Position numbers and translations under genes: made by a program. From Candidatus Woykebacteria bacterium (GTDB lineage: Bacteria; Patescibacteriota; Microgenomatia; Woykebacterales; RBG-16-39-9b), in NCBI GenBank assembly GCA_040876265.1, contig JBBDPN010000002.1, forward strand, positions 170,510 through 234,509: a stretch of 64,000 bases of DNA, in the 5' to 3' direction. How positions within the stretch are numbered: position 1 is the first letter of the stretch; each line of letters begins with the position of its first letter. The notes below the pieces were generated by a model. It had not been told where the DNA came from and made no database searches. It saw only the letters and a program-made list of their open reading frames with translations. This document shows, in pieces, positions 1-64,000 of the stretch.

Positions 1-287
1 GCGGTCCTGTCAATTTTGTTTTGGTGGATGTGTCAATGAAGAATGACACCGAACAGACTCTTTTCTTATCCACACTTGGCTTTAAATTAAAGGATGCTAA
101 TAATAAATCCTACCCACAAGCTAGCACCGGCACTTACAAATTACCGAGTGGCAAAGTGTTGATATTTGACCAACAAATGGCCGCTGGAGAGACGGTGTCT
201 GGAAGCGTGGTTTTCTCCGCTCCTAAAACTGTTAATCTATTTACCCTCATATACGAAAACCAAGAGCGTACTATTACGGTTAAATAA
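1..287 (+). CDS. C-terminal fragment of a hypothetical secreted beta-sandwich protein (DUF4352-like). The reading frame is open from the window edge.
   Basis: Frame 3 is open from position 3 with no stop before 285-287. The GETVSGSVVFSAP beta-strand pattern resembles the DUF4352 lipoprotein domain. This is a weak family call. Confidence 0.3.
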   Translation, partial: GPVNFVLVDVSMKNDTEQTLFLSTLGFKLKDANNKSYPQASTGTYKLPSGKVLIFDQQMAAGETVSGSVVFSAPKTVNLFTLIYENQERTITVK

Positions 288-333
288 CTCCTCGCCTTTG
301 ACAAGGTTTCTACCCAACCCTACAATCAACTAA

Positions 334-966
334 ATGATTAGAGCAGTTATTTTTGATTTGGATGGTGTAGTTGTTGACACCGAACCACTTTGGTTTGAAA
401 CATACAAAAAAGTTTTTGGCGAATACGGAATTACTTTCACTCAAGAACATGATAAATTGGCAAAAGGGAGGTCTGATGCTTTTTCGAGACTGTCAGAGAA
501 GTTTGATTTAGCTGATGAATCCGCCGAAATTTCGGCAAAAATAAAAGCTACGTACAAAGACCTCTTTTACCGTAAGGCCAAGTTGACACCGGGGTTCACG
601 GAGCTTATCAATGGGTTAAAAGGCAGGTACAAATTAGCTCTGGCCACGTCAGCATATAAGGAACGAGTCGAGTTTAATCTAAGGAAATTTCCCCAACTTA
701 ATTCATTTTTTGAAGTAATTACAAATGGTGACGAGATCAAAAATAGTAAACCATCCCCAGATATTTTTCTTTTAACGGCCAAAAGGTTGGGAGTGGATCC
801 ACGTGAATGCTTGGTCATTGAGGATGCAGAATCTGGTGTTACGGCGGCGAAAGCGGCCGGCATGAAGGTGATCGGAGTAAATCCGGGCCATGTTACACCG
901 CAGGATTTATCAAGTGCTGATAGAATTGTAACTACGCTATCCAAGGTGGATATAAAACTTTTTTAA
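334..966 (+). CDS. HAD-IA family hydrolase (beta-phosphoglucomutase-like phosphatase)
   Basis: N-terminal motif I FDLDGVVVDTE (DxDG), K-containing motif III, C-terminal EDAxxG motif IV; 210 aa. Confidence 0.75.
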   Translation: MIRAVIFDLDGVVVDTEPLWFETYKKVFGEYGITFTQEHDKLAKGRSDAFSRLSEKFDLADESAEISAKIKATYKDLFYRKAKLTPGFTELINGLKGRYKLALATSAYKERVEFNLRKFPQLNSFFEVITNGDEIKNSKPSPDIFLLTAKRLGVDPRECLVIEDAESGVTAAKAAGMKVIGVNPGHVTPQDLSSADRIVTTLSKVDIKLF

Positions 967-1101
967 CAAATCTATAGCGCAATCTTATATGGAGAAAAAG
1001 AATTTTCCAGGTTGGGTACAGTAAAATTCTAAAAAAATTTGCTACAATATCAATTTGGGTTGATGTTTTACATCGATTTAAAATCGATCTAAAATAAAAT
1101 T

Positions 1102-2379
1102 GTGATCATAAAAAACTTTGCCCAACTCGCTACATCCAAGTTACGTCGCGACGCTCTTCAGATCATCGAAGACGGTCTTAACTCCATAAACACCAGAAAA
1201 ATAATTGAAAAAAATGTAAGACTGCACAAAAACGGACTTTTGTGGGTAAAGGATAATTGGGTAGATCTAAAAAAATACAGGCGAATATACCTTATTGGTA
1301 TAGGTAAAGCAGCCTTTGCGTCTGTGAGAGTGCTTGAGGGAAAGCTGAAAGATTATATTACTGATGGGATAGTTTTGGATATTTATGGCGCACCCCTGAA
1401 AAAGGTAAAAAGTATGGTTGGCACCCATCCCCACACTACCGAAACCAACGTTTCAGCCACGAGAGAAATTATAGGCTTGCTGCAATCCGCTCAAGAAGAA
1501 GACCTGGTCCTCACGGTTATAACCGGGGGAGGTAGTGCACTGCTTTGCTCGCCTTACAAAATGAGTTGTGAGACAAAAGATTCGATAGCTCAGGCCCTGT
1601 GGAACGCTGGTGCAACAGTCCAGGAGATGAATACGGTGCGTAAGCACCTCTCGGGAATTAAAGGTGGCCATTTCGCCCAACTAGCTTACCCAGCAAAAGT
1701 CGTTTCCCTGATTTTTTCTGACGTCCCAGGGGACAATCTCTCGGCAATTGCTTCGGGACCAACCGTACTTGACCCGACCACAGTGCAAGACGCAGCCAAG
1801 ATACTGGCGAAGTACAATGTTTTAAAGGTGTGTAGTCTGCCAAACTGTGATCTGCAAGAAACCCCGAAAGACCCGATGATTTTCCGGAGGGTCGTAAACG
1901 TTGTGGTTGTTAATAATAAAACCCCTATTGCCGCAATGGAAGAGACAGGTAGGCATCTAGGCTACAAAGTTGAAATTTTTAGTAGTGAAATTTCCGGTGA
2001 AGCAGAAGCAGTAGCAAAGGAGCTGGTGCTAAACTCCAAACCAAAAACCGCTCTTTTAGCTGCTGGTGAAACAACTGTACGGGTAAAAGGTAAGGGTAAA
2101 GGAGGCAGAAATCAGCATCTTGTCTTGGCCGCCCTAAAATATTTAAGAGACGGCCGAATAATAGTTTCCGTTAATAGCGATGGTTATGATTTTACTCCCC
2201 ATGCAGGTGCGATAGGTGACGAGTATACGCTTAAGAAAGCCGCCAGGAAAAAACTTCCGCCAGAGAAATATTTAAAAAATGACGACTCGTTTCATTTTTT
2301 CGAAAAAGTTGGAGACGCTATAAAGACCGGGATATTGGGTACAAACGTAGCCGATCTAATGTTAGTATTGTCAAAGTGA
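1102..2379 (+). CDS. glycerate kinase, MOFRL family (GckA/TtuD-like)
   Basis: GGGSALL and AAGETTVRVKGKGKGGRNQHLVLAA motifs typical of MOFRL glycerate 2-kinases. GTG start. TGA stop. Confidence 0.7.
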   Translation: MIIKNFAQLATSKLRRDALQIIEDGLNSINTRKIIEKNVRLHKNGLLWVKDNWVDLKKYRRIYLIGIGKAAFASVRVLEGKLKDYITDGIVLDIYGAPLKKVKSMVGTHPHTTETNVSATREIIGLLQSAQEEDLVLTVITGGGSALLCSPYKMSCETKDSIAQALWNAGATVQEMNTVRKHLSGIKGGHFAQLAYPAKVVSLIFSDVPGDNLSAIASGPTVLDPTTVQDAAKILAKYNVLKVCSLPNCDLQETPKDPMIFRRVVNVVVVNNKTPIAAMEETGRHLGYKVEIFSSEISGEAEAVAKELVLNSKPKTALLAAGETTVRVKGKGKGGRNQHLVLAALKYLRDGRIIVSVNSDGYDFTPHAGAIGDEYTLKKAARKKLPPEKYLKNDDSFHFFEKVGDAIKTGILGTNVADLMLVLSK

Positions 2380-2380
2380 T

Positions 2381-2893
2381 TTAGTGGAAGCGTTTCTCTC
2401 CAGCCTTGATCACCACAGGCAATGTATTTTCCTCTGGAGCTATTGGACAACGAAAGTTCTCATTGTAGGCACAGTAGGGGTTATAGGCATAATTGAAATC
2501 TAGCTCGGTAATAACTCCGTTCTCAGTTTCTACTTCAACGTATCGACCGTCATGATAAGTTTCTTCTTGGTTCGTTTTATCTCTAAACGGTAAGAAAATA
2601 CCAGCACCTTCAGTACTTTCATAAACAGTGAGCTCGCAACTTGTTCCTTCAATTTCAAAACGAGTTTTCCCCAGTATTTTATAAGGCTGAGTATCGCCGG
2701 CACTGGTTTTTATTTGCACAATTTGTTCCTCCTGGTTGGGTTCGATACCCAAGTCATGGAAGATTAAGTCCGGGTTCTCTGGGTAGTAATTCAGACCCTT
2801 AAATTCTTTTTTTTGCTCTTGGGTCAGAGGAGACTCGGCTTCTTTAGCGAAAAGTTCATTTTTTTCTTTTCGAAATTGTTCCAATTCGCTCAT
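2381..2893 (-). CDS. DUF1684 family protein
   Basis: LNYYPENPD and C-terminal CAYNENFRCPIAPEENTLPVVIKAGEK motifs match the DUF1684 signature. Confidence 0.55.
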   Translation of the reverse strand: MSELEQFRKEKNELFAKEAESPLTQEQKKEFKGLNYYPENPDLIFHDLGIEPNQEEQIVQIKTSAGDTQPYKILGKTRFEIEGTSCELTVYESTEGAGIFLPFRDKTNQEETYHDGRYVEVETENGVITELDFNYAYNPYCAYNENFRCPIAPEENTLPVVIKAGEKRFH

Positions 2894-2968
2894 GCAACAT
2901 CCAATTTATCACGCATTTATTTGTGTGTCTAGGCCAACGTCGGCAGAAATTGACAGTACGTATTTAAA

Positions 2969-4618
2969 TTGCTAAGCTTAAAGTTAGAGATATTCTATAT
3001 GGAAGAGCAGTTGCCCTCACAAAAGAAGTCTTTTTTCCGAAGAGAATCACTTTACCTTGTAGTTGTATTGATCGCTGCTATTATTGTCGGCGTACTTGTA
3101 ATATTTCGCCTCAACACCACTTCCACTACAACCCAAAGCGCTGATTATGTGGAAAATCTTCCCAAGGACCAAGTTACTGTAGGAGTTTTAGGGACGATCT
3201 CAGGGCTGTATCCAACCGTCCCCTTTGATGTGGATTCGACATCAATAAACAGTAACATGTTCGAAGGACTCACCCAGATCCGAAACGGAAGATTAGAGCC
3301 AGCTCTAGCTGAAAGCTGGACCAATCCTGACAATTTGACCTGGCGTATCAAATTACGTAGCGATGCAAAATTTCATAATGGCGAGGCGCTAGAAGCCAGC
3401 GATGTTAAATATACCATTGAAGAAGCGAAAAAACATGAGGATTGGAGAGACGGGGTTCTGAACTCCATAGCGGCCAGAATTGATCGGGTGGAAGTTGTTG
3501 ACGAGGCGACTGTCCAACTGCAAACTAAAACACCCGACGCCACCCTTCTTTACTGGTTAGTGTTTCTATTTATCCTTTCGGAAGATCAGATCAAAAAAGA
3601 TGGGCTGGACAAGGCAGTAGGCACCGGCCCCTACAAATTGGTTTCAATAAATGAAAAACAGATTACTTTGCAAGCAAATAATGATTATTGGGCGGGGGCG
3701 CCTAAGGTTAAAAAACTAGTTTATAAGACTTTTGAAGACGATGAGGCTTTAGCAGGTGGATTGGAAAGTGGTGAGGTTGATCTCGCCCTTTTATTTGTAA
3801 CTACCCACAACAGTCGGCTGGAAAAGAAAGGTTTTAGGATTGTTTCGGTAAGAAGTGGGGACATAACCTTTTTTGGCTTTGATATCAATAGTAAAAAAGC
3901 AGCCCATGTAAATACGGAAACAAACCCTTTCGCCAGTCTTGATGTACGTAAGGCAATATTGCTAGCGATTGACATCAATAAAGCGCTGGAGGCGACTAAC
4001 GTTGAGGGGAAGCCGGTGAGCCAGTTTGCGGTGCCGGAGCTGATAGGTTATAACCGCAGTCTTAAAAGACCGGTCACAAATATTACTGAAGCCAAAAACC
4101 TACTTGTCAAAGCCGGCTTCCCTGATGGTTTTAAAGTTACTCTGGATATCGATGAGCCGTCAAAAAGGTTAGGAGAGGAGGTTAAGAAACAACTGGCCCA
4201 AATAAATATAGAGGTGGAGTTAAACACTTACACCGACTTCCAGAGCTATTTTGAACGGTTGACAACTGACTCATCATTTTTTGCACTAGCCTATGCGCCT
4301 GACACTTTAGACTCGGTAGATCTATTAGAGAGCTTTTTCCACACAGATGGATTTAACAACTTGAAGGGTTTTTCAGATAAGGATATCGACAGCTTGCTAG
4401 AGAAAGCCCTATCGACATTTAACACAGCCGAAAGAGCTAAATTGACCCAAGAGATTCATAAAGCAGTTATGGAGAAACTTCCATCAATTCCTTTTTACAC
4501 AAGAGTCGACCATTATGTAATCAAGGATGATGTAGCCTTCAAACCGGCCCCACCGTTCTCATTCCTATCTGGCTACGAGATTTCCGGCCGGCAAAAAGCG
4601 ACAGAAGTTAGCCAATAA
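2969..4618 (+). CDS. ABC transporter substrate-binding protein, family 5 (peptide/nickel type), N-terminal membrane anchor
   Basis: N-terminal TM helix followed by SBP_bac_5-like architecture (GTGPYKLVS and related motifs). Stop is adjacent to the downstream kinase start. Confidence 0.7.
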   Translation: MLSLKLEIFYMEEQLPSQKKSFFRRESLYLVVVLIAAIIVGVLVIFRLNTTSTTTQSADYVENLPKDQVTVGVLGTISGLYPTVPFDVDSTSINSNMFEGLTQIRNGRLEPALAESWTNPDNLTWRIKLRSDAKFHNGEALEASDVKYTIEEAKKHEDWRDGVLNSIAARIDRVEVVDEATVQLQTKTPDATLLYWLVFLFILSEDQIKKDGLDKAVGTGPYKLVSINEKQITLQANNDYWAGAPKVKKLVYKTFEDDEALAGGLESGEVDLALLFVTTHNSRLEKKGFRIVSVRSGDITFFGFDINSKKAAHVNTETNPFASLDVRKAILLAIDINKALEATNVEGKPVSQFAVPELIGYNRSLKRPVTNITEAKNLLVKAGFPDGFKVTLDIDEPSKRLGEEVKKQLAQINIEVELNTYTDFQSYFERLTTDSSFFALAYAPDTLDSVDLLESFFHTDGFNNLKGFSDKDIDSLLEKALSTFNTAERAKLTQEIHKAVMEKLPSIPFYTRVDHYVIKDDVAFKPAPPFSFLSGYEISGRQKATEVSQ

Positions 4619-4619
4619 G

Positions 4620-6107
4620 ATGCTTCCTCACAACTTCCTTAGCCCTCGTAGGAGTAGTTTGCGGGTAAAATTCTCTTTGGCAGCGGTTTTAATCTTTTTA
4701 GTAATTTTTTCTATCACATCCTTTGTTCTAATTCGCCAGAACATAGATTCTCAGAAAAACTCGCTATTAGCCCGCGCAAATACCTTTGCTGGTCTAGCTA
4801 CCAAACCGATCGGAGACGATTATACATTGTATTTTGAGTCTGGTTATTATAAATTTCGCGAGAGTCTCCAAGATATATTTGCACTCAATGAAGACATTAC
4901 TCGGGCTCAGATTATATCTGTCGATGGCGAAGTTTTTTTTGATACTTTTTATTTAGATTTAGCCGAGTCGCCATCACCAAAAAAAATTGACGAACCCCGC
5001 CTCCTGATAGCAGTTAGATCAAATAGCCTCACCGGTATAGCGGACCAAGGTGGCAGCATTACCCAAATAATTGTTCCGTACAACGATGATTTTGGAGCGA
5101 GACCGTTTTCGATCCGTTATTTTATATCTTATGAATCGGTTTACGAAAACATAAATAGTACTATCCTAACCACCTTATTACTGAGCGTATTGGTACTGAT
5201 TTTGGCCGTCCTGGCCATATCAGCGCTGGTTAATTTTTCTATACTTTCACCGCTAGGTAAGGTGGTTGCTGCGGCCAAGAAAATTAGCGAAGGCGATGTT
5301 AACACGGAGATAAAGCTTTCCACGGGTGACGAGCTGGAAGATATAGCCAGCTCTCTTGATCAAATGACGGTTACCCTGCGAAAAAATATTGAGGATCTTA
5401 AAGCGCTGGATAAACTAAAAAATGAATTTGTCTTTCTGGCATCGCATAACCTGCGAACACCACTGACAGTAGTAAAGGGATATGTGGATAACTTGAAAAA
5501 CGCGGATCTAGGGAAAAAAGCCGCTGCTGATTTGGAAAAGATCTCTGAAAGCACCCGCGAACTTGAAAGTATGGTGGAATCATTGATAAACCTAGTTTCA
5601 CTGGAAAAGGAAAAACAACTGACTATCAAAAATGAGGTTGATCTGAAAGACTTAATCAGGCAAATCACCCTGGACGCGAAGAGTAAATTAAACGAAAAGA
5701 GATTGAGCCTGGTTTTTGAGACGCCCGAGGAAAAGCTGCCAAAAGTTTCGGTAGATCAGAAGAGAATAAGACAAGCGTTTGAAAATTTGATTGACAACGC
5801 AATTAAATTTAACAAGGAAAACGGGAAAATAGTTATCGGCCTGCGTAAAAAGGGGGACAGCGTTGTAATTTCTATAGCTGACACCGGGATTGGAATATCC
5901 GAGGGGGAAAAGGCCCGAGTATTTCAAAAATTCCATCGAGCTACTGATGTTCTAACGTACAATTACGAAGGAATCGGTCTTGGGCTATACTTGGCAAAGT
6001 TAATTATTGAGGCCCACCAAGGGAAAATATGGTTCGACTCTACCATTGGAAAGGGAACCACCTTTTATGTTCAGCTACCCATTAAGGCAAAAGTGCAAGG
6101 GGGTTGA
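4620..6107 (+). CDS. sensor histidine kinase (2 TM, HAMP, HisKA, HATPase_c)
   Basis: H-box FLASHNLRTPLT, N-box DNAIKFN, G-boxes DTGIGI/GLGLYLAK, two TM segments. Confidence 0.85.
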   Translation: MLPHNFLSPRRSSLRVKFSLAAVLIFLVIFSITSFVLIRQNIDSQKNSLLARANTFAGLATKPIGDDYTLYFESGYYKFRESLQDIFALNEDITRAQIISVDGEVFFDTFYLDLAESPSPKKIDEPRLLIAVRSNSLTGIADQGGSITQIIVPYNDDFGARPFSIRYFISYESVYENINSTILTTLLLSVLVLILAVLAISALVNFSILSPLGKVVAAAKKISEGDVNTEIKLSTGDELEDIASSLDQMTVTLRKNIEDLKALDKLKNEFVFLASHNLRTPLTVVKGYVDNLKNADLGKKAAADLEKISESTRELESMVESLINLVSLEKEKQLTIKNEVDLKDLIRQITLDAKSKLNEKRLSLVFETPEEKLPKVSVDQKRIRQAFENLIDNAIKFNKENGKIVIGLRKKGDSVVISIADTGIGISEGEKARVFQKFHRATDVLTYNYEGIGLGLYLAKLIIEAHQGKIWFDSTIGKGTTFYVQLPIKAKVQGG

Positions 6108-6798
6108 TTGCGCCGTTCTTACTGCGAATCTCAAAGTGTAAATGGGCCCCGGTCGCATAACCGGTGGTTCCGACGTTTCCAACTGTTGTCTTGGTACTCA
6201 CCGGTTGACCTTTAACTACCTGAATGGACGAGAGGTGGGCGTAGGTCGTAAAAAGACCATCTTCGTGTTTAACCACCACCTTTTTTCCAAATCCACCATC
6301 CCAACCAGCAGATACTACTTTTCCGTGTTCAAACGGATACACTTTTTGCCCGTACCTCGATGGTATATCTATACCTTGGTGATGGTAGGAAAAATACGTA
6401 GAGATATAGGTTAGTGGTACGGGCCATCTGATCACAGGGGCTTCACGAGCTACGACCTGGGTTGAGATTTTAATTGATGCAGCCTGTTTTTGTATCGGGG
6501 CTGCTTGAGTAGCGCCATTTGTTAGTATAGATTCGGCTTGTGCTTTTGGACTGATTACTAAAAGGAATAGCAGTATCAGAGCGAACACCCTAAAAATAAA
6601 CAAGGGAACGGCTCGTTTGAAAACTTCCCAGAGCCAAAGGACGTCAGTATAGACGTCAGCCGCGTCCAATATAATAGCCTCCGGTGTAAACCAAATATGG
6701 CTGGGAAGTACCAGAGTAGTGGAGCCGAAGGAAAATTGTTCGTTACGCGGGGACAGATCGCGGTCCGATGTCCATCGGACTGCTTTGCGTTTTAACAT
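6082..6798 (-). CDS. M23 family metallopeptidase (LytM-like), membrane anchored
   Basis: HHQGIDI ... GxTGYATGAHLHFEIR motifs of peptidase M23. N-terminal TM. 26-nt convergent overlap with the kinase 3' end. Confidence 0.8.
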   Translation of the reverse strand: MLKRKAVRWTSDRDLSPRNEQFSFGSTTLVLPSHIWFTPEAIILDAADVYTDVLWLWEVFKRAVPLFIFRVFALILLFLLVISPKAQAESILTNGATQAAPIQKQAASIKISTQVVAREAPVIRWPVPLTYISTYFSYHHQGIDIPSRYGQKVYPFEHGKVVSAGWDGGFGKKVVVKHEDGLFTTYAHLSSIQVVKGQPVSTKTTVGNVGTTGYATGAHLHFEIRSKNGAINPLALLP

Positions 6799-6902
6799 AA
6801 CCCCCGAAAATTCGGGGAAAAAAGAAAAATCTCCCTAGTTTTTGGGAGATCAGAGGCTTATTCTACCAGTCGATTAGGAGTATGTCAAGTTAAGTAAGGA
6901 AA

Positions 6903-6976
6903 TGGAGGCGTCGAGCGGATTCGAACCGCCGTAAAAGGTTTTGCAGACCTCTACCTAGCCACTCGGTCACGACGCC
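6903..6976 (-). tRNA. tRNA-Cys (anticodon GCA), CCA encoded
   Basis: Reverse complement reads GGCGTCG...CGACGCCTCCA with a 7-bp acceptor stem. Anticodon loop is CTGCAAA. T-arm is GCGGTTCGAATCCGC. Confidence 0.8.
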
Positions 6977-7084
6977 AATCCTAACTGAGGCTAAATTATA
7001 ACATATTTATCCATTAAGCCTAGTTGGAGACAGGGGATTTTGTGAATAAATATGTTGATACAACAAGAAATAACAGTCTAGTGA

Positions 7085-8233
7085 CTAAAGTCTCTTTGCG
7101 TATTGAGAGGAGATCCAGCCACTCGAACCAGTGGGAAGTTTTATCTTGTACCAATCGGTTTGTTCATCTAGCAGCTGATATTTTTCACCAGGTTTAACCT
7201 TAGTAATTATATTATTATTTAAATTCGGGCCGCTACGTACATTTAGTGTCCCGGTGGGTGTGGTGAGTATCTGAACCTGATTTTTGTTTGCAGTTGGACC
7301 AGCAACCTTTAACCGCTTCTTGATGTCTTCGATCGCGGCTTTAGCCTCGGCGGTCAAACTTTCAGCTTTTTTGTCACCTAGATACCCTACGGTGACTTGT
7401 TTGGCCCCTTTAATTTTCTTATCCCACGATCCTTGGTCTTTAAAATAAAATCTACCAGTGGGGTTTATCAAAGCGTCAAATTCAAAATCTACATTTTTTT
7501 CAAAAAAGAAAACCCCCTCAGACCAAATAGGTGGATTTTTTACTAAGAATTCCTGACTAGTTGATAAATCATAAAGCTCCAATTTCCCTTCCTCCAGTTT
7601 TTTTGGTTCGTTAAAGGGATTTGCGGCAAGAAAAACCTCGACAAGCAACCTAAATCCCGACTCAATATTAATTTCAAGCTCCCGACCATAATATCCAGCC
7701 TGGGTGATTTTTACTTTATGCACACCTTGGTTGGGGTTTAGCGACAGTGGGGATTTACCGATTATTTCACCATCGAGCCACACGTCAGCGCCGCTTGGAG
7801 TGGTTAATATAGATAGACCCTCTCCTGTTCGGAAGGTGCGTATATCTCCTGAGGAGAATGTATCATTTGGGCCAAAATTATAATTGACAGCAGTTAGGGC
7901 TAGAGATGTCAGAGTAATTGGTGTCGAAAAACTGACCATCCTTTTTGTTAGGCTGGGTAGCTCAGTCTCCAGACGAAGTTTATATTCACCCGAGCGTAGT
8001 TTTCTCTCAGAGATTGGTGTTGTGCCGATGAGCTCCCCATCCAAATAAACTTTAGTCTTAGTACCCGGCGTAGTTATTTTTAAGAAAGAATCTGGGCTTT
8101 TAAAGACTGGTAGTAGAAACTTCCAAACCAAAAGACCGATGACGAGAGCTAGGAAAATTAATAAGGCTGTTCTTAGTTGTTTCATAATGGTTTTTGGCAC
8201 GGAGCAGATTTGAGTAGCTTTATAAAATACCAC
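7085..8233 (-). CDS. membrane-anchored PEGA-domain protein with C-terminal bacterial SH3 (SH3b) domain
   Basis: N-terminal TM. Two PEGA-like repeats (VYLDGELIGTTP, VWLDGEIIGKSP). C-terminal NVRSGP...GWISSQY matches the SH3_3 pattern. Confidence 0.55.
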   Translation of the reverse strand: MVFYKATQICSVPKTIMKQLRTALLIFLALVIGLLVWKFLLPVFKSPDSFLKITTPGTKTKVYLDGELIGTTPISERKLRSGEYKLRLETELPSLTKRMVSFSTPITLTSLALTAVNYNFGPNDTFSSGDIRTFRTGEGLSILTTPSGADVWLDGEIIGKSPLSLNPNQGVHKVKITQAGYYGRELEINIESGFRLLVEVFLAANPFNEPKKLEEGKLELYDLSTSQEFLVKNPPIWSEGVFFFEKNVDFEFDALINPTGRFYFKDQGSWDKKIKGAKQVTVGYLGDKKAESLTAEAKAAIEDIKKRLKVAGPTANKNQVQILTTPTGTLNVRSGPNLNNNIITKVKPGEKYQLLDEQTDWYKIKLPTGSSGWISSQYAKRL

Positions 8234-8257
8234 AGCAGAAATTTATATACAATAAGG

Positions 8258-8839
8258 TTGTTTAAAACACTTGATCAAAAAGAATTATTGGTGTTTAATA
8301 AGTTTGTGGGTAGGTCTTCAATTGCGAAAACACTCGATCAGCTTATTTTACCGGTGGTTATTTTCGTTGGAGCCAGATACTTGGGTATTTTTTTACCCGT
8401 TCTTTTTTCCCAGGTAGAATTTCAATTTTCGCTAGATTTTAATTTGATTTCGGTACCATTCATCGAATTTGTAAATTTCAATAACTTGTTGTTTCTGAAT
8501 TCTTTTTCCTGGCTTCTAACGGCAGCGGTATTTGGAGTAGTCTTTAGTTTTATAGCTTTTAGGAGTTTACATCTTAACGAAGACTGGTTGCACCCAAAAG
8601 AAGCAAGCAGACTCCACAAGAGAAAATTGGACCACTTCACTATATCTCCTGAAGAAGCCTATCCCCAGGTTCTAGCCTGGTCATTAGTTACTCTAGTGGC
8701 TCTCAACCTTTCGATTGTGGATTTCCTCAGTGGAGCCATTTCAACTGTGGTTTTTGGGGTAGGCGTCGCTATAAACGCACTTCTGGTCGCCCTTTTCGTA
8801 CTTTCATTAGGTAGAGGTTTAGAGAGAGAAAAAGTATAA
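8258..8839 (+). CDS. hypothetical polytopic membrane protein (no in-frame ATG; TTG/GTG start inferred)
   Basis: Long ORF with several hydrophobic helices. No internal Met, so a non-ATG start downstream of the converging gene is required. The start is uncertain. Confidence 0.3.
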   Translation: MFKTLDQKELLVFNKFVGRSSIAKTLDQLILPVVIFVGARYLGIFLPVLFSQVEFQFSLDFNLISVPFIEFVNFNNLLFLNSFSWLLTAAVFGVVFSFIAFRSLHLNEDWLHPKEASRLHKRKLDHFTISPEEAYPQVLAWSLVTLVALNLSIVDFLSGAISTVVFGVGVAINALLVALFVLSLGRGLEREKV

Positions 8840-9760
8840 GGTCGATATTACTAGCACGAGCCAAGAAGCTACCGAGATAAATAACGGTTTATCTGAAAGT
8901 AAGATCCTCTCAGGAGATTCCCCTTCGCTTTTTTCAAAAACTAAGTACAAGTAACGAAAAATACCGTAAACAACAATCGGTATGGTAGCCATTAAGAGCT
9001 TTGGGGAAGCTAGAGTTTGCGGAAAAAAAGATGTGAAAAATTCACGTTGCACAGTCTCAGGCGCATTAAAGGTAAATAGACTATAAGTAAGCAAAGTGGA
9101 CGTAGCCATCATTATCGCTAGAGCATCCAAAAGAACAGCCGGATAAAAAATTAAGCTTCGGCGGTGCTTTACTGCTGTTTGCCCGCTCAAAAGGGTAAGT
9201 TCGCTTCTTCTCTTACCAACACCCAGGAAAAGGGCCAGCATCATGGTTGTAAGGATTAGCCAAGCTGAAAGTGGTGTAAGAACAACTATTGACCCGGCGA
9301 AGATTCGTAGCATGAAAGTGAAAGCAATTACTAGAATATCTAAAATCATTATATTTTTTAGCCACAAACTGTAAAAAAGTTGAACAATTATATAGGAAGC
9401 TATTATCGCCAATAGATAGTAGGAGATTTGATAGGCTGCCATTAGAGAAATTGTAATCAGTACTATTGCCACGAGAAGGACATTTCCAGTGCGTAGGCGA
9501 CCAGCAGCGATAGGCCTATTCTTTTTAGAAAAGTGAAGACGATCTTTTTCCTGATCAATAAGGTCATTTATTAGGTACATTGAGGAGCTCGCCATGGAAA
9601 AGATCAAGAAGGTATAAAAAACCGGTAGAAATTTATCGCCAATAAAGAGTTCCCTGGAAAACAAAATCGCGGCAAAGACGACTAAATTTTTTAACCACTG
9701 GGCCGGCCGAAATGAGATGATAAGATTAGTAACCCTAGCTTGTATTGGCTGGTTTTTCAA
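8819..9760 (-). CDS. UbiA-family prenyltransferase (decaprenyl-phosphate phosphoribosyltransferase-like)
   Basis: YLINDLIDQEKDRLH (NDxxDxxxD) motif. About 8 TM helices. 313 aa. Confidence 0.75.
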   Translation of the reverse strand: MKNQPIQARVTNLIISFRPAQWLKNLVVFAAILFSRELFIGDKFLPVFYTFLIFSMASSSMYLINDLIDQEKDRLHFSKKNRPIAAGRLRTGNVLLVAIVLITISLMAAYQISYYLLAIIASYIIVQLFYSLWLKNIMILDILVIAFTFMLRIFAGSIVVLTPLSAWLILTTMMLALFLGVGKRRSELTLLSGQTAVKHRRSLIFYPAVLLDALAIMMATSTLLTYSLFTFNAPETVQREFFTSFFPQTLASPKLLMATIPIVVYGIFRYLYLVFEKSEGESPERILLSDKPLFISVASWLVLVISTLYFFSL

Positions 9761-10853
9761 TCCGTTTTACTATTTGGGCAAGGCTAATAAGTATAGCTAA
9801 TATTAGCACCCCGCCCACTGCTATTGCAAAAAAACGGCCCCGGTTATCTAAAGTTAAAGCTAGATAAGCAGAAACTCCAGCCAGAATATAGTAAAAAACA
9901 GCTACTCTCTGTCTACTCCAACCCAGTGCTAACAATTGATGGTGAAGGTGTTCTTTATCGCCCCAAACCGGCGATTTAAGTGTTGATATTCTACGAATAA
10001 TTGCCCAGAGGCCGTCAACCAAAGGGACTATGAGTAGTAAGAAGGTGGTTGCTAATTTGGCGCCCGCTAAAATTGAAAGGGAAGCTATTACCATACCAGC
10101 GAAAGCGGCCCCACCGTAACCGGGCATGATTTTTTGAGGGTAGAAACTCCAAGGCAAAAACCCTAAAAAGGCACCCGCGGAGACAAAAGCTAAAATAGCC
10201 ACAGCGAGTTGGTTTGGATCTGTTGCTAGGTAACGATTTGCAGCTACTCCTAACGCAAGTAAAACTATCGTAGCAATACCTGGTAACTGCCCATCTACAC
10301 CAGAGGACCAATTGAGCGCGTTCATTACCCAGACTATCCAGAGAAACGCAAAGATATCAGCTAAAAGTACAATTGTGTGCGGTCCGGCAAAAAAATCAAA
10401 CGGTAAAACAGCCGGGAAAGTAAACATTATTATTATTTCATCAAGCCGAATTTGTCCACCAAAAGGATTTGTTATCCAACTGATACCAACTCCCGAACCA
10501 ACTATTATTCCAGCTGCAAAAAAATTGGTAAACAGACGAAAATAGGGATTTAAGTCATATTTATCGTCGAGAACTCCAACAGCCACAATGATAAATCCAG
10601 CTATTAAGATCCCGATAACATGTTTATCAAAAACAGCATTGCCAGTTGAAAAAACGTAGAGAATATAGGAAGTTACGATCGCTAAAAATGTAGCTACTCC
10701 GCCCGCTCTAGGCAGAGGCTTTTTATGAAGAATAGCCGGATGAGGCCTCCAGGGAAAATCTATAATAAAAAACTTTTTAGCTGCCCAGATTACAACTGGG
10801 GTGGTAAGGAAGGCGACCGTCGCCGCAACTAAGAGTAGCGTGGTTGTACTCAT
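9735..10853 (-). CDS. glycosyltransferase family 4 polyprenyl-phosphate sugar-1-phosphate transferase (MraY/WecA family)
   Basis: Polytopic membrane protein with the NALNWSSGVDGQ (NxxNxxDGxDG) motif of MraY/WecA. Confidence 0.7.
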   Translation of the reverse strand: MSTTTLLLVAATVAFLTTPVVIWAAKKFFIIDFPWRPHPAILHKKPLPRAGGVATFLAIVTSYILYVFSTGNAVFDKHVIGILIAGFIIVAVGVLDDKYDLNPYFRLFTNFFAAGIIVGSGVGISWITNPFGGQIRLDEIIIMFTFPAVLPFDFFAGPHTIVLLADIFAFLWIVWVMNALNWSSGVDGQLPGIATIVLLALGVAANRYLATDPNQLAVAILAFVSAGAFLGFLPWSFYPQKIMPGYGGAAFAGMVIASLSILAGAKLATTFLLLIVPLVDGLWAIIRRISTLKSPVWGDKEHLHHQLLALGWSRQRVAVFYYILAGVSAYLALTLDNRGRFFAIAVGGVLILAILISLAQIVKRIEKPANTS

Positions 10854-11213
10854 CTAAACTACCACCGAAACAATTTCCAAAAGAGTATAGAAGGAAAGCC
10901 CACTTATAAACAAACTTGACGAAATTAAAATTGAGGAAAGTAAACGCTCTCTCCGGGAAAAAAACCCGGCAAGCACAAAATTTAATATTATTACTACTAA
11001 GCTTAGCAATGGCAATAGCCAAAGGAACATTGGGTCAGCCAATCTTTGCTCGCCCCAGACCCTTGAAAACCATAGTGGAACAGCAAGTGGGAAATTACCA
11101 GTGTTTGTAAGTATCAAATAAGCAGAGGATATTGTAAAGATAAAGCTAAAGGTGGAGCTTATAATGATGTGAGCTGATAGGGTAGGAAAGCTCTTGACGA
11201 AAAATAACCTCAT
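10854..11213 (-). CDS. small hypothetical membrane protein
   Basis: 119-aa ORF with 3 hydrophobic segments. Lies in operon position with the GT4 gene. Confidence 0.3.
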   Translation of the reverse strand: MRLFFVKSFPTLSAHIIISSTFSFIFTISSAYLILTNTGNFPLAVPLWFSRVWGEQRLADPMFLWLLPLLSLVVIILNFVLAGFFSRRERLLSSILISSSLFISGLSFYTLLEIVSVVV

Positions 11214-11299
11214 ATACGCAAGCTGATTATAGCGAGAGCGAAGACGCTTCTCAAGTAGCCCTCGTGAGCGTTAGCAAATACTCAGGTTAATTTCTTACT

Positions 11300-11460
11300 A
11301 TTTTTTCAGTAACTTTTAGACCGTCAAACGGGTGCAGAGTCACAATTTCTAAATCAGTTTTTACAATTTTTTCTGTGACTCTTAATCCACGAAGTGGTTG
11401 CAAAGTAACCGAATTTAACTTTTAATTATTTTTTCGGTTACTTTATACTCCAACCTTTTC
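11300..11460. repeat. degenerate tandem repeat (~63 bp x 2.5) spanning the GT2 gene 3' end; contains one copy of the 21-nt CCACTTCGTGG motif and a 9-bp inverted repeat
   Basis: Units start at about 11300, 11365 and 11427 (tattttttcAgtAact / aattttttcTgtGact / tattttttcGgtTact). The last unit encodes the GT2 C-terminus. IR AGAGTCACA/TGTGACTCT at 11336-11344 and 11374-11382. Confidence 0.6.
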
Positions 11461-12908
11461 CCAAACAAGAGTCTGGTGTGGGCGTCCATGCCAGGTAAAG
11501 AGGAAAAGAAAAAGCCGGTGATTGGGAGTAGTATGTATTGAATAAGTGTCATCGGAAGCAAGCTCTTTTTGAAATACGCAGGTCGTGGAGGGCGCATAAG
11601 AAAATCAATTACGATAACAACCAAAAAGAATATCGCACATAGGGTAAGGATAAAACTAGCTATTCTGGGCAAATTAAAACCAAGAGCAGTATATTTAAAG
11701 GACTCATTGATCAGCGGAGGTATGGCTGCGCCTAGAGTGATTATCCACCAGTTCACCGGCCAAAGAATATGTTGCTCGGCTGCTCTTATAAATCTGACCA
11801 CAAAGGAACTGATCGGTACACTTTTTCTGAATTTGATAAAGCGGGAAAGAGCGTAAGCAATATCAGTAACCCCCCAGGCCCAACGTCTATTTTGAATATA
11901 TTGGGCTTTTAGGCTTTCCCAATAAGTCTGACCTTCAGCGGCATCGGCGTATAGTGGCAAAAATATAGATTCCAGCTCGACGTCACCTCTATTGGCGAAA
12001 AAAGCTTTAAAAAACAGATGCCAATCCTCTGGAATTACATCGACGTCCCAAAAGCCACTTTTTTCAAGCAGTCGCCAACTGGTAGAGTAGGTTGAATAGT
12101 TAAAATTGGACCCAGGGCGTAGAAGTTCAGCCACGCCGGTGATGGAGTAAATTGTGTGGACAACCCTGACGAATATCGGTACTCGCCAAATGTTGTTATA
12201 AAATAAAATAGCCGCTTGCCAAAAACGGCTGTATGGGTTTTCATTTGTCAAAAATTGGTAGGTAAGAAGGGCGAAATATTTTGGATGGATCGAAACGTCA
12301 GCGTCACAGCTGGTGACAGTGATGTAGTCTTTATCATAACCAGCTGCTTCAATAAAACCTTGGACTTGTTTAGCGGCGTGGGCTAAATTGGAAGATTTTC
12401 CGGCTACTTCATTTTTGGTGAGTTTATGGTGGGTGATCCAGAAATTTCCAAAGAAGTGCCCATACTTATCTTGAAGCTCCTTCGCCTTCTCCAAAACACC
12501 TTCTTCCCGCTCTTCTGTAGCTAAACAAACATCAATTTGCTTTGTGGTAAATTCGGTTTCGGAGAGAAATGTTAACGTCCGAGATAAAATTTCCTCCGGC
12601 TCTTTGTATGTTGCGACTATTACTATGTGCCTCATTTTTTGCCAAGGTAATCCTCCTTCCTTTAATTTTTTTAACCAATCGATACTGTTCGTTTTTTTGA
12701 TACGTCTGTAGCCTCGAACTGAGTTAACGGCCAACGTTACGGTGCGGTAAAAGAAGTAAATATCAAAAAAGATGATGAAATAAGCTACTGCAACCGGGAT
12801 AAAAAAACTAGCCCAGAAAGGTGAGCTTAATAAGAGTAGTGAAATTATAGGAGGAATAATTTCAAATAGTCTGTTCAACCGCTTTTCACGTCTTTCTTGT
12901 TTGCTCAT
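11415..12908 (-). CDS. processive family-2 glycosyltransferase (cellulose/chitin-synthase-like, membrane-embedded)
   Basis: N- and C-terminal TM segments. D/DxD motifs. QNRRWAWG (QxxRW) processivity motif. Confidence 0.7.
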   Translation of the reverse strand: MSKQERREKRLNRLFEIIPPIISLLLLSSPFWASFFIPVAVAYFIIFFDIYFFYRTVTLAVNSVRGYRRIKKTNSIDWLKKLKEGGLPWQKMRHIVIVATYKEPEEILSRTLTFLSETEFTTKQIDVCLATEEREEGVLEKAKELQDKYGHFFGNFWITHHKLTKNEVAGKSSNLAHAAKQVQGFIEAAGYDKDYITVTSCDADVSIHPKYFALLTYQFLTNENPYSRFWQAAILFYNNIWRVPIFVRVVHTIYSITGVAELLRPGSNFNYSTYSTSWRLLEKSGFWDVDVIPEDWHLFFKAFFANRGDVELESIFLPLYADAAEGQTYWESLKAQYIQNRRWAWGVTDIAYALSRFIKFRKSVPISSFVVRFIRAAEQHILWPVNWWIITLGAAIPPLINESFKYTALGFNLPRIASFILTLCAIFFLVVIVIDFLMRPPRPAYFKKSLLPMTLIQYILLPITGFFFSSLPGMDAHTRLLFGKRLEYKVTEKIIKS

Positions 12909-13684
12909 TTGTGGAAATTAAATAAGTTCCTAGCGTTTTGAGCGGTAATTTTGGCAGCTTTTTCTAGCGACCACCCTTTGAGGTCTGCAATAGTAACCGC
13001 CACCATTTTAACATAAATAGGTTCATTTCGCTTCCCTCGACGACCTTTCGGGGACAGAAACGGAGAATCGGTTTCAGTTAAGATTCTGTTATCAGGCAGT
13101 TTCTTAGCAACGTCTCGTATGTAATCGTTACCTTTGTAAGTAATGTTTCCAGAAAATGATATGTATAGACCCAGGTCAAGGAAATTTTTTGTTTGTTCCC
13201 AACTACCCATGTAACAATGCATCAAGCCAGTAGTTTTGCCTTTATATTTTTTAATCTGGTTGTATATCTCGTCATACGCATCTCGGCAATGAAAAAGGAT
13301 TGGTTTACCTAACTCACCCGCAAGATTAATTTGTTGCTCGAGAATTTCTACTTGCGCCTTTAAATTGGGCTTACGATAATTCTTGTAGACATGTTTATCG
13401 AGCCCAATTTCACCGACGGCAACCACCTTTCCCCTTTTGCCTAAGGATTCTAGAGTTTGGTAAGTTTCTTTGCTCCATTGACCGACATGATGAGGATGGA
13501 CGGCAACGGAGGCGAAAAAATTATCAAATTGTTCCGAGAGCTTTACGCTTTTTTCACTTGCATCCACACTAGTACCAACATTGATCAATGCTTCGAGTTC
13601 CTTCGAATTTCTTTTTGTAACCTCGTCGCGATCGCCATCATAAGCCTTAAACTGCAAATGGGCGTGGGTATCTATTAGGTTCAT
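12905..13684 (-). CDS. tatD: TatD family metal-dependent hydrolase
   Basis: MNLIDTHAHLQF start. Conserved His/Glu/Asp ladder of TatD. 259 aa. Confidence 0.85.
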   Translation of the reverse strand: MNLIDTHAHLQFKAYDGDRDEVTKRNSKELEALINVGTSVDASEKSVKLSEQFDNFFASVAVHPHHVGQWSKETYQTLESLGKRGKVVAVGEIGLDKHVYKNYRKPNLKAQVEILEQQINLAGELGKPILFHCRDAYDEIYNQIKKYKGKTTGLMHCYMGSWEQTKNFLDLGLYISFSGNITYKGNDYIRDVAKKLPDNRILTETDSPFLSPKGRRGKRNEPIYVKMVAVTIADLKGWSLEKAAKITAQNARNLFNFHK

Positions 13685-15150
13685 TTTCTAGGAAATAGTG
13701 CAGCAGATGAAGTGATATTCTTTTGTAAAAATTGCTTCTCTATTCTTTCTGCTGTTTCTGGCAGGAATGGTTTGATCAATTTTGAGATGCCTTGAATTTT
13801 AACAATTGTTTCCTGCAGAAAGGAATAAAGTTTATTTGGGTTAGACTTCAGTAGTGCCCACGGCTTCTCCTTATCAATTGCTTGGTCCAATTCTGATATC
13901 TCAACCCAAATTAAATCCAGCACATCTTTGAGATATAATTTTTCGATGTACTCAACAATTTTTCTTTCTCGATCGTTATTTGGTTTACCGTACGGGTCGC
14001 CCAAGTCTCTAAGGGAATAATTTTTACCGGACTTTTCGACCAGTTTCGCTACTCTAGCGATCAGATTTCCTAGACCATTGGCAAGATCGGCGTTATAGAC
14101 TTCTTTCAATCGGTCAAATGAGAAGTCGCCGTCATTACCAAATGGTATTTCTTTGAATAGGAAATAGCGAAGCGCGTCGGTGCCGTATTCATCAGCAATT
14201 TTTATCGGGTCAATTGCGTTGCCAAGTGACTTGCTGATTTTTTGGCCATCGATGGTGAAGAAACCGTGAGCAAAGACCTTTTTTGGCAGTGGCAGGTCTG
14301 CGGCCATAAGCATTGCTGGCCAGATGACAGCGTGAAAGCGAAGAATGTCTTTACCGATTATATGCACATCTGCAGGCCAAAATTTTTCTGGTGTTCCGGA
14401 GTAGTAACTCAAAAGCGCGTCAAACCAAACGTAAATCCTTTGTTTCTTATCAAATGGCACTTGTATACCCCACTTCGCGTTCTCCCTTGATATCGAAACG
14501 TTTTCCAAACCCCTCCTAACAAATGAAACTACCTCATTCCTTCTTTCAGGAGGTTCTATAAAGCTTTTATTTTCCTCGTAAAGGACTAGGAGTTTGTCTG
14601 TAAAATCTTTTAATTTGAAAAAATAATTTTTTTCTTCCAAAACCTCAGGTTTAGTTTTATGATCAGGGCAAAGTCCTTTTTCATCCAAGTCCTCATTTTT
14701 GATAAAGGCCTCGTGTCCTAAGCAGTAGAGACCTTTATAAGTTCCTTGTTCAATAAGACCAGCGTCGTAGATCTTTTGAAAAATTTCTTGGACAAATTTT
14801 TCATGTTTCTTTGTTGTTGTTCTAACAAAACCAAACTTTCCATCAGCAATGTTGAGTTTTCGCCAGGTTTTTTGCCACGTTTTTGCCATAACATCGGCAT
14901 ATTTTTCGACTGGCAAGTTCTTTTTCCCAGCGGCTTCAACCGTCTTTTGAGAATTCTCATCGCTGCCAGTTAATAGAAACGTTTCGACACCTTTTTGCTG
15001 GTGGTATCTAGCCAAAATATCAGCAGCGAAAGTCGCATAGGCATGACCTATGTGCGGCACGTCGTTTATGTAATAAATAGGTGTGGTTACAAAGAATTTT
15101 TTCGATTCGTTCATAGATTTGCGTATTTTATTATTCTTTGCCTCTATCAC
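13681..15150 (-). CDS. metG: methionyl-tRNA synthetase (core form without C-terminal domain)
   Basis: HIGH motif (PHIGHAYA). KMSKS motif (KISKSLGN). 489 aa. Confidence 0.9.
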   Translation of the reverse strand: MIEAKNNKIRKSMNESKKFFVTTPIYYINDVPHIGHAYATFAADILARYHQQKGVETFLLTGSDENSQKTVEAAGKKNLPVEKYADVMAKTWQKTWRKLNIADGKFGFVRTTTKKHEKFVQEIFQKIYDAGLIEQGTYKGLYCLGHEAFIKNEDLDEKGLCPDHKTKPEVLEEKNYFFKLKDFTDKLLVLYEENKSFIEPPERRNEVVSFVRRGLENVSISRENAKWGIQVPFDKKQRIYVWFDALLSYYSGTPEKFWPADVHIIGKDILRFHAVIWPAMLMAADLPLPKKVFAHGFFTIDGQKISKSLGNAIDPIKIADEYGTDALRYFLFKEIPFGNDGDFSFDRLKEVYNADLANGLGNLIARVAKLVEKSGKNYSLRDLGDPYGKPNNDRERKIVEYIEKLYLKDVLDLIWVEISELDQAIDKEKPWALLKSNPNKLYSFLQETIVKIQGISKLIKPFLPETAERIEKQFLQKNITSSAALFPRK

Positions 15151-15160
15151 GCAACTTTAT

Positions 15161-15200
15161 TAGCCCACGAACTCCGATTTGATCGGAGGAAGTGGTCGCC
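15161..15200 (-). promoter_or_regulatory. split copy of the 21-nt motif (GGCGACCACTTC-[17-nt hairpin CTCCGATCAAATCGGAG]-TTCGTGGGCTA) in the metG 5' leader, preceded by a GC-rich hairpin
   Basis: Reverse complement of 15161-15200 matches motif copies at 36383-36403 and 47044-47064 on both sides of an inserted perfect 7-bp hairpin. Confidence 0.45.
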
Positions 15201-15287
15201 CGCCTGCCGGACGGTCAGGCAGCGCGCGTGAATACTGAAAAATCCTGTATTTTGAAGTATGAAGCGTGCTATCTCTACCAAGCAAGA

Positions 15288-15680
15288 TCAACGGCTTGAT
15301 AAGTATATCTCAACCAGAATTGCGATACCAACGACAAGCCCAACGTTTAATATGTTCGAGAGATTTAATACGTTCAAAGCTACTACGCTAGTGGTTACTA
15401 GTGAAAATAAAAAACCGCGCCTTAACGATCTAAAAAAAAGTCTTCGCGGCTGTGATTGGGCGCCGGTTGCTCTGCTTTTAGGAGCGAGAAAATTTTCAAA
15501 AAAATAAAGTACCAAAGAGACACTGATTCCTAACGCCAGAAAGCCAGAAAGGAAAACATAAAGGATATTAGAAATTGCCAATTGGCCTTCGATATCCGGT
15601 GGAACAAACCAGATAAGATAAGCAAAAGCAGCCCAAGAGAAAGCAGCGATTAGAAAGAAAACTGCGACAAAAAATTTCAT
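15288..15680 (-). CDS. hypothetical membrane protein
   Basis: 130-aa ORF with 4 predicted TM helices. The opposite-strand ORF is less plausible. Confidence 0.35.
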   Translation of the reverse strand: MKFFVAVFFLIAAFSWAAFAYLIWFVPPDIEGQLAISNILYVFLSGFLALGISVSLVLYFFENFLAPKSRATGAQSQPRRLFFRSLRRGFLFSLVTTSVVALNVLNLSNILNVGLVVGIAILVEIYLSSR

Positions 15681-15749
15681 GTATTTTCATTTTGCCCCAT
15701 CTAGCCTCAGTTTACAACCAAAGCCTTTCTTGTTAATATTGGAAAACTA

Positions 15750-16793
15750 ATGGATCAGAATACTTTACTGTTTATTTTAATAGCCGTGGTGGTGGTTGGT
15801 TTTATCTTTCTGTTTCGGCAATTCCAGTCTATCAAAGAAGAAAAGGACAAGGATAAATCTAGTGAGGTTCTCATGAAATGGCTAGAGGAAATGAGAACCA
15901 GTGTCGATAAAAGTACCGAGACTATGCAACGCAGACTCGATGCGACGAACAAAGCGATTAATGAAAGGTTGGACAATGCCGCTCGGGTCATTGCCGGGGT
16001 TGGCAAAGAAGTAGGGGCCATGAGTGAAATTGGACGTAGCATGAAAGACTTGCAGGACTTTCTGCGTAGTCCAAAACTGAGAGGTAATATCGGCGAGCAA
16101 GTGCTGAAAGAACTGCTAGGCCAGTTTTTACCAAAGGAAAGTTTTCACCTCCAGTACCGATTTCGCAGCGGAGAAATTGTTGACGCGGCGATAAAGACAG
16201 AGAGCGGCATTATTCCGATCGACTCAAAATTTCCGATGGAAAATTTTAAACAAATGATGAAAGCCGAAGGTGAAGCGGAGAAAAAGGTTTATGAAAAAGA
16301 GTTTGGCCGAGATGTAAAGAAACATATTGACGATATCTCTAAGAAATATATTTTACCCGAAGAAGGCACGATCGATTACGCTCTGATGTACGTGCCTAGC
16401 GAACCTGTTTACTATGAAATTATGAGTAATATGCCTGAACTCTCTGATTACGCCCACAAAAAGCGAGTATTGCCGGTTTCTCCATCCACTTTTTACGCTT
16501 ATATGCGGGCGATTTTGATGAGTTTTGAAGGAAAAAAGATAGAGGAACGCGCTCGCGCTATCCTCGCCGCCCTTCGCGGTATAAAGGGAGACAGTGAAAA
16601 ATTTGGCGACGCTTTGCGTGTTCTCACCAAACATATTAACGATACAAAAAACACTAGCGACTTAGTCAACTCTCGCTACATTTCTCTACACTCCAAAATC
16701 GACACCGCCGGAAGTTTAAAAAGCGCTGACAAAAAAGCCCTCGAAGAACCACTAGCAGTAGAAGAAGTCGAAGAGATTACGGAAGAAACTTAG
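15750..16793 (+). CDS. rmuC: DNA recombination protein RmuC
   Basis: N-terminal TM, long coiled-coil, and the RmuC C-terminal region (IDSKFPMENF ... YALMYVPSE). Confidence 0.8.
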   Translation: MDQNTLLFILIAVVVVGFIFLFRQFQSIKEEKDKDKSSEVLMKWLEEMRTSVDKSTETMQRRLDATNKAINERLDNAARVIAGVGKEVGAMSEIGRSMKDLQDFLRSPKLRGNIGEQVLKELLGQFLPKESFHLQYRFRSGEIVDAAIKTESGIIPIDSKFPMENFKQMMKAEGEAEKKVYEKEFGRDVKKHIDDISKKYILPEEGTIDYALMYVPSEPVYYEIMSNMPELSDYAHKKRVLPVSPSTFYAYMRAILMSFEGKKIEERARAILAALRGIKGDSEKFGDALRVLTKHINDTKNTSDLVNSRYISLHSKIDTAGSLKSADKKALEEPLAVEEVEEITEET

Positions 16794-16806
16794 GAGGAGA
16801 GCACTA

Positions 16807-17049
16807 ATGGTTATAGAACAAGATGGGTTCGCAACCATCGAAGGTACCAGAGTGAGAGTCAAGGATATTGCGGACCAGTATCAGCGCGGCCTTGATGAGA
16901 TAGTTGCAGAGAAGCTGCAGGACTATTTCCCGCACCGGAGCATAGAGTAGATCCAAGCCGCAATTTCCTACTGGCGTGAGAACTCGGAGAAGATCGACGA
17001 GGAAATCCGCGCCGAAAAGGAAGTCTTTTTGGAAGCGTCGAAAGGATAG
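16807..17049 (+). pseudogene. DUF433-family (antitoxin-like) gene with in-frame TAG at 16948-16950
   Basis: The N-terminal 47 codons (IEGTRVRV...DYFPHRSIE) and the downstream in-frame segment (IQAAISYWREN...) together match the DUF433 consensus (GTRIPV ... YPxLTxEDIxAALxYA). The TAG sits at the conserved D/E position. A GGAGGAGAG ribosome-binding site lies 5 nt upstream. Confidence 0.5.
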
Positions 17050-17076
17050 CGGGAAGAACCTAGAAGGGAGATCAAT

Positions 17077-17310
17077 ATGGAGTGGCAGGACTGGCTCGTA
17101 TGGGGCGTTCTTGCTACCTGGCTTGGTGGAGGGTTGGTGTACTTTGCTCACTTGACTCACCAAATTCGGGCCGAGACAGGGAAGTGGCTCCACCCAACCG
17201 AACCTGGAGCCCAGATCCTCACCATCCTCATATGGTGGGTGATACTAGCGGGACGCTTTGCTTCGTGGATAGGAGGAGTGATGAAACGAAGGAATGGGGA
17301 GGTCTTGTAA
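17077..17310 (+). CDS. small hypothetical membrane protein (2 TM), G+C-rich islet
   Basis: 77-aa ORF with a GGGAG ribosome-binding site 7 nt upstream. Followed by an intrinsic terminator (ACGCCG...CGGCGT + T6) at about 17326-17364. Confidence 0.35.
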   Translation: MEWQDWLVWGVLATWLGGGLVYFAHLTHQIRAETGKWLHPTEPGAQILTILIWWVILAGRFASWIGGVMKRRNGEVL

Positions 17311-17514
17311 TCCAACCGCGCAACGACCGCCCTTAACGCCGACTCACACGAGCCGGCGTCTTTTTTGGAAACGGGTCGTTTCTCTTTTCCTTCGACTTCG
17401 CTCTCTTCGAGCCTGAGCGATGAGGCTCAAGCCTCAGAGCCGAAGGCAGGACAAGTTTCCGCAGTTTCCTCTCATCTTGACGCACAAATAATATTGGTGT
17501 ATGTTATATACACC

Positions 17515-17802
17515 ATGAAAAGGACCCAGCTTTATTTACCGGAAAAAACTTTGAAAATTTTGAAAAAAGAGGCGGCCGAGACTAAAAGGAGCGTTTCCGA
17601 AATCGTACGGGAAACTCTAGATGAAAGATTAAGAGAAAGTAGAGGCAACCCGGCTAGATTTTTAGTTGATATGGCCTTGCGAGCCGAACGGCTTGGCTAC
17701 AGCGGTCCAGTCGATTTAGCTGAAAAACACGATGAGTACCTTTATGGTAAAAAATCTCCTAAATGGGGTTATCTCTACAAAAATAAAAAGAAGAAAAAAT
17801 GA
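17515..17802 (+). CDS. vapB: ribbon-helix-helix (CopG/VapB-like) antitoxin with lysine-rich tail
   Basis: MKRTQLYLPEKTLKILKKEAAETKRSVSEIVRETL is a classic RHH N-terminus. Its stop overlaps the PIN gene start (ATGA). Confidence 0.6.
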   Translation: MKRTQLYLPEKTLKILKKEAAETKRSVSEIVRETLDERLRESRGNPARFLVDMALRAERLGYSGPVDLAEKHDEYLYGKKSPKWGYLYKNKKKKK

Positions 17803-18194
17803 TTTTTGTAGACACCAGTGCTTTTGTAGCTTTAAATAACCCTAAAGACCCACATCACAAAAAATCACTTCAAGTAAGTTTAAATCTAGAAAAAGAATCA
17901 GCGCCCTTTTTTACCACGAACTACATTTTGGCAGAAAGCTATACTGTAATAAGCCAAAAAGTTGACAAAGAAGCCAGCGTTTATTTTAGAGAGAATTTGG
18001 ATTTAAGGATTCGTATTGTTAGAGTGGGTGAAAGTTTAGAAGAGACTGCTTGGGAAATTTTTAAAGAAACACGCTCAAAAAATGTTTCCTACGTAGACTG
18101 TACTTCTTTTGCGGCGATGAAGGCTTTTAATATCAAGCGGGCCTTTGCCTTCGACGATGATTTTAAAAGAGCCGGATTTTCTTTATTGACGTAA
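17799..18194 (+). CDS. vapC: PIN-domain toxin VapC
   Basis: MIFVDTSAFVAL start and conserved acidic residues of PIN domains. 131 aa. Confidence 0.7.
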   Translation: MIFVDTSAFVALNNPKDPHHKKSLQVSLNLEKESAPFFTTNYILAESYTVISQKVDKEASVYFRENLDLRIRIVRVGESLEETAWEIFKETRSKNVSYVDCTSFAAMKAFNIKRAFAFDDDFKRAGFSLLT

Positions 18195-18257
18195 CCGTAG
18201 AATCCTTACCCTCGAAGAACCCGAAGAAATCACCGAGGAGTAACGACACACTATAGG

Positions 18258-18286
18258 TTGACATTCGAACCTATTTCCTGTATAAT
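18258..18286 (+). promoter_or_regulatory. perfect consensus sigma70 promoter TTGACA-N17-TATAAT
   Basis: TTGACA at 18258-18263. Exact 17-nt spacer. TATAAT at 18281-18286. About 40 nt upstream of the next ORF and its ribosome-binding site. Confidence 0.5.
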
Positions 18287-18328
18287 TCCCATCATCAAAT
18301 TAGCTAAATAACCTTGAAAGGATAGAGA

Positions 18329-18592
18329 ATGTTCGACGAACCACGTCAAGGGAGCATCGTCGGAAAAGTACTAAATGTACTCCTCGACCACATTGATGAG
18401 TTCGTGACGGAGGATCATATCTTAACAGAGGCTAGCCTCTGGGAGGAACACCTCCATCCGAACTTTCAGCGACAGCGTGTAGTCGCTGCGATGACTACCC
18501 TGCGGGGCAGGTACCGCTGGAAGATCGACACGAAGCGTAGTGGTGAGTACCCGAGCGAGGGTAACACCGCCTACCGACTACCTACACAGTAA
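18329..18592 (+). CDS. hypothetical small protein (ORFan), G+C-rich islet
   Basis: 87-aa ORF. AAGGA ribosome-binding site. Codon usage is clearly G+C-richer than the flanking genes. Confidence 0.4.
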   Translation: MFDEPRQGSIVGKVLNVLLDHIDEFVTEDHILTEASLWEEHLHPNFQRQRVVAAMTTLRGRYRWKIDTKRSGEYPSEGNTAYRLPTQ

Positions 18593-18606
18593 GGAGGGAA
18601 ACTGTC

Positions 18607-18903
18607 ATGCCGTGCAACAACAGGACCGTTCAGGAAGTGGTGGAGGAATGGTTGCGACAAGCAAGTCGAAGCCTCGAAAACCAGCTTCCTTGGAAGAGAG
18701 AGGAACTGCTGGTAGAGGCGATACGGGAGTCACTCGGTGATCCTCGCCTAGCTTTTGCCACTAGAGTCGGGGGAAAGCTGGTCATCCCGCCACCGCACTC
18801 GATACCGGTCCCGCAAGAAATGGAGAGACGCCGCCTCATTTTGAGGATGGCGTTGACTCTGCTCACGGAGATGGAATTACTCCGTTATCAAAACCAACCC
18901 TAG
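18607..18903 (+). CDS. hypothetical small protein (ORFan), G+C-rich islet
   Basis: 98-aa ORF. AAGGAGGG ribosome-binding site 6 nt upstream. Followed by a hairpin (GAAACGACC ... GGTCGTTT) with a T-run at about 18990-19045. Confidence 0.4.
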   Translation: MPCNNRTVQEVVEEWLRQASRSLENQLPWKREELLVEAIRESLGDPRLAFATRVGGKLVIPPPHSIPVPQEMERRRLILRMALTLLTEMELLRYQNQP

Positions 18904-19083
18904 GGCGAGCGTTGAAGATGCTGGAAACAGCGATGCCACGACCCCTAGGAGCTCCTAAGTAAATCAAGGGATTGATTTTCTTAGGAGGAGAAACGACCCC
19001 GTGTAGTCTTGTATGAAGTGGTGGTCGTTTTTCTTTTTCCTTCACTTCGCTCAGGATAAGTTATCTGGTAAAATGGTTTATCC

Positions 19084-22038
19084 ATGAGTAAAGTACTAGA
19101 GGGTTTGAACAAACAGCAAAAAGATGCAGTAATGACGACGGAAGGACCATTACTGATAATCGCTGGAGCTGGGACTGGAAAAACCACCGCCATTACCCGC
19201 CGCATCGCTTACCTTATTGAGCAAAAATTGGCTAAACCATCAGAAATTCTCGCACTCACCTTTACCGAAAAAGCAGCCGGAGAGATGGAAGAAAGGGTCG
19301 ATATTCTGGTTCCCTATGGTTACATTGACACTTGGATCTCTACATTTCACTCTTTTGGCAACCGCGTCTTGCAAGAAAACGCTATAGATCTAGGTCTATC
19401 CCCGGACTTTAAAGTCCTCACCCGCCCATCCCAAATTCTTTTTTTCCAACAAAACCTTTTTGCTTTTGATCCCTCTTATTATCGGCCACTTAGCAATCCA
19501 ACGAAGTTTATCGAAGCGATTTTGCAATTCATCAGTCGCTGTAAGGATGAAGACATTTCACCGGCAGACTACAAAAAATATGTCAGAAAATTGAAAAAAA
19601 CTACTCCAAGGAAACTTGGTTTAACGAAGAAGGAATGGGAGACCGAGGTCAAACGACAGGAAGAACTTGCTAATGTCTACGAAAAGTACGAGAAACTAAA
19701 AACAAATGCTGGACTTGTGGATTTTGGCGATCAGATTACTTTGACACTTAGACTTTTTCGCGAAAAACCAGGGGTTCTCAGAAAATACCAAAAACAATTT
19801 AAATACGTCCTTGTGGACGAATTCCAGGACACCAACTGGGCTCAGGACGAACTCGTCAAATTACTGGTAGAACCAAAGGATAATATCTGTGTGGTGGCAG
19901 ATGACGACCAGAGTATTTACCGTTTTCGCGGCGCGGCCATCAGCAACGTGCTGGAGTTTAAAAAGACTTACCCAAAAGCAAAAATAGTTACTCTGCTGGA
20001 AAACTTTCGCTCCGGGCAACCGATTCTCGACTCCGCCTACCGTCTGATTCGTCATAACGATCCAGATAGGCTTGAAGTACGTGAAAAAATTGATAAAAAA
20101 TTAAAATCAGTAAAAAAGAATCCGCCGGCTGGTGGATCTGGCCCGCCAAAAGAAATTTATGCTGAGACTCTTAGCGTTGAGGCTGATGCTATCGCAAAGA
20201 AAATTAAAGATTTAACAAAAAGGGAGAAGCTGGCCTACAAAGATATCGCAATTTTAGTGCGGGCAAATGCCCACGCCGATCCCTTTTTGCGAGCTCTCAA
20301 CATGAAAGGAATTCCCCACAAATTTGTTGGCAGTAGCGGCCTATACGCCCAGGAAGAAGTGAAGCTTTTAATCTCTTTCTTAACTGCAATTTCCAATTTC
20401 GACGATTCGCCAAACCTTTACAACCTTGCTTCGAGTGAAATTTATAAATTGCCTCTGAAAGACGCGATCGCGGTGATGGATTGGGCAAAAAGAAAAAGCA
20501 AGACCCTCCGTTATGTCCTCACCAAAATTGACGATCTAGAAGAGATCGAGCTAGGTGCGGAGGCGAAAGAGATAATTAAAAAGATAAACAGCGATTTAGA
20601 TTCTCTCGTTGATTTGTCCCGTAAAGAACCAGTCGGCCGGGCGCTCTATGAATTTTTGAAGAGAACTGGGTTCTTATCGCGGCTTGAACAAAAAGGCAAC
20701 GTGGAGGCGGAGATAAAGATCCAAAATATTGCCAGGTTTTTCGATAAAATCCGCGAATTTTCCGAGATTGCCCAAAATGAATCGGTGCGCGCCTTTACCG
20801 ATTGGCTCGCGGTTATGAGAGGTGCGGGAGACGACCCCGCAACTAGCGAATTTGATCCGGACACGAATGCAGTAAATATCATGACTGTTCACTCTGCCAA
20901 GGGTTTGGAATTCCCAGTGGTTTTTCTGGTGAATTTGGTTTCAGACAGGTTTCCCTCAAGAGAGAGGAGAGACGTTATTGCTATTCCGGCCGAACTAATA
21001 AAAGAAACACTTCCGGCTGGGGACTTTCACATGCAGGAGGAAAGAAGACTTTTTTACGTGGGTATGACGCGGGCGATGGATCATTTGTTTCTGACCTGGT
21101 CGCGTGATATTGGCGGAAAAAGGACCAAGAAAGTTTCTCCTTTTGTTCTTGAGGCACTGGATAAAACAGTCAGCAGTGCTCTGGTGGAAAAAACGAGCGC
21201 GCTAGAAAAAATCCACCGTCACGCTGGCCATACAGCCTCGGCTAGCAACCTACCTCAAGCAGGCGTAAAAGTAATTAAACTTACTCAAGGAGCAGTTGAT
21301 GATTACCAAACGTGCGCTTATAAGTATCGCTACGTTCATGTTTTGAGACTGCCTATTCTTCGTCACCACGCTGTGGTTTACGGAGCCGCGCTCCACATCG
21401 CTGTGGCCGCTTTTTACCGGGCCAAAATGGCTGGTAAAAAAATGCCACTCGCAGCACTCCTAGCAATTTTTGAAAAAGCCTGGACTGGCGAAGGCTTTCT
21501 TTCACAAGAGCATGAGGAGAGAAGATTAGCACAAGGGAAAAAGATCTTGGCTGATTTTTGGAGACGTGAAAAAGATAAAAAACAAAAACCCACCTTTATT
21601 GAAAAGGATTTTCGTTTCAGCGTCGGCGGAACTATTGTTACCGGTAGGTTCGATCGGGTGGATGTCGGCAGAAAAAAGGTGAAAATAATTGATTTCAAAA
21701 GTACTGAGGGCAGAAGCAAGGAAGAGATAGAAAAAAACGCCAAAGAAAGTATCCAACTTCGCGTCTATGCGTTGGCTTATTACAAAAATAGTAATCCGCC
21801 GGTAGTTCCAGATTTTGTCGGCATTTACGATCTTGATAGCGGAGTAGTGGGTGGTTACAAACCTACAAAGAAACATCTTGAAAAAACAGAAGAAGAGATC
21901 AAAGAAACTGCAAAAGGAATTAAAAATAATCTACAAGAGGACAATTTCCCAGCCAACCCAAAATACTTTGGTAGAGTCCCGGCGTGTTATTACTGTGCAT
22001 ACAATAGTATTTGCCCTTTCTCTTTAGTTAGAAGATAA
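19084..22038 (+). CDS. UvrD-family superfamily-1 helicase fused to a C-terminal RecB/Cas4-like PD-(D/E)XK nuclease with Fe-S cysteines
   Basis: Walker A GAGTGKTT. UvrD motifs (VDEFQDTN, TVHSAKGLEFP). C-terminal GRFDRVD ... IIDFKSTEG ... QLRVYALA nuclease motifs. Cysteines C...CYYCAYNSIC. Confidence 0.8.
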   Translation: MSKVLEGLNKQQKDAVMTTEGPLLIIAGAGTGKTTAITRRIAYLIEQKLAKPSEILALTFTEKAAGEMEERVDILVPYGYIDTWISTFHSFGNRVLQENAIDLGLSPDFKVLTRPSQILFFQQNLFAFDPSYYRPLSNPTKFIEAILQFISRCKDEDISPADYKKYVRKLKKTTPRKLGLTKKEWETEVKRQEELANVYEKYEKLKTNAGLVDFGDQITLTLRLFREKPGVLRKYQKQFKYVLVDEFQDTNWAQDELVKLLVEPKDNICVVADDDQSIYRFRGAAISNVLEFKKTYPKAKIVTLLENFRSGQPILDSAYRLIRHNDPDRLEVREKIDKKLKSVKKNPPAGGSGPPKEIYAETLSVEADAIAKKIKDLTKREKLAYKDIAILVRANAHADPFLRALNMKGIPHKFVGSSGLYAQEEVKLLISFLTAISNFDDSPNLYNLASSEIYKLPLKDAIAVMDWAKRKSKTLRYVLTKIDDLEEIELGAEAKEIIKKINSDLDSLVDLSRKEPVGRALYEFLKRTGFLSRLEQKGNVEAEIKIQNIARFFDKIREFSEIAQNESVRAFTDWLAVMRGAGDDPATSEFDPDTNAVNIMTVHSAKGLEFPVVFLVNLVSDRFPSRERRDVIAIPAELIKETLPAGDFHMQEERRLFYVGMTRAMDHLFLTWSRDIGGKRTKKVSPFVLEALDKTVSSALVEKTSALEKIHRHAGHTASASNLPQAGVKVIKLTQGAVDDYQTCAYKYRYVHVLRLPILRHHAVVYGAALHIAVAAFYRAKMAGKKMPLAALLAIFEKAWTGEGFLSQEHEERRLAQGKKILADFWRREKDKKQKPTFIEKDFRFSVGGTIVTGRFDRVDVGRKKVKIIDFKSTEGRSKEEIEKNAKESIQLRVYALAYYKNSNPPVVPDFVGIYDLDSGVVGGYKPTKKHLEKTEEEIKETAKGIKNNLQEDNFPANPKYFGRVPACYYCAYNSICPFSLVRR

Positions 22039-22140
22039 AACTTGACTTAGCTAGGCAGAAGTTGCCTAGCGCAGGATACGTGAATACTCGAGAAATTAAG
22101 GAGCCCGCAAATTTCGAGCGTATGTAGTATCCTATAGGAT

Positions 22141-22169
22141 TTGACTTTAAGCCTATTTTGTGATATTAT
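22141..22169 (+). promoter_or_regulatory. near-consensus sigma70 promoter TTGACT-N17-(TGa)TATTAT
   Basis: TTGACT at 22141-22146. 17-nt spacer. Extended -10 TGATATTAT at 22161-22169. Confidence 0.4.
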
Positions 22170-22384
22170 ATACCCGTAATTAAATAATACCACTGCCAGC
22201 TTCCTGAGAAAAAATTCTCGCGAAGTAGCCAGCAGAATGCAGGAAATCACGAAAGACACAATCTTGAGCGACGAAGCGCATTCTTTTTTTGTAGGGTTAA
22301 ATCTGATTACTACAGGTTGTTAGTTTCAACCCCGCAACTTGAAAAGTAGAGTCTTGTGTTGGCCCTTAGTAAAGGAGGCGTTTT

Positions 22385-22822
22385 ATGGCCAACTATTCAA
22401 GGCGGTTTCCGAGAGATCCGTACGAAGGGTTGCTGACTGAAGCACTCGTAGCCTGCGGTTACGAGGTAGTTCTGTCCAGCGGCCTTGAAGACGAGATCTT
22501 CGGTGAGGACGCTCGGGATACCGAATACGATGTTCCTTGGGACTTCTATGTCGGTAACGGAAACAACGGCCGGTACGCGGAAAAGCTTGCAAAGGCTGAA
22601 GCAAACCGAGTCGCTGTTCTTCAAATCCCAGTCGGTCTTCTGGATGATCTATGTCTTCCCTCCCGAAGGGCCCGAGCCCTGACTCAGCTAGCAGGTCTCT
22701 ACGATGAGGCACTTAGCAAAGCACGTAGTCAGAGGCTTCGGAGTCGACAGGAGTTGGAAGCGGAGAAATCCAGTTGGTTGACGTTCGAGCGCCAACCTCG
22801 CCGTGTTCTCCAACCCGCCTAA
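22385..22822 (+). CDS. hypothetical protein (ORFan), G+C-rich islet
   Basis: 145-aa ORF. AAAGGAGG ribosome-binding site 6 nt upstream. The antisense ORFs here are attributed to high G+C. Confidence 0.4.
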   Translation: MANYSRRFPRDPYEGLLTEALVACGYEVVLSSGLEDEIFGEDARDTEYDVPWDFYVGNGNNGRYAEKLAKAEANRVAVLQIPVGLLDDLCLPSRRARALTQLAGLYDEALSKARSQRLRSRQELEAEKSSWLTFERQPRRVLQPA

Positions 22823-23035
22823 GAACCAAATACCTGCCAGGGGGAGTACTGATATTAGCGAAAGCCAATCAGTCTGGTAACCAACAACCTCCCTCCGCTT
22901 CGCAAGTCGTCAAGGACTTGCTCAGGAAATAAAAGGAGGTGAAAACCATATTCCTGGGCAGCTCCTTGGCAAGATGCCAAAGCGGACTATCTCACCCGTT
23001 AGTGAGGTGACAGTTACCCTAAGGAGGGATATCGA

Positions 23036-23413
23036 ATGGTAGACAGCAACATGTATGGTTGCGCTCTCGGAATCTGCGATGTTCTGGGTGCACCCCAGGA
23101 CACCTATACGTTCCGGGGTGACAACGACCCCTCGCCTCTGCTCTGGGTGGTCGTGGACCTGGACAGCAATAGGGATCCACTCAAGCGGCAGTACAAAACC
23201 TTGTGTTGCCATCACAGGGGTAAGGCAGCCAAGGCGCTCGAGAGTAAGGGTCGCAGCGTCACAGTGATGCCTTTGCACGCCTTCCTCGAGAAGCGCGCGG
23301 AGTTCGAAGCCGAAGCGCAGGCCAAGCGGGATCAGGAAGAAGCCGAGGCTGCAGCCTTCGAGGACCTTTGGAACACTCCTACCGCAGAGGCACCGGCCGT
23401 TACGACCGTGTAG
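23036..23413 (+). CDS. hypothetical Cys-containing protein (ORFan), G+C-rich islet
   Basis: 125-aa ORF. TAAGGAGGG ribosome-binding site 7 nt upstream. Confidence 0.4.
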   Translation: MVDSNMYGCALGICDVLGAPQDTYTFRGDNDPSPLLWVVVDLDSNRDPLKRQYKTLCCHHRGKAAKALESKGRSVTVMPLHAFLEKRAEFEAEAQAKRDQEEAEAAAFEDLWNTPTAEAPAVTTV

Positions 23414-23645
23414 CCCCAGCCAAACCAAGCGACCATCTCCAAATCACTCAGAAAAGAGACACCCGTGATTGGTGAGCACGGTTAACGTGCAGTGATTAAC
23501 CGCTCGAGGAATGAATGAGCGGAAAATAAAGATCAGGGAGGTACTGGCCTATAACATATAGGAAGTCTGGTTGGAAGAAGTCGAACTTCTCAAAAAACCT
23601 CCCCAACCTTTCTTACAACCGCCAAAATAGGTGGTTTTTCTTTGG

Positions 23646-24533
23646 TCAAAAAAAGCGAGACGGGAAAAAGAGTATTTTTGACCAAAGCTTGGGGTACTTC
23701 ACGAAAGAGCCAATATATTCCACCTCTTCCCCGCCAAACCCCCGTTTAAAAAGAGTAAAGCCTTTCCAATTTCTGGTTGAGTGGATGCGAGGGTCGTGAA
23801 TGCCTTCAAGATCGAGCGTCTTGCAGCCTTTTTTCTTTAAGAATCGCATCGCTTCCCACAAAAGTAGATATGGAGCCATCACGTCGCGATGTCCTTCTAC
23901 GGAAGCCGCGTGTTGATAGTACCCAGCTTTTTCTGAGAACAATAGTAAAGAAGAAGCGAGAGCCTCATTATTGTAATAAGCAGTAAGTATCGCGGCCGAG
24001 CCGCCTTTGTGAAAAATTTTCCAGAGAACCTCTATTTCCTTTTTTGCCGGCCAAAACCCCTTTCTTTTTGCAGTTGCGTAGTAAAGAGTTTTAAACTCTT
24101 CAATATCATCAGTTTGCTTTACCATTACTCCTCGACGCTGTGCTAAACGTACATTGTAGCGAGTGTCTTTTTCCATATTTCTGAGGAGCTCATCTTCACT
24201 TTTGGTAAGGTCAATTTTTATAGTTCGGGTGGGTGAGAGCGGCCAACGATCGCCTCTAAAACCACTATTTTCAATTAGGGATAAAATATTATCGAGCTTG
24301 GATTGTTTGGTTTCTATGGCGGGTTCTAGCTTAACGAAAAAAACATTGTTTTCTTTCACTACAGCGTCAATTTGTTTCAGAGGTAGAGGTAAAGGGACTC
24401 TAGGTATCTTTACTATTGTTCCCATGACAGGGATCTTTTTGGAGTAAGCAAATGAAGTTGGAGTCAGAGGGTGTGTTTGCCAACCAAGTTCCTCCAGGTA
24501 TTTCGCCCACAAACTGCTTTGCCGAATGTCCAC
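23646..24533 (-). CDS. FemAB-family peptidoglycan interpeptide-bridge aminoacyltransferase (GNAT fold)
   Basis: TRYNVRLAQRRG, YLLLWEAMRFLKKKGCKTLDLEG and FKRGFGGEEVEY motifs match the FemAB family. Confidence 0.6.
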   Translation of the reverse strand: MDIRQSSLWAKYLEELGWQTHPLTPTSFAYSKKIPVMGTIVKIPRVPLPLPLKQIDAVVKENNVFFVKLEPAIETKQSKLDNILSLIENSGFRGDRWPLSPTRTIKIDLTKSEDELLRNMEKDTRYNVRLAQRRGVMVKQTDDIEEFKTLYYATAKRKGFWPAKKEIEVLWKIFHKGGSAAILTAYYNNEALASSLLLFSEKAGYYQHAASVEGHRDVMAPYLLLWEAMRFLKKKGCKTLDLEGIHDPRIHSTRNWKGFTLFKRGFGGEEVEYIGSFVKYPKLWSKILFFPSRFF

Positions 24534-24542
24534 ACTTTAATA

Positions 24543-25145
24543 CTACTTCAAAATATATAGTTCGACAAAGCGGGCCGACCACCAACCATTTTTTACATCG
24601 TCAAAACCTAGATCCACTCTAGCACCTTTTATGTTTCCACCGGTATCTCCAGCGGTGGCTACGCCGTAACCAGGAATATAAAGTTTGCTACCAAGCGGTA
24701 TTACCGTTGGATCAACAGCTACCACACCAAAACCGGTCGGCAGTCCAGAAGCAGTGGTGCTACTGCAACCCTTACAATATTTATCATAAGAAGTAGAAAA
24801 GACATTAAGTTTCTTCGAAAAGGGTAGTAGTCCTTGGGGGGTTTTTACCAAACCTTGGGCTTCAAAAAGATCTGCCGCACTAATGTTTTTGGAAGTTGGA
24901 GAATGTATTGTCTGAATTGATATTGGTAGCCTAAGAGAATCAAGTCTGGTAAGACCAATACTTAACGCGGGAGCAATTTGATTACCTACACTTATTACCA
25001 ACACCGCGGAGATAAATAAGATTATTAAACCTAAAGACCGAAAAGAGAGTCTTCCGAAAAGGAGAAAGAAAAGTCCTCGTACTGCAGGCAATAGATTTAC
25101 CTGAGCTTGCTTCTCAGTAGAAAAGAGACGGCCAGTAGTTCTCAT
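24543..25145 (-). CDS. 3D-domain (MltA-like) cell-wall protein, membrane anchored
   Basis: N-terminal TM. C-terminal YIPGYGVATAGDTGGNIKGARVDLGFDD matches the 3D domain with three conserved Asp. Confidence 0.6.
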   Translation of the reverse strand: MRTTGRLFSTEKQAQVNLLPAVRGLFFLLFGRLSFRSLGLIILFISAVLVISVGNQIAPALSIGLTRLDSLRLPISIQTIHSPTSKNISAADLFEAQGLVKTPQGLLPFSKKLNVFSTSYDKYCKGCSSTTASGLPTGFGVVAVDPTVIPLGSKLYIPGYGVATAGDTGGNIKGARVDLGFDDVKNGWWSARFVELYILK

Positions 25146-25197
25146 CTAAGGAAATTCTAATAAACATTTCAGTGATAGTAAAGAAGATCTTACAGCA

Positions 25198-27054
25198 TCA
25201 AAACTTAATCGTCGTTATTAGCTCTTGAGGGATTTCAGTTAGAAAACGGCTTGGTATCCCCTCACTTCTCTGCCCAAAGTAGAGTCTATTTGTGGCGTAA
25301 GTGAAAAATAATTGTTCCTTTGCGCGAGTTATACCAACATAACAAAGCCGCCGCTCTTCCTCCAGCTCATTTGCGTCAAAAATTGAGCGGTTGTGGGGAA
25401 ACAAACCCTCCTCCATTCCTACTATAAAAACGACGGGGAACTCCAACCCCTTGGCCGCATGGGCGGTCATAAGAGTAACAGCATCTGCTTTTTGTTTTCC
25501 CAAGGAAGGTTTCTGCGGTCCGTATTCTTTTTCAAGAAGAGCAACGTTTTCCAGAAAATCCATTAGGTTTGGGAATTCCGCCGCAACACTTCGTAGCTCT
25601 TTTACGTTTTCTACTCTCGCCGCCGCTTCAATACTACCATCGTCAAGCCACTCAAGGTAAGCTATTTTTGATAAAACAAGATCAATTATGTCGATCGTAA
25701 CTAGTTCTTTATATGAGGGACGCAAGCCCTCAAGTAGCTGCTCAAATTCTTTTAATTTCGCGCCGTCCCCCTTTATCGTAGCGGGACCAATTCCTCGAGG
25801 TGGTACGTTAACAACTCGTTTGTAGGACATCTCATCGTCCGGATTAATAATCAACCGTAAGTACGCTAGTATATCCTTGATCTCTTTTCTTTCGTAAAAC
25901 CGGACACCGCCCACAAGTAAGTAAGGAATGCCATCTCGTAAGAAAACTTCTTCAATCGCCCTTGATTGAGCGTTGGTTCTATAAAGCACAGCGAACGAAC
26001 TGTAAGAATAACCTTTGTTCGAAGAGAAAAGACGAGCGATGGCTCTAGTAATAAAAGAAGCCTCCTCTATTTCATTTTGGGCTTCGTAGGAGATGATTGG
26101 GTTGCCGTCCGGATTGTCTGTCCAAAGATCTAGTATAGGGTGGGAACGGTTTTGAGCGATAATTTTTGTCGCCGCTGCCAAAATATTTTTGGTACTACGA
26201 TAATTTTGTTCGAGGTTAAAAATCTTACTCTCCGGATAATCAGCAGAAAAATTTAGAATATTACGAAAATCAGCTCCTCGCCAGCCGTATATTGCTTGAG
26301 CAGCGTCACCAACGATAAAGATGTTTCGTTTCGGCCCAGCAAGAAGTTTAGTTAATAAATACTGGACTTTGTTGGTGTCTTGATACTCATCTACCAATAT
26401 GAATTCCCAACGATTTTGATATTTTTGTAAAACCTTTGGGTAATTTTTGAAGAGATTAGCCACCTTTATTAATAGGTCGTCGAAATCTGCAGCGTTTGAA
26501 CTGGCTAATTTTTTTTCATAGTCGTCGTAGACTTTAGCAACAATATCTTCTTGAAAAAAACCTTGAGATAGAACATCGTACTCTTTGGGTCCAACAAGCT
26601 CATTCTTGGCGCTACTGATAGCCCCACGGACACTACCTGGCGAAAACTGCTTTATATCAATGTTAAGGTTTTTCATGGAGTCTTTGACGGCACTCAACGA
26701 ATCGTATTCATCAAAGATTACGAAGTTTTTACCCAAACCCATATGATGGCCATCCTCTCTCAAAATTCTTGCGCAGATTGCATGAAATGTTCCCATAGTA
26801 GGCAGGGAAACACCTGGCCCTAACAACTTTTTTACCCGTTCTTTCATTTCACTAGCAGCTTTGTTGGTAAAAGTGACCGCTAGTATTTTATCAGCCGGAA
26901 TTTTCTTTGTTTTTATAAGATAAGCGATTCGGTGAGTTATTACGCGAGTTTTTCCAGATCCCGGTCCTGAAAGAACAATCGCCTGCCCAGTGAAGAACTC
27001 TACCACCCTTTTTTGGGACGGGTTAAGCGGTGTCAAAATATCCACAGTCATCAT
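25198..27054 (-). CDS. pcrA: ATP-dependent DNA helicase, PcrA/UvrD/Rep family (compact 618 aa)
   Basis: Walker A GPGSGKT. LAVTFTNKAASEM, VDEYQDTN and MTAHAAKGLEFPVVF motifs. Confidence 0.85.
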   Translation of the reverse strand: MMTVDILTPLNPSQKRVVEFFTGQAIVLSGPGSGKTRVITHRIAYLIKTKKIPADKILAVTFTNKAASEMKERVKKLLGPGVSLPTMGTFHAICARILREDGHHMGLGKNFVIFDEYDSLSAVKDSMKNLNIDIKQFSPGSVRGAISSAKNELVGPKEYDVLSQGFFQEDIVAKVYDDYEKKLASSNAADFDDLLIKVANLFKNYPKVLQKYQNRWEFILVDEYQDTNKVQYLLTKLLAGPKRNIFIVGDAAQAIYGWRGADFRNILNFSADYPESKIFNLEQNYRSTKNILAAATKIIAQNRSHPILDLWTDNPDGNPIISYEAQNEIEEASFITRAIARLFSSNKGYSYSSFAVLYRTNAQSRAIEEVFLRDGIPYLLVGGVRFYERKEIKDILAYLRLIINPDDEMSYKRVVNVPPRGIGPATIKGDGAKLKEFEQLLEGLRPSYKELVTIDIIDLVLSKIAYLEWLDDGSIEAAARVENVKELRSVAAEFPNLMDFLENVALLEKEYGPQKPSLGKQKADAVTLMTAHAAKGLEFPVVFIVGMEEGLFPHNRSIFDANELEEERRLCYVGITRAKEQLFFTYATNRLYFGQRSEGIPSRFLTEIPQELITTIKF

Positions 27055-27133
27055 AATAACTAAAAAAGAAACGTGAGGAAAGTAACAAAAGTCTGAAAAA
27101 ATTGTGATATACTAATTTTTGGGACAATTATTT

Positions 27134-27403
27134 ATGGCGTTGCAACTAATTGATTTTTACGCTGACTGGTGTGGCCCATGTGTGGTTATGAAACCAGTAA
27201 TTGATGAGCTAGAAAAAGAGCTCTCAGAGAAAATCGAAGTTAAAAAAATTGACGTTGATGAAAATCAAGAAGAAGCAAGCAAATATGGCGTTATGAGCAT
27301 TCCTACTTACCTCATCCTCAAAGACGGTGAGGAGGTAGATCGCTTTGTCGGAGTAACCAGTAAAGAAGTAATCAAACATAAGCTTACCTCTCACACCTCT
27401 TAA
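27134..27403 (+). CDS. trxA: thioredoxin
   Basis: WCGPC active site. Extended -10 promoter TGTGATATACT just upstream. Confidence 0.85.
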   Translation: MALQLIDFYADWCGPCVVMKPVIDELEKELSEKIEVKKIDVDENQEEASKYGVMSIPTYLILKDGEEVDRFVGVTSKEVIKHKLTSHTS

Positions 27404-27436
27404 CAACCTTGTTTATCTGGTGATACAATTGATGAC

Positions 27437-28429
27437 ATGCGTTCTGTAGAAGAAGCAGATGTCTCCGGAAAAAGAGTAATAGTTTGGGCTGATTTGGATG
27501 TCCCAATTGAAAACGGTCATGTTACTGATGATACTCGACTTCAGGTCGCTACCGCGACAATAAAATGGTTAAAGGGAAAGAGGGCATCTATATTGCTGCT
27601 TGGGCATCTTGGAAGGCCGAAAGGGAAGGATTTATCACTATCCTTCAAGCCTGTTACGGAAAAGTTAACCCAACTTTTAGGTTCAAAGGTTGAGTTATTG
27701 GAAGAGATAAAGCCTCCACAAACTGATCTGGCGGTGCTAGAAAACATCCGCTTTTGGCCCGGCGAAGAAAAAAAAGATAAGAATTTTGCCAAGCAGATAG
27801 CCGGGTTGGCAGAGATTTATGTTAACGATTGCTTTGCTACTTCTCATCACGCTGGCGCCACCATGATCTATATACCAAGCCTGCTACCTGCATTTGCCGG
27901 TATAAACCTTCTAAGAGAAGTTCAAGAATTGGGGAAATTGTTTGATCGTCCAGCAAGACCACTTGTTGCAATAATTGCTGGGGCAAAACTTGAAACCAAA
28001 CTGCCAGCGATCTACAATCTTTCTAAGGTTTCCGACACTGTTTTGGTAGGGGGTAAATTAATGTTGGAGGTGGATAGAAGAACTTTACCAGAGAATGTAG
28101 TGGCCGCTTACGATGATTTAGACGGAAAGGATATAGGCCGAAAATCTATCGATCTTTTTAACGACGAAATTAAAAAAGCAAAAACAATTGTTTGGAACGG
28201 AACATTGGGAATGTACGAAGACAGTAAGTATATGAATGGGACAGCTGCAGTAGCCTCAGCTGTTGCCGACTCAAAAGCCTATTCTATAGTCGGTGGGGGT
28301 GATACGATTGCCGCTTTGAATAAAATAGGCTTACTTGATAAAATAAAATTCGTTTCCACCGGTGGTGGCGCAATGTTAGAATTTCTCGCCGGTAAAAGCC
28401 TCCCTGGCATTGAAGTGTTGGACGGTTGA
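27437..28429 (+). CDS. pgk: phosphoglycerate kinase (compact form)
   Basis: N-terminal substrate-binding region. C-terminal GGGDTIAAL and STGGGAMLEFL motifs. Confidence 0.85.
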   Translation: MRSVEEADVSGKRVIVWADLDVPIENGHVTDDTRLQVATATIKWLKGKRASILLLGHLGRPKGKDLSLSFKPVTEKLTQLLGSKVELLEEIKPPQTDLAVLENIRFWPGEEKKDKNFAKQIAGLAEIYVNDCFATSHHAGATMIYIPSLLPAFAGINLLREVQELGKLFDRPARPLVAIIAGAKLETKLPAIYNLSKVSDTVLVGGKLMLEVDRRTLPENVVAAYDDLDGKDIGRKSIDLFNDEIKKAKTIVWNGTLGMYEDSKYMNGTAAVASAVADSKAYSIVGGGDTIAALNKIGLLDKIKFVSTGGGAMLEFLAGKSLPGIEVLDG

Positions 28430-28433
28430 TTTT

Positions 28434-29144
28434 ATGAAGAAGCCACTCGTAGTTGCCAATTGGAAAGCAACTAAAACACATAATGAGACAATTGACTGGA
28501 TAGAAAAAGCTAAGCCCTTACTCGAGAAGGTTAGTGGGTCCGAGATTGCTATCTGTCCTCCATTTCCCTCTCTGACAACCGCGTATTCCTATTTTAAAGG
28601 TACAAACGTAAAATTGGGAGCTCAAGATGTTTCAAAGTTCAAAAAAGGCGCTTATACGGCTGAAGTTACGGTGGAAATGCTGGACGGGCTGGTGACCCAT
28701 TGCATAGTTGGTCATTCGGAGAGAAGAAAGTATTTTAGCGAAAACGATGATGATGTTATTCAGAAAGTTAATCTGCTTTTGGAATTTGAAATAACACCAG
28801 TTCTTTGTGTGAGCGACCTGAAGCAAATGGATTCGTACGTTCAACGCGGCCGGAAAATTATTGATCGAGCCGAAAAAATAGTTTTTGTTTACGAACCGCC
28901 GACCGCAATAAGTGGGGGTGGTGATTACCGACCAGAAGAACCTGGAGTTGCAAACGAAAATGCTGGAAAAATTGGCAAAAAAATAGGTAAAAAAGTTACC
29001 ATCCTTTATGGAGGGAGTATCAACCCCGACAACGCCCACACATTTTTCTCCCAAAGCAATATTGATGGCGGTCTAATTGGCCAGGCAAGTACTGACCCGG
29101 GCACCTTTTCAGATTTGTTAGTTAGTGCGAAGCTTAATGGTTGA
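28434..29144 (+). CDS. tpiA: triosephosphate isomerase
   Basis: VANWK start. GHSERR. YEPPTAISGG. ILYGGSI. The start is placed just after the pgk stop. Confidence 0.8.
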   Translation: MKKPLVVANWKATKTHNETIDWIEKAKPLLEKVSGSEIAICPPFPSLTTAYSYFKGTNVKLGAQDVSKFKKGAYTAEVTVEMLDGLVTHCIVGHSERRKYFSENDDDVIQKVNLLLEFEITPVLCVSDLKQMDSYVQRGRKIIDRAEKIVFVYEPPTAISGGGDYRPEEPGVANENAGKIGKKIGKKVTILYGGSINPDNAHTFFSQSNIDGGLIGQASTDPGTFSDLLVSAKLNG

Positions 29145-29147
29145 TTC

Positions 29148-30311
29148 ATGAAATATGTAGATTATGGCGTTTTAAAACCTAATGCTCTGAACCAAAAAAA
29201 GAAGAAACGAAAAAAAATCGTTCTTTTTGCTTCTGGGCTGGTAGCTGCTTCAATCATCGGTATTTTCGGCTACGCGTTTTATTGGCCCATCTCAAATCTA
29301 ATCGGGCAGATATTGAAGGATCCCGGGTCTGTACTTTCCTTTTTTCGCGACCCCAGTGGGGAATTAAAATCGACCGACGGTAAGACTAATTTTCTTATTT
29401 TAGGCATAGATAAGAGGTCAAACGTACCCTACACTTATCTGGGCCCAAGCGGTAAACAAGAGCACAATGGATTTTTGTCAGATACCATAATAGTTGCCTC
29501 TGTAGATTTAACGACAAAAAAGGCGGTTATGATTTCTGTACCTCGCGACACATGGGTTTCTATCCCTGGCTGGAGTGGGTTTCCAGCGAGTGAGGGTAAA
29601 ATAAATTCCACTTACTCTTTGGGAGATATGTACGGCCATCCTGGTGGGGGTTTAAATTTGGCGAAAAAAGTAGTTTCTAGCCATTTGGGGATACCGGTCC
29701 ATTACGCTATACGAGTGGATTTTGAAAGTTTCATCAAATCTGTAGATACGCTGGGTGGTTTAGATATCGTCGTGGAAAAAACATTCGACGATTATAAATA
29801 TCCAGTAGCTGGGAAAGAAGCTGCCAATTGTTTTGGGGGAGGTTATAATTGTAGATTTGAACACATTCATTTTGACGCTGGAAAAACCCACATGGATGGG
29901 GAAACAGCCCTTAAATACGCAAGAAGTAGGAGTGGTACAAACGGTGAGGGTAGTGATTTTGCTCGAGCACGAAGGCAACAAAGGGTAATCCAAGCATTTG
30001 TAAAAAAGGCCACTTCTCTTGAAAATCTTCTAGACCCGTTTAAGTTAAACAGCCTATTCAAAAATTTGGGCGAAACCGTGGAAACAGATTTTGACCTAGC
30101 TTCTCTTCCAGCGCTTGCCAAACTTTCCAAAGAAGTGCATATGGGGAGTATTCAAACCATGGTCTTGGATCCTTCCTCCGGGCTTATGCAAACCCCCAGC
30201 GCAACTCTTTACGGTGGTGCCTACGTGATTATTCCAAAAAATGGTTGGGAGGAAATAAAGACAAGAGTGAGAGAATTTTTGGATAAAACTTCTCCGGAGG
30301 AAGAAAAATGA
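29148..30311 (+). CDS. LytR-CpsA-Psr (LCP) family cell-envelope phosphotransferase
   Basis: N-terminal TM. FLILGIDKR ... DTIIVASVD ... SVPRDTWV LCP motifs. Confidence 0.8.
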   Translation: MKYVDYGVLKPNALNQKKKKRKKIVLFASGLVAASIIGIFGYAFYWPISNLIGQILKDPGSVLSFFRDPSGELKSTDGKTNFLILGIDKRSNVPYTYLGPSGKQEHNGFLSDTIIVASVDLTTKKAVMISVPRDTWVSIPGWSGFPASEGKINSTYSLGDMYGHPGGGLNLAKKVVSSHLGIPVHYAIRVDFESFIKSVDTLGGLDIVVEKTFDDYKYPVAGKEAANCFGGGYNCRFEHIHFDAGKTHMDGETALKYARSRSGTNGEGSDFARARRQQRVIQAFVKKATSLENLLDPFKLNSLFKNLGETVETDFDLASLPALAKLSKEVHMGSIQTMVLDPSSGLMQTPSATLYGGAYVIIPKNGWEEIKTRVREFLDKTSPEEEK

Positions 30312-30964
30312 TCTATTTAGTTCATGGGCAAAATGTGGTCGAATCAAGGAGGTTTTTGGTTCGACTAAAGACCAACTACCAAAATATCGAGGCTCTGAGT
30401 GGAAAAACTATCACAAACAAGGCCTTAGAAAAAATCTTAAAAGAGTTTTCCTTTCACCTTTTTGGCGGAAAAAGCGCTTTACTAATCGAGCATTTTAGTG
30501 GTGATTGGACCCAAATACCAAAAAATATTTCTAGAGATCTGGATCTTATTCTGTGGTCCGATAAGAAAATTGACACTAGAGGGCTGACGGGAAAAGCCTA
30601 TCTATTTAGTAAGCCGCTAAAAGCCACTACCTTTAACTTATCAGACGCTATTCTTTACAAAAACGAAAAAGAAGCCCAGAATCTAACATCGGAATTGTTA
30701 AGCAGCAAAGAGCCGGTAGAAAAAATAATCGGTGCTTTGACCCATAGCCTATTTCTTGTATATTGTGCCAAAAAAGAAAGTTTGTCTGGTGCAAACCTGC
30801 CGGAATTTGTCAAAGATAAACTTATCGGTCAAGCGAAGCTTTGGAATAAGCTCTCTTTGAGAAGGGCAATGATCTATTTGCTTTCAACTGACGTGTCCAT
30901 AAAGGAAGGGATGAGGGCTGACCTTGCAATGGCCTCATTTATTAGTCGAGTAGTGGCTTCATAA
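30308..30964 (+). CDS. DNA polymerase III delta subunit-like (HolA-like, short)
   Basis: MIYLVHGQN start and overall resemblance to the HolA N-terminal domain. Weak call. Confidence 0.35.
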   Translation: MIYLVHGQNVVESRRFLVRLKTNYQNIEALSGKTITNKALEKILKEFSFHLFGGKSALLIEHFSGDWTQIPKNISRDLDLILWSDKKIDTRGLTGKAYLFSKPLKATTFNLSDAILYKNEKEAQNLTSELLSSKEPVEKIIGALTHSLFLVYCAKKESLSGANLPEFVKDKLIGQAKLWNKLSLRRAMIYLLSTDVSIKEGMRADLAMASFISRVVAS

Positions 30965-30971
30965 GATCTAA

Positions 30972-31157
30972 CTATTTTGTAGTGGTTTCTAGATCATCTA
31001 GCACTTTTGTATCAAGATTAGGGTCAAGACTTTGTATTTGTTTTTGGGTAGGCGCGGGTATGGTGTCGGTTGTGAAAATCCTGTACACTTGGAAAACGGC
31101 CCAAAGTACTAAGGTGATTAAGGTTAGTATTAAAATAGGCACAAACTTCTTACTCAT
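30972..31157 (-). CDS. small membrane protein downstream of pilO
   Basis: 61-aa ORF with one TM, in operon position after pilN and pilO. Confidence 0.3.
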   Translation of the reverse strand: MSKKFVPILILTLITLVLWAVFQVYRIFTTDTIPAPTQKQIQSLDPNLDTKVLDDLETTTK

Positions 31158-31812
31158 TTACCCCTCCACTGGTACTCTGACTTGAAACACTCCCAGCTGC
31201 ATTTGAATCCTCCCCTAAATAATACGTAGTGATTTGTAGAGCTTGTTTTACCACCCCGCCGTTGTCTCTAGCTAAGTTAGCCGTAGTTACGTCACTAGTC
31301 CTTATAAAGCTTTCCAGATCTTTGAGAAATTTTCTAAAGTTTGTGAAATTACCTTCCAATGTCAGGTTATAACTAAGATCTTTTGTTCTAAGATCGTCTC
31401 CTATTTCTGGTTTCGAAAGTGGAACAGTCGAAAATTGCACCGCCGTTATGGAAAGTTTATATTTTCTTGCGAAAGATTCAATTTTTCTTAAGTACGGAGT
31501 TACGTCGGAACCTAAGGGAAGAGCAAGCTCGAGTGTCGGTAGCCCCTCTCTTATTTGGTCCAAGTTCAACTTTGCTTGCTGTATATTGGTGAGTTTATTC
31601 TCCAAATTAGTCTTTACTACTTTCGCATCTGCGAGCTCTTTATTTAGCTTTGTTATATGCTGCACCGCGGGATAAATCAAAAAAATAAGCACAATTAGCA
31701 GTACTAGGGTTGCTATAATAGAAAAGTAACCTCCTTGAATTGAGTCACTTAGTACTCGGCCAAGTTGATTTCTAGATTGATTATTCTCCGCCATTTTGCA
31801 CCTCCGTAGCAA
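31150..31812 (-). CDS. pilO: type IV pilus assembly protein PilO-like
   Basis: N-terminal TM, coiled-coil, then periplasmic domain. Adjacent to the PilN-like gene. Confidence 0.5.
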   Translation of the reverse strand: MLRRCKMAENNQSRNQLGRVLSDSIQGGYFSIIATLVLLIVLIFLIYPAVQHITKLNKELADAKVVKTNLENKLTNIQQAKLNLDQIREGLPTLELALPLGSDVTPYLRKIESFARKYKLSITAVQFSTVPLSKPEIGDDLRTKDLSYNLTLEGNFTNFRKFLKDLESFIRTSDVTTANLARDNGGVVKQALQITTYYLGEDSNAAGSVSSQSTSGGVNE

Positions 31813-32377
31813 AACCCTCTGACACTATTAATGCGTCAGCCGAAAAGGTAAAGTCCGATTGTTTTTCTGTAGGGTGCTCAAGATTACTTATATTTAAACC
31901 GACAATTTTTTGAGACTGTGAAAAGCTGGATATTAAAGTTTGGAGCTCTCTCGGCGATCTAAAAGACCCAGAGAAGGTTACCTGATTCTTACTGATTTCT
32001 AGCGAATCTAATTTCATTCCTCTAGGTAACAGTTTTAGAAGCTCAGCTATCACGGCGTTGTTAAGGAAATGCGCTGCTCTTAAACCTTTTATTTCGTTTA
32101 TTCTGTTTTGGACAAAACGAAACTCGTTTTCAAACTCGGCTTCGGTATCAACTTGGGCGGTAAGGACTTGAATGTCTTCTTTGAGACCTTGCTTATCAGT
32201 TGAGAGTTTTATACTCAAAACGAAGATCGAAATTGCTATTATTTCAGTGAGGATTACCAAAAAGCGGCCAACGGTTAAAGCCCAATGTACAGCAGTTCCA
32301 ACAGTACCGGCAGGTTTTTCACCACCGGGCATTAGGTTTATATTAATCTCAGCAGGTTTAGGGGCAGCTTTAGCCAT
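31781..32377 (-). CDS. pilN: type IV pilus assembly protein PilN-like
   Basis: ININLMP (INLLP-like) N-terminus. Single TM, then periplasmic domain. Confidence 0.5.
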   Translation of the reverse strand: MAKAAPKPAEININLMPGGEKPAGTVGTAVHWALTVGRFLVILTEIIAISIFVLSIKLSTDKQGLKEDIQVLTAQVDTEAEFENEFRFVQNRINEIKGLRAAHFLNNAVIAELLKLLPRGMKLDSLEISKNQVTFSGSFRSPRELQTLISSFSQSQKIVGLNISNLEHPTEKQSDFTFSADALIVSEGFATEVQNGGE

Positions 32378-32406
32378 TTATCTTACTTTAAGCTAAGTAT
32401 AGCAAG

Positions 32407-32733
32407 TTAACGCACTTTTTGACTAGGTCTTTCTCGCGAGAGCTTGTTAGTCTTGGTTGATGCGTTGCCGCTACCAAGATTGGTTTTTGAGGATTTGGTT
32501 TTTGGCAGCAGGCCGCTTAGACGAGATTTACTGCGATCGGCTCTTTTTTTTGGGATAATTCCTTTTTTTGCGGCCGTGTCGAGCGCTGAATAAGCATTTG
32601 CTAAATTATCATTTGATGGTTTTGCTCGGTAGGCTTTAATCGCTGCCTTAAATTTATCTTTTACCTTTATATTCACTACCTTCTTCCGAAGATCAGCTCG
32701 TAATTTCTTTTTCGCACTTTTTATAATTGGCAT
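32407..32733 (-). CDS. rpsT: 30S ribosomal protein S20 with basic C-terminal extension
   Basis: MPIIKSAKKKLRADLRKK N-terminus and the AIKAYRAKP ... AAKKGIIPKKRADR core of S20. ATG at 32733. Confidence 0.7.
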   Translation of the reverse strand: MPIIKSAKKKLRADLRKKVVNIKVKDKFKAAIKAYRAKPSNDNLANAYSALDTAAKKGIIPKKRADRSKSRLSGLLPKTKSSKTNLGSGNASTKTNKLSRERPSQKVR

Positions 32734-32843
32734 AATTTGAGCCCTCGTAAATTGGCAATTACGTGTCCGCACATAATTGGCACGGTGAGTAATGTTAACA
32801 AAATGTTGGCACAAATTCAAGTTCCTGATATTATTTAGAGAGT

Positions 32844-34532
32844 ATGGTTCGCCAATTTATCAGAAATAGTACTCAGGTCCTATTTCGGCGGCAGACGACA
32901 ATAGTCTCAGCCGCAGTCATAATGATGTTTTTGGTCCTAGCCTCAATAGTTCTAGGTCTAATAAGAAATAGATTTTTAGCCCATTATTTTCCTATCGATC
33001 AAATAGGAGCATACAAAGCGTCATTTGTAGTACCAGATCTTCTTTCCAGTATCCTTATTACCGGGATGCTGTCGGTGGCTTTTATACCCGTTTTTACCAC
33101 TTATTTAAACAATAAACAGGAAAAGGAAGCGTGGAACATTGCTGACTCTGTCGTAAATATTTCCTTACTGTTTTACCTTTCGTTAGCAATTGGTATATTT
33201 ATTTTCATTCGCCCCATCACCGAAACATTTGTTGTACCTGGGTTCAGTCCCGAAAAAGTCGCGCTAACAACAAATCTAGCTAGAGTTATATTAATTGCCC
33301 AAATCTTTTTAATAATCGGTAGTTTTTTCACTTCGGTATTACAAAGTTTCCACAGATTTATTATCCCGGCAATTGCTCCAGTTCTTTACAACGTAGGGAT
33401 AATCATTGGAATTTTATGGTTGCGACCATTTTTTGGGTTCATAGGTGTAGCGTGGGGTGTACTAATTGGAGCTTTTTTCTTTATGTTGATTCAATTTTTG
33501 TTAGTCAAGAAATTTGGGTTTAAATATAAATTCGAGTTGAGACTAAGGGACAAAGGAGTAATAGACATAATCAAGTTGTCCTTGCCGCGGGCAATTGGGG
33601 TTGGACTGGCGCGGGTCGAATGGTGGGTGAGTATATTTCTATCTTCTTTGCTGGTGGCCGGATCGGCAAATACTGGGATTTTTGGTTTCGCCGCTGATAT
33701 CCAAAATTTCCCTATAAGTTTATTTGGAGTCACCTTCGCCACGGCAGCACTACCGATGCTGTCGGCCGAGTGGGCAACAAACAAACTTGAACATTTTAAG
33801 GCAACATTTTTAACCACATTACACCAAGTAATTTATTTGACCGTTCCTTTGAGTATTCTGCTGATGACACTACGGATTCCAATCGTTAGAATAATTTATG
33901 GCAGCGGGTTTTTTGATTGGGATGCTACTGTTGCGACTGCAGTGACCACCTCTTATTTTGCAATTGGGATTTTTGCCCAGAGCGGAGTCCTCCTTTTGAT
34001 AAGGACGTTCTATGCTTTGCACGATGCCGCAACGCCTCTGAAAGTGGCGGTAGGTTCTTTAATTTTTCACGTTACGATAAGTTCTTTTCTTGTATTTTTT
34101 GTGGCCCCGAAAGTCCTAATACCTGTAGCATTGCTCGGTCTGTCAGCGTCATTTACAGGAATATTTAGCTTTTTTATTCTGCTTTACCTGCTTCATAGGA
34201 AGGTGGGCGGTTTTGATAAACATAAGCTTTTTGTACCAGCTGGAAAAATATTTTTTTCGGCGGCTGCGATGGGTTTACTTCTATATATACCTCTTCATGT
34301 TAAAATCGGAGGAACTTATGTAATTGATTACATAATAGATACGACCAGGGTGTTTAATCTTCTTATTCTGACAGCGGCTGCACTGATCCTAGGACTTGCG
34401 ATTTACGTGGCACTGACCTGGTGGCTAAAGAGCGAAGAACTCAAAAATTTCCTCAAACTTCTACCCGATATCCGCCGTTTGCAGAAATTCCTGATTATCC
34501 AGGAAAAATTTGACGCTAGTAACCCCAAATAA
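32844..34532 (+). CDS. murJ: lipid II flippase MurJ (MviN)
   Basis: 14-TM protein with a MurJ-type N-terminus (ASIVLGLIRNRFLAHYF). 562 aa. Confidence 0.8.
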   Translation: MVRQFIRNSTQVLFRRQTTIVSAAVIMMFLVLASIVLGLIRNRFLAHYFPIDQIGAYKASFVVPDLLSSILITGMLSVAFIPVFTTYLNNKQEKEAWNIADSVVNISLLFYLSLAIGIFIFIRPITETFVVPGFSPEKVALTTNLARVILIAQIFLIIGSFFTSVLQSFHRFIIPAIAPVLYNVGIIIGILWLRPFFGFIGVAWGVLIGAFFFMLIQFLLVKKFGFKYKFELRLRDKGVIDIIKLSLPRAIGVGLARVEWWVSIFLSSLLVAGSANTGIFGFAADIQNFPISLFGVTFATAALPMLSAEWATNKLEHFKATFLTTLHQVIYLTVPLSILLMTLRIPIVRIIYGSGFFDWDATVATAVTTSYFAIGIFAQSGVLLLIRTFYALHDAATPLKVAVGSLIFHVTISSFLVFFVAPKVLIPVALLGLSASFTGIFSFFILLYLLHRKVGGFDKHKLFVPAGKIFFSAAAMGLLLYIPLHVKIGGTYVIDYIIDTTRVFNLLILTAAALILGLAIYVALTWWLKSEELKNFLKLLPDIRRLQKFLIIQEKFDASNPK

Positions 34533-34555
34533 TTTTCAGCTGTTTACGTATTGTT

Positions 34556-36322
34556 ATGGGAAACATCCGTAATTTTTCAATCATCGCCCATATTGACCAT
34601 GGCAAATCCACGCTCGCGGACAGGCTCTTAGAAATTACTGGAACTATCAAAAAAGAAAACTTGTCACCCCAGCATCTCGATCAGCTTGATCTTGAACGGG
34701 AGAGAGGCATTACAATCAAACTCGCACCAGTAACGATGATTTACAAAGGTTTCACCCTTAATCTCATTGATACACCCGGTCACGTCGATTTTTCTTACGA
34801 AGTGTCACGCTCACTTGCGGCTGTTGAGGGAGCTGTTCTTTTGGTGGATGCCACAAAGGGAATTGAGGCCCAAACCCTCGGTAATTTCTTGCTCGCGAAA
34901 AACCAAAATCTAAAAATAATTCCAGTTATAAATAAAATTGATCTTCCAAACGCTCAAGTTGAAGAGGTTGAAAAGCAATTGGTTGAAACCGCCGGATTTC
35001 AAAAAAGTCAGATTTACAAAGCTAGTGCTAAAACTGGCGAAGGCGTAGAAAAATTACTGGGAAAAATTATTGAAATTGTCCCTCATCCTTCCGGAAAAGA
35101 GGAAAAACCATTTCGGGCGCTGATCTTCGATTCATTCTACGACCAATTTAAAGGGGTCATAGCTTATGTACGCGTTTTTGATGGGAAGATAAAAAAAGGC
35201 GAAAAAGTGGAATTTTTTGGGGTTGGCAAAAGCGTGACAGCGGAAAGCCTTGGCCAATTCGCACCAAGTTTAGTCGAGAGAGGAACACTGCGCGCGGGAG
35301 AAATTGGCTGGATAGCAACCGGACTAAAAAATGTCGAATACGTAAGAGTTGGCGATACTATTACAAGGCTTGATAAAAAAGCCGAACCCATCCTGGGTTA
35401 TAAAGAGACAAAACCTTTTGTCTTTGCTGGGGTTTTTCCAGTAGATAGGGATGAGTTCCCAGCCCTCAAAGATGCTCTGGAAAAACTGAAATTAAACGAC
35501 GCCGCTCTTCACTACGAGGCAGAAAACTCACCCGTTCTTGGATTTGGTGTCCGGGCCGGGTTTCTTGGACTCCTTCATATGGAGATCGTGCAGGAAAGGC
35601 TGGAGCGAGAATTTGATTTGGATCTGATCCTCACCTCACCCACGGTTCCTTATAGATTAGTAAAAACAAACGGTGAAAAGCTGGAGATCTCAAATCCTAG
35701 TTCTTTCCCCTCGTCCCCCGTGATAAAGGAAATAAAGGAACCTTGGGTAAAAGGGAGCATTGTAAGTTTGCAAAATTATTACGGGCCGATCTCCCAACTG
35801 CTTTATGATCATAGGGCGGCGATCACGGACGCTGAGTATTTTGGAGATAAGGTAAGGGTTTTAGTTCAGCTGCCTCTGGCCGAAATAGTGTCTTCTTTTT
35901 ACGATAAGCTCAAAACTGTATCGTCCGGATTTGCAAGTTTCGACTATGAAATCGGTGAGTTTAAGTCCATAGATGCGGTTAAGTTGGATATATTGGTTGC
36001 TGGGGAGAGTGTAGATGCCCTGTCCCAAATTGTAGTGAAGGACAAAGCTTACAAGACAGGGAAAGCTTTGGTTGAACGATTAAAGGATGTTATCCCTCGC
36101 CAAAATTTCGAGGTTTCCCTCCAAGCTGCGATCAGTGGGAAAATAATCGCCGCTGAAAAAATCCCCACTTTCCGAAAAGATGTCACTGCCAAACTTTACG
36201 GTGGCGATAGGACTAGAAAAGATAAACTTCTTAAAAAGCAGAAAAAGGGTAAGAGTCGTATGAAGATGGTCGGTAAGGTATTAATACCGCAGGAGGCTTT
36301 TCTCTCTGTACTTAAGATTTAG
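34556..36322 (+). CDS. lepA: elongation factor 4 (LepA)
   Basis: G-domain IRNFSIIAHIDHGKSTL, DTPGH, NKID. LepA C-terminal domain. 588 aa. Confidence 0.9.
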   Translation: MGNIRNFSIIAHIDHGKSTLADRLLEITGTIKKENLSPQHLDQLDLERERGITIKLAPVTMIYKGFTLNLIDTPGHVDFSYEVSRSLAAVEGAVLLVDATKGIEAQTLGNFLLAKNQNLKIIPVINKIDLPNAQVEEVEKQLVETAGFQKSQIYKASAKTGEGVEKLLGKIIEIVPHPSGKEEKPFRALIFDSFYDQFKGVIAYVRVFDGKIKKGEKVEFFGVGKSVTAESLGQFAPSLVERGTLRAGEIGWIATGLKNVEYVRVGDTITRLDKKAEPILGYKETKPFVFAGVFPVDRDEFPALKDALEKLKLNDAALHYEAENSPVLGFGVRAGFLGLLHMEIVQERLEREFDLDLILTSPTVPYRLVKTNGEKLEISNPSSFPSSPVIKEIKEPWVKGSIVSLQNYYGPISQLLYDHRAAITDAEYFGDKVRVLVQLPLAEIVSSFYDKLKTVSSGFASFDYEIGEFKSIDAVKLDILVAGESVDALSQIVVKDKAYKTGKALVERLKDVIPRQNFEVSLQAAISGKIIAAEKIPTFRKDVTAKLYGGDRTRKDKLLKKQKKGKSRMKMVGKVLIPQEAFLSVLKI

Positions 36323-36464
36323 TAGAAAGTCGTATAGCAACCCCCGTACCTCAAAACTAAAGTTTTTCAGTACGCTTGGTTGCTGCGACCACTTCGTGGA
36401 CTAGAAAATGGTCGGCCGCGTTCAAATACCCCAAGAGGCTTTCCTATCGGTTCTAAAAGTTTAA
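36266..36464 (+). repeat. diverged ~57-nt direct duplication of the lepA 3' end with an 85-nt spacer carrying the 21-nt motif; the downstream copy is an intact 18-codon mini-ORF (36408-36464)
   Basis: ATGGTCGGTAAGGTATTAATACCGCAGGAGGCTTTTCTCTCTGTACTTAAGATTTAG versus ATGGTCGGCCGCGTTCAAATACCCCAAGAGGCTTTCCTATCGGTTCTAAAAGTTTAA. Peptides MVGKVLIPQEAFLSVLKI versus MVGRVQIPQEAFLSVLKV. Confidence 0.65.
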
Positions 36465-36477
36465 GGTTTAGCTCGTT

Positions 36478-36765
36478 TTGGTATACTTGAATTATATGTT
36501 GAGGAATATTATTGCCGTAGCCGTCTCAGTATTGGTGGGGATTGTTCTATTGTTTTTCGCGGTTGTATTTCTTTTGCTCTCGGCTGGTTTTGATAACTCC
36601 AATCCTTCACTTTCGGAAATCCTTCCAGGGGTAATTGCGTTGATAATAGCTATTGCAGCCGCCTCAGGTTTAAGTTGGGGGATAAGTAAGAACTGGAAAA
36701 TAGTTTTATTGACAGTCTCAATAGTAGTGTTGATATCCTTCCCAATTTTTGGTTTGGGGTTCTAG
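36478..36765 (+). CDS. small hypothetical membrane protein (3 TM)
   Basis: 95-aa hydrophobic ORF. Confidence 0.3.
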   Translation: MVYLNYMLRNIIAVAVSVLVGIVLLFFAVVFLLLSAGFDNSNPSLSEILPGVIALIIAIAAASGLSWGISKNWKIVLLTVSIVVLISFPIFGLGF

Positions 36766-36831
36766 GTTTTGTCCCTTCTTGTATCCTAGTAGCTAAAATA
36801 TTATTGTGAGCAACGCAATTTTTGAGTTGAC

Positions 36832-37731
36832 TTATTTCTGCTGAAATCCTTTTTCCAAAAAGCTATACACTTCTTTCCGGTAAAGATCGGGGTCGGATTT
36901 GTAGGTTTCTATGTGGCTGCCTTTATAAAAAACCACCAACCTACTTTTCTTGTTCGCATCGGCTAAAAGTTCTTGACTGTTTTTCAAGGGAATCGTTTCA
37001 TCCTGTGCCCCGTGGAGAAATAGGAATTTTCTTTTTGGAGCCAATTTTATCTTATCGATCGGTCGGATGATAGAAAGATCAACCCCGAAAAAAGTTTTGT
37101 TAAAGAAAAATATGGTTGGGTGAAAAAAGGGTGGGATCAGTTTTTCCTTCCACAAACGGTCGGATATGATAGGCCTAAATTCTGTAGCAGTACTATCTAG
37201 TACTATTGGACCAATTTCTTTCAGTTGGTCAATTACCATCAGAGTTGAAATAGCCCCAGTCGAGTCAGCAATTATACCAATATTTTTGGGTACAAAATCT
37301 TTAGTCTGTGCAAACTGTACCGCGCCCATCACATCATTTCCTTCCACTGAACCGTAACCAACCCTAGCCCCTTCGGAAAGACCATGGCTCCGGGTATCAT
37401 AAAGCAGAACATTGTAACCCCCTTCAATTAATTCTTTAGCAATCATTGGGGCTAGGTACTCAACGTTCGCTCTATTTGGTAGTAAACCGCTAACCATAAT
37501 AATTAAGTTTTTGCCTTTTGAGCGGAAAAGCCAACCCTTCAAATTGATCCCATCCAAAGCTTGGAAATCTACCTCCTCATAATTTTTTGAGATAACCTCT
37601 GGCGAAATTTCTATGCTAGGAGCTAGCCGAGAGGTCATAGCGTTGGCAATATAGACAGATATGCCAAGATACAATAGGGCCACGAGAACCAATGTAGCCA
37701 GAAAAATCTTTCCTACGATAATCTTCCTCAC
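36832..37731 (-). CDS. alpha/beta hydrolase-fold protein with N-terminal membrane anchor
   Basis: N-terminal TM. Alpha/beta-hydrolase-like spacing with HGxxD (LHGAQDE). The nucleophile elbow is not canonical. Confidence 0.45.
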   Translation of the reverse strand: MRKIIVGKIFLATLVLVALLYLGISVYIANAMTSRLAPSIEISPEVISKNYEEVDFQALDGINLKGWLFRSKGKNLIIMVSGLLPNRANVEYLAPMIAKELIEGGYNVLLYDTRSHGLSEGARVGYGSVEGNDVMGAVQFAQTKDFVPKNIGIIADSTGAISTLMVIDQLKEIGPIVLDSTATEFRPIISDRLWKEKLIPPFFHPTIFFFNKTFFGVDLSIIRPIDKIKLAPKRKFLFLHGAQDETIPLKNSQELLADANKKSRLVVFYKGSHIETYKSDPDLYRKEVYSFLEKGFQQK

Positions 37732-37769
37732 GAGTCCAATTTTAACCTAATCCCAATCCTCACACCAGC

Positions 37770-37808
37770 TCTAACACCCTTGACAACCATTAGCACTCGT
37801 GGTAGATT
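37770..37808 (+). promoter_or_regulatory. promoter (TTGACA-N17-TAGATT) overlapping a CIRCE-like operator (TTAGCACTC-N9-ttGTGCTAc) upstream of hrcA
   Basis: TTGACA at 37770-37775. CIRCE left arm TTAGCACTC at 37780-37788. Imperfect right arm GTGCTAC at 37800-37806. Confidence 0.5.
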
Positions 37809-37862
37809 TGTGCTACTCTCGAACCGTATCAGGTTCAATATCTGGACAGCAGGTGCATTTTT

Positions 37863-38594
37863 ATGGTGGATTTGACAGAGCGGCAAAAAACACTTCTCAA
37901 AGCAATAATTGAGGAATACATTGAATCAGCCGAGCCAATCGGTAGCGAGATCATTGTAAACAAGCACTCACTCGGGGTATCACCAGCCACAGTGAGAAAC
38001 GAAATGGTTGCTCTCACCCAGGACGGATTTCTTAAACAGCCGCACACCAGTGCGGGTCGTGTTCCCACCCCAACCGGTTTTAAATTTTACATTAGGGGAC
38101 TAATGAAAGAGCAAAATTTACCGGTTAAGGACGAAGTTGAAATTAAGGAACATCTCTGGGATCACCGCTTTCACCTGCACCGGCTGTTAAAGCAGGCAAC
38201 ACGGGAGTTAGCCGAAAAATCTGGCAGCTTATCCCTTGCTGTTACTGAGGAGGGTGATCTGTACCAATCAGGAGCATACAGCATTCTGGATATGCCGGAG
38301 TTTTACGACATAGATCTAACCAAGACCATTTTAATGATGGCTGATCGCAGCGAAATGATCAATGAGATCCTTGATAAAGCAGTGATCAACGAACCAGTAT
38401 CTGTTTTACTTGGCGATGAGCTCGGCGATGAATATCTAGAGTACTGCAGTTTTGTGTTTTCACCATTTGGTGCAGGCAAGAAAAACGCCGGAGTTATCGG
38501 TATTCTCGGCCCAAGCAGGATGTCTTATCCGCACGTAGTTCCTACAGTACGTTACTTTGGGGATTTGCTCACCGAGCTCGTCAACAATTGGTAA
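37863..38594 (+). CDS. hrcA: heat-inducible transcription repressor HrcA (compact)
   Basis: N-terminal wHTH LTERQKTLLKAIIEEYIESAEPIGS. 243 aa. Confidence 0.8.
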   Translation: MVDLTERQKTLLKAIIEEYIESAEPIGSEIIVNKHSLGVSPATVRNEMVALTQDGFLKQPHTSAGRVPTPTGFKFYIRGLMKEQNLPVKDEVEIKEHLWDHRFHLHRLLKQATRELAEKSGSLSLAVTEEGDLYQSGAYSILDMPEFYDIDLTKTILMMADRSEMINEILDKAVINEPVSVLLGDELGDEYLEYCSFVFSPFGAGKKNAGVIGILGPSRMSYPHVVPTVRYFGDLLTELVNNW

Positions 38595-39055
38595 AAATGG
38601 TAAAGAAGGTAAAGAAGAGTCAGAAGAACAATAACCAATTGGAGGAACAACTCAAACGAGCGCTCGCAGATTACGCCAATTTGCAACGACGAGTGGAAGA
38701 AGACAAAAAACAAATGGCCCAGTATCTAAAAGGAGCACTCTTCATCGAACTATTACCGGTCTTGGATAATTTGGAAAAATCAGCGGCGTCGATGGGGAAA
38801 GAAACGCCTGTTTCCACGAAGCAGGGATTGGAAATGTCGATTGATCAGTTTAAGAAGCTACTTGCAGAAGAGGGGATCGAAGAAATCCGCGCTGAGGATA
38901 AATTTGATCCGAGAATACACGAAGCAGTTGAAGTGGTACCAGGAAAAGAGAGCGACAGAGTAATCGAAGTGGTGGAGAGAGGGTACCAAATAGGTGAAAG
39001 AATACTACGACCGGCTAAGGTAAGGGTAGGAAAAAGGAAAGAAAGTATAGGTTAA
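38588..39055 (+). CDS. grpE: nucleotide exchange factor GrpE
   Basis: Coiled-coil N-terminus and C-terminal GrpE domain (FDPRIHEAV ... GYQIGERILRPAKV). Confidence 0.8.
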   Translation: MVKMVKKVKKSQKNNNQLEEQLKRALADYANLQRRVEEDKKQMAQYLKGALFIELLPVLDNLEKSAASMGKETPVSTKQGLEMSIDQFKKLLAEEGIEEIRAEDKFDPRIHEAVEVVPGKESDRVIEVVERGYQIGERILRPAKVRVGKRKESIG

Positions 39056-39058
39056 ATT

Positions 39059-39301
39059 ATGATTAGAGTTTTATCACTTTTATGGACATTAGTTTTAGCA
39101 CTAGCTACGACTGGGGTAAGCTTTTTCTACATCAGAGGGGAAATGCACGGATTTCCGTTTACTTTTGCGCGAGATACTTTAGGCCAAAGCGGAAGTAAGT
39201 TGGATATAAACTTCTGGTCGGTGGTGCTCGACGTAGTTTTTTGGTGGTTAATTTTTAGTATAGTTTGGATAATTTTGAAAAATTATATCTTTGAAGCGTA
39301 A
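39059..39301 (+). CDS. small hypothetical membrane protein
   Basis: 80-aa ORF with 2 TM, between grpE and dnaK. Confidence 0.3.
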   Translation: MIRVLSLLWTLVLALATTGVSFFYIRGEMHGFPFTFARDTLGQSGSKLDINFWSVVLDVVFWWLIFSIVWIILKNYIFEA

Positions 39302-39382
39302 AGGAAGATTAAGATATGTCAAAAATTATAACGAGCGTTGCTCGATGTAAGCTTAGCCAAAGAATTATAGGAGGAACAGAGT

Positions 39383-41326
39383 ATTTCTAAGATTATTGGT
39401 ATTGACCTAGGAACAACAAACTCAGTGGTGGCGGTCGTTGAAGGAGGCCAGCCAAAAGTTATTCACAGTGCTGAGGGAGAAAACATCATCCCATCAGTTG
39501 TCGATCCAGCGAAGAGGGTAGCCGGTCGAGTGGCCAAAAGACAGCAAGTCGTGAACCCAAAACAGACCATTTTTTCTGTGAAAAGGCTTATGGGTCGACA
39601 TTTTAAAGACACCCAAGTGCAGGAGGACATGAAATGGCTCCCCTACGAAATAAAAGAAGGTAAGGACAGTACGGCGACTGTTGAAGTGGAGGGTAAACAA
39701 TACACCCCACAGGAAATTTCGGCCCAAATTCTGCAAAAAATAAAGAGCGATGCAGAAAGTTATCTAGGGGAAAAAGTAACAGAGGCGGTCATTACTGTTC
39801 CTGCTTATTTTGATGATGCCCAGCGTCAAGCTACAAAACAAGCCGGAGAAGTGGCTGGACTTGAGGTCAAAAGGATCATTAACGAGCCAACAGCCGCAGC
39901 TCTCGCCTACGGTTTAGATAAAGAGAAAGCTCATACTATTGCTGTCTATGATCTTGGTGGTGGGACTTTTGATATTACTATTCTGGAGCTGGGAGAGGGA
40001 GTCTTCGAAGTAAAAGCAACTGCTGGAGACACTCACCTGGGTGGAGACGATTTTGACCAAAAAGTTATTGATTACTTAACCACTGAATTTAAAAAAGAAC
40101 AAGGTATTGATCTCGCGAGCGACAAACAAGCCTTGCAACGATTGAGAGATGCAGCAGAGAAAGCAAAAATCGAACTTTCTTCCACCACCGAAACTGAAAT
40201 CAACATTCCTTATATTACGGCTGACGCTAGCGGTCCAAAGCACCTGGTTCATAAATTAACACGGGCCAAGCTGGAAGCCTTAACCGGGGAGTTAATAGAA
40301 AAAAGTTTCAAAGCAGTAGAACAGGTGCTGAAAGACGCGAAGATTGAAGCCGGTAAAGTAGATGAAGTTGTACTAGTTGGGGGCCAAACTCGAATGCCGG
40401 CTGTCGCCGAAAAGGTAAAAAGTTTCTTTGGTAAAGACCCACACAAAGGAATAAATCCCGACGAAGTCGTCGCTATCGGGGCCGCTATCCAGGGTGCAGT
40501 ACTTTCTGGGGAAATGAAAGATGTTGTGCTTTTGGACGTAACACCGCTGTCTCTTGGAGTGGAAACTTTGGGTAGCGTTTCGACAGTTCTAATTCCTAGA
40601 AACACCACTGTTCCCACCCAAAAAAGCGAAGTTTTTTCTACTGCAGCGGATAATCAAACATCGGTTGAAATTCACGTGTTGCAGGGTGAACGGCCGATGG
40701 CAGCGGACAACAAATCCCTAGGACGTTTTATCCTCGACGGTGTCCCACCGGCGCCAAGAGGCATCCCGCAGGTAGAGGTAACGTTTGACATCGATGCCAA
40801 TGGAATTCTCAACGTGACGGCGAAAGAAAAAACAACTGGTAAAGAGCAATCCATAAAAATTACGGGCTCTACTGGGCTTTCCAAAGAAGAAGTCGAGAAA
40901 ATGCAAAAGGAGGCTGAAGCCCACGCCGCCGAAGATACCAAGAAAAAAGAGTTAATCGAGGCTCGAAATATTGCCGACAGCCTGGTTTACACTGCTGAGA
41001 AGTCCCTGAAAGACGCTGGTGACAAGGTACCAGGGGATGTAAAAGAAGAAGTGGAAGATAAAGCCAAAGTAGCTAAGGAAAAAATAGCCGCTGACGATTT
41101 GGAAGAAATACGTAAAGCAACCGACGAGCTAAGCGCTTCCTTGCAAAAAATAGGTCACGCTATGTCTTCTCGTTCCCCAGGCTCTGATACCACCGGTGCT
41201 GGAGTGCAAGAAGAAATAAAAGAAGGTGAAGAAAAAAAAGATAAGGGCAAAGAGAATCCACCAGCTAGCGGAGAAACCGTAGAAGGCGAAGTAGTCGACG
41301 AGGACAAAAAGGAAGAGAAAAAGTAA
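39383..41326 (+). CDS. dnaK: molecular chaperone DnaK (Hsp70), inferred ATT initiation codon
   Basis: Full Hsp70 motifs ([18 protein letters not shown], and others). The only upstream in-frame position that gives the canonical (M)[14 protein letters not shown]-terminus is ATT at 39383. It lies 8 nt after AGGAGG (39369-39374). The first ATG/GTG/TTG (39425) would truncate the conserved motif. Confidence 0.9.
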
Positions 41327-41378
41327 GTGTAAAAAGGGACGACTCGAGATGAGCCGCCCTCTTGGATAGGAGCCTCGA

Positions 41379-41729
41379 TTAGTTGGCGGAAACTAATTTC
41401 CGGACTTCTTTCAGCACTTCATGCTTTGGTACCCACCGATCCGCTCCCGCCTCCACGATTTGTTGGCCAAAGTAGGAGCTCCTAGAGGAGGCTAGGATGA
41501 TCCCGTCAAATTGGGCTCGAAACCCACTCGTTAGTTGCTGAGTGTTCGGTTTCGTGGTGTGGAGGCAGGCATCCATCACGATGATGTCGATGGTTCCGAG
41601 GTATTCTCGAAATAGAACTCTGGCTTCCGCCTCGGTCGTAGCGACAATTAAGTCGCAATAGCTACGAAGCCCTATTTCGACAACCTCGATGAAATCATCA
41701 TCGTCTTCGACTAGCAACACTTTTTGCAT
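41379..41729 (-). CDS. stand-alone response-regulator receiver (CheY-like) domain protein
   Basis: LLVEDDDDF, DIIVMD and conserved Lys. 116 aa with no output domain. Confidence 0.6.
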   Translation of the reverse strand: MQKVLLVEDDDDFIEVVEIGLRSYCDLIVATTEAEARVLFREYLGTIDIIVMDACLHTTKPNTQQLTSGFRAQFDGIILASSRSSYFGQQIVEAGADRWVPKHEVLKEVRKLVSAN

Positions 41730-42028
41730 CGGATCTCCCCCCCAAGCTTAGATGACAGAACTGTTATAGGATTATAACACCCCTTACCACCAACGTGAGT
41801 GTACTAATAATTGAAAATTGTTTGTTGATAATTATTCAAATTTACTATAGCTTATTGACAGAAGCGGTAATTTGGTGTACAAAGCTCTTGCCAGATGTCC
41901 TACAAAACCCTGTTTTTTATAGTTCTTCTTCTTGTTGGTGTAGTCCTAGCCTTCCTCTTTCTAGCTGGATTTGTCCGCCAGTCTTAAATTAGCAAACACT
42001 TGAAATATCTGCTAAAATCCTCTTCATA

Positions 42029-43123
42029 ATGTCAACAAAAAAAGATTATTATGACGTCCTCGGCGTCTCCAAAACAGCCTCAGATTCTGAAATAAAGAGC
42101 GCTTATCGTAAAAAAGCACGGGCTCATCACCCGGATGTAGATAAATCTGCGGACGCCGAGAAAAAATTTAAAGAAATAAACGAGTCTTATCAAGTGCTTT
42201 CTGACCCTCAGAAACGAGAAGCCTACGACCGTTTTGGTCACGATGCCTTTCGCACTGGTGGAGCCGGAGCCCCAGGGGGCTTCAGCTATCAGTACTCCCC
42301 AGGTGTAGATTTCAACTTTGACTTTGGTGGGTTTGCCGATCCCTTTGAAATATTCGAGCAGTTTTTTGGTGCTCGTTCTCCGTTTGGTGGTTCAGCGCGG
42401 CGTGGACCGAGAACAGGCGAGGACCTTCATTACGAGATTATCATCCCCTTTGAGCAAGCGGCTTTTGGTGTAGAAAAGAAAGTTGAGCTGGAGCGGCACG
42501 AAAACTGCTCGGTGTGCGGTGGTTCTGGAGCAGAGCTGGGAAGCAAAAAGACTAAGTGCCCTACATGCAATGGAAGAGGTCGTATCCAGCAAGCAACCCA
42601 ATCTATTTTTGGTAACATAGTTACATCACGTACGTGTCCTACTTGCGGTGGTGAGGGTGAAGCGATAGAGAAAAAATGCCACCAGTGTAAAGGTTCTGGC
42701 CGTACAAAGGCAATCGCCGAGAAGACAATTAAGATCCCCGCTGGAGTAGATGATGGCGATACTATTCGGTTTCAAGGCTTGGGCGAGGCCGGGGAACGCG
42801 GCGGCGGCTACGGTGATCTTTATCTTTCGATCCGTGTCTTGCCTCACAAAGAGTTCAAACGCCGCGGGTTTGACGTTTACTATGAACAGCCGATTTCTTT
42901 TTCCCAGGCCGCTCTGGGGGATACGATCGAAGTGACAACTCTTGACGGAGAAATGAAATTAAAAATTCCCGAAGGTACCCAGACCGGAACGGAATTCCGC
43001 TTAAAAGATAAAGGTATAAAGCACGATAGTTCTCGTGGTGACCAATACGTGCGTGTCAAAGTACAAACCCCGACACGGCTTTCTTCAAAACAGAAAGAAG
43101 CGTTGAAAAATCTAAGGGATTAA
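42029..43123 (+). CDS. dnaJ: molecular chaperone DnaJ
   Basis: J-domain with HPD. G/F region. Four CxxCxGxG zinc-finger repeats. C-terminal domains. Confidence 0.9.
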   Translation: MSTKKDYYDVLGVSKTASDSEIKSAYRKKARAHHPDVDKSADAEKKFKEINESYQVLSDPQKREAYDRFGHDAFRTGGAGAPGGFSYQYSPGVDFNFDFGGFADPFEIFEQFFGARSPFGGSARRGPRTGEDLHYEIIIPFEQAAFGVEKKVELERHENCSVCGGSGAELGSKKTKCPTCNGRGRIQQATQSIFGNIVTSRTCPTCGGEGEAIEKKCHQCKGSGRTKAIAEKTIKIPAGVDDGDTIRFQGLGEAGERGGGYGDLYLSIRVLPHKEFKRRGFDVYYEQPISFSQAALGDTIEVTTLDGEMKLKIPEGTQTGTEFRLKDKGIKHDSSRGDQYVRVKVQTPTRLSSKQKEALKNLRD

Positions 43124-43143
43124 ATAAGGCGAGGAATGAAAGA

Positions 43144-43196
43144 GGCGCAGAGTCGCTCGCGAGCGTCTTCGGAGAGACTCTGCGCCCCTGGTTTTC
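43144..43196 (+). terminator. intrinsic terminator after dnaJ
   Basis: 11-bp stem GGCGCAGAGTC/GACTCTGCGCC (43144-43154 and 43176-43186) enclosing the palindrome GCTCGCGAGC. Followed by GGTTTT. Confidence 0.5.
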
Positions 43197-44188
43197 CCGC
43201 GGACCTCATCGATAGAAACGGCAGTCAGCCATGGAGGTTCTACCGAGGGAGGCGTTGATCAAGCAGAGTCTTTGGCCTTACGTCGACCTGCAATGTCCAA
43301 AGGATCTGCCAGAGAGTTTTTGCCTCGCGAGCTAGCGCCAAGCTCTAGCGAAACAGATGTTAACGAAAACTCTTTGCCCACGATCCCACAACACATCCCT
43401 CTCCTACTGCGGCATTTGCCGATGAGGACGTGCAGGCAAATAGTAGTGGGGTATTTTACATGTTTGGGAAGTAAATGTCAAAATATATTGATAAGACTTT
43501 CGAAATTGGTAATAGAAAAGTTGAAGGCGCATCAAAGAGGATATTACACCTCACTGATGCGCCTACTCGATTGCTGACGCTTTCCAGGCCGCCCCAACCC
43601 GAAAAGCGTCATATCCACCATTGGCGGCGGACTAGAAGGAGGTCGCCCGATACTTTCCAGTTAAGGAGCACCGGTTTGATTTCCTAAGGGGTATAAGGAA
43701 AGATTCCAAGATACCCCGGTTGATTTCAGACGCTCCTGAGTCTGAGTGATTGCTCGCCAGGGGGTGCGGCGGTGAGACAGAGGAGCGTCGAACCACGACA
43801 GTTGCGGCTTCTGTCGAGGCCAAATTTAAGCCAATCGGTCAAAGAGTTTGAGCTGTTGCGACCGATCGGGTCTGCTCTATTGTCAGGCAGCAGACCATTC
43901 CTACTAGCAGGGTATTAGGCGTTGTCGAAGATTGCTAAATTGCCTAATCCGTGCTCGTACCGCTGGTATATAAAAGATAAGTGCTGAAGCTGAGTGTAAA
44001 CTCCAGTTGGCCCGGGCGGGAGGGGGATGCCCATAAACTGGAAGCCGTACCCAGCATATTACAAACCTCTGCTCGAGTAAATCGAACAGAAGTCAGCTAC
44101 CCCTTCCTCGTTTCTTCACCTTAACTTAACCACTTTTTTGCTTGATTGTCAATATATGTTTGTCGGTCAAGATTTTTCGCCTAGTTAC

Positions 44189-44224
44189 TTGATGCCCCAA
44201 CGCACTAAGTGCTTGGGGCATCAA
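44189..44224. promoter_or_regulatory. 36-bp near-perfect palindrome TTGATGCCCCAA-CGCACTAAGTGC-TTGGGGCATCAA upstream of nusA
   Basis: 12-bp perfect arms with a spacer that is itself palindromic. Could form a 16-bp hairpin or act as an operator. Confidence 0.4.
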
Positions 44225-44355
44225 CCCTTTCGTAGTCTTTAGCGAAGGAGGGTTGACCAAAGCGCGCTAATTATTTATTATTGGTACACTAAAATTTATT
44301 AACTTTTTAAAAGTGGGATAAACTCCCACTTTCTTAGGTTGAGGAGGTCAAAAAC

Positions 44356-45465
44356 GTGGCGCTTAGGACAGAATTCGCAGCGGCTCTAAACCAAGCAGCA
44401 GCTGAACGAGGAGTAGAACCCGAAGAGGTTGTTGACATAATTAAAGAGGCAATAAAAACTGCCTACAAAAAGGATTATGGTGGAGAAGTGGAAGGCTTTG
44501 AGGTTGAGATAGATCAGGAAAGCGGCGCGGCAAAAATTTTTGAAAATAAAAAAGACGTCACTCCCGCTGGCTTCGGTCGTATCGCTGCTCAGACAGCTAA
44601 ACAAGTGCTGCTCCAACGTATCCGTGAGGCTGAAAAGGGAGCGATTTTTTCAGAATTTGAAAAAAGAGTTGGTACCATCGTCAACGGAATGATCCAGAGA
44701 CTAGAAGGCCCCAATATAGTGGTGGACCTGGGAAAGACGGAAAGCACTATGCCCGTGGTAGAAAAAATGCCTGGCGAAGATTACCGGCTAAACCAACGAT
44801 TGAAATTTTATATTGTTGGGATCCGCGAGGGAGCTAGAGGTCAAGAAATTGTTGTTTCCAGAGCTCATAAAGGTTTGGTCGAAGGTTTATTCAAACTTGA
44901 AGTACCAGAAATTGGTTCGGGGATAGTTGAAATAAAAGGTATCGCTCGCGAAGCTGGTAGCAGAAGTAAAGTCGCAGTCTCATCTCGTCAGGCTGGGGTT
45001 GACCCGGTGGGTAGCTGTGTTGGCCAAAAGGGAGTAAGAGTCCAGGCGGTGATAGCAGAACTTGGCCACGAAAAAATAGACGTTATTGCTTACAGCGACG
45101 ACCCGGCCAAGTTTGTTGCCGCGGCTCTTTCACCAGCTACAGTTGACAAGGTGAGTGTTGATGAAAAAACGAAAACAGCTTCGGTCGAAGTACCCGACGA
45201 TCAACTCTCTTTAGCAATTGGTAAGGACGGACAAAATGTTCGTCTGGCTGCAAAATTGACGGGTTGGAGGATTGATATAAAGGGAGCTGAGAAACTGCAA
45301 GAAGTAGAAAAGGTTCCAAGTGAGAGTGAAAAGCCAAAGAAAGCAAGAAAGACGGCATCCAAGACAAAAAAAGCGACAAAACCCAAGAAGAGCAAAACCA
45401 GTACGAGTAAGGGTAAGAAAAAAGTAGCAGAAAAACAACCAGCAGAAGCTACCGATGAAAAATAA
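44356..45465 (+). CDS. nusA: transcription termination/antitermination factor NusA with lysine-rich C-terminal tail
   Basis: NusA N-terminal, S1 and two KH domains. GTG start 8 nt after GAGGAGG. C-terminal KPKKARKTASKTKK tail. Confidence 0.9.
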   Translation: MALRTEFAAALNQAAAERGVEPEEVVDIIKEAIKTAYKKDYGGEVEGFEVEIDQESGAAKIFENKKDVTPAGFGRIAAQTAKQVLLQRIREAEKGAIFSEFEKRVGTIVNGMIQRLEGPNIVVDLGKTESTMPVVEKMPGEDYRLNQRLKFYIVGIREGARGQEIVVSRAHKGLVEGLFKLEVPEIGSGIVEIKGIAREAGSRSKVAVSSRQAGVDPVGSCVGQKGVRVQAVIAELGHEKIDVIAYSDDPAKFVAAALSPATVDKVSVDEKTKTASVEVPDDQLSLAIGKDGQNVRLAAKLTGWRIDIKGAEKLQEVEKVPSESEKPKKARKTASKTKKATKPKKSKTSTSKGKKKVAEKQPAEATDEK

Positions 45466-45516
45466 ACTAGCATTTTTAGTTTTTAATAGATTCGGTGGTA
45501 GGGAAGTAAATATTTT

Positions 45517-47013
45517 ATGGCAAAGAATAAGAGCAGAACAATTGAAAAAGGACAACAAAGTACGGCTCAGCCGTCAGGCAGACCGCCGGTCGTCGCGATT
45601 CTCGGCCACGTTGATCATGGAAAAACCACTCTTCTTGACTATATCCGCAGAAGCCACGTAGCAGCCAAAGAAGCTGGGGGAATAACCCAGCACATAGGGG
45701 CTTACCAAGTCACCCACAAAGGCCGAAAAATAACCTTTATTGATACTCCAGGCCACGAAGCTTTTTCCGCTATGAGGGCCCGCGGCGGTTCCGTCTCAGA
45801 CGTTGCTGTTTTAGTAGTAGCCGCCGATGATGGTGTCATGCCTCAAACAAAAGAAAGTATCGCCCACCTAAAAGCAGCCCAGACCCCGTTTATCGTGGCT
45901 GTTAATAAGATGGATTTACCCGGCACAAATATAGATCGGATCAAAAAGCAACTTTCGGAGGAAGGAGTTTTGGTAGAAGGGTTCGGAGGTGATGTTGTTG
46001 TAGTTCCGATTTCCGCGAAGAGGGGTGAAGGTGTTGATAATCTTCTCGAAATGGTTAATTTAGTCGCGGATATGCAAGGGCTCAAAGAAGAGACAGGAAA
46101 AGATTTTTCCGGAGTTGTTATCGAATCCAAACTAGATAAATTTAAAGGTCCAGTCGCTACGGTTCTGGTGAAAGAAGGAGTATTACGAATCGGCGACCCG
46201 GTGCATACAAAAAGTACTACTGGAAAGGTAAAGGCGTTGGTAGGAGATGAAGGTGTACCAGTGAAAGAAGCCAGGCCATCCACCCCAGTTGAAGTTTTGG
46301 GCTTTGCGGCCGTACCAAAAGTTGGTGAGGAGGTTAGCTCAAAAGAAGCGGAAACAGAAAAAGTGGAAAGCAAGAAACCGATTGAGACAGGTGAAAAATT
46401 TGTACGGCCGAAAGAAAACGAGATCAGGCTAATTATAAAAGCGGATGCTCAAGGCTCACTTGAGGCTATTACAAGTTCTTTAGAGAAACTTAAAAAGGAA
46501 AATCAGCAAGTAAAAATATATTATTCTGATACTGGAAATATTACTGATAGTGATATTCTCCTTGCCTCAGCGACCAAGTCCTTAGTCATCGGCTTTAACG
46601 CAAATATCTCAAACACCGCTAGCAAACTCGCCAGCGAAGAAGGAGTTCTGGTTAGAACTTACAATATTATCTATGAGCTAATCGACGAGTTGGAAGAGGG
46701 TTTGGAGGCGATTAGCCGGCCAGAAGTAAAAGAGGAGATCCTAGGCAATGCTGAAATACTGAAGATTTTTACGGCCGAGGAGGATAAAGTTGCCGGTTGC
46801 AGGACAATATCGGGTCGGATTAATAAGGGCGATCTACTGGCAATAAAAAGAGATGGAAAGGAAATTGGACGAAGTAAAATAGTTTCGATGAAGCACCGAG
46901 ACAGTAACATAAACGAAGCTAACGAAGGGGAAGAATTTGGACTGATTTTTGAAAAAAAGGTGCCCTTTGCCAAGAGTGATATAATTGTTGCTATGGGATC
47001 CTCCGTAAATTAG
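45517..47013 (+). CDS. infB: translation initiation factor IF-2 (compact, 498 aa)
   Basis: [22 protein letters not shown]-motifs and IF-2 C-terminal domains. Confidence 0.9.
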
Positions 47014-47078
47014 AAACCTTGGTTTCTAAGGTACTCTCGGATCCTGCGACCACTTCGTGGGCTACGGTCAATTTTATG

Positions 47079-47879
47079 CAAATACAGGCAGAAAATTACA
47101 ATCTTTTCGCCAACTTAGTAGATCAAGCTAAAAATATTATTGTTTTGGCAGATAAAAACCAAACCGCGGACTTATTGTACGCCGCTTTATTTTTTGAAAG
47201 CCATTTAGCTACTTTTGGTAAGAACGTTCAAATTGTAGCGGGAGCAAAACTGCCTGAAGACTTCCGTCAGTTTGAAACTAAGGTCAAATACAAAATTGAG
47301 CCTAAAAAGTTGGTGGTTTCTTTAAACTGGCGTAAAAATGCAGTCGACAAAGTCTCTTACAATCTGGATGGAGAATATTTTAATTTCGTCGTCACCCCGA
47401 GGAACGCAAATATAAAACCTGAGGATATAAAAGTTTTCCAAAAAGGTAGCGATGTTGATCTCATCGTCGCTCTTGGTGTAGATTCATTGTCAAGCCTCAC
47501 TGCTACCGAGAGAGACTATATAAGAGATAAAGACGTAGTGAATATCGACATCAAGAGCCAAAACCAACTGTTTGGCCGACTTAATATAGTAAATGAAGCG
47601 GCGGATAGTGTTTGTGGCGTGATAGCTGATCTTATTGAAAAAACAGGTATGCAGTCTCCGCCCTCCTCAATAGATTTCCTGCTGCGAGGTATAAGAGAAG
47701 CTACTGAAAATTTTTCTCGAGTAAACGACCCAACTACCTTTGAAGCAGCCGCCTTTTGTACGAAGGTTAAAAAAGGACAAACATTGGGAAGAAAATTTGA
47801 AATAAGACAAGAAAAGTTTGACGCGCCAGCCGAGTGGCTTACTCCAAAAGTTTTTCGGTCAAAAAATCCAACCTCTTAA
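47079..47879 (+). CDS. DHH/NrnA-like phosphoesterase homolog lacking the DHH catalytic motif
   Basis: Layout resembles NrnA-like DHH-DHHA1 proteins found downstream of infB. No DHH triad is visible. The start is uncertain (ATG at 47079; the ORF is open from 47019). Confidence 0.3.
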   Translation, partial: QIQAENYNLFANLVDQAKNIIVLADKNQTADLLYAALFFESHLATFGKNVQIVAGAKLPEDFRQFETKVKYKIEPKKLVVSLNWRKNAVDKVSYNLDGEYFNFVVTPRNANIKPEDIKVFQKGSDVDLIVALGVDSLSSLTATERDYIRDKDVVNIDIKSQNQLFGRLNIVNEAADSVCGVIADLIEKTGMQSPPSSIDFLLRGIREATENFSRVNDPTTFEAAAFCTKVKKGQTLGRKFEIRQEKFDAPAEWLTPKVFRSKNPTS

Positions 47880-47993
47880 ATTTATTGAAGCTTAGGTTCG
47901 ATTTTGTTATACTTGAATTACTTTTTATTTCCTGCTCGTACGAATATAAACTAAACGACTGCTAAAACGCGGTCTAAGTTGCAATTAAAACCG

Positions 47994-48263
47994 ATGGCAT
48001 TAGAAACTGAAGAGAAGAAAAAAATACTAAAAGAATTTGCTCAACATGAAGGCGATACAGGCAGTCCTGAAGTACAGATCGCTCTTCTTAGCGAGAGAAT
48101 TAAAAGATTGTCCGATCACTTAAAGGGGCATAAGCAGGATATCCATTCAAGGCGTGGTCTGCTCCAAATGATTAACAAAAGACGCCGAATCTTAATATAC
48201 TTAACCAGAAAGGACCCAGACAGGTACAAGAGCATAGTTCAAAAACTTGGATTGAGTAAGTAA
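47994..48263 (+). CDS. rpsO: 30S ribosomal protein S15
   Basis: [27 protein letters not shown] ... [15 protein letters not shown]. Confidence 0.85.
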
Positions 48264-48446
48264 CACTCGTTGGCCACCACTAACGTCAACGTAGGGTGGA
48301 TTGGTTCTTGCACACTTGTAGTACAATGTAATAATTGTGGTTGAGAGATAGAAATGATAGGGGACCGGTGATTAGCAATCAGATATGTTCGCAATTGGTT
48401 GCAGGTCACAGCTCCCCAATCAATCTCCAACTGCAGCTGATATTTC

Positions 48447-50537
48447 ATGACTAAAAAACCAAAACTAATAAAAAAAGAAATAAATTGGGGTGGTAGGACA
48501 CTCTCATTTGAACGTGGAAGAATTGCTAACCAAGCAGATAGTGGTATTTTAGGCCGCTACGGAGATACTATGGTTCTAGCCACTGTGGTTTCCGCTCCTC
48601 CCCGCGAAGATCTTGATTACTTTCCTCTTTCGGTCGATTATGAAGAGAGGCTTTATGCGTCGGGTCGTATATCAACCTCGAGGTTTATCAAAAGAGAAGG
48701 CAGACCGACCGATGAAGCCATTTTAAACGGGAGATTGATAGATCGTTCTATCCGTCCCCTCTTTCCTAAAGATTATTATAATGAAGTTCAGGTTATCATA
48801 ACCATCCTTTCTTACGATCAGGAAAACGATCCTGATATTGTGTCGCTTCTCTCCACAAGTGCGGCTCTGGTTACATCACCTATCCCTTGGGGTGGGCCGG
48901 TGGTTGGAGTCCGTGTCGGTTACAGGGATGGAGAGTTTATTTTGAACCCAACCAAAAGCGATGAGTCTTTTTCGGATCTGTCCCTTACCGTATCGTTCAA
49001 TCGGGAAAAGGTAGTCATGATAGAAGGAGGTTCTAGAGAAATTTCAGAAGAGATAGTTTTAGGCGCGATTGATTTTGCCAGGGAACAAGTAAAGGCAGTT
49101 TTTGAGCTCTTTGACCTACTTCAGAAAGAGGCCGGTGTAGAAAAAGAGATTGGAAACGAAGAGGACAGTTCAAAGGAGCTAAAGAAGCAAGTTACAGATT
49201 ATATCAAGAAAAATTTCGAAAAAGATCTTTTTGACCCTGAAAAAAGTGCTCGGGAGAGTTTATCTGACGAAATGAAAGAGGAACTCTATAAGAAATTCGA
49301 AGGTAAACTCCCAAAGACCGAAATGAGTAAGCTGTTTGATAACATGGTGAAACAATTTGTGCGGGAGCAGATTGTGGAAAAACACCACCGCCCAGATGGT
49401 AGGAATTTAACCGACGTTCGGGAGTTGGAAATTGAAACAGGTATTCTCCCCCGGACCCACGGCTCGGCAATTTTTCGTAGAGGCGACACCCAAGTTCTAA
49501 CCGTAGCAACACTTGGTTCCACTTCCCTAGAGCAGTTGATCGAAGGAATGGAAGGCGAAGCTACGAAGCGCTACATGCACCATTATGAATTTCCTCCGTT
49601 TTCAACCGGAGAAGTAGGTCGGGTCGGACCCCCAAACAGGCGAGAAATTGGTCACGGCGCACTAGCCGAGAAAGCGCTCTTGCCGGTTATACCTGAAGAA
49701 GATAAATTCCCCTACACTGTCAGACTCGTTTCCGAGGTCCTTTCCTCATCTGGATCTACCTCTATGGCAGCCACTTGCGGCTCAACATTGGCCTTGATGG
49801 ACGCTGGTGCCCCGATAGCCTCTCCAGTTTCTGGTGTAGCAATGGGTTTGGTGACTGAAGGCGAAAAATATAAAATTCTAACCGATATCCAGGCGTTAGA
49901 AGATTTTTATGGGGACATGGATTTTAAAATAGCTGGTTCCGAAAACGGTATCACCGCAATACAGCTGGATGTAAAAATAGACGGTCTAACCCCCAAGGTT
50001 TTATCCGAGACACTAAAGCAGGCTAAAGAAGGGAGATTATTTATTCTAGGTAAAATGTTGGAGGCCTTGCCAAAAGCAAGAACAGAAATCTCCAAATACG
50101 CACCCAAGGTATCAATGATCCACATACCGCCGAAAAAAATCGGTGAGGTTATAGGTTCTGGTGGAAAAACGATCAACCGGATCATAGAAGAAACTGGAGC
50201 GGCGATCGATATTGACGATGATGGTTCGGTAAGCGTGACTAGTAACAATGAAGAAGGACTCAAAAAGGCAGTAAAATGGATCCAGGCTCTTACCCACGAA
50301 GTCAAACCAGGCGAGGAATATATTGGTGAGGTGAAAAGGATAATGAATTTTGGAGCTTTTGTTGAAATTCTCCCTGGGAAAGAAGGGATGGTGCATATTT
50401 CTCAGCTTGCTCCATATCGGGTTGAGGATATAAATAAGGAAGTTAAAATAGGCCAGAAGCTAAAAGTAATGGTCAAGGAAATAGATTCACAAGGTAGGGT
50501 AAATTTAACTTGTAAGTTTCCGAAGCAGTCTGAATGA
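48447..50537 (+). CDS. pnp: polynucleotide phosphorylase
   Basis: Two RNase PH domains, then KH and S1 domains. 696 aa. Confidence 0.9.
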   Translation: MTKKPKLIKKEINWGGRTLSFERGRIANQADSGILGRYGDTMVLATVVSAPPREDLDYFPLSVDYEERLYASGRISTSRFIKREGRPTDEAILNGRLIDRSIRPLFPKDYYNEVQVIITILSYDQENDPDIVSLLSTSAALVTSPIPWGGPVVGVRVGYRDGEFILNPTKSDESFSDLSLTVSFNREKVVMIEGGSREISEEIVLGAIDFAREQVKAVFELFDLLQKEAGVEKEIGNEEDSSKELKKQVTDYIKKNFEKDLFDPEKSARESLSDEMKEELYKKFEGKLPKTEMSKLFDNMVKQFVREQIVEKHHRPDGRNLTDVRELEIETGILPRTHGSAIFRRGDTQVLTVATLGSTSLEQLIEGMEGEATKRYMHHYEFPPFSTGEVGRVGPPNRREIGHGALAEKALLPVIPEEDKFPYTVRLVSEVLSSSGSTSMAATCGSTLALMDAGAPIASPVSGVAMGLVTEGEKYKILTDIQALEDFYGDMDFKIAGSENGITAIQLDVKIDGLTPKVLSETLKQAKEGRLFILGKMLEALPKARTEISKYAPKVSMIHIPPKKIGEVIGSGGKTINRIIEETGAAIDIDDDGSVSVTSNNEEGLKKAVKWIQALTHEVKPGEEYIGEVKRIMNFGAFVEILPGKEGMVHISQLAPYRVEDINKEVKIGQKLKVMVKEIDSQGRVNLTCKFPKQSE

Positions 50538-51148
50538 GTCAAACAAGCCAATTAACAGATCTCGCCGCTGCGATTGAAATCTGTAAGCGTTGCGATCTTT
50601 ATAAATCCGCTACCCATGCTGTTCCCGGGGAGGGAAACTTTGAAACAAAGGTAGTGTTTATTGGCGAGGCTCCGGGATTTCATGAAGATGTCCAAGGCCG
50701 ACCTTTTGTAGGAAATGCAGGTAAGTTGTTAAATTTGCTTTTGACGAAAGTTGGATTGAGACGCGAAGATGTTTTTATCACCAACGTTATCAAACACCGA
50801 CCCCCAGAAAATCGAGATCCGGCTCCGTCAGAAATAGCCGCGTGCACCTTTTGGTTGGAACAACAACTAGCAGTAATTTCTCCGAAGCTGGTAGTTACAC
50901 TGGGTAAATGGAGCTTGAATTATTTTTTACCGAATAAAAAAATTTCTGATGTCCATGGCAAAGTTTTTAGAGTTGGAGGAAGAACAATCTTGCCTATGTA
51001 CCATCCTGCAGCGGCACTACGCAGCGGTAAAATTGGTCAGGATCTCGAGAATGATTTTTTGAAAAATAAAGATTTATTACAAAACCCGGATAAACCTCTC
51101 GATTTGGGAGAAACAAAAAGCGAAGAAGGACAAGGTAGTCTATTTTAA
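50534..51148 (+). CDS. uracil-DNA glycosylase, family 4
   Basis: GEGNFETKVVFIGEAPGFHEDVQGRPFVGNAGKLL family-4 UDG signature. Start overlaps the pnp stop. Confidence 0.8.
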   Translation: MSQTSQLTDLAAAIEICKRCDLYKSATHAVPGEGNFETKVVFIGEAPGFHEDVQGRPFVGNAGKLLNLLLTKVGLRREDVFITNVIKHRPPENRDPAPSEIAACTFWLEQQLAVISPKLVVTLGKWSLNYFLPNKKISDVHGKVFRVGGRTILPMYHPAAALRSGKIGQDLENDFLKNKDLLQNPDKPLDLGETKSEEGQGSLF

Positions 51149-51149
51149 T

Positions 51150-52832
51150 ATGAGTAACGGAAGCAAACTCAATATGGAAGCAAAAAAACTACGCTTTATA
51201 CCGCTTGGGGGTAATGGTCAGGTTACTAAAAACATGTTCGTTTATGAATATGGACAAGATATTATTTTAGTTGACTGCGGTATGGGGTTCCCGACAGAAA
51301 TGCTTTACGGAGTCGATATGGTGATCCCTGATGTGTCTTATTTAAATGATCGGCGGGATAGGATAAGAGGCTATTTCATTACTCACGGTCATGAAGATCA
51401 TATTGGTGCCCTGCCTTACATCATTGACAAAGTCACCGCGCCAATTTACGCCACCAAACTTACAGCGGGACTAATCAAGGTGCGATTGAAAGAAGCGGGG
51501 AAACTGTCGACAACTACTTTTATTGAGCTAGAACCCAGAAAAAAGTATCAGCTAGGCAATTTTACAGTCGAGCCCATCAGAGTTAGCCATTCTATCCCCG
51601 ATTCTGTTTGTTTTGCCATCACCACTCCACTAGGAACCACGATCCACACCGGTGATTTCAAGTTTGATCCCTCCCCAGTGGATGGTCGTACTACCGATAG
51701 CGAGACCCTATCTTCGTATGGTAATCGCGGAGTGCTGGCCTTGATGAGTGACTGTCTGCGAAGTGAAAAACCTGGCTCAACTCTATCAGAAAATACAATC
51801 CGTCAGAGATTTGATGAAGCGATGAAAGAGGCGTCTGGTAGGGTAATCATCACAACATTTTCTTCCAATGTTTCCAGATTGCAGCAAGCGGTGGATGCTA
51901 GTATGAGTCATGGTCGTAAGGTGGTAATTGTTGGTAGAAGCATGGAACAAAATGCTCAAGTGGCCACAGAACTGGGGTACTTAAAAATTCCTTCGGATAT
52001 TTTAGTTAAGCCTGAAAAGAGTAGAAATCTTCCGGACAAAAACGTCACCTTGATCGTAGCTGGTAGCCAGGGTCAGCCAGGTAGCGCTCTTTCCAGAATT
52101 GCGTCCGGCGAGCACAAGTATTTCTCGATAAAAAATGGGGACTTAATTATTTTTTCAGCCGATCCCATTCCGGGTAATCAAGACGCAGTGTATGAAATGG
52201 TAGATAATTTATCACGTATGGGCGCTGCCGTGAAATATTCTGATATCACAAGTGATTTCCATGTTTCCGGTCACGGGTCTCAAAACGAGCTTCTAATGAT
52301 GCTTTCTCTCACCCGCCCAAAATATTTGGTACCAGTTTCAGCGATGTACCGACAAATGAGACAGTTTGTTGAAATTGCAAAAGCTTCCGGCAACCCTCCG
52401 AAACAAAGTTTTATTGTTGATGAAGGCGAAATAATAGAGTTTGACCAAAACGGGGCTCGGGTTAATGGGGAAGTAGAAACCACAAATATATTTGTAGATG
52501 GGATCGGTGTTGGGGACGTGGGGTCTATCGTTTTGCGCGACCGTAAAACTTTGGCGGAGGAAGGCATTGTGGTAGTTATTGTCACGGTAAAAAAGAAAAC
52601 AGGCGCTCTCTTGGAAAAACCAGAAATAATCTCGCGAGGGTTTGTTTATATGAAAGAAAGCATCCAACTGATAAGAGAATCTCAAAATGTAGTGACAAAG
52701 ACGATAAAGAAAAATGGAAAGGTGAAAAACTGGCTGTCGGTAAGGGAGAAAATTACTTCAGATCTGGAGCGTTTTCTTTTCAAAAAAACCGCCCGCCGCC
52801 CCATGGTCCTCCCCGTCATCGTCGATGTTTAA
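51150..52832 (+). CDS. rnj: ribonuclease J (metallo-beta-lactamase/beta-CASP)
   Basis: HGHEDHIGA motif, beta-CASP region and C-terminal domain. 560 aa. Confidence 0.85.
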   Translation: MSNGSKLNMEAKKLRFIPLGGNGQVTKNMFVYEYGQDIILVDCGMGFPTEMLYGVDMVIPDVSYLNDRRDRIRGYFITHGHEDHIGALPYIIDKVTAPIYATKLTAGLIKVRLKEAGKLSTTTFIELEPRKKYQLGNFTVEPIRVSHSIPDSVCFAITTPLGTTIHTGDFKFDPSPVDGRTTDSETLSSYGNRGVLALMSDCLRSEKPGSTLSENTIRQRFDEAMKEASGRVIITTFSSNVSRLQQAVDASMSHGRKVVIVGRSMEQNAQVATELGYLKIPSDILVKPEKSRNLPDKNVTLIVAGSQGQPGSALSRIASGEHKYFSIKNGDLIIFSADPIPGNQDAVYEMVDNLSRMGAAVKYSDITSDFHVSGHGSQNELLMMLSLTRPKYLVPVSAMYRQMRQFVEIAKASGNPPKQSFIVDEGEIIEFDQNGARVNGEVETTNIFVDGIGVGDVGSIVLRDRKTLAEEGIVVVIVTVKKKTGALLEKPEIISRGFVYMKESIQLIRESQNVVTKTIKKNGKVKNWLSVREKITSDLERFLFKKTARRPMVLPVIVDV

Positions 52833-52892
52833 TTTAACACCCTTGATTATTCAACGAAAGCAAAAGTCAACCTCATTTGTTATGATTGGGCT

Positions 52893-53411
52893 ATGAAACT
52901 TCTGCTTACCATAAAAGAGCAGGATATTTTTGCTTCATCTCCAAATACAGATTCAAAAGACTTTAGAAGTAGGCGCGCTGCTAGGGTAGTTGTTCTAGAC
53001 AGCCAAGGCCATGCTGCTTTACTTAAAGTAAATCGCTACAAATATCATAAATTGCCAGGTGGTGGTGTTGAGAGAGGTGAAGATTTCGAGAGAGCTCTTA
53101 AAAGAGAGTTACTAGAAGAAATAGGCTGTGAGGTTGAAATCCTTGATGAAGTTGGGCAAATTGTTGAGTATCGAGGCCGACCAAAGTTGAGACAAACTTC
53201 TTATTGCTTTTTGGCGAGGCAGATTGGCAAACAACACCCGTCCTCCTTTACTGAAGTCGAACTAGGGGGGGGATTTGAAGTTGAGTGGGTTGAAGGTATA
53301 GTTGGGGCGATTAAAATTTTGGCGCAAGATCAACCGCAAAACTATGAGGGTAAGTTTATCCAACGCAGGGACATAGAGTTCCTGAGAGCCGCCAAAAAGT
53401 TAAGTTATTAA
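52893..53411 (+). CDS. Nudix hydrolase
   Basis: Nudix box GGGVERGEDFERALKRELLEEIGCEV. Confidence 0.8.
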   Translation: MKLLLTIKEQDIFASSPNTDSKDFRSRRAARVVVLDSQGHAALLKVNRYKYHKLPGGGVERGEDFERALKRELLEEIGCEVEILDEVGQIVEYRGRPKLRQTSYCFLARQIGKQHPSSFTEVELGGGFEVEWVEGIVGAIKILAQDQPQNYEGKFIQRRDIEFLRAAKKLSY

Positions 53412-53471
53412 TTCGAACCCTCGCAGTTTGCTTGAAACCTAGAGTAATTGAGGGTATAATTAAGCCTACCA

Positions 53472-55547
53472 ATGCCCAGAAGGAGAAAGTATTTCAAAAA
53501 CCTGCTCAAGGTCAATCTTAAGAAAAAGACCGTTACTAGCTTAGCCGGACTTGGGTTCATACTAGCGGCTGGTATTTTATTACTTTCAATACTTAACGTT
53601 TCGGCTCCCGTTGCTTTTATCGCAGACCAGGTTTATAGATTTATAGGCTTTATTACACCGCTTCTTATTTTGGGGTTTACCATTACCGGGTTATATTTAC
53701 TAAGGGTTCGCCCATCGATGATAAACGCCAATATGGTAGTTGGTTCTTACCTCTTTTTACTCTCGGTTCTCTCTATAGGATCAATTTTCTCCTCTAGTAG
53801 CGGTGGCGTGGTAGGATCATTTATCACCGAAGTGTTATCAAGCTTACTTTCAACCCCGGGGACTTTATTTGTTTTTGTAGTATTACTTTTTGTTTCAATC
53901 GTGGTATTTTTCAACACTTCCCTGGAGACAGCGTTTAGCTTCTCAAGTCAAGCAATTACAGCAACGGTCACCTATGTAAAGGACCTTTGGTCCAAGAAAG
54001 GAGAAAAGGAAGAGAAAGAACCGATCTTTGCTACCAAAGGTATGGACGGTCCCCAAAGAACAGCGGAAAAAGACATGCCCCTGATGCCAAGTGAGCCGGT
54101 GACCAATCTTCGTGGCGATCAGGTTTGGGAATACCCACCGTACACATTGTTAAGTGATAATCTAGGGTCAAAAGCTAACCGAGGCGACGTGAAACAAAAC
54201 GCGGCGATAATCGAAAGGACTTTGGAAAACTTTGGCATCCGCGCCAAAGTAGCTGAAGTTAATATGGGCCCGGCGGTAACACAATACGCGCTAGAAATAG
54301 CTCTCGGAACGAAATTAACAAAAATCACCGCTCTGGCAAATGACATTGCTTTGGCTCTTTCTTCGCCAAACGGTATGGTAAGGATAGAAGCTCCGATACC
54401 GGGTAAATCGCTGGTAGGAATTGAAGTACCAAACATCACCCCGGAGATAGTCGCTCTCAAGTCCATTCTTAGCGCTTCCCAGATGCGAAATTCAAAATCG
54501 AAACTTTCGCTTGGTTTAGGACTAGACGTCTCCGGAACGTCTGTAGTTAGAGATCTGGGGGCTATGCCTCATATGCTTGTAGCTGGTTCGACCGGTTCGG
54601 GTAAGAGTGTAGCCATAAACGCGTTTATATCGACACTACTCTTCAGAGCAACACCAGAGGAAGTCAAATTTATTCTGGTGGATCCCAAAATGGTTGAGCT
54701 TTCTAATTGGAATAATATTCCCCACCTTCTGACGCCGGTGATCACCGAGCCAGAAAAAGTCCTCTCGGCTCTAAAATGGACACTGTCTGAAATGGAAAAA
54801 AGGTATAAATTGTTTAAAGAGGTGAGTGTAAGAAATATTGATGGGTACAATGAAGCCGCTGGGTTTCAGTCTCTGCCATACATCGTTTTAGTTATTGATG
54901 AATTTGCCCACCTAATGCATTTTGCTCCCGTGGAAGTCGAAGACGCCATTACAAAACTAGCTCAAATGTCCCGTGCCACCGGTATTCACATGATTTTGGC
55001 AACTCAAAGACCAAGTGTTGACGTAATTACCGGACTGATAAAAGCCAATATCCCGTGCCGAATTGCTTTCAACGTAGCTAGTAGGGTTGACTCACAGGTT
55101 GTTCTTGACCAACCAGGAGCAGAAAGATTGCTTGGGCGGGGAGACATGCTTTTCGTCCCACCGGATGCATCAAAGCCACAAAGACTGCAGGGGGTTTATG
55201 TTTCAGATGCAGAAATAAAAAAACTGACCGAATTTATTACCAAGAGCGGAGTAGAGCCTCAATATACTGAAGAGATTACCACTATGCCCGTAGCCAAACT
55301 AACTGGTACGCCCGGCGGGCAAGATGAGCTTTTCGGAGAAGCAGTAATTGCCGTCACCCAATATGACCGGGCCAGCGCTTCTCTCTTGCAAAGAAAATTG
55401 AGGATCGGTTATGCACGCGCAGCCAGACTTTTGGACGAGCTTGAAGCCGCTGGAGTGGTTGGTATGTCAGATGGTAGTAAACCACGAGATGTTTTGGTAA
55501 AAGACCCAAGTAGAGTATTAAATACCCAGGAAGAGCAAACAGAATAA
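53472..55547 (+). CDS. ftsK: DNA translocase FtsK/SpoIIIE
   Basis: N-terminal TM helices. Motor domain with Walker A GSTGSGKSV. C-terminal gamma wHTH. Promoter TTGAAA-N17-TATAAT just upstream. Confidence 0.85.
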   Translation: MPRRRKYFKNLLKVNLKKKTVTSLAGLGFILAAGILLLSILNVSAPVAFIADQVYRFIGFITPLLILGFTITGLYLLRVRPSMINANMVVGSYLFLLSVLSIGSIFSSSSGGVVGSFITEVLSSLLSTPGTLFVFVVLLFVSIVVFFNTSLETAFSFSSQAITATVTYVKDLWSKKGEKEEKEPIFATKGMDGPQRTAEKDMPLMPSEPVTNLRGDQVWEYPPYTLLSDNLGSKANRGDVKQNAAIIERTLENFGIRAKVAEVNMGPAVTQYALEIALGTKLTKITALANDIALALSSPNGMVRIEAPIPGKSLVGIEVPNITPEIVALKSILSASQMRNSKSKLSLGLGLDVSGTSVVRDLGAMPHMLVAGSTGSGKSVAINAFISTLLFRATPEEVKFILVDPKMVELSNWNNIPHLLTPVITEPEKVLSALKWTLSEMEKRYKLFKEVSVRNIDGYNEAAGFQSLPYIVLVIDEFAHLMHFAPVEVEDAITKLAQMSRATGIHMILATQRPSVDVITGLIKANIPCRIAFNVASRVDSQVVLDQPGAERLLGRGDMLFVPPDASKPQRLQGVYVSDAEIKKLTEFITKSGVEPQYTEEITTMPVAKLTGTPGGQDELFGEAVIAVTQYDRASASLLQRKLRIGYARAARLLDELEAAGVVGMSDGSKPRDVLVKDPSRVLNTQEEQTE

Positions 55548-55554
55548 ATTTGAG

Positions 55555-56487
55555 TTGGCGGATACACCAACGAGCAAAGTTATGCGGACAGTAGGTGAAA
55601 TATTAATTGAAGCACGCGAAAAAAAGAACCTCTCTTTGGAGCAGGCGGAAAAAGATACAAGAATTCGGAAAAGCGTCCTAAAGCATCTCGAGGAAGGGAA
55701 TTGGAGTTCGTTAGCGCCCACCTACACAAAAGGCCTGTTAAAAAATTACGCAAATTACCTCGGACTCGACGAAAGAAGAGTCTTGGCCTTTTTCCGTAGA
55801 GAGTACGACGAGAAAAAACAGCTCCATCTACCCAAGAAAACTGAAAAGATACAACCAAAATTGCGTTTGTCACCACCCTTACTTACGGCCGCTCTTATCT
55901 CTGGGTTGGTGTTGATAGTCGGTCTGTATTTATTTTCTCAGTATAGATCATTTACCGCCGCGCCCTTCTTGGAGGTAGAGGAACCAAAAAACAATACGAA
56001 GATTTCTTCGGATGAAGTAAACGTGGTCGGGAAAACTTTAAACGACAGCATCCTAAAGGTTAACGGTGAGCAAGTCCAAGTCTCCCCTGGCGGCAGTTTT
56101 TCGATAACAGTCGGGTTGAGAGAAGGAGTAAATAGCTTGACTATTACATCTGCAAATCGCTTTGGGAAGATAACAACCGTGAAGAGAACCGTTGTGGCAG
56201 AAACTGGGGAGAAAGAGTCGAATAGTGGAGAGGAAGATGAGCCTTTAAACCTAGAACTGAAAATTGCGCGGCGATCGACATTTTTAACTATAGAAATCGA
56301 TGGCAAACCTACGTTTAAAGGCCTAATGCTGGCCGATAGCAAGAAAAAATTCCAAGCAGCGGAAAAAATAAAAATTATCGCCGAGGATGCCGGCTTAGTA
56401 TCGGTAAATTTTGGCGGAAAAGAATTTACCCTGGGTAAAGAAGGAGAAAAAGTAGAGAGAGAATTTACAAGGCTAGATCTTCCCTAG
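55555..56487 (+). CDS. rodZ: RodZ-like cytoskeleton protein (XRE HTH + TM + C-terminal domain)
   Basis: N-terminal HTH (VGEILIEAREKKNLSLEQAEKDT). Single TM. C-terminal beta-rich domain. Confidence 0.5.
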   Translation: MADTPTSKVMRTVGEILIEAREKKNLSLEQAEKDTRIRKSVLKHLEEGNWSSLAPTYTKGLLKNYANYLGLDERRVLAFFRREYDEKKQLHLPKKTEKIQPKLRLSPPLLTAALISGLVLIVGLYLFSQYRSFTAAPFLEVEEPKNNTKISSDEVNVVGKTLNDSILKVNGEQVQVSPGGSFSITVGLREGVNSLTITSANRFGKITTVKRTVVAETGEKESNSGEEDEPLNLELKIARRSTFLTIEIDGKPTFKGLMLADSKKKFQAAEKIKIIAEDAGLVSVNFGGKEFTLGKEGEKVEREFTRLDLP

Positions 56488-56555
56488 GCAAAAAACTCCC
56501 TTGCCAAAACCTCTGCGACCTGATATTCTGTGCCTACCTTAAACATAAGCTGCCT

Positions 56556-56849
56556 ATGGACACTACAACTTTTTTCTTAATAATAATTATTTTGGTCGCG
56601 ATAGTACTTATCGCGGTAGGAATCTACCTAATTTTGGTGCTTCATGAGGCTAGGATTACTCTTCGTCGCTTCAACAATATTTTAAATCACGCTGACACAA
56701 TAATAGAAATTCTCGATGAAAAAATCGCCAGACCCGCCGGCTCTTTATTTGGAGTCGTCGGTGTTGTCAAAGAAGTGATGGAAATTTTTCGCGATTTTAC
56801 TCGAAAGCAAAGAAGGAGTGATCATGACGGGTCAAAACACGAAGAATGA
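56556..56849 (+). CDS. small membrane-anchored coiled-coil protein (hypothetical)
   Basis: 97 aa with N-terminal TM. Confidence 0.3.
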   Translation: MDTTTFFLIIIILVAIVLIAVGIYLILVLHEARITLRRFNNILNHADTIIEILDEKIARPAGSLFGVVGVVKEVMEIFRDFTRKQRRSDHDGSKHEE

Positions 56850-57099
56850 ACATGAAGGACATTTTTATAAAGGTCTTTTCTTTGGCCTACTGATCGGTGT
56901 GGGGATGATTTGGTTTTTGAATAGTGAAGGTGGGAAAGATATTGTTCGTAGAGCCCGAAATAAAATAGATGAAGCGCTTACCTTTGAGCCTGGAATCGAG
57001 GATTATGATGAAGATATGGAAGATGACGCCAGGGCCGATAATGGTTCCAAAACTACCTCCAAAACCCCCAAACGGTTTTTCCAGAAAAAAACTAAGTAA
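56824..57099 (+). CDS. YtxH-like small membrane protein
   Basis: GLFFGLLIGVGMIWFLNSEGGKDIVRRARNKID resembles the YtxH family. Confidence 0.35.
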   Translation: MTGQNTKNEHEGHFYKGLFFGLLIGVGMIWFLNSEGGKDIVRRARNKIDEALTFEPGIEDYDEDMEDDARADNGSKTTSKTPKRFFQKKTK

Positions 57100-57146
57100 A
57101 CTCTTCGCGTGCTTGTTTCGCCTAAACGCGATATAATGATAAACCT

Positions 57147-59042
57147 ATGACCGCGAGGGAGCTCAAAAAAAAATATTTAGATTTTTTCGAGAAAAAAGGA
57201 CACACGATTATTCCATCAGCCCCGCTCGTTCCAGAGCACGATCCGACTGTTCTTTTTACTACGGCTGGTATGCACCCTCTTGTTCCCTTTCTCCTCGGTG
57301 AATCTCATCCAGCCGGTAAAAGATTGGCTAACATTCAAAAATCTTTCCGCACCGACGATATAGATGATGTGGGAGACCCCTGGCACAATACTTTTTTCGA
57401 AATGCTTGGTAACTGGTCGCTGGGAGAGTATTGGAAGATGCAAGCAATAGGTTGGTCGTTTGAATTTCTCACAAAAGAGCTGAGGCTAGATCCAAAAAGA
57501 ATTTACGTAACAGTTTTTGGTGGAGATCGCGATATCCCAGGCGTAGCGAAAGACGCCGAATCAATCGAAATTTGGAAAAGCCTGGGGATCGCCGAGAGCA
57601 AAATTTACAAGCTTGGTAAAAAGGATAATTGGTGGGGACCAGTTGGATTGACTGGTCCGTGTGGACCAGATACCGAGATGTTTTACGATACTGGAGCTGC
57701 CGAGCACGGCGAGAATTGCCAACCCGGAGAGACTTGCGGGAAATACGCGGAAATTTGGAACGATGTTTTCATGGAATTTAACAAAACAGCCAACGGCAAA
57801 TACGAGCCGCTAAAACAAAAAAACGTCGACACTGGTATGGGTGTTGAAAGAACTACCGCAATTCTCCAAGGCAAGGACAACGTCTACGACACCGAGCTTT
57901 TTAGACCAATCATGGATAAAATACGCGTTTTAGCGCAAAATTGGAATGTTCGCTCGGCTAGAATAATCGCTGACCATCTCCGCGCCGCAGTTTTTTTAAT
58001 TTCCGACGATGTTACGCCCTCTAATGTTGAGCGAGGTTACGTGCTCCGCCGACTTATCCGCCGAGCTATTCGTTATGGGAAACTCCTTGATATAGACAAA
58101 AACTTTATGAAAGAAATTTCTGAATCAGTAGTCGAAATATATAAAGATGATTGGCCTGATCTTAAAAATAGGATCCCTATTTTTAGCCAGCTAGAACAGG
58201 AGGAAGATAGATTTCGGAAAGCGCTCGAGGAAGGGTTAAGAAAATCAGAATCCATTTTCAATAAAAAGATCTCAATTCCTAAAGAAAAGTATCAGAAAAT
58301 TATGCAAACAGCTGATAAAAAAGAAATTTTCAGACAAATCTATAGACTGAAAGGCTCCGGTGACACTTCGGCCGGTTTAGGGTTTGGAATCAAAATCACC
58401 AAAGATGAAATTGCTAAGGCTACGGTTTCAGGTAAAGAAGCTTTTGACCTTTATCAAACTCATGGATTTCCAATAGAAATGATCATCGAGCTTGTTCAAG
58501 AGAAGGGTTTGTTGGTTGATATTGAAGATTTTGAATCGGAAGCGAAGAAGCATCAAGAAGTTTCAAAAGCAGGACAGAAGAAGAAATTTGCTGGTGGACT
58601 CGCTGATCATTCGGATATTACTGTTCGGGGACACACGGCCACCCATTTGCTTCATCAGGCTTTGCGGGATGTTCTTGGCGACCATGTTCATCAAACCGGT
58701 AGCAATATTACTCCCGAAAGAATTCGTTTTGACTTCTCGCACAGCGATAAATTAACACCGGAGCAAATAAAGAAAGTCGAGACCATTGTTAACTCCAAAA
58801 TAAGAGAGGATTTACCGGTAAAAAAAGAGCTGATGAGCCAGGAGGAGGCAGATAAGTCTGGTGCTATAGGCTTGTTTCGCGAAAAATACGGAGACAAAGT
58901 GAGTATATATAAAATTGGTGACTATTCGATTGAGTACTGTGGTGGGCCTCATGTAAAGCACACAGGAGAGGTTGGCAGGGTTAAAATAATAAAGGAAGAA
59001 GCACTGGGTGCCGGGCAAAGACGTATCAGAGCAACCCTTTAA
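57147..59042 (+). CDS. alaS: alanyl-tRNA synthetase (truncated form lacking the C-terminal C-Ala domain)
   Basis: Class II catalytic core. Editing-domain HxxxH (HTATHLLH). 631 aa. Confidence 0.9.
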   Translation: MTARELKKKYLDFFEKKGHTIIPSAPLVPEHDPTVLFTTAGMHPLVPFLLGESHPAGKRLANIQKSFRTDDIDDVGDPWHNTFFEMLGNWSLGEYWKMQAIGWSFEFLTKELRLDPKRIYVTVFGGDRDIPGVAKDAESIEIWKSLGIAESKIYKLGKKDNWWGPVGLTGPCGPDTEMFYDTGAAEHGENCQPGETCGKYAEIWNDVFMEFNKTANGKYEPLKQKNVDTGMGVERTTAILQGKDNVYDTELFRPIMDKIRVLAQNWNVRSARIIADHLRAAVFLISDDVTPSNVERGYVLRRLIRRAIRYGKLLDIDKNFMKEISESVVEIYKDDWPDLKNRIPIFSQLEQEEDRFRKALEEGLRKSESIFNKKISIPKEKYQKIMQTADKKEIFRQIYRLKGSGDTSAGLGFGIKITKDEIAKATVSGKEAFDLYQTHGFPIEMIIELVQEKGLLVDIEDFESEAKKHQEVSKAGQKKKFAGGLADHSDITVRGHTATHLLHQALRDVLGDHVHQTGSNITPERIRFDFSHSDKLTPEQIKKVETIVNSKIREDLPVKKELMSQEEADKSGAIGLFREKYGDKVSIYKIGDYSIEYCGGPHVKHTGEVGRVKIIKEEALGAGQRRIRATL

Positions 59043-59053
59043 GCTATAATAGT

Positions 59054-60025
59054 ATGAGACTACCAAAAATGCCCATTCTCAATTTTTTGAACAGAAAATC
59101 AAAAAAGAAATCCTTTCTAGTTATCGAGATAGGGTTAGAGAGGATTTCATGCGCTGTTTTTGAAAAGGAAAAAGGCGCTATTCGATTGAAAGGTATCGGT
59201 AAAAAAAGTTTCTCTAGGCAAGATGAGGTATTTGACGCAGTTTTGGAAGCCCTGGACTCTCTCGCTGCCATAGTACCAGATTTTCCGCCGACGGGCATAT
59301 TGGGTATTTCAGGTGGTTCTTTAGAAACGGTTACAACTGTAGCGAGATTTACTAGAGAAAATCCCAGAAAGGCAATTAGCCCAAAGGAAACAGAAGGCAT
59401 ATTAAACAAGGTTGTAGATGATTTAGATACCGGTGAGAAAAGGATACTGTTTTCTACAATTGCTAACGCCCAGATTGACAAAGTGAAAGTCTCCAACCCC
59501 CTTGGCCTAAAAGGAGAAAAAGTTGAATTGTCTTGCTTTGTAGCATTTAAAAAGAGTCAAGAAATGGAACTTCTCGACAGGTTAATGAATGAAATAGATT
59601 TGAAAGTAGAAAAGGTCCTTCCCAGCTCCTTTGCGGTAGCGAAAAGTTTGGAGAATAAAAACTTAAAAGATGCTTTTATTTTTCGGGTCGGTAGTGAAAA
59701 TAGCGAGGTCACCGCTCTTGTGGACGGTCATATATCAGAGATATTACCGGTAAGCCTTGGATTTTCGCAGCCACAACTACTTCCCTTTGCTTGGAGAGCA
59801 GCGGTAAATAAGATCGAGAAAGACAAATACCCGTCACTCATTTGGGTATTTGCTGATAGTGATAGGGTTGATTTGGAAAAAGCCAAAGACCTATTAGAAA
59901 ATTTTGATTGGAAAGCAGGTCTTGGGTTTGAAATATCACCAAAGATAGAGGTGGCTTCTAGCGTTCAGAATTTTTCACCTTCTGACATTGGCGTTTACGC
60001 TTTGGGTAAACAAGGAGAGACCTGA
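59054..60025 (+). CDS. actin-like ATPase, FtsA/PilM family (putative)
   Basis: N-terminus FLVIEIGLERISCAVFEKEKGAIRL resembles the FtsA/PilM phosphate-1 region. Weak overall. Confidence 0.35.
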   Translation: MRLPKMPILNFLNRKSKKKSFLVIEIGLERISCAVFEKEKGAIRLKGIGKKSFSRQDEVFDAVLEALDSLAAIVPDFPPTGILGISGGSLETVTTVARFTRENPRKAISPKETEGILNKVVDDLDTGEKRILFSTIANAQIDKVKVSNPLGLKGEKVELSCFVAFKKSQEMELLDRLMNEIDLKVEKVLPSSFAVAKSLENKNLKDAFIFRVGSENSEVTALVDGHISEILPVSLGFSQPQLLPFAWRAAVNKIEKDKYPSLIWVFADSDRVDLEKAKDLLENFDWKAGLGFEISPKIEVASSVQNFSPSDIGVYALGKQGET

Positions 60026-61554
60026 TGAAGAGACTTGAATTTGCTGAAAAGCACAATTTAGTAGATGTTTTAAACGCGCTGAAGAACGAGCCCGACAAAG
60101 ATATTGAAATTTTTATTTTTGCCGGTAGTGAGATATTGAAAAACCCGACCAACCGAACGATCATCAATCTCCAGGCCGCCGAGTTAGGAAAAAAGATATC
60201 GATCAAAGGTGATGAGGGAATAAAACCAATCATAAGCGGCGAACAACCAAAACAAGAGGGGCAACCCGATAAGAATTTAGGGTTTGTTGAGGGTAAAGAC
60301 GTAGTTCATGAGGCACCTCCAGCATCGACACCGGGAGTACCCCCGGAGAAAAAAGGAAAATTCACCCTTCCGAAATTACCAAAACTTGCCTTTGTGGATA
60401 AGTTTTTTAAAGGTCCTAGGTGGATTTACTTTTTAATTGGACTTTTGGCCCTGTTGTTTGCTGGAACGGTTTTGGCTTTTTGGCTCGTTCCTAGTGCTAC
60501 TGTTACTCTTCGTACCGAGGAGAGATTCCAAGAGGCAGAGCTCACTCTAGTAGCAAGTCCCGCGCAGGAAGAAATAGACATGGACAAAGTAATTATACCG
60601 TTGAAAACTGTTGAGGCAACTGTAGACGATGTTCTAGAGGTAAAAGCCACGGGTACAAAAACTGTAGGTACATCAGCCAAGGGTAGGATAAAGATTGTAA
60701 ATCGTGATTCAAAAAGCGCAAAGACTTTCTTCAAAGGGACGACGATTACTACTGTTTCGGGAGCCAAGGTCTCATTCACGCTTGATAATATCGCTACTGT
60801 TTCTGCTGCTCCTGTTGGATGTGAAGATTGCCCATCCGCCGGAGTTGATGTAACGGCGACATCTATTGGCGAGGAAGGGAATCTTAAAACAGGGACCGTT
60901 TTCAGGGTCGGTAGTGCTAACGTAAATTTGGTTTTCGCCAAAAGTGAAACTAATTTCACTGGGGGTTCTAGCAAAAAAATTACAGTGGTTTCGGCTAATG
61001 ATCAAAAAAAAGCGAAACAAGAGCTCTTGAAAAAATTAGAGGAAGAAGCCCGCAAGCAAATAGAGGAGGAAAATCCTGATGTTACCATCCCAGAAGGTGG
61101 TCTGGAGACTGAGATTGTAAATGAAACATACAGTAAGGACGTTGGTGACGAAGCAGGAGATTTTCGAATAAGTTTAGAGGTTGGGGTGACGACGAGCGTC
61201 TTTTCAGAGGAAGATCTAAAGGACCTGCTCATAGGTTCGATTAGTGATAGCGTTCCCAGTGGTTTCGAGGTGGATAGGGAAAAATCAATAGTGGAAAGTG
61301 AAATCTTGGAAAAAGGAGAGGAGGATATAAAAGTTACGGGGAAGATAAAAGCCAGTTTGGTGCCAAAGATAGATAAGGAAGAGTTAGCAAGAAATATTTC
61401 AGGAAAGGATTTTGGTACCACCGATAAACATCTAAAATCAATAGCTAGTATTTCCGGGTTCGAAATTAAGCTAAACCCCCCATTCTTTAGAATATTTGGT
61501 ACGATGCCACTTTCGGCAAGTAGAATAAATGTGGAGGTAGCAAAAGAAGAATAA
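60025..61554 (+). CDS. hypothetical bitopic membrane protein with large T/V/G-rich extracytoplasmic domain
   Basis: 509-aa ORF with a single TM near residue 130. Translationally coupled to the upstream gene. Confidence 0.35.
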   Translation: MKRLEFAEKHNLVDVLNALKNEPDKDIEIFIFAGSEILKNPTNRTIINLQAAELGKKISIKGDEGIKPIISGEQPKQEGQPDKNLGFVEGKDVVHEAPPASTPGVPPEKKGKFTLPKLPKLAFVDKFFKGPRWIYFLIGLLALLFAGTVLAFWLVPSATVTLRTEERFQEAELTLVASPAQEEIDMDKVIIPLKTVEATVDDVLEVKATGTKTVGTSAKGRIKIVNRDSKSAKTFFKGTTITTVSGAKVSFTLDNIATVSAAPVGCEDCPSAGVDVTATSIGEEGNLKTGTVFRVGSANVNLVFAKSETNFTGGSSKKITVVSANDQKKAKQELLKKLEEEARKQIEEENPDVTIPEGGLETEIVNETYSKDVGDEAGDFRISLEVGVTTSVFSEEDLKDLLIGSISDSVPSGFEVDREKSIVESEILEKGEEDIKVTGKIKASLVPKIDKEELARNISGKDFGTTDKHLKSIASISGFEIKLNPPFFRIFGTMPLSASRINVEVAKEE

Positions 61555-61555
61555 G

Positions 61556-62554
61556 ATGCGCTCTTCGTGGACAGTAAAACATCCCTTTGGTGGGTGGTTT
61601 AAGTTGTTTATAACGGGTTTTATTTTAATAGCTATACCAATAGCGACTTTGACCATTTGGGTAAACTGGTCGATGAAACCGGTTAGTGAAAGGGTAAAAG
61701 AAAAGGTCTTTGTGATAAAAAGGGGGGAAGGGGCTCTTTCTTTTTCACGCCGGCTGGAAGATGAAGGCATAATCAAGAACGCTTTTATATTTAGAATTTA
61801 CCTTGGTCTTTCTGGCTTGGATAAAAAAATACAAGCAGGTAGCTTCAAACTCTCAGGACAAAATAGCGCTGAGGAGATTGCGCAGAGCCTAACCAAAGGG
61901 AGAATAGATAAATGGGTTACTATAATCGAAGGCTTGCGAAAAGAGCAAACCGCCGAAATTTTGGTAGAAGATTTTGATATAGACGAAAAGAAATTTTTAT
62001 CCCAAGTTAGGGAAGGAGAGCTTTTCCCGGACACCTATCTTATCCCTACGAACGCTAATGAAGCAAAAATACTAGCAATTTTTAGAAAAAATTTCGAAAC
62101 AAAAGTTAACGCTGCTCTTTTAGAAACAGCTAAAAAGAGGAGACTTACAAAAGACCAGGTTCTTATACTTGCTTCTATTGTAGAAAGAGAAGGTAGAAAT
62201 GAGAGTGAAAGACCGACTATCGCTGGGATTCTAATTAAAAGATGGAGGGAAGGAATGACACTTGGAGCTGATGCCACGGTCCAATATGCATTGGGATACA
62301 GCAGCGAGGAAAAAACTTGGTGGCGAAAAAACTTGACCGCAGACGATCTTCAGGTAAACAGTTCGTATAATACGCGTAAAAAAGTCGGTTTGCCTCCCAC
62401 TGCTATTTGCAGCCCTGGGCTCTCGTCGATCCGGGCGGTGGTTGAGCCAAGAGAAACACCATACTATTATTACCTTCACGATAAAGAAGGCAGGGCCCAT
62501 TATTCGGAGACTTTTAAAGAGCATCAGCAAAAGATATCGCAGTTCTTATTATAG
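61556..62554 (+). CDS. mltG: endolytic murein transglycosylase MltG (YceG family)
   Basis: N-terminal TM. YceG domain with GLPPTAICSPGLSSIRAVVEP. Confidence 0.8.
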   Translation: MRSSWTVKHPFGGWFKLFITGFILIAIPIATLTIWVNWSMKPVSERVKEKVFVIKRGEGALSFSRRLEDEGIIKNAFIFRIYLGLSGLDKKIQAGSFKLSGQNSAEEIAQSLTKGRIDKWVTIIEGLRKEQTAEILVEDFDIDEKKFLSQVREGELFPDTYLIPTNANEAKILAIFRKNFETKVNAALLETAKKRRLTKDQVLILASIVEREGRNESERPTIAGILIKRWREGMTLGADATVQYALGYSSEEKTWWRKNLTADDLQVNSSYNTRKKVGLPPTAICSPGLSSIRAVVEPRETPYYYYLHDKEGRAHYSETFKEHQQKISQFLL

Positions 62555-62621
62555 ATTTAATATCTTGACAAGACAGTCCTTAGCGACTATTCTTTAGATG
62601 TAATTGAATATAAAGTTGGAC

Positions 62622-62653
62622 GTACATTGTGCGTACGTCTTTTATTTTTGACG
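62622..62653 (+). terminator. intrinsic terminator after mltG
   Basis: 7-bp stem GACGTAC/GTACGTC with a 7-nt loop, followed by TTTTATTTTT. Confidence 0.6.
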
Positions 62654-62694
62654 TAACCTGCCTTTTCTTACTAGGGATTCATCTAAAGGTTTTA

Positions 62695-64000
62695 ATGGCT
62701 AAACGGAAAATTTTTGGAACAGCAGGCAACACCTTTCCTCTTATAAATTTAATAGAACCACAAAAAGCTTCGTATAAGTGGTTACTCGACGAGGGAATCA
62801 AGGAACTTCTAGCCGAGGTTTCTCCCATCGAAGATTTCACCGGGCAAAATTTTGCCCTTTATTTTGTCGAGCATTTTACCGGTGAGCCAAAATATACACC
62901 ACGGCTGGCCATCGAAAAAGGCGGCACTTATTCAGCGCCATTGAAAGTAAAAAGCAGACTTGAAAATAAGCAAAGTGGAGAAACCATAGAGCAAGAGGTC
63001 TTTTTAGGAGACCTGCCGCTCATGACAGATTCGGGTACGTTTATTATAAACGGCGTCGAACGTGTGGTAGTAACTCAGCTAACCAGAAGTCCTGGTATTT
63101 TTTACACTGCTGATGTTGATCCGGCCACAGGGAGAAATTTGTTTAGGGCGGAACTGCGACCGACTAGAGGCAGCTGGTTGGAGTTTGAAACCGCCAGGAA
63201 CGATCTTATTTCAATTAGGATTGATCGAAAACGTAGAATTCCAGCAACTACTTTTTTGCGAACTATTGGCTATGGTAGCAGTGAAAAAATTAGAAAACTT
63301 TTTGAGGGTATAGAAACCACTAAAGAACATGACTACATTGACGTTACTTTGGGTAAAGACTCCACCGAAACCGCAGAGGAGGCTTTTCTGGAGATCTACC
63401 GAAAGATGCGCCCAGGTGATCCACCGGTACTTGAGAACGCCAGGGTACTTTTGGAGAACCTCTTTTTCAACAGCCGAAGATACTCTTTGGGTAAAGTTGG
63501 AAGGTACAAATTAAACAAAAGACTTTCTCTTTCGGTTCCCAACGATCCAGATCATTGGATACTTTCCCCCGATGACATAGTTGCTGCCATAAAATTACTA
63601 ATTAGGTTGAATCATGGGGAAGGCAGTCCAGATGACATTGACCATTTGGGTAACAGAAGGGTAAGAGCTGTCGGTGAATTGGTCCAAAATACCCTTAGGA
63701 TTGGGCTGCTGCAGATGGAAAGGGTCGTAAAAGAAAGGATGAGTCTTTCCGCAGATCTAACCAGTGTTACCCCGGTTGCACTTATAAACGCAAGACCAAT
63801 AGTCGCTCGGCTAAACGAATTTTTTGCTGGTAGCCAACTCTCACAGTTTATGGATCAGATCAATTCTCTTTCCGAGCTTGAGCATCTGCGCCGATTGTCG
63901 GTGATGGGTCCCGGTGGTTTAACTCGCGAAAGAGCAAGCTTTTCCGTTCACGACATTAACAACTCACAATACGGAAGAATTGATCCGATCAAATCTCCCG
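62695..64000 (+). CDS. rpoB: DNA-directed RNA polymerase beta subunit, N-terminal part (runs off the window)
   Basis: MAKRKIFGT ... FIINGVERVVVTQLTRSPG and further RpoB N-terminal motifs. No stop before the window end. Confidence 0.9.
   Translation, partial: MAKRKIFGTAGNTFPLINLIEPQKASYKWLLDEGIKELLAEVSPIEDFTGQNFALYFVEHFTGEPKYTPRLAIEKGGTYSAPLKVKSRLENKQSGETIEQEVFLGDLPLMTDSGTFIINGVERVVVTQLTRSPGIFYTADVDPATGRNLFRAELRPTRGSWLEFETARNDLISIRIDRKRRIPATTFLRTIGYGSSEKIRKLFEGIETTKEHDYIDVTLGKDSTETAEEAFLEIYRKMRPGDPPVLENARVLLENLFFNSRRYSLGKVGRYKLNKRLSLSVPNDPDHWILSPDDIVAAIKLLIRLNHGEGSPDDIDHLGNRRVRAVGELVQNTLRIGLLQMERVVKERMSLSADLTSVTPVALINARPIVARLNEFFAGSQLSQFMDQINSLSELEHLRRLSVMGPGGLTRERASFSVHDINNSQYGRIDPIKSP

Follow-up and report, generated by a model that had tools for sequence, protein, structure and literature searches.

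The gene that follows rmuC in this Candidatus Woykebacteria genome is most probably a recent nonsense pseudogene; we put the probability at roughly 0.8 that a solitary, vertically inherited, chromosomal DUF433 gene has here suffered a CAG-to-TAG mutation. The closest relatives carry CAG at the corresponding codon, the syntenic orthologue is intact, and the frame beyond the stop has not decayed. This evidence favors the "fresh nonsense pseudogene" that a preliminary description of the DNA had offered as one of its readings. The ancestral state would have been a solitary DUF433 gene (COG2442, encoding an antitoxin-like, helical, DNA- or RNA-binding protein) passed down vertically in the position after rmuC. 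A single C-to-T transition would then have produced the TAG, with translation ending after 47 residues.

An interrupted DUF433 reading frame

According to the sequence and the list of open reading frames, the frame begins with an ATG at 16807, meets a premature TAG at 16948–16950 and continues to the next in-frame stop, again TAG, at 17047–17049. It lies on the forward strand of the window, by which we mean the whole 64-kb stretch of DNA that was analyzed. Translation through the premature stop gives MVIEQDGFATIEGTRVRVKDIADQYQRGLDEIVAEKLQDYFPHRSIE, one residue at the amber position and then IQAAISYWRENSEKIDEEIRAEKEVFLEASKG, or 80 residues in all, of which the encoded product comprises the first 47. 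The coordinates and translation given in the preliminary description were exact. Its central observation, that a single amber codon interrupts a DUF433 gene, is borne out by the frame and by the Pfam match of the read-through product.

A Shine-Dalgarno-like AGGAGGAG can be read from the sequence at 16792–16799, 7 nt before the ATG, where it overlaps the stop codon of rmuC (TAG, 16791–16793). The 47 translated codons (16807–16947) cover the strand region and the first helix of the domain, and NCBI names their product hypothetical protein WD187_04000 of a Candidatus Woykebacteria MAG. Past the amber codon lie 32 in-frame codons (16951–17046), now untranslated. These represent the former C-terminal half, with the last two helices and an AAISYW...EKIDEEI motif, as located from the orthologue alignment and the AF2 model of the orthologue; the original stop codon aligns with the end of the orthologue. 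Restart of translation past the premature TAG is unlikely, because no in-frame ATG, GTG or TTG occurs before codon 27 of the 32, a TTG six codons from the end.

The family assignment was examined with the HMM search of the joined product that had been proposed as a check on the preliminary observation. With any residue placed at the stop, the 80-residue product matches Pfam PF04255 (DUF433) at 31.4 bits (E = 1.6e-7, residues 7–55), above the gathering score of 23.6 bits, and the match spans the premature stop, which corresponds to residue 48. Because the joined product passes the DUF433 threshold across the stop, the match is more than chance, and the observation stands. The encoded 47 residues alone reach 21.7 bits, which is under the gathering score, as a domain fragment. 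A subfamily profile built from alignment A3 also matches the solved DUF433 structure 2GA1 with E = 3e-13 over profile positions 6–82, the C-terminal helix included. Fold searches with the predicted structure did not recover DUF433 structures, and our structural statement is based on this profile match and on the AF2 secondary structure.

DUF433 is a predicted DNA- or RNA-binding three-helical-bundle antitoxin of PIN-like toxins (PMC2701414, PMC5499597). Members of the DUF433/COG2442 family, among them 2GA1 from Anabaena variabilis and the domain of M. tuberculosis VapB45/Rv2018 (PDB 5AF3), have the same size as the read-through product, 80–100 residues, and share with it the pattern G-T-R ... 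P-H-L ... Q ... A-A-L-x-Y. By contrast, an amber codon limits the product encoded by the Woykebacteria gene to the first 47 residues, and no PIN-like gene lies next to it. We note a weak match (E = 0.003) of profile positions 43–82, which correspond to the C-terminal two helices, to the CUE domain of human ASCC2 (PDB 2DI0). The two share the pattern LP.L....I.A.LEY....PE.I...I., and the similarity may reflect chance or a shared small helical motif.

The amber codon and the truncated product

In the DNA alignment, GAG-TAG-ATC of the window stands opposite GAG-CAG-ATC of the closest orthologue, P0002 (locus L002), placing the amber codon at Gln52 of that protein in both DNA and protein alignments. 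At this codon the three closest relatives (L002, L006 and L009) have CAG, and each of the seven relatives examined at the DNA level has CAG or CAA. At the protein level, the column holds Gln in 73 of the 78 sequences of alignment A4, the remainder being Ala (3) and Lys (2). The more diverse alignment A3, with 29 sequences, has 20 Gln, 7 Glu, 1 His and 1 Lys, and the residue in 2GA1 is Asp. The earlier expectation of a single-base change thus agrees with the orthologous codon in the three closest relatives. The expectation of D, E or Q at this site is right in substance, given the Gln column and the Glu found in part of A3, but the site is not the conserved acidic position it had been called; within the subfamily it is a nearly invariant glutamine. 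By these alignments, the event is therefore one C-to-T transition that turned the CAG of a nearly invariant glutamine into TAG. The stop falls on a codon that is sense in the relatives, lies one base away from that codon and removes conserved sequence, as is characteristic of a nonsense pseudogene.

The T itself is present in two assemblies. An independent Logan assembly made from run SRR27977662 matches the window base for base across 11,758 nt, the T included, which rules out an artefact of one assembler; both assemblies derive from one run, so polymorphism among the reads is a separate matter. The contig belongs to a metagenome-assembled genome and is known from one sample only, and exact look-ups of the RmuC and 77-aa proteins (the latter encoded just downstream) for sister strains with an intact allele returned that same sample only. 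One could therefore suppose that the organism, or most of its population, keeps CAG and that the T is a consensus error or one allele among others. The single-sample origin of the genome leaves room for this, and the intact frame and unrelaxed substitution after the stop are what an intact gene would show. However, the NCBI and Logan sequences agree without a mismatch, substitution errors are rare in short-read consensus, and C-to-T at CAG is a common real mutation. We regard an artefact or polymorphism as unlikely.

The consequence for the protein was assessed with an AF2 model of the intact orthologue. A single-sequence run was poor (pLDDT 56.5) and was repeated with a 78-sequence alignment, which gave a pLDDT of 90.6. 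This model contains two short strands followed by helices at residues 21–43, 50–62 and 64–82. The mutated glutamine, residue 52, is positioned at the start of the second helix, and the helix 64–82 comes next. According to the model, the truncated product would lose two of the three predicted helices together with the conserved A-A-[IL]-x-Y-W ... E-I motif. Having lost these two helices and the best-conserved motif of the C terminus, the 47-residue product is most likely nonfunctional, as expected of a young pseudogene. The relatives point the same way: all 78 have at least 28 residues beyond the amber column, so no natural short form of DUF433 is found among them.

The same observations bear on the idea that the 47-residue fragment is a small functional protein, a truncated and neofunctionalized DUF433. 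In its favor, the strong ribosome-binding site and start codon are kept, the conserved GTRVRV strand region is retained, and NCBI annotates the fragment as a gene. However, none of the 78 relatives ends near the amber column, the fragment lacks two of the three predicted helices and scores below the Pfam threshold, and no second copy of the short form exists among 5.8 billion clustered proteins. A functional fragment is the least credible of the explanations considered here.

Synteny, age and decoding of the stop codon

The closest relative, P0002 of assembly GCA_041476725.1, is an intact protein of 84 residues, 61% identical to the read-through product over 99% of its length. The gene order around it is that of the window: TatD, MetRS, a 130-aa gene, RmuC and DUF433, with a UvrD/PDDEXK helicase further on. 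Amino-acid identities between the two genomes are 67% for TatD, 68% for MetRS, 41% for the 130-aa gene, 84% for RmuC and 63% for the helicase, and DUF433 has 61–63%. The window's rmuC (15750–16793, forward strand) is the conserved upstream neighbor, ending in a TAG aligned with the end of its counterpart before the intact orthologue. Since DUF433 occupies the same place after rmuC and its divergence falls inside the flanking range of 41–84%, it was inherited together with its neighbors. The preliminary description had placed the gene in an acquired, G+C-rich islet; the intact syntenic orthologue and its identity within the flanking range speak against this. In G+C content the DUF433 gene slightly exceeds its background in both genomes (window, 0.50 versus 0.43; relative, 0.46 versus 0.40).

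Only the DNA that follows the DUF433 gene, at 17050–19080, is variable from one genome to the other. Four or five small genes occupy it in the window, where we find a 77-aa orphan ORF, two GC-rich orphan ORFs and a vapBC pair. In the related genome, L002 10256–10837 (compared with 16794–19083 of the window) holds a pair of small, unrelated ORFs in the opposite orientation, which encode a 76-aa coiled-coil-like protein and a 55-aa Cys-rich protein. The stretch from the DUF433 gene to the helicase is thus a variable spot that gathers small modules such as vapBC and the GC-rich orphan ORFs. Scans of genome and metagenome contigs for further DUF433 relatives returned only L003, L004 and L005 (match at 6001–6153), all of them false positives; they were discarded because the match lies inside a 397-aa aminotransferase that contains VKDIVAQY.

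The orthologue also permits a comparison of the two halves of the gene. The 32 codons after the stop are 59% identical to those of the orthologue, with neither indels nor further stops, and the codons before it are 64% identical. Likewise, pN against L002 is 0.216 for the codons that precede the stop and 0.274 for those that follow, a nonsignificant difference (Fisher p = 0.39). Synonymous sites are saturated between the two genomes (pS about 0.98), so the comparison is confined to pN before and after the stop and yields neither a dN/dS ratio nor a date for the mutation. The stretch after the stop is free of indels and has not diverged further than the one before it. Nearly all the changes therefore seem to have accumulated while selection acted on the whole frame, and the nonsense mutation is probably young compared with the separation of the two genomes. 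An intact frame beyond the stop suits a recent mutation, and it equally suits continued use of that sequence by way of read-through.

Amber read-through or recoding, possibly in an element of phage origin, had been raised as the other reading of the locus. Certain phages do recode TAG to Gln (genetic code 15), and tRNAs that suppress amber codons exist. The DUF433 gene shares with such phages a TAG where its relatives carry Gln. Unlike in TAG-recoded phages, however, TAG is an ordinary terminator in the window. The 52 ORFs of at least 150 aa there, which under the standard code span about 89% of the window, end in 27 TAA, 16 TGA and 9 TAG codons; the TAG terminators include those of rmuC, 14 nt upstream, and of the DUF433 gene itself. 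Reassigning TAG to a sense codon extends ORFs no further than the same treatment of TGA or TAA. Nowhere else in the window was a same-family pair seen split by a TAG. No tRNA-CUA is encoded in the 64 kb, part of a contig of about 302 kb in a larger genome, where the sole tRNA of the 64 kb is tRNA-Cys. Again unlike the recoded phages, the gene is chromosomal and syntenic with that of a relative and has no phage-like genes around it. A phage DNA search, a PHROGs scan and a viral contig scan gave no support for phage origin; the only PHROG matches were weak (E = 0.0016 and 0.059) and belong to families of unknown function. The coincidence of the ancestral Gln with the residue inserted in TAG-recoded phages follows from CAG being one transition from TAG. 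Neither recoding nor phage origin is upheld by these results, and the locus is most probably an ordinary pseudogene, with no sign of an unusual genetic code.

A milder variant of read-through would make the gene a leaky, attenuated allele. A near-cognate tRNA-Gln, or a suppressor tRNA encoded elsewhere in the small CPR genome, would restore the ancestral Gln at a low rate and yield traces of full-length DUF433. At UAG, Gln is inserted more often than any other residue, both by near-cognate tRNA-Gln and in TAG-recoded phages; here the ancestral residue is indeed Gln, the base after the stop is A, and the 32 downstream codons are intact and still conserved. A leaky allele, if real, would maintain a trace of full-length DUF433 regulator and would explain why those codons have not decayed. 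Against it stand the ordinary use of TAG and the lack of a tRNA-CUA in the window. Furthermore, the stop is not conserved: all seven relatives examined have a sense codon at the site, with CAG in the nearest three. The RNA past the premature stop is not unusually structured either (MFE −35.1 kcal/mol, z = −1.51, with 18 of 200 shuffled sequences folding at least as well), which gives no indication of a stimulatory element. We consider functional read-through very improbable, though slightly less so than a functional fragment. The nonsense pseudogene accordingly remains our reading of the locus, and it has no bearing on genetic-code change in CPR bacteria.

Toxin–antitoxin context

The preliminary description had remarked that the PIN-like partner typical of DUF433 is missing, and this proves correct. 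No PIN-like gene adjoins the DUF433 gene, the ORF downstream of it lacks a Pfam match, and tblastn with two DUF5615 proteins finds no match in the 64-kb window. The place expected for a toxin partner is taken by the 77-aa orphan ORF (17077–17310, forward strand, G+C 0.55), which encodes two hydrophobic segments and is not PIN-like. It has no Pfam or PHROG match, is absent from L002, and among the 5.8 billion clustered proteins matches itself only. A hairpin followed by a T-run is visible by eye after this ORF, at about 17338–17366. Fusion of the DUF433 gene to the 77-aa ORF through both TAG codons was considered, the two being in the same frame, and was rejected: the 77-aa ORF is provided with a ribosome-binding site of its own (AGGGAG), the orthologue terminates where the DUF433 frame aligned with it does, and two ORFs share a frame by chance in one case out of three.

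A vapBC pair had been placed some 460 nt downstream, and it does begin 467 nt past the DUF433 stop, at 17516–18194 on the forward strand. It consists of an RHH antitoxin (17516–17802; RHH_1, 33 bits) and a PIN toxin (17799–18194; PIN, 60.3 bits). The vapC gene, 850 nt downstream, comes with an RHH antitoxin and a promoter-like site of its own, and the pair is self-contained and unrelated to the DUF433 gene. The promoter-like site, at 17477–17505 (forward strand), consists of TTGACG, 17 nt and TATGTT. An inverted repeat, TGGTGTAT-N5-ATACACCA, extends over the −10 region and the vapB start codon (17495–17515), and is a plausible operator for the RHH protein VapB. The public gene call for vapB specifies 145 aa from a TTG at 17365. 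Initiation at the ATG at 17516 gives 95 aa, with the RHH domain from residue 3, and the public call probably starts too early.

Further downstream, a perfect sigma-70 consensus (TTGACA, 17 nt, TATAAT; 18258–18286, forward strand) precedes the two GC-rich orphan ORFs, which lie on the same strand and encode 87 aa (18329–18592) and 98 aa (18607–18903) at a G+C content of about 0.54–0.55. Neither has a Pfam or PHROG match or a counterpart in the related genome, and together they make up a small orphan module of two genes within the variable spot between rmuC/DUF433 and the helicase.

Paired DUF433 genes are found among more distant relatives. P0144 and P0149, each about 37% identical to the read-through product, have the arrangement of type II toxin–antitoxin pairs, in which a PIN-like DUF5615 gene (Mut7-C/COG4634) follows DUF433 directly, with a spacing of 7 nt or an overlap; both have CAG at the amber-site codon. 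Unlike these pairs, the window gene has no adjoining DUF5615 or PIN gene, and the same is true of the orthologue at L002 and of the genes at L006, L009, L007 and L012. Stand-alone COG2442/DUF433 genes are also described in Synechocystis PCC 6803, namely ssr2784a and ssl5025 (PMC4963859). These are likewise chromosomal and lack a toxin partner, and the Woykebacteria gene is additionally, in all probability, inactivated by a nonsense mutation. At L012 (1208–1776), the gene upstream of the solitary DUF433 gene matches Pfam HicB_lk_antitox, and at L009 (1163–1444) a 93-aa ORF downstream of the DUF433 gene looks HicB-like by eye, without a Pfam match. These neighbors suggest that the solitary DUF433 branch travels with other toxin–antitoxin debris.

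The lack of a partner may also account for the fate of the window gene. With no cognate toxin to neutralize, its loss would carry no toxin-linked penalty, and it could be tolerated and pseudogenization come easily. For the annotation, the 47-aa hypothetical protein WD187_04000 becomes a DUF433 pseudogene with an internal stop, and the mutation itself has little significance beyond that correction. The solitary DUF433 clade of Woykebacteria and relatives has no PIN-like toxin, yet it is kept beside rmuC under purifying selection, which suggests a role other than toxin neutralization.

What the first reader, a model, noticed from the sequence alone, without database searches (positions are those of the whole stretch)
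18200..19060. G+C-rich two-gene ORFan islet driven by a textbook TTGACA-N17-TATAAT promoter
A perfect consensus sigma70 promoter (18258-18286) is unusual, because exact consensus promoters are typically selected against except in phages or very highly expressed loci. It precedes two small genes (87 and 98 aa) with strong ribosome-binding sites. Their codon composition is visibly G+C-richer than the roughly 40% G+C host genes, and they have no recognisable domains. The first has a possible winged-helix flavour. The unit ends with a hairpin plus T-run terminator. Together with vapBC and the DUF433 remnant it fills the rmuC-helicase gap, so it is likely horizontally acquired, possibly from a high-G+C partner organism or phage. 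A two-gene unit under a maximal promoter is a pattern seen for toxin-antitoxin or anti-defence cassettes.
Basis: partly seen in the sequence, partly recalled or inferred. Interest (0 to 1): 0.55.

Follow-up and report, generated by a model that had tools for sequence, protein, structure and literature searches.

The report
Modular ORFan expression cassette in recombination hotspot
The flagged islet is a real self-contained unit (strong promoter, two small unknown genes, terminator) in a Candidatus Woykebacteria genome, and it is one copy of a small family of cassettes with conserved ends and unrelated G+C-rich cargo that sit at different sites in several related genomes; what the two proteins do is unknown.

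Summary
A 12/12 sigma-70 promoter lies at 18258-18286. Two ORFs follow (87 and 98 aa). Both have atypical composition (GC3 0.61-0.62 against a host value of 0.40 +/- 0.05) and in-frame codon periodicity. The unit ends in a double hairpin with a T-run. Neither protein has a homologue or a recognisable domain.

The interpretation needs revising. The RmuC-helicase gap is a variable hotspot. It is empty in one relative and holds different G+C-rich, Shine-Dalgarno-led small ORFs in the others. A leftover RmuC 3' end (18203-18244) and a duplicated terminator piece (17367-17457) flank the unit. These point to recombination with DNA from a relative, not import from a high-G+C organism or a phage.

The terminator belongs to a conserved ~75-95-nt 3' module. 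The module recurs at 88-93% identity at other loci in at least three other genomes. In each case it lies behind a TTGAC(A/T)-N17-TATAAT promoter and unrelated, G+C-rich, strongly folded ORFan cargo.

G+C richness is not a sign of recent arrival: a neighbouring G+C-rich gene is syntenic in three genomes and keeps GC3 at 0.71-0.73.

Function is unresolved. A toxin-antitoxin role, an anti-defence role and a winged-helix fold are all untested or unsupported.

The parts
18203..18244 (+). Remnant of an RmuC 3' end (reads ILTLEEPEEITEE*), marking the left junction of the unit
   Evidence: It aligns with the RmuC 3' ends of six sister genomes. The consensus pattern matches only the real RmuC tail (16758-16786) and this site in 64 kb, with 0 expected.
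18253..18274 (.). Inverted repeat ATAGG-N12-CCTAT bracketing the -35 box; a possible operator or a shared promoter-module motif
   Evidence: There are only two matches in the window, and both are on islet promoters (18253-18274 and 22134-22156). BLAST does not find the similarity significant, so this is suggestive only.
18258..18286 (+). Sigma-70 promoter TTGACA-N17-TATAAT (12/12)
   Evidence: The same perfect architecture is present in the cassette copies L005 3272-3300, L005 11592-11620 and L087 5661-5689.
18293..18328 (+). Inferred ~35-nt unstructured 5' leader with ribosome-binding site GAAAGGA (18316-18322)
   Evidence: The transcription start is inferred from the -10 position. The leader fold is no better than shuffles (z = +0.7). 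This contrasts with host genes, where a -10-like hexamer ends 4-14 nt before the start codon in 24 of 51 ORFs.
18329..18592 (+). ORF1: 87 aa, pI 6.1, soluble, ORFan
   Evidence: GC1/2/3 is 0.61/0.39/0.61, and the periodicity test gives p = 0.002. There is no Pfam, PHROG, PADLOC, NCBIfam or PDB hit. Only itself is found among 5.8e9 clusters. Full HMMER over 1.84e9 representatives gives itself plus one spurious tandem-repeat protein.
18590..18597 (+). Ribosome-binding site TAAGGAGG for ORF2, overlapping the ORF1 stop codon
   Evidence: 6/6 match to AGGAGG, 9-nt spacer.
18607..18903 (+). ORF2: 98 aa, pI 8.0, predicted helical with a proline-rich linker, ORFan
   Evidence: GC1/2/3 is 0.63/0.40/0.62, p = 0.002, in a different frame from ORF1; the combined test gives p = 4e-6. 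No family or PDB hit. Only itself among 5.8e9 clusters. No relative in viral or metagenome contigs.
18952..18987 (+). First 3'-UTR hairpin (16-nt arms, 94% complementary)
   Evidence: It is partly conserved with the L089 copy.
18975..19069 (+). Conserved 3' module: TTAGGAGGAGAAACGACC, a variable loop, then GGTCGTTTTTCTTTTTCCTTCACTTCGCTCAGGATAAGTT. It includes the intrinsic terminator (arms 18988-18998 / 19023-19033, T-run 19028-19038).
   Evidence: Homologous copies: W 17367-17457; L005 3903-3970; L087/L088; L089/L090. Identity is 88-93%.
17367..17457 (+). Second, truncated copy of the 3' module (right half only, with a 44-nt insertion), lying between the TM77 terminator and vapBC
   Evidence: It is 92% identical to L005 3920-3956. 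The same module-then-vapBC order is seen in L087/L088.
17515..18194 (+). vapB (RHH) and vapC (PIN) with host-like composition, lying between the two module copies
   Evidence: Pfam hits. GC 0.36-0.40 and codon index 0.83. Homologues at 47% and 40% identity lie directly after the module in L087/L088.
19066..19074 (+). Extended -10 (TGGTAAAAT) of the helicase gene, 9 nt before its ATG. This is the right-hand core boundary and is conserved in the sister genomes.
   Evidence: Alignment.

Best explanation
Window 18203-19069 is an accessory, self-contained expression cassette in a Candidatus Woykebacteria (CPR, Candidate Phyla Radiation) genome. Its parts, in order, are: a consensus sigma-70 promoter; a short leader with a ribosome-binding site; two adjacent small protein genes; and a double hairpin ending in an intrinsic terminator.

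Shown:
- It is one copy of a modular family. The family shares a strong TTGAC(A/T)-N17-TATAAT promoter and a conserved ~75-95-nt 3' hairpin/terminator module.
- Between these ends lies unrelated, G+C-rich, Shine-Dalgarno-led cargo that matches no Pfam family, on transcripts that fold far better than shuffled controls.
- The cassette lies in the RmuC-helicase gap, which is a gene-content hotspot in this lineage.

Inferred:
- It arrived, or was rearranged, by recombination with DNA from a relative that carried RmuC-cassette-helicase. The event left an RmuC-tail stub on the left and a duplicated module on the right.
- The conserved ends act as portable homology or as a recombination site that lets cargo be exchanged.
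- The two proteins are a fast-evolving pair. ORF1 may be a small DNA-binding regulator acting on the inverted repeat around its own -35 box. Their role is of the conflict or accessory type (toxin-antitoxin-like, defence or anti-defence).

The biochemical function is not established.
For: Anatomy.

Coding: three-base G+C periodicity is in phase with each ORF although the two use different frames (combined p = 4e-6), and is absent from the flanks.

Foreign-looking signals:
- GC3 and codon index.
- Ribosome-binding sites: 5 of 6 islet ORFs score at least 5/6, against 4 of 51 host ORFs (Fisher p = 1.7e-4).

Hotspot:
- The MetRS-TM-RmuC-[gap]-helicase-[gap]-FemAB synteny is conserved, while the RmuC-helicase gap (gap1) is 20-4200 bp long.
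- Gap1 is 37 bp in L086.
- It holds different small G+C-rich ORFs in L003, L004, L005, L006, L028 and L085.
- None is homologous to ORF1 or ORF2.

Junctions: RmuC-tail remnant; duplicated module.

Family:
- 3' module copies are at non-homologous loci. L005: TatD-MetRS gap. L087/88: in front of vapBC. L089/90: in front of a 506-aa gene.
- They are 88-93% identical, against 66-76% nucleotide identity for core genes between W and its sisters.
- Cargo in each copy is G+C-rich (GC3 0.68-0.74 in L087 and L089) and has no Pfam hit.
- Perfect or 11/12 promoters occur at four of the five copies; W islet c is 10/12.
- Whole-transcript fold z-scores are -5.3 (W islet b), -7.6 (L087), -5.5 (L089) and -7.7 (L005). 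Host controls give -2.4 to +1.7.
Against: - Only five independent module copies are in hand, so 'family' rests on a small sample.
- No recombinase or transposase has been linked to the cassettes, and no target-site duplication or clear terminal repeats were found. The AACTTGnC / GnCAAGTT ends are too short to be convincing.
- The left (promoter) module of islet b resembles the others only through short motifs, which BLAST does not find significant.
- The order of recombination events cannot be reconstructed without closer relatives, and none exist in the databases.
- Nothing bears directly on protein function. The structure models are poor (pLDDT 59 and 51) and fold searches are empty.
- Whole-transcript z-scores may be inflated by mixed composition. 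ORF-only values are smaller (-3.3 to -3.5 for ORF1 and ORF2; -0.9 to -2.9 for the other cargo).
Confidence: 0.6

Rival explanations
1. Recent horizontal import, with its own promoter, from a high-G+C organism or a phage.
For: Composition and codon use are far from host values. The ribosome-binding sites are unlike those of host genes. Both genes are ORFans.
Against: - No similarity to phage, plasmid or viral sequences at DNA or protein level.
- The promoter and leader are A+T-rich and of host type.
- The unit is flanked by an RmuC stub and by a 3' module whose only other copies are in low-G+C genomes (about 38-45% G+C at the loci held); L005 is a Woykebacteria-like relative, while L087-L090 are unclassified.
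- Small ORFs in the RmuC-helicase and helicase-FemAB gaps are G+C-rich across the whole clade.
- The syntenic C125 family keeps GC3 at 0.71-0.73 in three diverged genomes. G+C richness therefore does not date a transfer.
Confidence: 0.1
2. A type II toxin-antitoxin-like or regulator-effector pair. ORF1 would be a small DNA-binding antitoxin or regulator that autoregulates through the inverted repeat over the -35 box, and ORF2 would be the toxin or effector.
For: - Two small adjacent genes 14 nt apart, with the ORF2 ribosome-binding site overlapping the ORF1 stop codon.
- A mildly acidic upstream protein and a neutral-to-basic downstream protein.
- An inverted repeat bracketing the -35 box.
- Location in a variable hotspot next to vapBC.
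Against: - No hit to any toxin, antitoxin or defence model.
- No helix-turn-helix or ribbon-helix-helix signature detected.
- The structure models are uninformative.
- Other cassettes in the family carry single ORFs or membrane peptides, so a two-gene logic is not a family feature.
Confidence: 0.15
3. The islet is mainly a structured non-coding RNA, and the ORFs arise by chance in G+C-rich sequence.
For: Fold z-scores are -2.2 to -4.2 in every 300-nt window across 18300-19200 on both strands, and -5.25 for the whole transcript. Other module-bearing cassettes are equally structured. G+C-rich intergenic islands in A+T-rich genomes are a classic non-coding RNA signature (general knowledge).
Against: - Codon-position periodicity is in phase with both ORFs despite the frame change, and is absent from the UTRs.
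- Ribosome-binding sites are correctly spaced.
- All four alternative frames in each ORF are closed.
- No Rfam match.
- No homologues are available to test covariation.
- Structure and coding can coexist.
Confidence: 0.08
4. A resident, rapidly evolving or de novo lineage-specific gene pair, not acquired at all. Homologues would be undetectable only because small proteins at this locus evolve quickly.
For: The neighbouring C125 family has 71% amino-acid identity but 62-71% identity at four-fold sites. The adjacent helicase has 77-79% and 35-38%. This implies a high dN/dS. TM77 retains only a marginal match to the L003 ORF.
Against: - L086 has an empty gap, and L085 and L003 carry different cargo.
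- The RmuC stub and the duplicated module show that a rearrangement or insertion took place.
- The module occurs at unrelated loci in other genomes.
Confidence: 0.12
5. Assembly chimera that joins reads from a G+C-richer organism into the contig.
For: The source is a single metagenome sample (SRR27977662).
Against: - The NCBI MAG contig (302 kb) and the Logan contig (36 kb) give the same arrangement.
- The boundaries fall at biologically sensible signals.
- The junction modules recur in independent assemblies of other genomes.
Confidence: 0.02

Closest known systems
Minimal mobile elements (MMEs) of Neisseria: variable cassettes between conserved flanking genes, exchanged by transformation and homologous recombination (definition quoted in PMC3787668)
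   Same: Gene content differs among relatives between the same conserved flanking genes (RmuC and the helicase). One relative has an empty site. No dedicated mobility gene lies inside the cassette. Junction remnants are consistent with recombination.
   Different: Here the cassettes also carry their own conserved ends (a promoter module and a 3' hairpin module), and these recur at non-homologous loci. MMEs are not defined by that. Transformation in Woykebacteria is assumed, not shown.
Phage 'morons' (autonomous promoter-gene-terminator units of deviant composition; general knowledge)
   Same: Own sigma-70 promoter, own factor-independent terminator, composition unlike the surroundings, and insertion between two unrelated genes.
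   Different: The cassette is not in a prophage. No phage genes were recognised nearby, and there are no matches in phage or viral collections.
Integron gene cassettes with attC sites
   Same: Variable ORF cargo followed by a conserved imperfect hairpin whose loop length varies between copies (3 to 35 nt).
   Different: These cassettes have their own promoters. They are solitary and not in arrays. No IntI was recognised among the genes with precomputed Pfam annotation in the 13-kb stretch. The GTTRRRY / RYYYAAC core sites are absent from the module ends (read).
IS200/IS605-type palindrome-associated elements and promoter- or terminator-bearing MITEs (for example Correia elements; general knowledge)
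   Same: Short conserved ends with subterminal hairpins, no transposase inside, scattered in intergenic regions, and able to supply promoters or terminators.
   Different: Cargo of 300-700 nt of unrelated coding sequence lies between the ends. No Y1 transposase was identified, no target motif is defined, and only a weak 6-8-nt terminal inverted repeat is present.
Type II toxin-antitoxin operons
   Same: Two small adjacent genes, a palindrome at the promoter, and a hotspot location next to a genuine vapBC.
   Different: No sequence or structural similarity to any toxin or antitoxin family.

Membership tests
Minimal mobile element / recombination-hotspot cassette | Conserved flanking genes with different gene content between them in close relatives | tested here: met
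   RmuC and helicase are syntenic in more than 30 loci. Gap length is 20-4200 bp, the cargo is non-homologous, and L086 has a 37-bp empty gap.
Minimal mobile element / recombination-hotspot cassette | The identical cassette occurs in a distant relative at the same site, showing exchange via the flanks | tested here: not met
   No second copy of ORF1/ORF2 exists anywhere. Only the RmuC stub hints at a donor with the same flanks.
Phage moron | Autonomous promoter and terminator with deviant composition | tested here: met
Phage moron | Located within a prophage genome | tested here: not met
   The neighbours are RmuC, vapBC, the helicase and FemAB. There are no PHROG hits and no matches in phage or viral collections.
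Integron cassette | attC with RYYYAAC...GTTRRRY core sites | tested here: not met
   The module ends read ...CAGGATAAGTTATCT and TTTAGGAGGA.... No GTTRRRY is present in any of the five copies (alignment).
Integron cassette | Adjacent intI integrase and attI; promoterless cassettes in an array | tested here: not met
   No integrase domain appears among the genes with precomputed Pfam annotation in the 13-kb stretch. The cassette has its own promoter. The rest of the genome was not examined.
Type II toxin-antitoxin | Recognisable toxin fold and an antitoxin DNA-binding domain | tested here: not met
   No Pfam, NCBIfam or PADLOC hit at E <= 1 to 10. Foldseek found nothing at E <= 0.001, on low-confidence models.
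Type II toxin-antitoxin | Toxicity of one product that is neutralised by the other | not testable with these tools
   Needs expression experiments.
IS200/IS605-type non-autonomous element | Subterminal hairpins at both ends recognised by a Y1 (HUH) transposase, with insertion 3' of a fixed short motif | tested here: inconclusive
   A 3' hairpin is present in all copies. A 5' hairpin (AGCTAGGCA...TGCCTAGC) is seen only in W islet c and L005. No transposase was searched for genome-wide, and no shared target motif is visible.
Winged-helix DNA-binding protein (ORF1) | Helix-turn-helix plus a beta-hairpin wing, detectable by profile or by fold | tested here: inconclusive
   No profile hit. The model shows three helices and no strands, at pLDDT 59. 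The fold search was empty. A single-sequence model cannot exclude the fold.

The most novel reading that the evidence does not exclude
Woykebacteria and related CPR bacteria may carry a previously undescribed class of small mobile expression cassettes.

Each cassette would consist of a consensus promoter module, a fast-evolving G+C-rich ORFan cargo on a highly structured mRNA, and a conserved 3' hairpin module with a variable loop and a fixed tail (...CCTTCGACTTCGCTCAGGATAAGTT).

The 3' module would serve as the site at which cassettes are moved or swapped between loci and genomes. This could happen through an unidentified hairpin-recognising recombinase, or through transformation with homology-facilitated recombination.

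It would be a promoter-bearing, solitary counterpart of integron cassettes in ultra-small bacteria.
Probability: 0.25. Interest if true: 0.75.

Novelty: new variant of a known kind. Interest (0 to 1): 0.55.

Why it matters
CPR bacteria have tiny genomes and few recognised mobile elements, and how they gain and turn over accessory genes is poorly understood.

If these cassettes really are a mobile family, the conserved ends give a concrete sequence handle: a ~75-nt module that can be searched for. That search would allow three things:
- cataloguing the cargo pool;
- finding the machinery that moves the cassettes;
- asking why the cargo is kept G+C-rich, Shine-Dalgarno-led and heavily folded in genomes that otherwise use A+T-rich, mostly leaderless genes.

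There is also a methodological point. In this lineage, deviant G+C content is a stable property of a class of small genes, so it should not be read as a timestamp of horizontal transfer.

If the pattern turns out to be no more than a shared terminator, the finding reduces to an ordinary strain-specific pair of hypothetical genes.

Tried and rejected
- Homology. Pfam, PHROGs, PADLOC, NCBIfam and PDB sequence searches gave nothing for ORF1 or ORF2. The 5.8e9-cluster search returned only the proteins themselves.
- Full HMMER for ORF1. It returned one extra hit, P0003. This is a 10x tandem-repeat protein whose score is the sum of weak repeated matches, and I rejected it as spurious.
- Relaxed phmmer against all six-frame ORFs of 80 syntenic loci. 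Nothing for ORF1, ORF2 or C145.
- Viral, metagenome, phage and plasmid searches for the proteins and the DNA. All empty. A Bacillus-phage PRPP synthetase hit at E = 0.4 was ignored.
- Single-sequence AlphaFold2 models. Too poor to use (pLDDT 59 and 51), and Foldseek against the PDB gave only E > 2.
- Rfam. No family in the islet. A ctRNA_p42d 'hit' on the terminator at E = 3.7 was dismissed.
- Idea that promoters b and c are paralogous. Only short shared motifs (CTATAGG, CCTATTT), not significant by BLAST. Kept as a note only.
- Idea that 4-bp inverted repeats around the -35 box covary across sister genomes. Judged to be within chance; not pursued.
- Consensus RNA structure for the conserved gap2 leader. 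RNAalifold predicted no pairs.
- Idea that the module tail encodes a peptide (GSFFFSFD.AQDK). There is no in-frame start codon in the L089 copy; dropped.
- Exact-protein look-ups for RmuC and VapC, to find strain variants. Only the same sample was found.
- Taxonomy of the metagenome contigs L087-L090. It could not be established.
Full report
Source. The two ORFs are annotated in NCBI as hypothetical proteins WD187_04020 and WD187_04025 of a Candidatus Woykebacteria MAG. The same arrangement is present in a Logan assembly of SRR27977662. 'W' below means the window. L-numbers are loci fetched from other genomes. 'gap1' is the RmuC-helicase gap and 'gap2' is the helicase-FemAB gap.

OBSERVATION.
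- TTGACA-N17-TATAAT lies at 18258-18286 and is the only 12/12 match in 64 kb.
- ORF1 (18329-18592, 87 aa) and ORF2 (18607-18903, 98 aa) follow. ORF2 has a TAAGGAGG ribosome-binding site that overlaps the ORF1 stop codon. The ORF1 site is only moderate (GAAAGGA).
- The unit ends in two hairpins. The second (arms 18988-18998 / 19023-19033) runs into TTTTTCTTTTT.
- G+C is 52-57% against about 41%.
- GC3 is 0.61 and 0.62 against 0.40 +/- 0.046 for 45 long ORFs.
- The codon index lies below every one of 500 host 90-codon samples.
- By contrast, vapBC has host-like composition.

ARE THEY GENES? Both ORFs show G+C periodicity of about 0.62/0.40/0.62 in their own frames, and the two frames differ. The combined test gives p = 4e-6. 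The flanking UTRs show no periodicity. All four alternative frames in each ORF are closed. I take them to be protein-coding.

They are strict ORFans:
- No hit in Pfam, PHROGs, PADLOC, NCBIfam or PDB sequences.
- Only themselves among 5.8 billion clusters.
- For ORF1, only itself plus a spurious tandem-repeat protein in an exhaustive HMMER search of 1.84 billion representatives.
- Single-sequence AlphaFold models are poor (pLDDT 59 and 51), and fold searches are empty.
- The 'winged-helix flavour' is therefore neither confirmed nor excluded.

HOST CONTRAST. Host genes here are mostly leaderless. In 24 of 51 long ORFs a TAnnnT hexamer ends 4-14 nt before the start codon. The helicase has a conserved TGnTAnAAT 9-10 nt before its ATG in all sister genomes. 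Only 4 of 51 host ORFs have a ribosome-binding site scoring at least 5/6. In the three G+C-rich islets around the helicase, 5 of 6 ORFs do (Fisher p = 1.7e-4).

Near-consensus promoters are common in the window: 6 sites with at most 1 mismatch against 0.3 expected. The perfect promoter is the top of a host-type distribution, not an alien signal.

LOCUS. The order MetRS / TM protein / RmuC / gap1 / UvrD-PD(D/E)XK helicase / gap2 / FemAB / second helicase is conserved across Woykebacteria, Curtissbacteria and beyond.
- Gap1 ranges from 20 to about 4200 bp.
- In one Woykebacterium (L086) it is 37 bp, which is an empty site.
- In L003, L004, L005, L006, L028, L034 and L085 it is G+C-rich (0.48-0.56, against 0.38-0.44 for the locus). 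It holds different small, Shine-Dalgarno-led ORFs, mostly membrane peptides. In L006 it holds fabD-, SDR- and lipB-like genes.
- None of this cargo resembles ORF1 or ORF2, even at relaxed thresholds.
- Only TM77 (17077-17310) has a weak counterpart, in L003.

But 'different G+C-rich genes at the same locus' is the rule.

JUNCTIONS.
- Directly upstream of the promoter, 18203-18244 reads ILTLEEPEEITEE*. It aligns with the 3' ends of RmuC genes of sister genomes. The consensus pattern matches only the true RmuC tail and this stub in the window.
- Downstream, the terminator and the 40 nt after it (18990-19069) are repeated at 17367-17457, between the TM77 terminator and vapBC.
- The order is therefore: RmuC; [DUF433 pseudogene, TM77, terminator]; half module; vapBC; RmuC stub; [promoter, ORF1, ORF2]; full module; helicase.
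- The TM77 terminator (17335-17365) matches the terminator that directly precedes the helicase promoter in L085 (sequence).
- I infer that 17366-19069 contains material added by recombination with DNA from a relative in which promoter-ORF1-ORF2-module occupied the RmuC-helicase gap. Which piece came first cannot be resolved.

A CASSETTE FAMILY. The 3' module is not unique to this locus. Its consensus is TTTAGGAGGAaAAaCGACC, a loop of 3-35 nt, then GGTCGTTTtTCTTTTCCTTCGACtTcGCTCAGGAtAAgtt.

A gapped pattern that fits the three known copies was scanned against JGI metagenomes. It found four more contigs, representing two distinct loci. It found none in viral contigs. The copies are:
- W islet b.
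- W 17367-17457 (right half only).
- L005 3903-3970, in the TatD-MetRS gap behind a 105-aa G+C-rich ORF.
- L087/L088, behind a 70-aa membrane ORF with GC3 0.68. This copy is immediately followed by vapBC homologues (47% and 40% identity), which is the same order as in W.
- L089/L090, behind a ~105-aa ORF with GC3 0.74 and in front of a 506-aa gene.

Module identity is 88-93%. Core genes of W and its sisters are 66-76% identical at the DNA level.

Each copy is driven by TTGAC(A/T)-N17-TATAAT. The match is 12/12 in W islet b, L005 (both its cassettes) and L087; 11/12 in L089; and 10/12 in W islet c. Across about 1.2 Mb of fetched loci plus the window I count eight distinct perfect promoters, and four belong to these cassettes.

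About 100 nt upstream of the W islet c promoter (22040-22145) is homologous to the L005 cassette (72% over 106 nt). This stretch includes a hairpin with one compensatory change.

A degenerate module tail (GACTTGCTCAGGAAATAA, about 22908-22930) lies where W-specific sequence (C145) gives way to sequence shared with L085 and L086.

None of eight cargo proteins from these and the sister gap cassettes has a Pfam domain. One 195-aa protein gave two marginal matches (E about 0.07-0.08, far below cut-off).

STRUCTURED TRANSCRIPTS. Fold z-scores against dinucleotide shuffles:
- -2.2 to -4.2 in all windows across 18300-19200, on both strands.
- -5.25 for the whole islet b transcript.
- -7.6, -5.5 and -7.7 for the L087, L089 and L005 cassette transcripts.
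- -4.2 for C145.
- Host genes, vapBC, TM77, C125 and the sister gap1 cassettes lie between -2.4 and +1.7.

ORF-only values are smaller (-3.5 and -3.3 for ORF1 and ORF2). Mixed composition may inflate the whole-transcript values. I record heavy folding as a family feature of unknown meaning. Candidate meanings are mRNA stability, translational control, or single-strand structure relevant to movement.

G+C IS NOT A CLOCK. C125 (23036-23413; G+C 0.60, GC3 0.71) has syntenic homologues in L085 and L086 at about 70% amino-acid identity, with GC3 of 0.72 and 0.73. Those two genomes have a helicase GC3 of 0.37-0.40.

Its four-fold sites are 62-71% identical. Those of the adjacent helicase are 35-38% identical, which is close to saturation. 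Yet the C125 protein is more diverged (71% against 77-79%).

So either this gene is exchanged among these genomes more recently than they split, or its synonymous sites are constrained. In either case it evolves fast at the protein level. This gives a plausible reason why ORF1 and ORF2 have no detectable relatives. It also shows that deviant G+C is a maintained property of small genes at this locus.

MECHANISM, WITH STATUS.
Shown:
- An autonomous unit.
- Coding signal.
- Accessory status.
- Hotspot location.
- Recombination scars.
- Conserved 3' module at unrelated loci in other genomes.

Inferred:
- The conserved ends let cassettes be moved or swapped. The route would be DNA uptake with homologous or homology-facilitated recombination, or an unidentified hairpin-recognising recombinase.
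- Transcription starts near 18293 and ends near 19038.
- ORF2 translation is coupled to ORF1 through the overlapping ribosome-binding site and stop codon.

Guessed:
- ORF1 is a small regulator acting on ATAGG-N12-CCTAT around its own -35 box (this motif occurs only at the two islet promoters).
- ORF2 is its partner.
- The pair belongs to the conflict or accessory class.

COMPARISON WITH KNOWN SYSTEMS.
- It works most like a Neisseria minimal mobile element (variable content between conserved flanking genes; definition in PMC3787668). In anatomy it resembles a phage moron, but it is not in a prophage.
- It resembles integron cassettes in having a 3' hairpin with a variable loop. It fails their defining features: no core sites, its own promoter, no array and no integrase nearby.
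- A non-autonomous IS200/IS605-like or MITE-like nature is possible but untested.
- Two text searches for transposable-element or leaderless-gene descriptions in CPR/Patescibacteria turned up nothing relevant. This is weak evidence of absence.

VERDICT. The high-G+C-donor or phage interpretation is not supported. The unit is best described as a strain-specific member of a small modular cassette family in a recombination hotspot, with unknown protein function. On present evidence it is a new variant of a known kind (hotspot accessory cassette). There is roughly a one-in-four chance that the conserved-ends architecture marks a mobile-element type that has not yet been described.

Noticed in passing
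window 22141-22384; L003 11517-, L004 11015-, L005 11592-, L006 11271-, L028 11017-, L086 9049-: The helicase-FemAB gap opens in all Woykebacteria loci with a conserved promoter (TTGAC-N17-TGnTATAnT). A 150-260-nt leader follows, containing an almost invariant block TTTTTGTAnnnnnnAAnnTnAnnnACTAnAGG. W 22271-22312 is 95% identical to L086. After the leader come different small Shine-Dalgarno-led ORFs. There is no Rfam hit, and RNAalifold predicted no consensus structure on a crude alignment.
   Followed up: partly
window 22905-23035 (upstream of C125), L085 9873-10000, L086 9878-10000: A ~130-nt leader is roughly 85% identical column by column across three genomes, higher than the C125 coding region it precedes (about 74-75% over the whole 22911-24530 stretch). 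It contains an 11-nt 'super' ribosome-binding site (AAAGGAGGTGA) with no start codon at normal spacing. It also holds a conserved 22-aa upstream ORF (MPKRTISPVSEVTVTLRRDIEW) whose stop codon overlaps the C125 start (ATGGTAG).
   Followed up: partly
window 23036-23413 (C125) and homologues L085 10001-10384, L086 10001-10381: This syntenic small gene keeps GC3 at 0.71-0.73 in genomes where the neighbouring helicase has GC3 of 0.37-0.42. Its four-fold sites are 62-71% identical, against 35-38% in the neighbouring helicase, although the protein is more diverged. The antisense frame is open in all three genomes, but codon-position conservation favours the sense frame.
   Followed up: yes
window 16807-17052: The 'DUF433 remnant' is a full-length DUF433-like reading frame (about 80 codons) interrupted by a single in-frame TAG at 16948-16950. 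It is either a recent pseudogene or a read-through candidate.
   Followed up: partly
whole window (e.g. 334, 19084, 27437, 53472, 57147): Host genes look largely leaderless. A -10-like hexamer, often with an upstream TG, ends 4-14 nt before the start codon in 24 of 51 long ORFs. Ribosome-binding sites are rare (4 of 51).
   Followed up: partly
window 43124-44355: A 1.2-kb stretch between dnaJ and nusA has no convincing ORF and about 45-54% G+C. A near-consensus promoter lies on the minus strand at 43453-43481. No Rfam family reaches its gathering score.
   Followed up: no
L006 4644-8001 (gap1 of Woykebacteria RBG_13_40_15): In this sister genome the same hotspot holds a 3.3-kb island at 55-58% G+C that encodes FabD-like, short-chain dehydrogenase-like and LipB-like proteins. 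So the hotspot can also take up metabolic genes of deviant composition.
   Followed up: no
L085 239-1645 (Woykebacteria RBG_16_43_9): A diversity-generating-retroelement-like pair (bAvd accessory protein plus reverse transcriptase) lies next to MetRS in this sister genome. It is absent from the window.
   Followed up: no
window 21009-21120: A sub-threshold Rfam match (39 bits against a gathering score of 65, E = 0.001) to n00280, a Clostridioides sRNA annotated inside a helicase gene. It most likely reflects conserved helicase coding sequence.
   Followed up: no
L027 5705-5733: A Curtissbacteria locus has a perfect TTGACA-N17-TATAAT directly after the RmuC stop codon, at the start of its own 4.2-kb gap. 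That gap is not G+C-rich.
   Followed up: no

What the first reader, a model, noticed from the sequence alone, without database searches (positions are those of the whole stretch)
22039..23640. Second G+C-rich ORFan islet (two small genes with strong ribosome-binding sites) between a helicase-nuclease fusion and a PcrA-like helicase
About 1.6 kb with elevated G+C between the 984-aa UvrD/PD-(D/E)XK fusion and the FemAB/3D/PcrA block. It has a 345-nt leader with a strong TTGACT-N17-TGATATTAT promoter (22141-22169). It encodes a 145-aa and a Cys-containing 125-aa protein (CALGICDV...CCHH), each with a GGAGG ribosome-binding site, plus a short 22-codon frame behind AAGGAGGTGA. There is no homology I can recognise. 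Placement next to DNA-repair helicases, foreign composition and strong expression signals make it a candidate acquired module: anti-defence, toxin/immunity, or a regulator of the flanking helicases.
Basis: partly seen in the sequence, partly recalled or inferred. Interest (0 to 1): 0.55.

Follow-up and report, generated by a model that had tools for sequence, protein, structure and literature searches.

The report
Mosaic small-gene module with ribosome-docking RNA
A 1.6-kb stretch in an uncultured ultra-small (CPR) bacterium carries two real small genes of unknown function wrapped in conserved RNA hairpins, and one hairpin displays a perfect ribosome-binding sequence that starts no gene, so it is probably a new kind of message-stabilising or ribosome-recruiting RNA element.

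Summary
Window 22350-23500 is about 55% G+C against 42% background. It has its own promoter, two SD-led ORFs and a terminator.

- **Coding:** both ORFs are real genes (dN/dS 0.18-0.30).
- **Not a recent insertion:** the same slot, between the helicase-nuclease and FemAB/3D/PcrA, holds a related but mosaic module in every Woykebacteria-like relative found.
- **Gene A (145 aa):** a rare CPR-only family, 16 clusters among 1.8 billion proteins. Its predicted fold is restriction-endonuclease/RAP-like.
- **Gene B (125 aa):** has a Cys/His cluster and no recognisable relative by sequence or fold.
- **The 'AAGGAGGTGA + 22-codon frame':** this is not a gene. It is the invariant loop of a covariation-supported RNA motif (22909-23011) absent from Rfam. 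The motif is the most conserved part of the slot and always sits just upstream of a variable gene. Its loop is an 11-nt perfect complement to the 16S 3' end, with no start codon after it.
- **Other RNA structure:** the leader, the A coding region (z about -4 against synonymous shuffles) and the 3' tail are also unusually structured.
- **Host context:** host genes here rarely use SD sequences, and RNase J is encoded in the window.

Best reading: an old, fast-evolving accessory module on a heavily structured mRNA with a STAB-SD-like 30S-docking hairpin. The function of the proteins is unresolved.

The parts
22141..22169 (+). Sigma-70-type promoter TTGACT-N17-TG-n-TATTAT
   Evidence: Consensus scan, 10/12 matches with TG. 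An equivalent promoter sits at the head of the slot in L001, L005, L006, L007, L022, L024 and L025.
22176..22296 (+). Leader RNA of about 120 nt. It ends in a terminator-like stem (AGAATGC 22235-22241 / GCATTCT 22279-22285) followed by U7 (22286-22292). It is either an attenuator or a separate small RNA.
   Evidence: The stem plus U7 and the flanking GTAGGGTTAAATCTGATTAC are 95% identical to L007 and are conserved in L006, L022 and L001. The predicted fold contains this stem, but the overall MFE is not exceptional (z=-1.3). Function is inferred, not shown.
22297..22384 (+). Conserved 5' UTR segment (…TTTCAACCCCGCAA…) and the RBS of gene A (AAAGGAGG, 22371-22378)
   Evidence: Alignment with L001, L006 and L022. 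GGAGG lies 6 nt before the ATG.
22385..22822 (+). Gene A, 145 aa (WD187_04035). A small alpha/beta protein with a restriction-endonuclease/RAP-like predicted fold and a basic C-terminal helical tail. Its mRNA is unusually structured.
22909..23011 (+). Conserved structured RNA motif.
- P1: 22909-22970, 8+11 bp with one bulge.
- P1 loop: 22 nt, 22929-22950, holding the invariant AAAAGGAGGUGAAAAC (22931-22946).
- Linker.
- P3: 22989-23008, 7 bp, loop CCGUUA.
   Evidence: - P1: 99.4% of cells paired, 6 pairs changed on both sides, 0/500 shuffles.
- Whole motif on the model-fitted alignment of 11 copies: 97.8% paired, 16 of 26 pairs with double changes, slid controls 33-50%.
- P3, manual count: 55/56 paired, 5 covarying pairs.
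- MFE z=-3.4.
- CM hit of 89 bits.
- No Rfam match.
- No start codon 3-12 nt after the GGAGG.
22974..23042 (+). Not a conserved gene; it overlaps the linker and P3 of the RNA motif.
   Evidence: The ATG is absent in L001, L021 and L024. There is a 1-nt indel in L006, and the stop is not conserved in L007.
23021..23413 (+). RBS (AAGGAGG) and gene B, 125 aa (WD187_04040). It has a Cys/His cluster (C9, C14, C57, C58, H59, H60), a long C-terminal helix and an acidic tail.
23414..23641 (+). Structured 3' tail. It has several hairpins, including a junction closed by GGGAGG (23536-23541) / CCUCCC (23599-23604), then an intrinsic terminator at 23617-23636 plus a U run.
   Evidence: About 80% identical to L006 and L007. 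It is also present in L001, where it lies between genes E and F. Stems covary by eye: GGGAGG/CCTCCC with GGGAAG/CTTCCC; CCTATA/TATAGG with CTCG/CGAG and TCTGA/TCAGA; AGAAGT/ACTTCT with CCAAGT/ACTTGG and ACGAG/CTCGT. MFE z=-2.6. Terminator scan.

Best explanation
The islet is one transcription unit of a lineage-restricted, old but fast-evolving accessory module of CPR (Microgenomates/Woykebacteria) bacteria.

**Module layout.** Promoter; then leader or gene C; then gene A; then a structured RNA motif; then a variable gene (B here; E, G or others elsewhere); then a structured tail; then optionally gene F. This window holds a reduced version: leader, A, RNA motif, B, tail.

**Shown.**
- A and B are real genes.
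- The module occupies the same slot in all relatives, with mosaic content.
- The RNA motif is real and is the most conserved component.
- Its loop is an 11-nt perfect match to the canonical SD and is followed by no start codon.
- The A mRNA and the tail are unusually structured.
- Host genes rarely use SD sequences.
- RNase J is present.

**Inferred mechanism.** The message is built to be long-lived and strongly translated in a host that otherwise uses SD sequences little. The hairpin presents a 'super-SD' that docks a 30S subunit without initiation. In the manner of the Bacillus STAB-SD element, this would block 5'-to-3' decay by RNase J and/or hold a ribosome ready for the RBS 70-90 nt downstream. 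The leader's terminator-like stem would meter read-through.

**Inferred protein roles.** A (nuclease/RAP-like fold, basic tail) and B (Zn-type Cys/His cluster) are most likely nucleic-acid-binding proteins. Their role is unresolved.
For: **Coding.** dN/dS 0.18-0.30 with third-position excess.

**Synteny and mosaicism.**

**RNA motif.**
- P1: 99.4% paired, 6 double-change pairs, 0/500 shuffles.
- P1 plus P3: 97.8% paired, 16 of 26 pairs with double changes, slid controls at most 50%.
- P3 manual count: 55/56 paired.
- MFE z=-3.4.
- Found in 10 distinct loci, plus a second copy in L007 and a weak hit in L025.
- A related hairpin with GGAGG/GAGG in its loop follows gene A in the distant L016/L013/L008 group.

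**Loop.** The 18-mer is unique in the window. No start codon follows within 3-12 nt.

**Host SD usage.** Low: 42 of 48 starts have at most a 4-nt match. GGAGG-led host starts number about 3.

**Decay enzymes.** RNase J and PNPase are in the window.

**Precedent.** STAB-SD: an SD that does not initiate, binds 30S and blocks RNase J1 (PMC4113751).

**Anti-SD.** Retained in CPR outside a Parcubacteria subgroup (PMC9297842).

**mRNA structure.** A: z=-4.05 and -4.11. In 8 of 9 homologues z is -2.8 to -7.3, while flanks and genes C, D and F are near 0.

**Synonymous sites.** pS is 0.41-0.53 in A and B, against 0.72-0.84 (saturated) in the flanks.

**GC3 is not an expression effect.** DnaK has GC3 0.40.

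**Protein folds.**
Against: - There are no expression, 5'-end or ribosome-binding data. The STAB-SD-like role rests on analogy alone.
- The 16S 3' end of this genome is not in the window. Complementarity is to the canonical UCACCUCCUUU (my knowledge).
- Classical STAB-SD acts near a 5' end and is not displayed in a hairpin loop. A 16-nt invariant loop could equally be a protein or RNA binding site.
- The covariation rests on 10-11 related sequences. One alignment was fitted to the model, and the P3 count was made by hand.
- The leader's fold is not statistically exceptional (z=-1.3), and its terminator stem shows no compensatory change.
- High GC3 and low synonymous divergence could also reflect exchange between lineages rather than RNA-level selection. 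B's own CDS shows no excess structure in the window (z=-0.1).
Confidence: 0.45

Rival explanations
1. Conflict module. A would be a nuclease toxin or effector, and B (or E, G and others) a rapidly changing immunity, antitoxin or anti-defence partner. The variable position would reflect an arms race.
For: - A has a nuclease-type fold.
- The gene after the RNA motif is replaced by non-homologous genes between sister genomes.
- Composition and signals are atypical.
- A PIN toxin and a second ORFan islet lie 4 kb upstream.
Against: - A and B occur without each other.
- No hits in PADLOC, PHROGs, Pfam or NCBIfam.
- No viral, phage or plasmid relatives.
- A lacks the catalytic Lys of the PD-(D/E)XK motif.
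- The module is syntenic across a whole clade rather than patchy.
Confidence: 0.15
2. The P1 hairpin is not a ribosome-docking site. It would be a processing or operator site instead: an RNase III-type intercistronic cleavage hairpin (19 bp with a bulge), or the binding site of a regulator. The regulator could be protein A itself, whose best structural matches are RNA-binding RAP domains.
For: - Long, nearly perfect stem.
- The motif lies directly downstream of gene A in two deeply diverged groups.
- An invariant loop is typical of a specific binding site.
Against: - The motif persists unchanged in loci that have lost A: L006, L007, L022, L024.
- The conserved loop core is exactly the SD consensus. 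It stays SD-like (AGGGAGGUGA) in L025, where the stems have changed completely. That points to the anti-SD as the partner.
- RNase III would not require loop conservation.
Confidence: 0.2
3. Selfish element. A would be a free-standing homing-endonuclease-like gene. Its spread by gene conversion among related strains would produce the mosaic slot, the presence/absence pattern and the lower synonymous divergence.
For: - A is present in 4 and absent from 4 of the 8 slots complete enough to tell.
- pS in A and B is well below that of the flanks.
- Mosaic breakpoints fall at the conserved RNA motif.
Against: - A has no recognisable DNA-binding domain and lacks the catalytic Lys.
- In other lineages it sits in a conserved multi-gene order, C-A-D-E-F, which is unlike a lone selfish gene.
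- B shows the same low pS in loci that lack A.
Confidence: 0.1
4. Ordinary lineage-specific housekeeping genes. Their composition would simply reflect amino-acid content and expression level, and the RNA elements would be ordinary UTR structure.
For: - Syntenic conservation across the clade.
- Purifying selection.
- Neighbours are core genes.
Against: - Gene content of the slot varies between close relatives.
- GC3 lies 3-7 sd from the host mean, while DnaK is host-like.
- SD usage is unlike host genes.
- The invariant non-initiating SD loop and the excess CDS structure are not ordinary.
Confidence: 0.1

Closest known systems
STAB-SD 5' mRNA stabiliser of Bacillus thuringiensis cry3A (Agaisse & Lereclus 1996; reviewed in PMC4113751)
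   Same: An SD sequence in an untranslated region that directs no initiation and is complementary to the 16S 3' end. The host has RNase J. It lies upstream of the true RBS of the expressed gene.
   Different: - Here the SD is an 11-nt perfect match held in the 22-nt loop of a 19-bp hairpin.
- It is followed by a second conserved hairpin (P3).
- It lies between cistrons rather than at a mapped 5' end.
- It occurs in a CPR bacterium whose own genes mostly lack SD sequences.
- The stabilising effect is untested.
PD-(D/E)XK (restriction-endonuclease-like) fold: Vsr, Hjc, I-Bth0305I and organellar RAP domains
   Same: The predicted alpha-beta-beta-beta-alpha-beta core of protein A. Conserved acidic residues lie in helix 1 (E14), before beta-2 (D42) and in beta-3 (D53).
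   Different: - No sequence-level membership in any Pfam family.
- The (D/E)xK lysine is replaced by Y/F/L.
- The protein is only about 145 aa, with a basic helical tail.
- RAP domains are eukaryotic and organellar.
Intercistronic RNase III hairpins of phage T7 early mRNA (my knowledge)
   Same: A long hairpin between cistrons of a polycistronic message that can define new mRNA ends and stabilise them.
   Different: T7 sites show no conserved SD-like loop. No cleavage evidence exists here.
Integron gene cassettes with attC sites
   Same: A conserved imperfect hairpin marks the boundary at which non-homologous small ORFan genes are exchanged in one chromosomal slot.
   Different: - No integrase nearby.
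- No array of repeated sites (one copy per locus, two in L007).
- The hairpin lies 5' of the variable gene.
- There is no R'/R'' core sequence.
Type III toxin-antitoxin loci (toxIN)
   Same: Promoter, then a short structured RNA, then a terminator-like hairpin, then a nuclease-like gene.
   Different: The leader has no tandem repeats. Relatives carry protein gene C in its place. A is unrelated to ToxN.

Membership tests
PD-(D/E)XK nuclease superfamily (protein A) | alpha-beta-beta-beta-alpha-beta core fold | tested here: met
PD-(D/E)XK nuclease superfamily (protein A) | Catalytic signature D ... (D/E)-x-K | tested here: not met
   D42 and D53 are invariant and E14 nearly so. The position two residues after D53 is Y/F/L/H/T, never K. 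K67 in the following helix is common but not invariant.
PD-(D/E)XK nuclease superfamily (protein A) | Sequence match to a curated family of the clan | tested here: not met
   No Pfam or NCBIfam hit for the window protein or for any of 18 members.
STAB-SD-type mRNA stabiliser (RNA motif) | SD-like sequence complementary to the 16S 3' end | tested here: met
   AAAGGAGGUGA at 22932-22942 is invariant in 10 loci. The complementarity is to the canonical 16S end (my knowledge). The anti-SD is reported as retained in CPR outside a Parcubacteria subgroup. This genome's own 16S is not in the window.
STAB-SD-type mRNA stabiliser (RNA motif) | Does not direct translation initiation | tested here: met
   No ATG, GTG or TTG lies 3-12 nt after the GGAGG at 22935. 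The nearest downstream ATG frame is not conserved.
STAB-SD-type mRNA stabiliser (RNA motif) | Host has the 5'-to-3' exoribonuclease RNase J | tested here: met
   Window 51150-52832 matches RNase_J_b_CASP (2e-48) and RNase_J_C (1.7e-30).
STAB-SD-type mRNA stabiliser (RNA motif) | Binds 30S and lengthens mRNA half-life; lies near the stable 5' end | not testable with these tools
   Needs 5'-end mapping, toeprinting and decay assays.
Any Rfam family (leader, motif, tail) | Covariance-model match | tested here: not met
   At gathering threshold, only one tRNA in the whole window. With E up to 1 over 16500-24500, only a sub-threshold match inside the helicase gene.
Type II toxin-antitoxin pair (A+B) | The two genes co-occur as an obligate pair | tested here: not met
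   A occurs without B in L001, L005 and L025. B occurs without A in L006 and L007. No PADLOC hit.
Type III toxin-antitoxin | Tandem-repeat RNA antitoxin upstream of the toxin | tested here: not met
   No tandem direct repeats in 22000-23700.
Integron cassette / attC | Tyrosine-recombinase integrase and an array of repeated attC sites | tested here: not met
   One motif copy in the window. The neighbours are helicases, FemAB and 3D. The whole window was not scanned for an integrase.
Class-I release factor / ArfB GGQ domain (protein A) | RF-1 domain homology and a GGQ motif | tested here: not met
   The family profile hits RF2 at E=0.008. But hhalign against ArfB gives probability 0.7%, no member matches Pfam RF-1, and the loop is GNGNNGR or variable rather than GGQ.
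Phage or plasmid gene | Relatives in viral or plasmid collections | tested here: not met
   Nothing for A, B or the hairpin in IMG/VR, BFVD, or INPHARED and PLSDB by blastn.

The most novel reading that the evidence does not exclude
The module would be a previously unrecognised RNA-protein system of CPR bacteria. A dual-use, heavily structured message carries a hairpin that captures 30S subunits through an 11-nt anti-SD match. In a host whose own genes largely dispense with SD sequences, this would give privileged, ribosome-level control over a hyper-variable small Zn-protein position. The nuclease/RAP-like protein A would act on the same RNA.
Probability: 0.18. Interest if true: 0.8.

Novelty: new variant of a known kind. 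Interest (0 to 1): 0.6.

Why it matters
CPR bacteria make up a large share of bacterial diversity, and most of their lineage-specific genes and RNAs are uncharacterised.

- **A testable new RNA motif.** Covariation supports it and it is absent from Rfam. Its conserved feature is a non-initiating perfect SD presented in a hairpin loop. It bears on how mRNA stability and ribosome recruitment work in organisms that retain the anti-SD but rarely use SD sequences.
- **Two new small protein families.** One has a nuclease/RAP-like fold and the other a novel Cys/His domain.
- **A caution about composition.** G+C-rich 'ORFan islets' in these genomes can be old, syntenic, recombining modules with selection on RNA structure. 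That changes how compositional islands should be read in reduced genomes.

Tried and rejected
- **Known RNA families.** Rfam gave nothing at gathering or permissive thresholds.
- **Known protein families.** Pfam, PHROGs, PADLOC and NCBIfam gave nothing for A, B, the first-islet ORFs or the partner genes C, D, E and F.
- **Species-representative genomes.** A family-A search and a hairpin-pattern search both found nothing.
- **Viral, phage or plasmid origin.** No relatives.
- **Release factor / ArfB lead for A.** The profile hit RF2 at E=0.008. I rejected it on hhalign probability 0.7%, no GGQ motif and no Pfam RF-1 match.
- **B versus the genes that replace it (E, G).** No detectable homology.
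- **The 22-codon ORF as a gene.** Rejected, because its start, frame and stop are not conserved.
- **Leader as a remnant of gene C.** No tblastn signal.
- **One conserved RNA fold across all family-A coding regions.** None was found. A consensus structure appears only among close relatives.
- **Antisense ORF 22922-23428.** It is open in all three B orthologues. I attribute this to codon usage, since substitutions peak at sense third positions.
- **High expression as the cause of high GC3.** DnaK is host-like.
- **Not done.** The afdb50 fold library was unavailable. MAFFT mis-aligned P3, so I counted P3 by hand and then from a covariance-model alignment.
Full report
**1. What is there**

The window comes from a Candidatus Woykebacteria (CPR, Microgenomates) metagenome-assembled genome. 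The two ORFs carry locus tags WD187_04035 and WD187_04040.

G+C rises to about 55% between about 22350 and 23500, against about 42% elsewhere. The 345-nt leader is host-like at 0.41.

- A promoter-like site, TTGACT-N17-TG-TATTAT, lies at 22141-22169.
- An intrinsic terminator lies at 23617-23636.
- ORF A (22385-22822, 145 aa) and ORF B (23036-23413, 125 aa) each have GGAGG 6-8 nt before the ATG.

**2. Both ORFs are genes**

Orthologues were recovered for A (L001, L005) and B (L006, L007). Against them, substitutions concentrate at third codon positions, and dN/dS is 0.18 for A and 0.19-0.30 for B.

An antisense frame across B is open in all three orthologues. The position-specific substitution pattern fits the sense frame, so I attribute the open antisense frame to avoidance of TTA, CTA and TCA codons.

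**3. The slot is old and its content is mosaic**

Every related contig found has the same arrangement: helicase-nuclease, then a 1.6-3 kb slot, then FemAB-3D-(PcrA). The content of the slot differs between contigs:

| Locus | Content of the slot |
|---|---|
| window | leader, A, B |
| L001 | leader, A, E (283 aa), F (132 aa) |
| L005 | C (122 aa), A, a 176-aa gene |
| L025 | C, A, a 292-aa gene, F |
| L006, L007 | leader, about 600 nt without a long ORF, B |
| L022, L024 | leader, non-coding stretch, G |
| L021 | a B-like gene (about 30% identical), an F-like gene |

In other CPR lineages A sits elsewhere:
- C-A-D-(E)-F between DprA and a penicillin-binding protein (L016-L018);
- C-A beside RecG (L026);
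- C-A-D (L013);
- A beside trigger factor (L014).

An exhaustive profile search found only 16 family-A clusters among 1.84 billion representatives. B has four clusters among 5.8 billion.

This is therefore a rare, CPR-restricted module that has sat in this slot since before these species diverged. It is not a recent insertion in this genome.

**4. The most conserved thing in the slot is RNA**

*P1.* It is a 19-bp hairpin (22909-22970). Its 22-nt loop holds an invariant AAAAGGAGGUGAAAAC.
- On a plain MAFFT alignment of 10 distinct sequences, 99.4% of cells pair.
- Six pairs change on both sides.
- No shuffle out of 500 reaches this, and slid registers pair 30-53%.

*P3.* A second hairpin (22989-23008) keeps 55 of 56 cells paired, with five covarying pairs.

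*Whole motif.*
- A covariance model built from five sequences recovers the window copy at 89 bits. It also finds a second copy in L007 and a weak match in L025.
- On the resulting 11-sequence alignment, 97.8% of cells pair and 16 of 26 pairs show double changes. This alignment is fitted to the model and the sequences are related, so these figures are upper bounds.
- The window copy folds with z=-3.4.
- In L025 the stems are entirely different, yet the loop still reads AGGGAGGUGA.
- In the distant L016/L013/L008 group, a hairpin with GGAGG or GAGG in its loop follows gene A.
- Rfam has no match.

*The 22-codon frame is not conserved.* Its ATG is absent in three loci, and its frame or stop is broken in others.

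*Other RNA elements.*
- The 5' leader ends in a conserved stem plus U7 (22235-22292). Its fold is not statistically unusual (z=-1.3).
- The 3' tail carries several stems that covary by eye, including GGGAGG/CCUCCC with GGGAAG/CUUCCC. Its MFE z is -2.6.
- In L001 the tail precedes gene F, so it may act as a 5' UTR there.

**5. The proteins**

*Protein A.* The AF2 model has pLDDT 78 and pTM 0.72 from a 5-sequence alignment, and is alpha-beta-beta-beta-alpha-beta.
- D36, D42 and D53 are invariant and E14 nearly so. The lysine of the (D/E)xK motif is absent.
- The fold class is supported. Nuclease activity is not.

*Protein B.* The model is confident (pLDDT 89.5).
- It has no PDB sequence relative.
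- Six invariant Cys/His residues suggest a metal site. This is an inference.
- B shows no detectable homology to the genes that replace it.

**6. Composition, signals and synonymous sites**

- **GC3.** A and B lie 3.2 and 7.4 sd above 53 host ORFs. The same excess is seen in their orthologues, but not in C or F.
- **Expression.** DnaK is host-like, so expression level alone does not explain the excess.
- **SD usage.** Host genes seldom have an SD: 42 of 48 starts match at most 4 nt, and about 3 have GGAGG. Every islet gene has 7-8 nt. Host starts were taken as longest ORFs, so some may be mis-set. The genome-wide GGAGG listing does not depend on that.
- **Synonymous divergence.** It is saturated in the flanks (pS 0.72-0.84) but is 0.41-0.53 in A and B. 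dN is similar in both.
- **CDS structure.** The A coding region folds far better than synonymous-codon shuffles (z=-4.05) or dinucleotide shuffles (z=-4.11).
  - This recurs in 8 of 9 homologues (z -2.8 to -7.3).
  - It does not appear in flanking genes or in C, D and F.
  - A shared consensus structure is seen only among close relatives. Selection therefore seems to favour structure in general rather than one fold.
  - B is weaker (z -0.1, -2.4, -1.8).

**7. How it most likely works**

*Shown:* a self-contained transcription unit; real genes; conserved structured RNAs; a non-initiating perfect SD in a loop immediately upstream of the next gene's own RBS; RNase J and PNPase in the same window.

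*From the literature:* an SD that does not initiate can bind 30S and block RNase J1, as STAB-SD does (PMC4113751). The anti-SD motif is retained in CPR outside a Parcubacteria subgroup (PMC9297842).

*Inferred:*
- The hairpin docks a 30S subunit. This protects the downstream message and/or feeds the nearby RBS.
- The overall high structure makes the mRNA long-lived.
- The leader stem plus U7 meters entry into the operon.
- A and B are probably nucleic-acid-binding proteins. Their role is open.

I put 0.45 on this package. The weakest link is the ribosome-docking function.

**8. Rivals**

- A conflict system (toxin/immunity or anti-defence).
- A processing or operator hairpin, possibly bound by A.
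- A homing-endonuclease-like selfish gene.
- Ordinary lineage-specific genes.

The rival entries give the evidence for and against each. The separate occurrence of A and B, the persistence of the motif without A, and the conserved multi-gene order elsewhere count against the first three as sole explanations.

**9. Novelty**

No component matches a described family. The nearest analogies are STAB-SD for the RNA and the PD-(D/E)XK/RAP fold for A. I therefore file it as a new variant of known kinds, with a modest chance that the whole is a new RNA-protein system.

**10. Limits**

- There are no expression data.
- The protein alignments are shallow.
- The RNA evidence rests on 10-11 related sequences.
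- The 16S 3' end of this genome is not available here.
- The afdb50 fold library was unavailable.

Noticed in passing
window 16794-19083: This is the 'first islet'. About 2.3 kb lies between RmuC (15750-16793) and the helicase-nuclease, and it is absent in relatives L007 and L025, where RmuC abuts the helicase. It holds a G+C-rich stretch (16800-17500) with SD-led small ORFs at 16807 and 17284, a PIN-domain toxin (17799-18194) preceded by a possible antitoxin, and ORFans of 87 aa and 98 aa with GC3 about 0.61. Unlike the second islet, this one looks like a true insertion.
   Followed up: partly
window 18607-18903: The coding region of ORF98 in the first islet also folds much better than its synonymous shuffles (z=-3.8, 0/60), like gene A.
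   Followed up: no
window, all gene starts: Host genes in this window rarely have a Shine-Dalgarno sequence. About 3 of about 50 have GGAGG 3-12 nt upstream, while all genes of the G+C-rich islets do. Host starts were taken as the longest ORFs.
   Followed up: partly
window 48447-52832: PNPase (48447-50537) and RNase J (51150-52832) are encoded close together. This bears on mRNA decay in this organism.
   Followed up: no
window 41379-41729 (-): Another small ORFan (116 aa, no Pfam hit). Its GC3 of 0.57 is the highest among the 53 other ORFs. The neighbouring 42-44 kb region is also mildly G+C-rich.
   Followed up: no
L006 7536-7631; L022 (reverse strand, about 310-400 nt after the helicase stop): In slots that lack gene A, a conserved SD-led micro-ORF of 30-31 codons (MARxxSALSxGxCxSCxGxxDxQGHCRCSR) follows the leader. 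A covarying hairpin (CACATCTTCTC…GAGGAGATGTG) precedes it.
   Followed up: no
L007 7739-7821: A second, diverged copy of the SD-loop hairpin lies about 55 nt upstream of the main copy (38 bits, E about 1e-7).
   Followed up: no
L016 7442-7650; L013 1216-1420; L008 810-1030: In a distant CPR group, the region after gene A is also strongly conserved and structured. It includes a hairpin CCUGGGAA-[GGAGG…]-UUCCUAG that resembles the upper stem and loop of P1.
   Followed up: partly
window 21009-21120: A sub-threshold Rfam match to n00280, 'C. difficile sRNA included into helicase gene' (39 bits against a gathering score of 65, E=9e-4), lies inside the helicase-nuclease gene. It most likely reflects conserved helicase coding sequence.
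   Followed up: no
window 23640-23652 / 23675-23687: A perfect 13-nt inverted repeat (CTTTGGTCAAAAA / TTTTTGACCAAAG) spans the stop of the convergent FemAB gene. It may be that gene's terminator.
   Followed up: no
window 22922-23428 (-): A 168-aa antisense ORF across gene B stays open in all three orthologues. I judged it a by-product of codon usage, because substitutions peak at sense third positions.
   Followed up: partly
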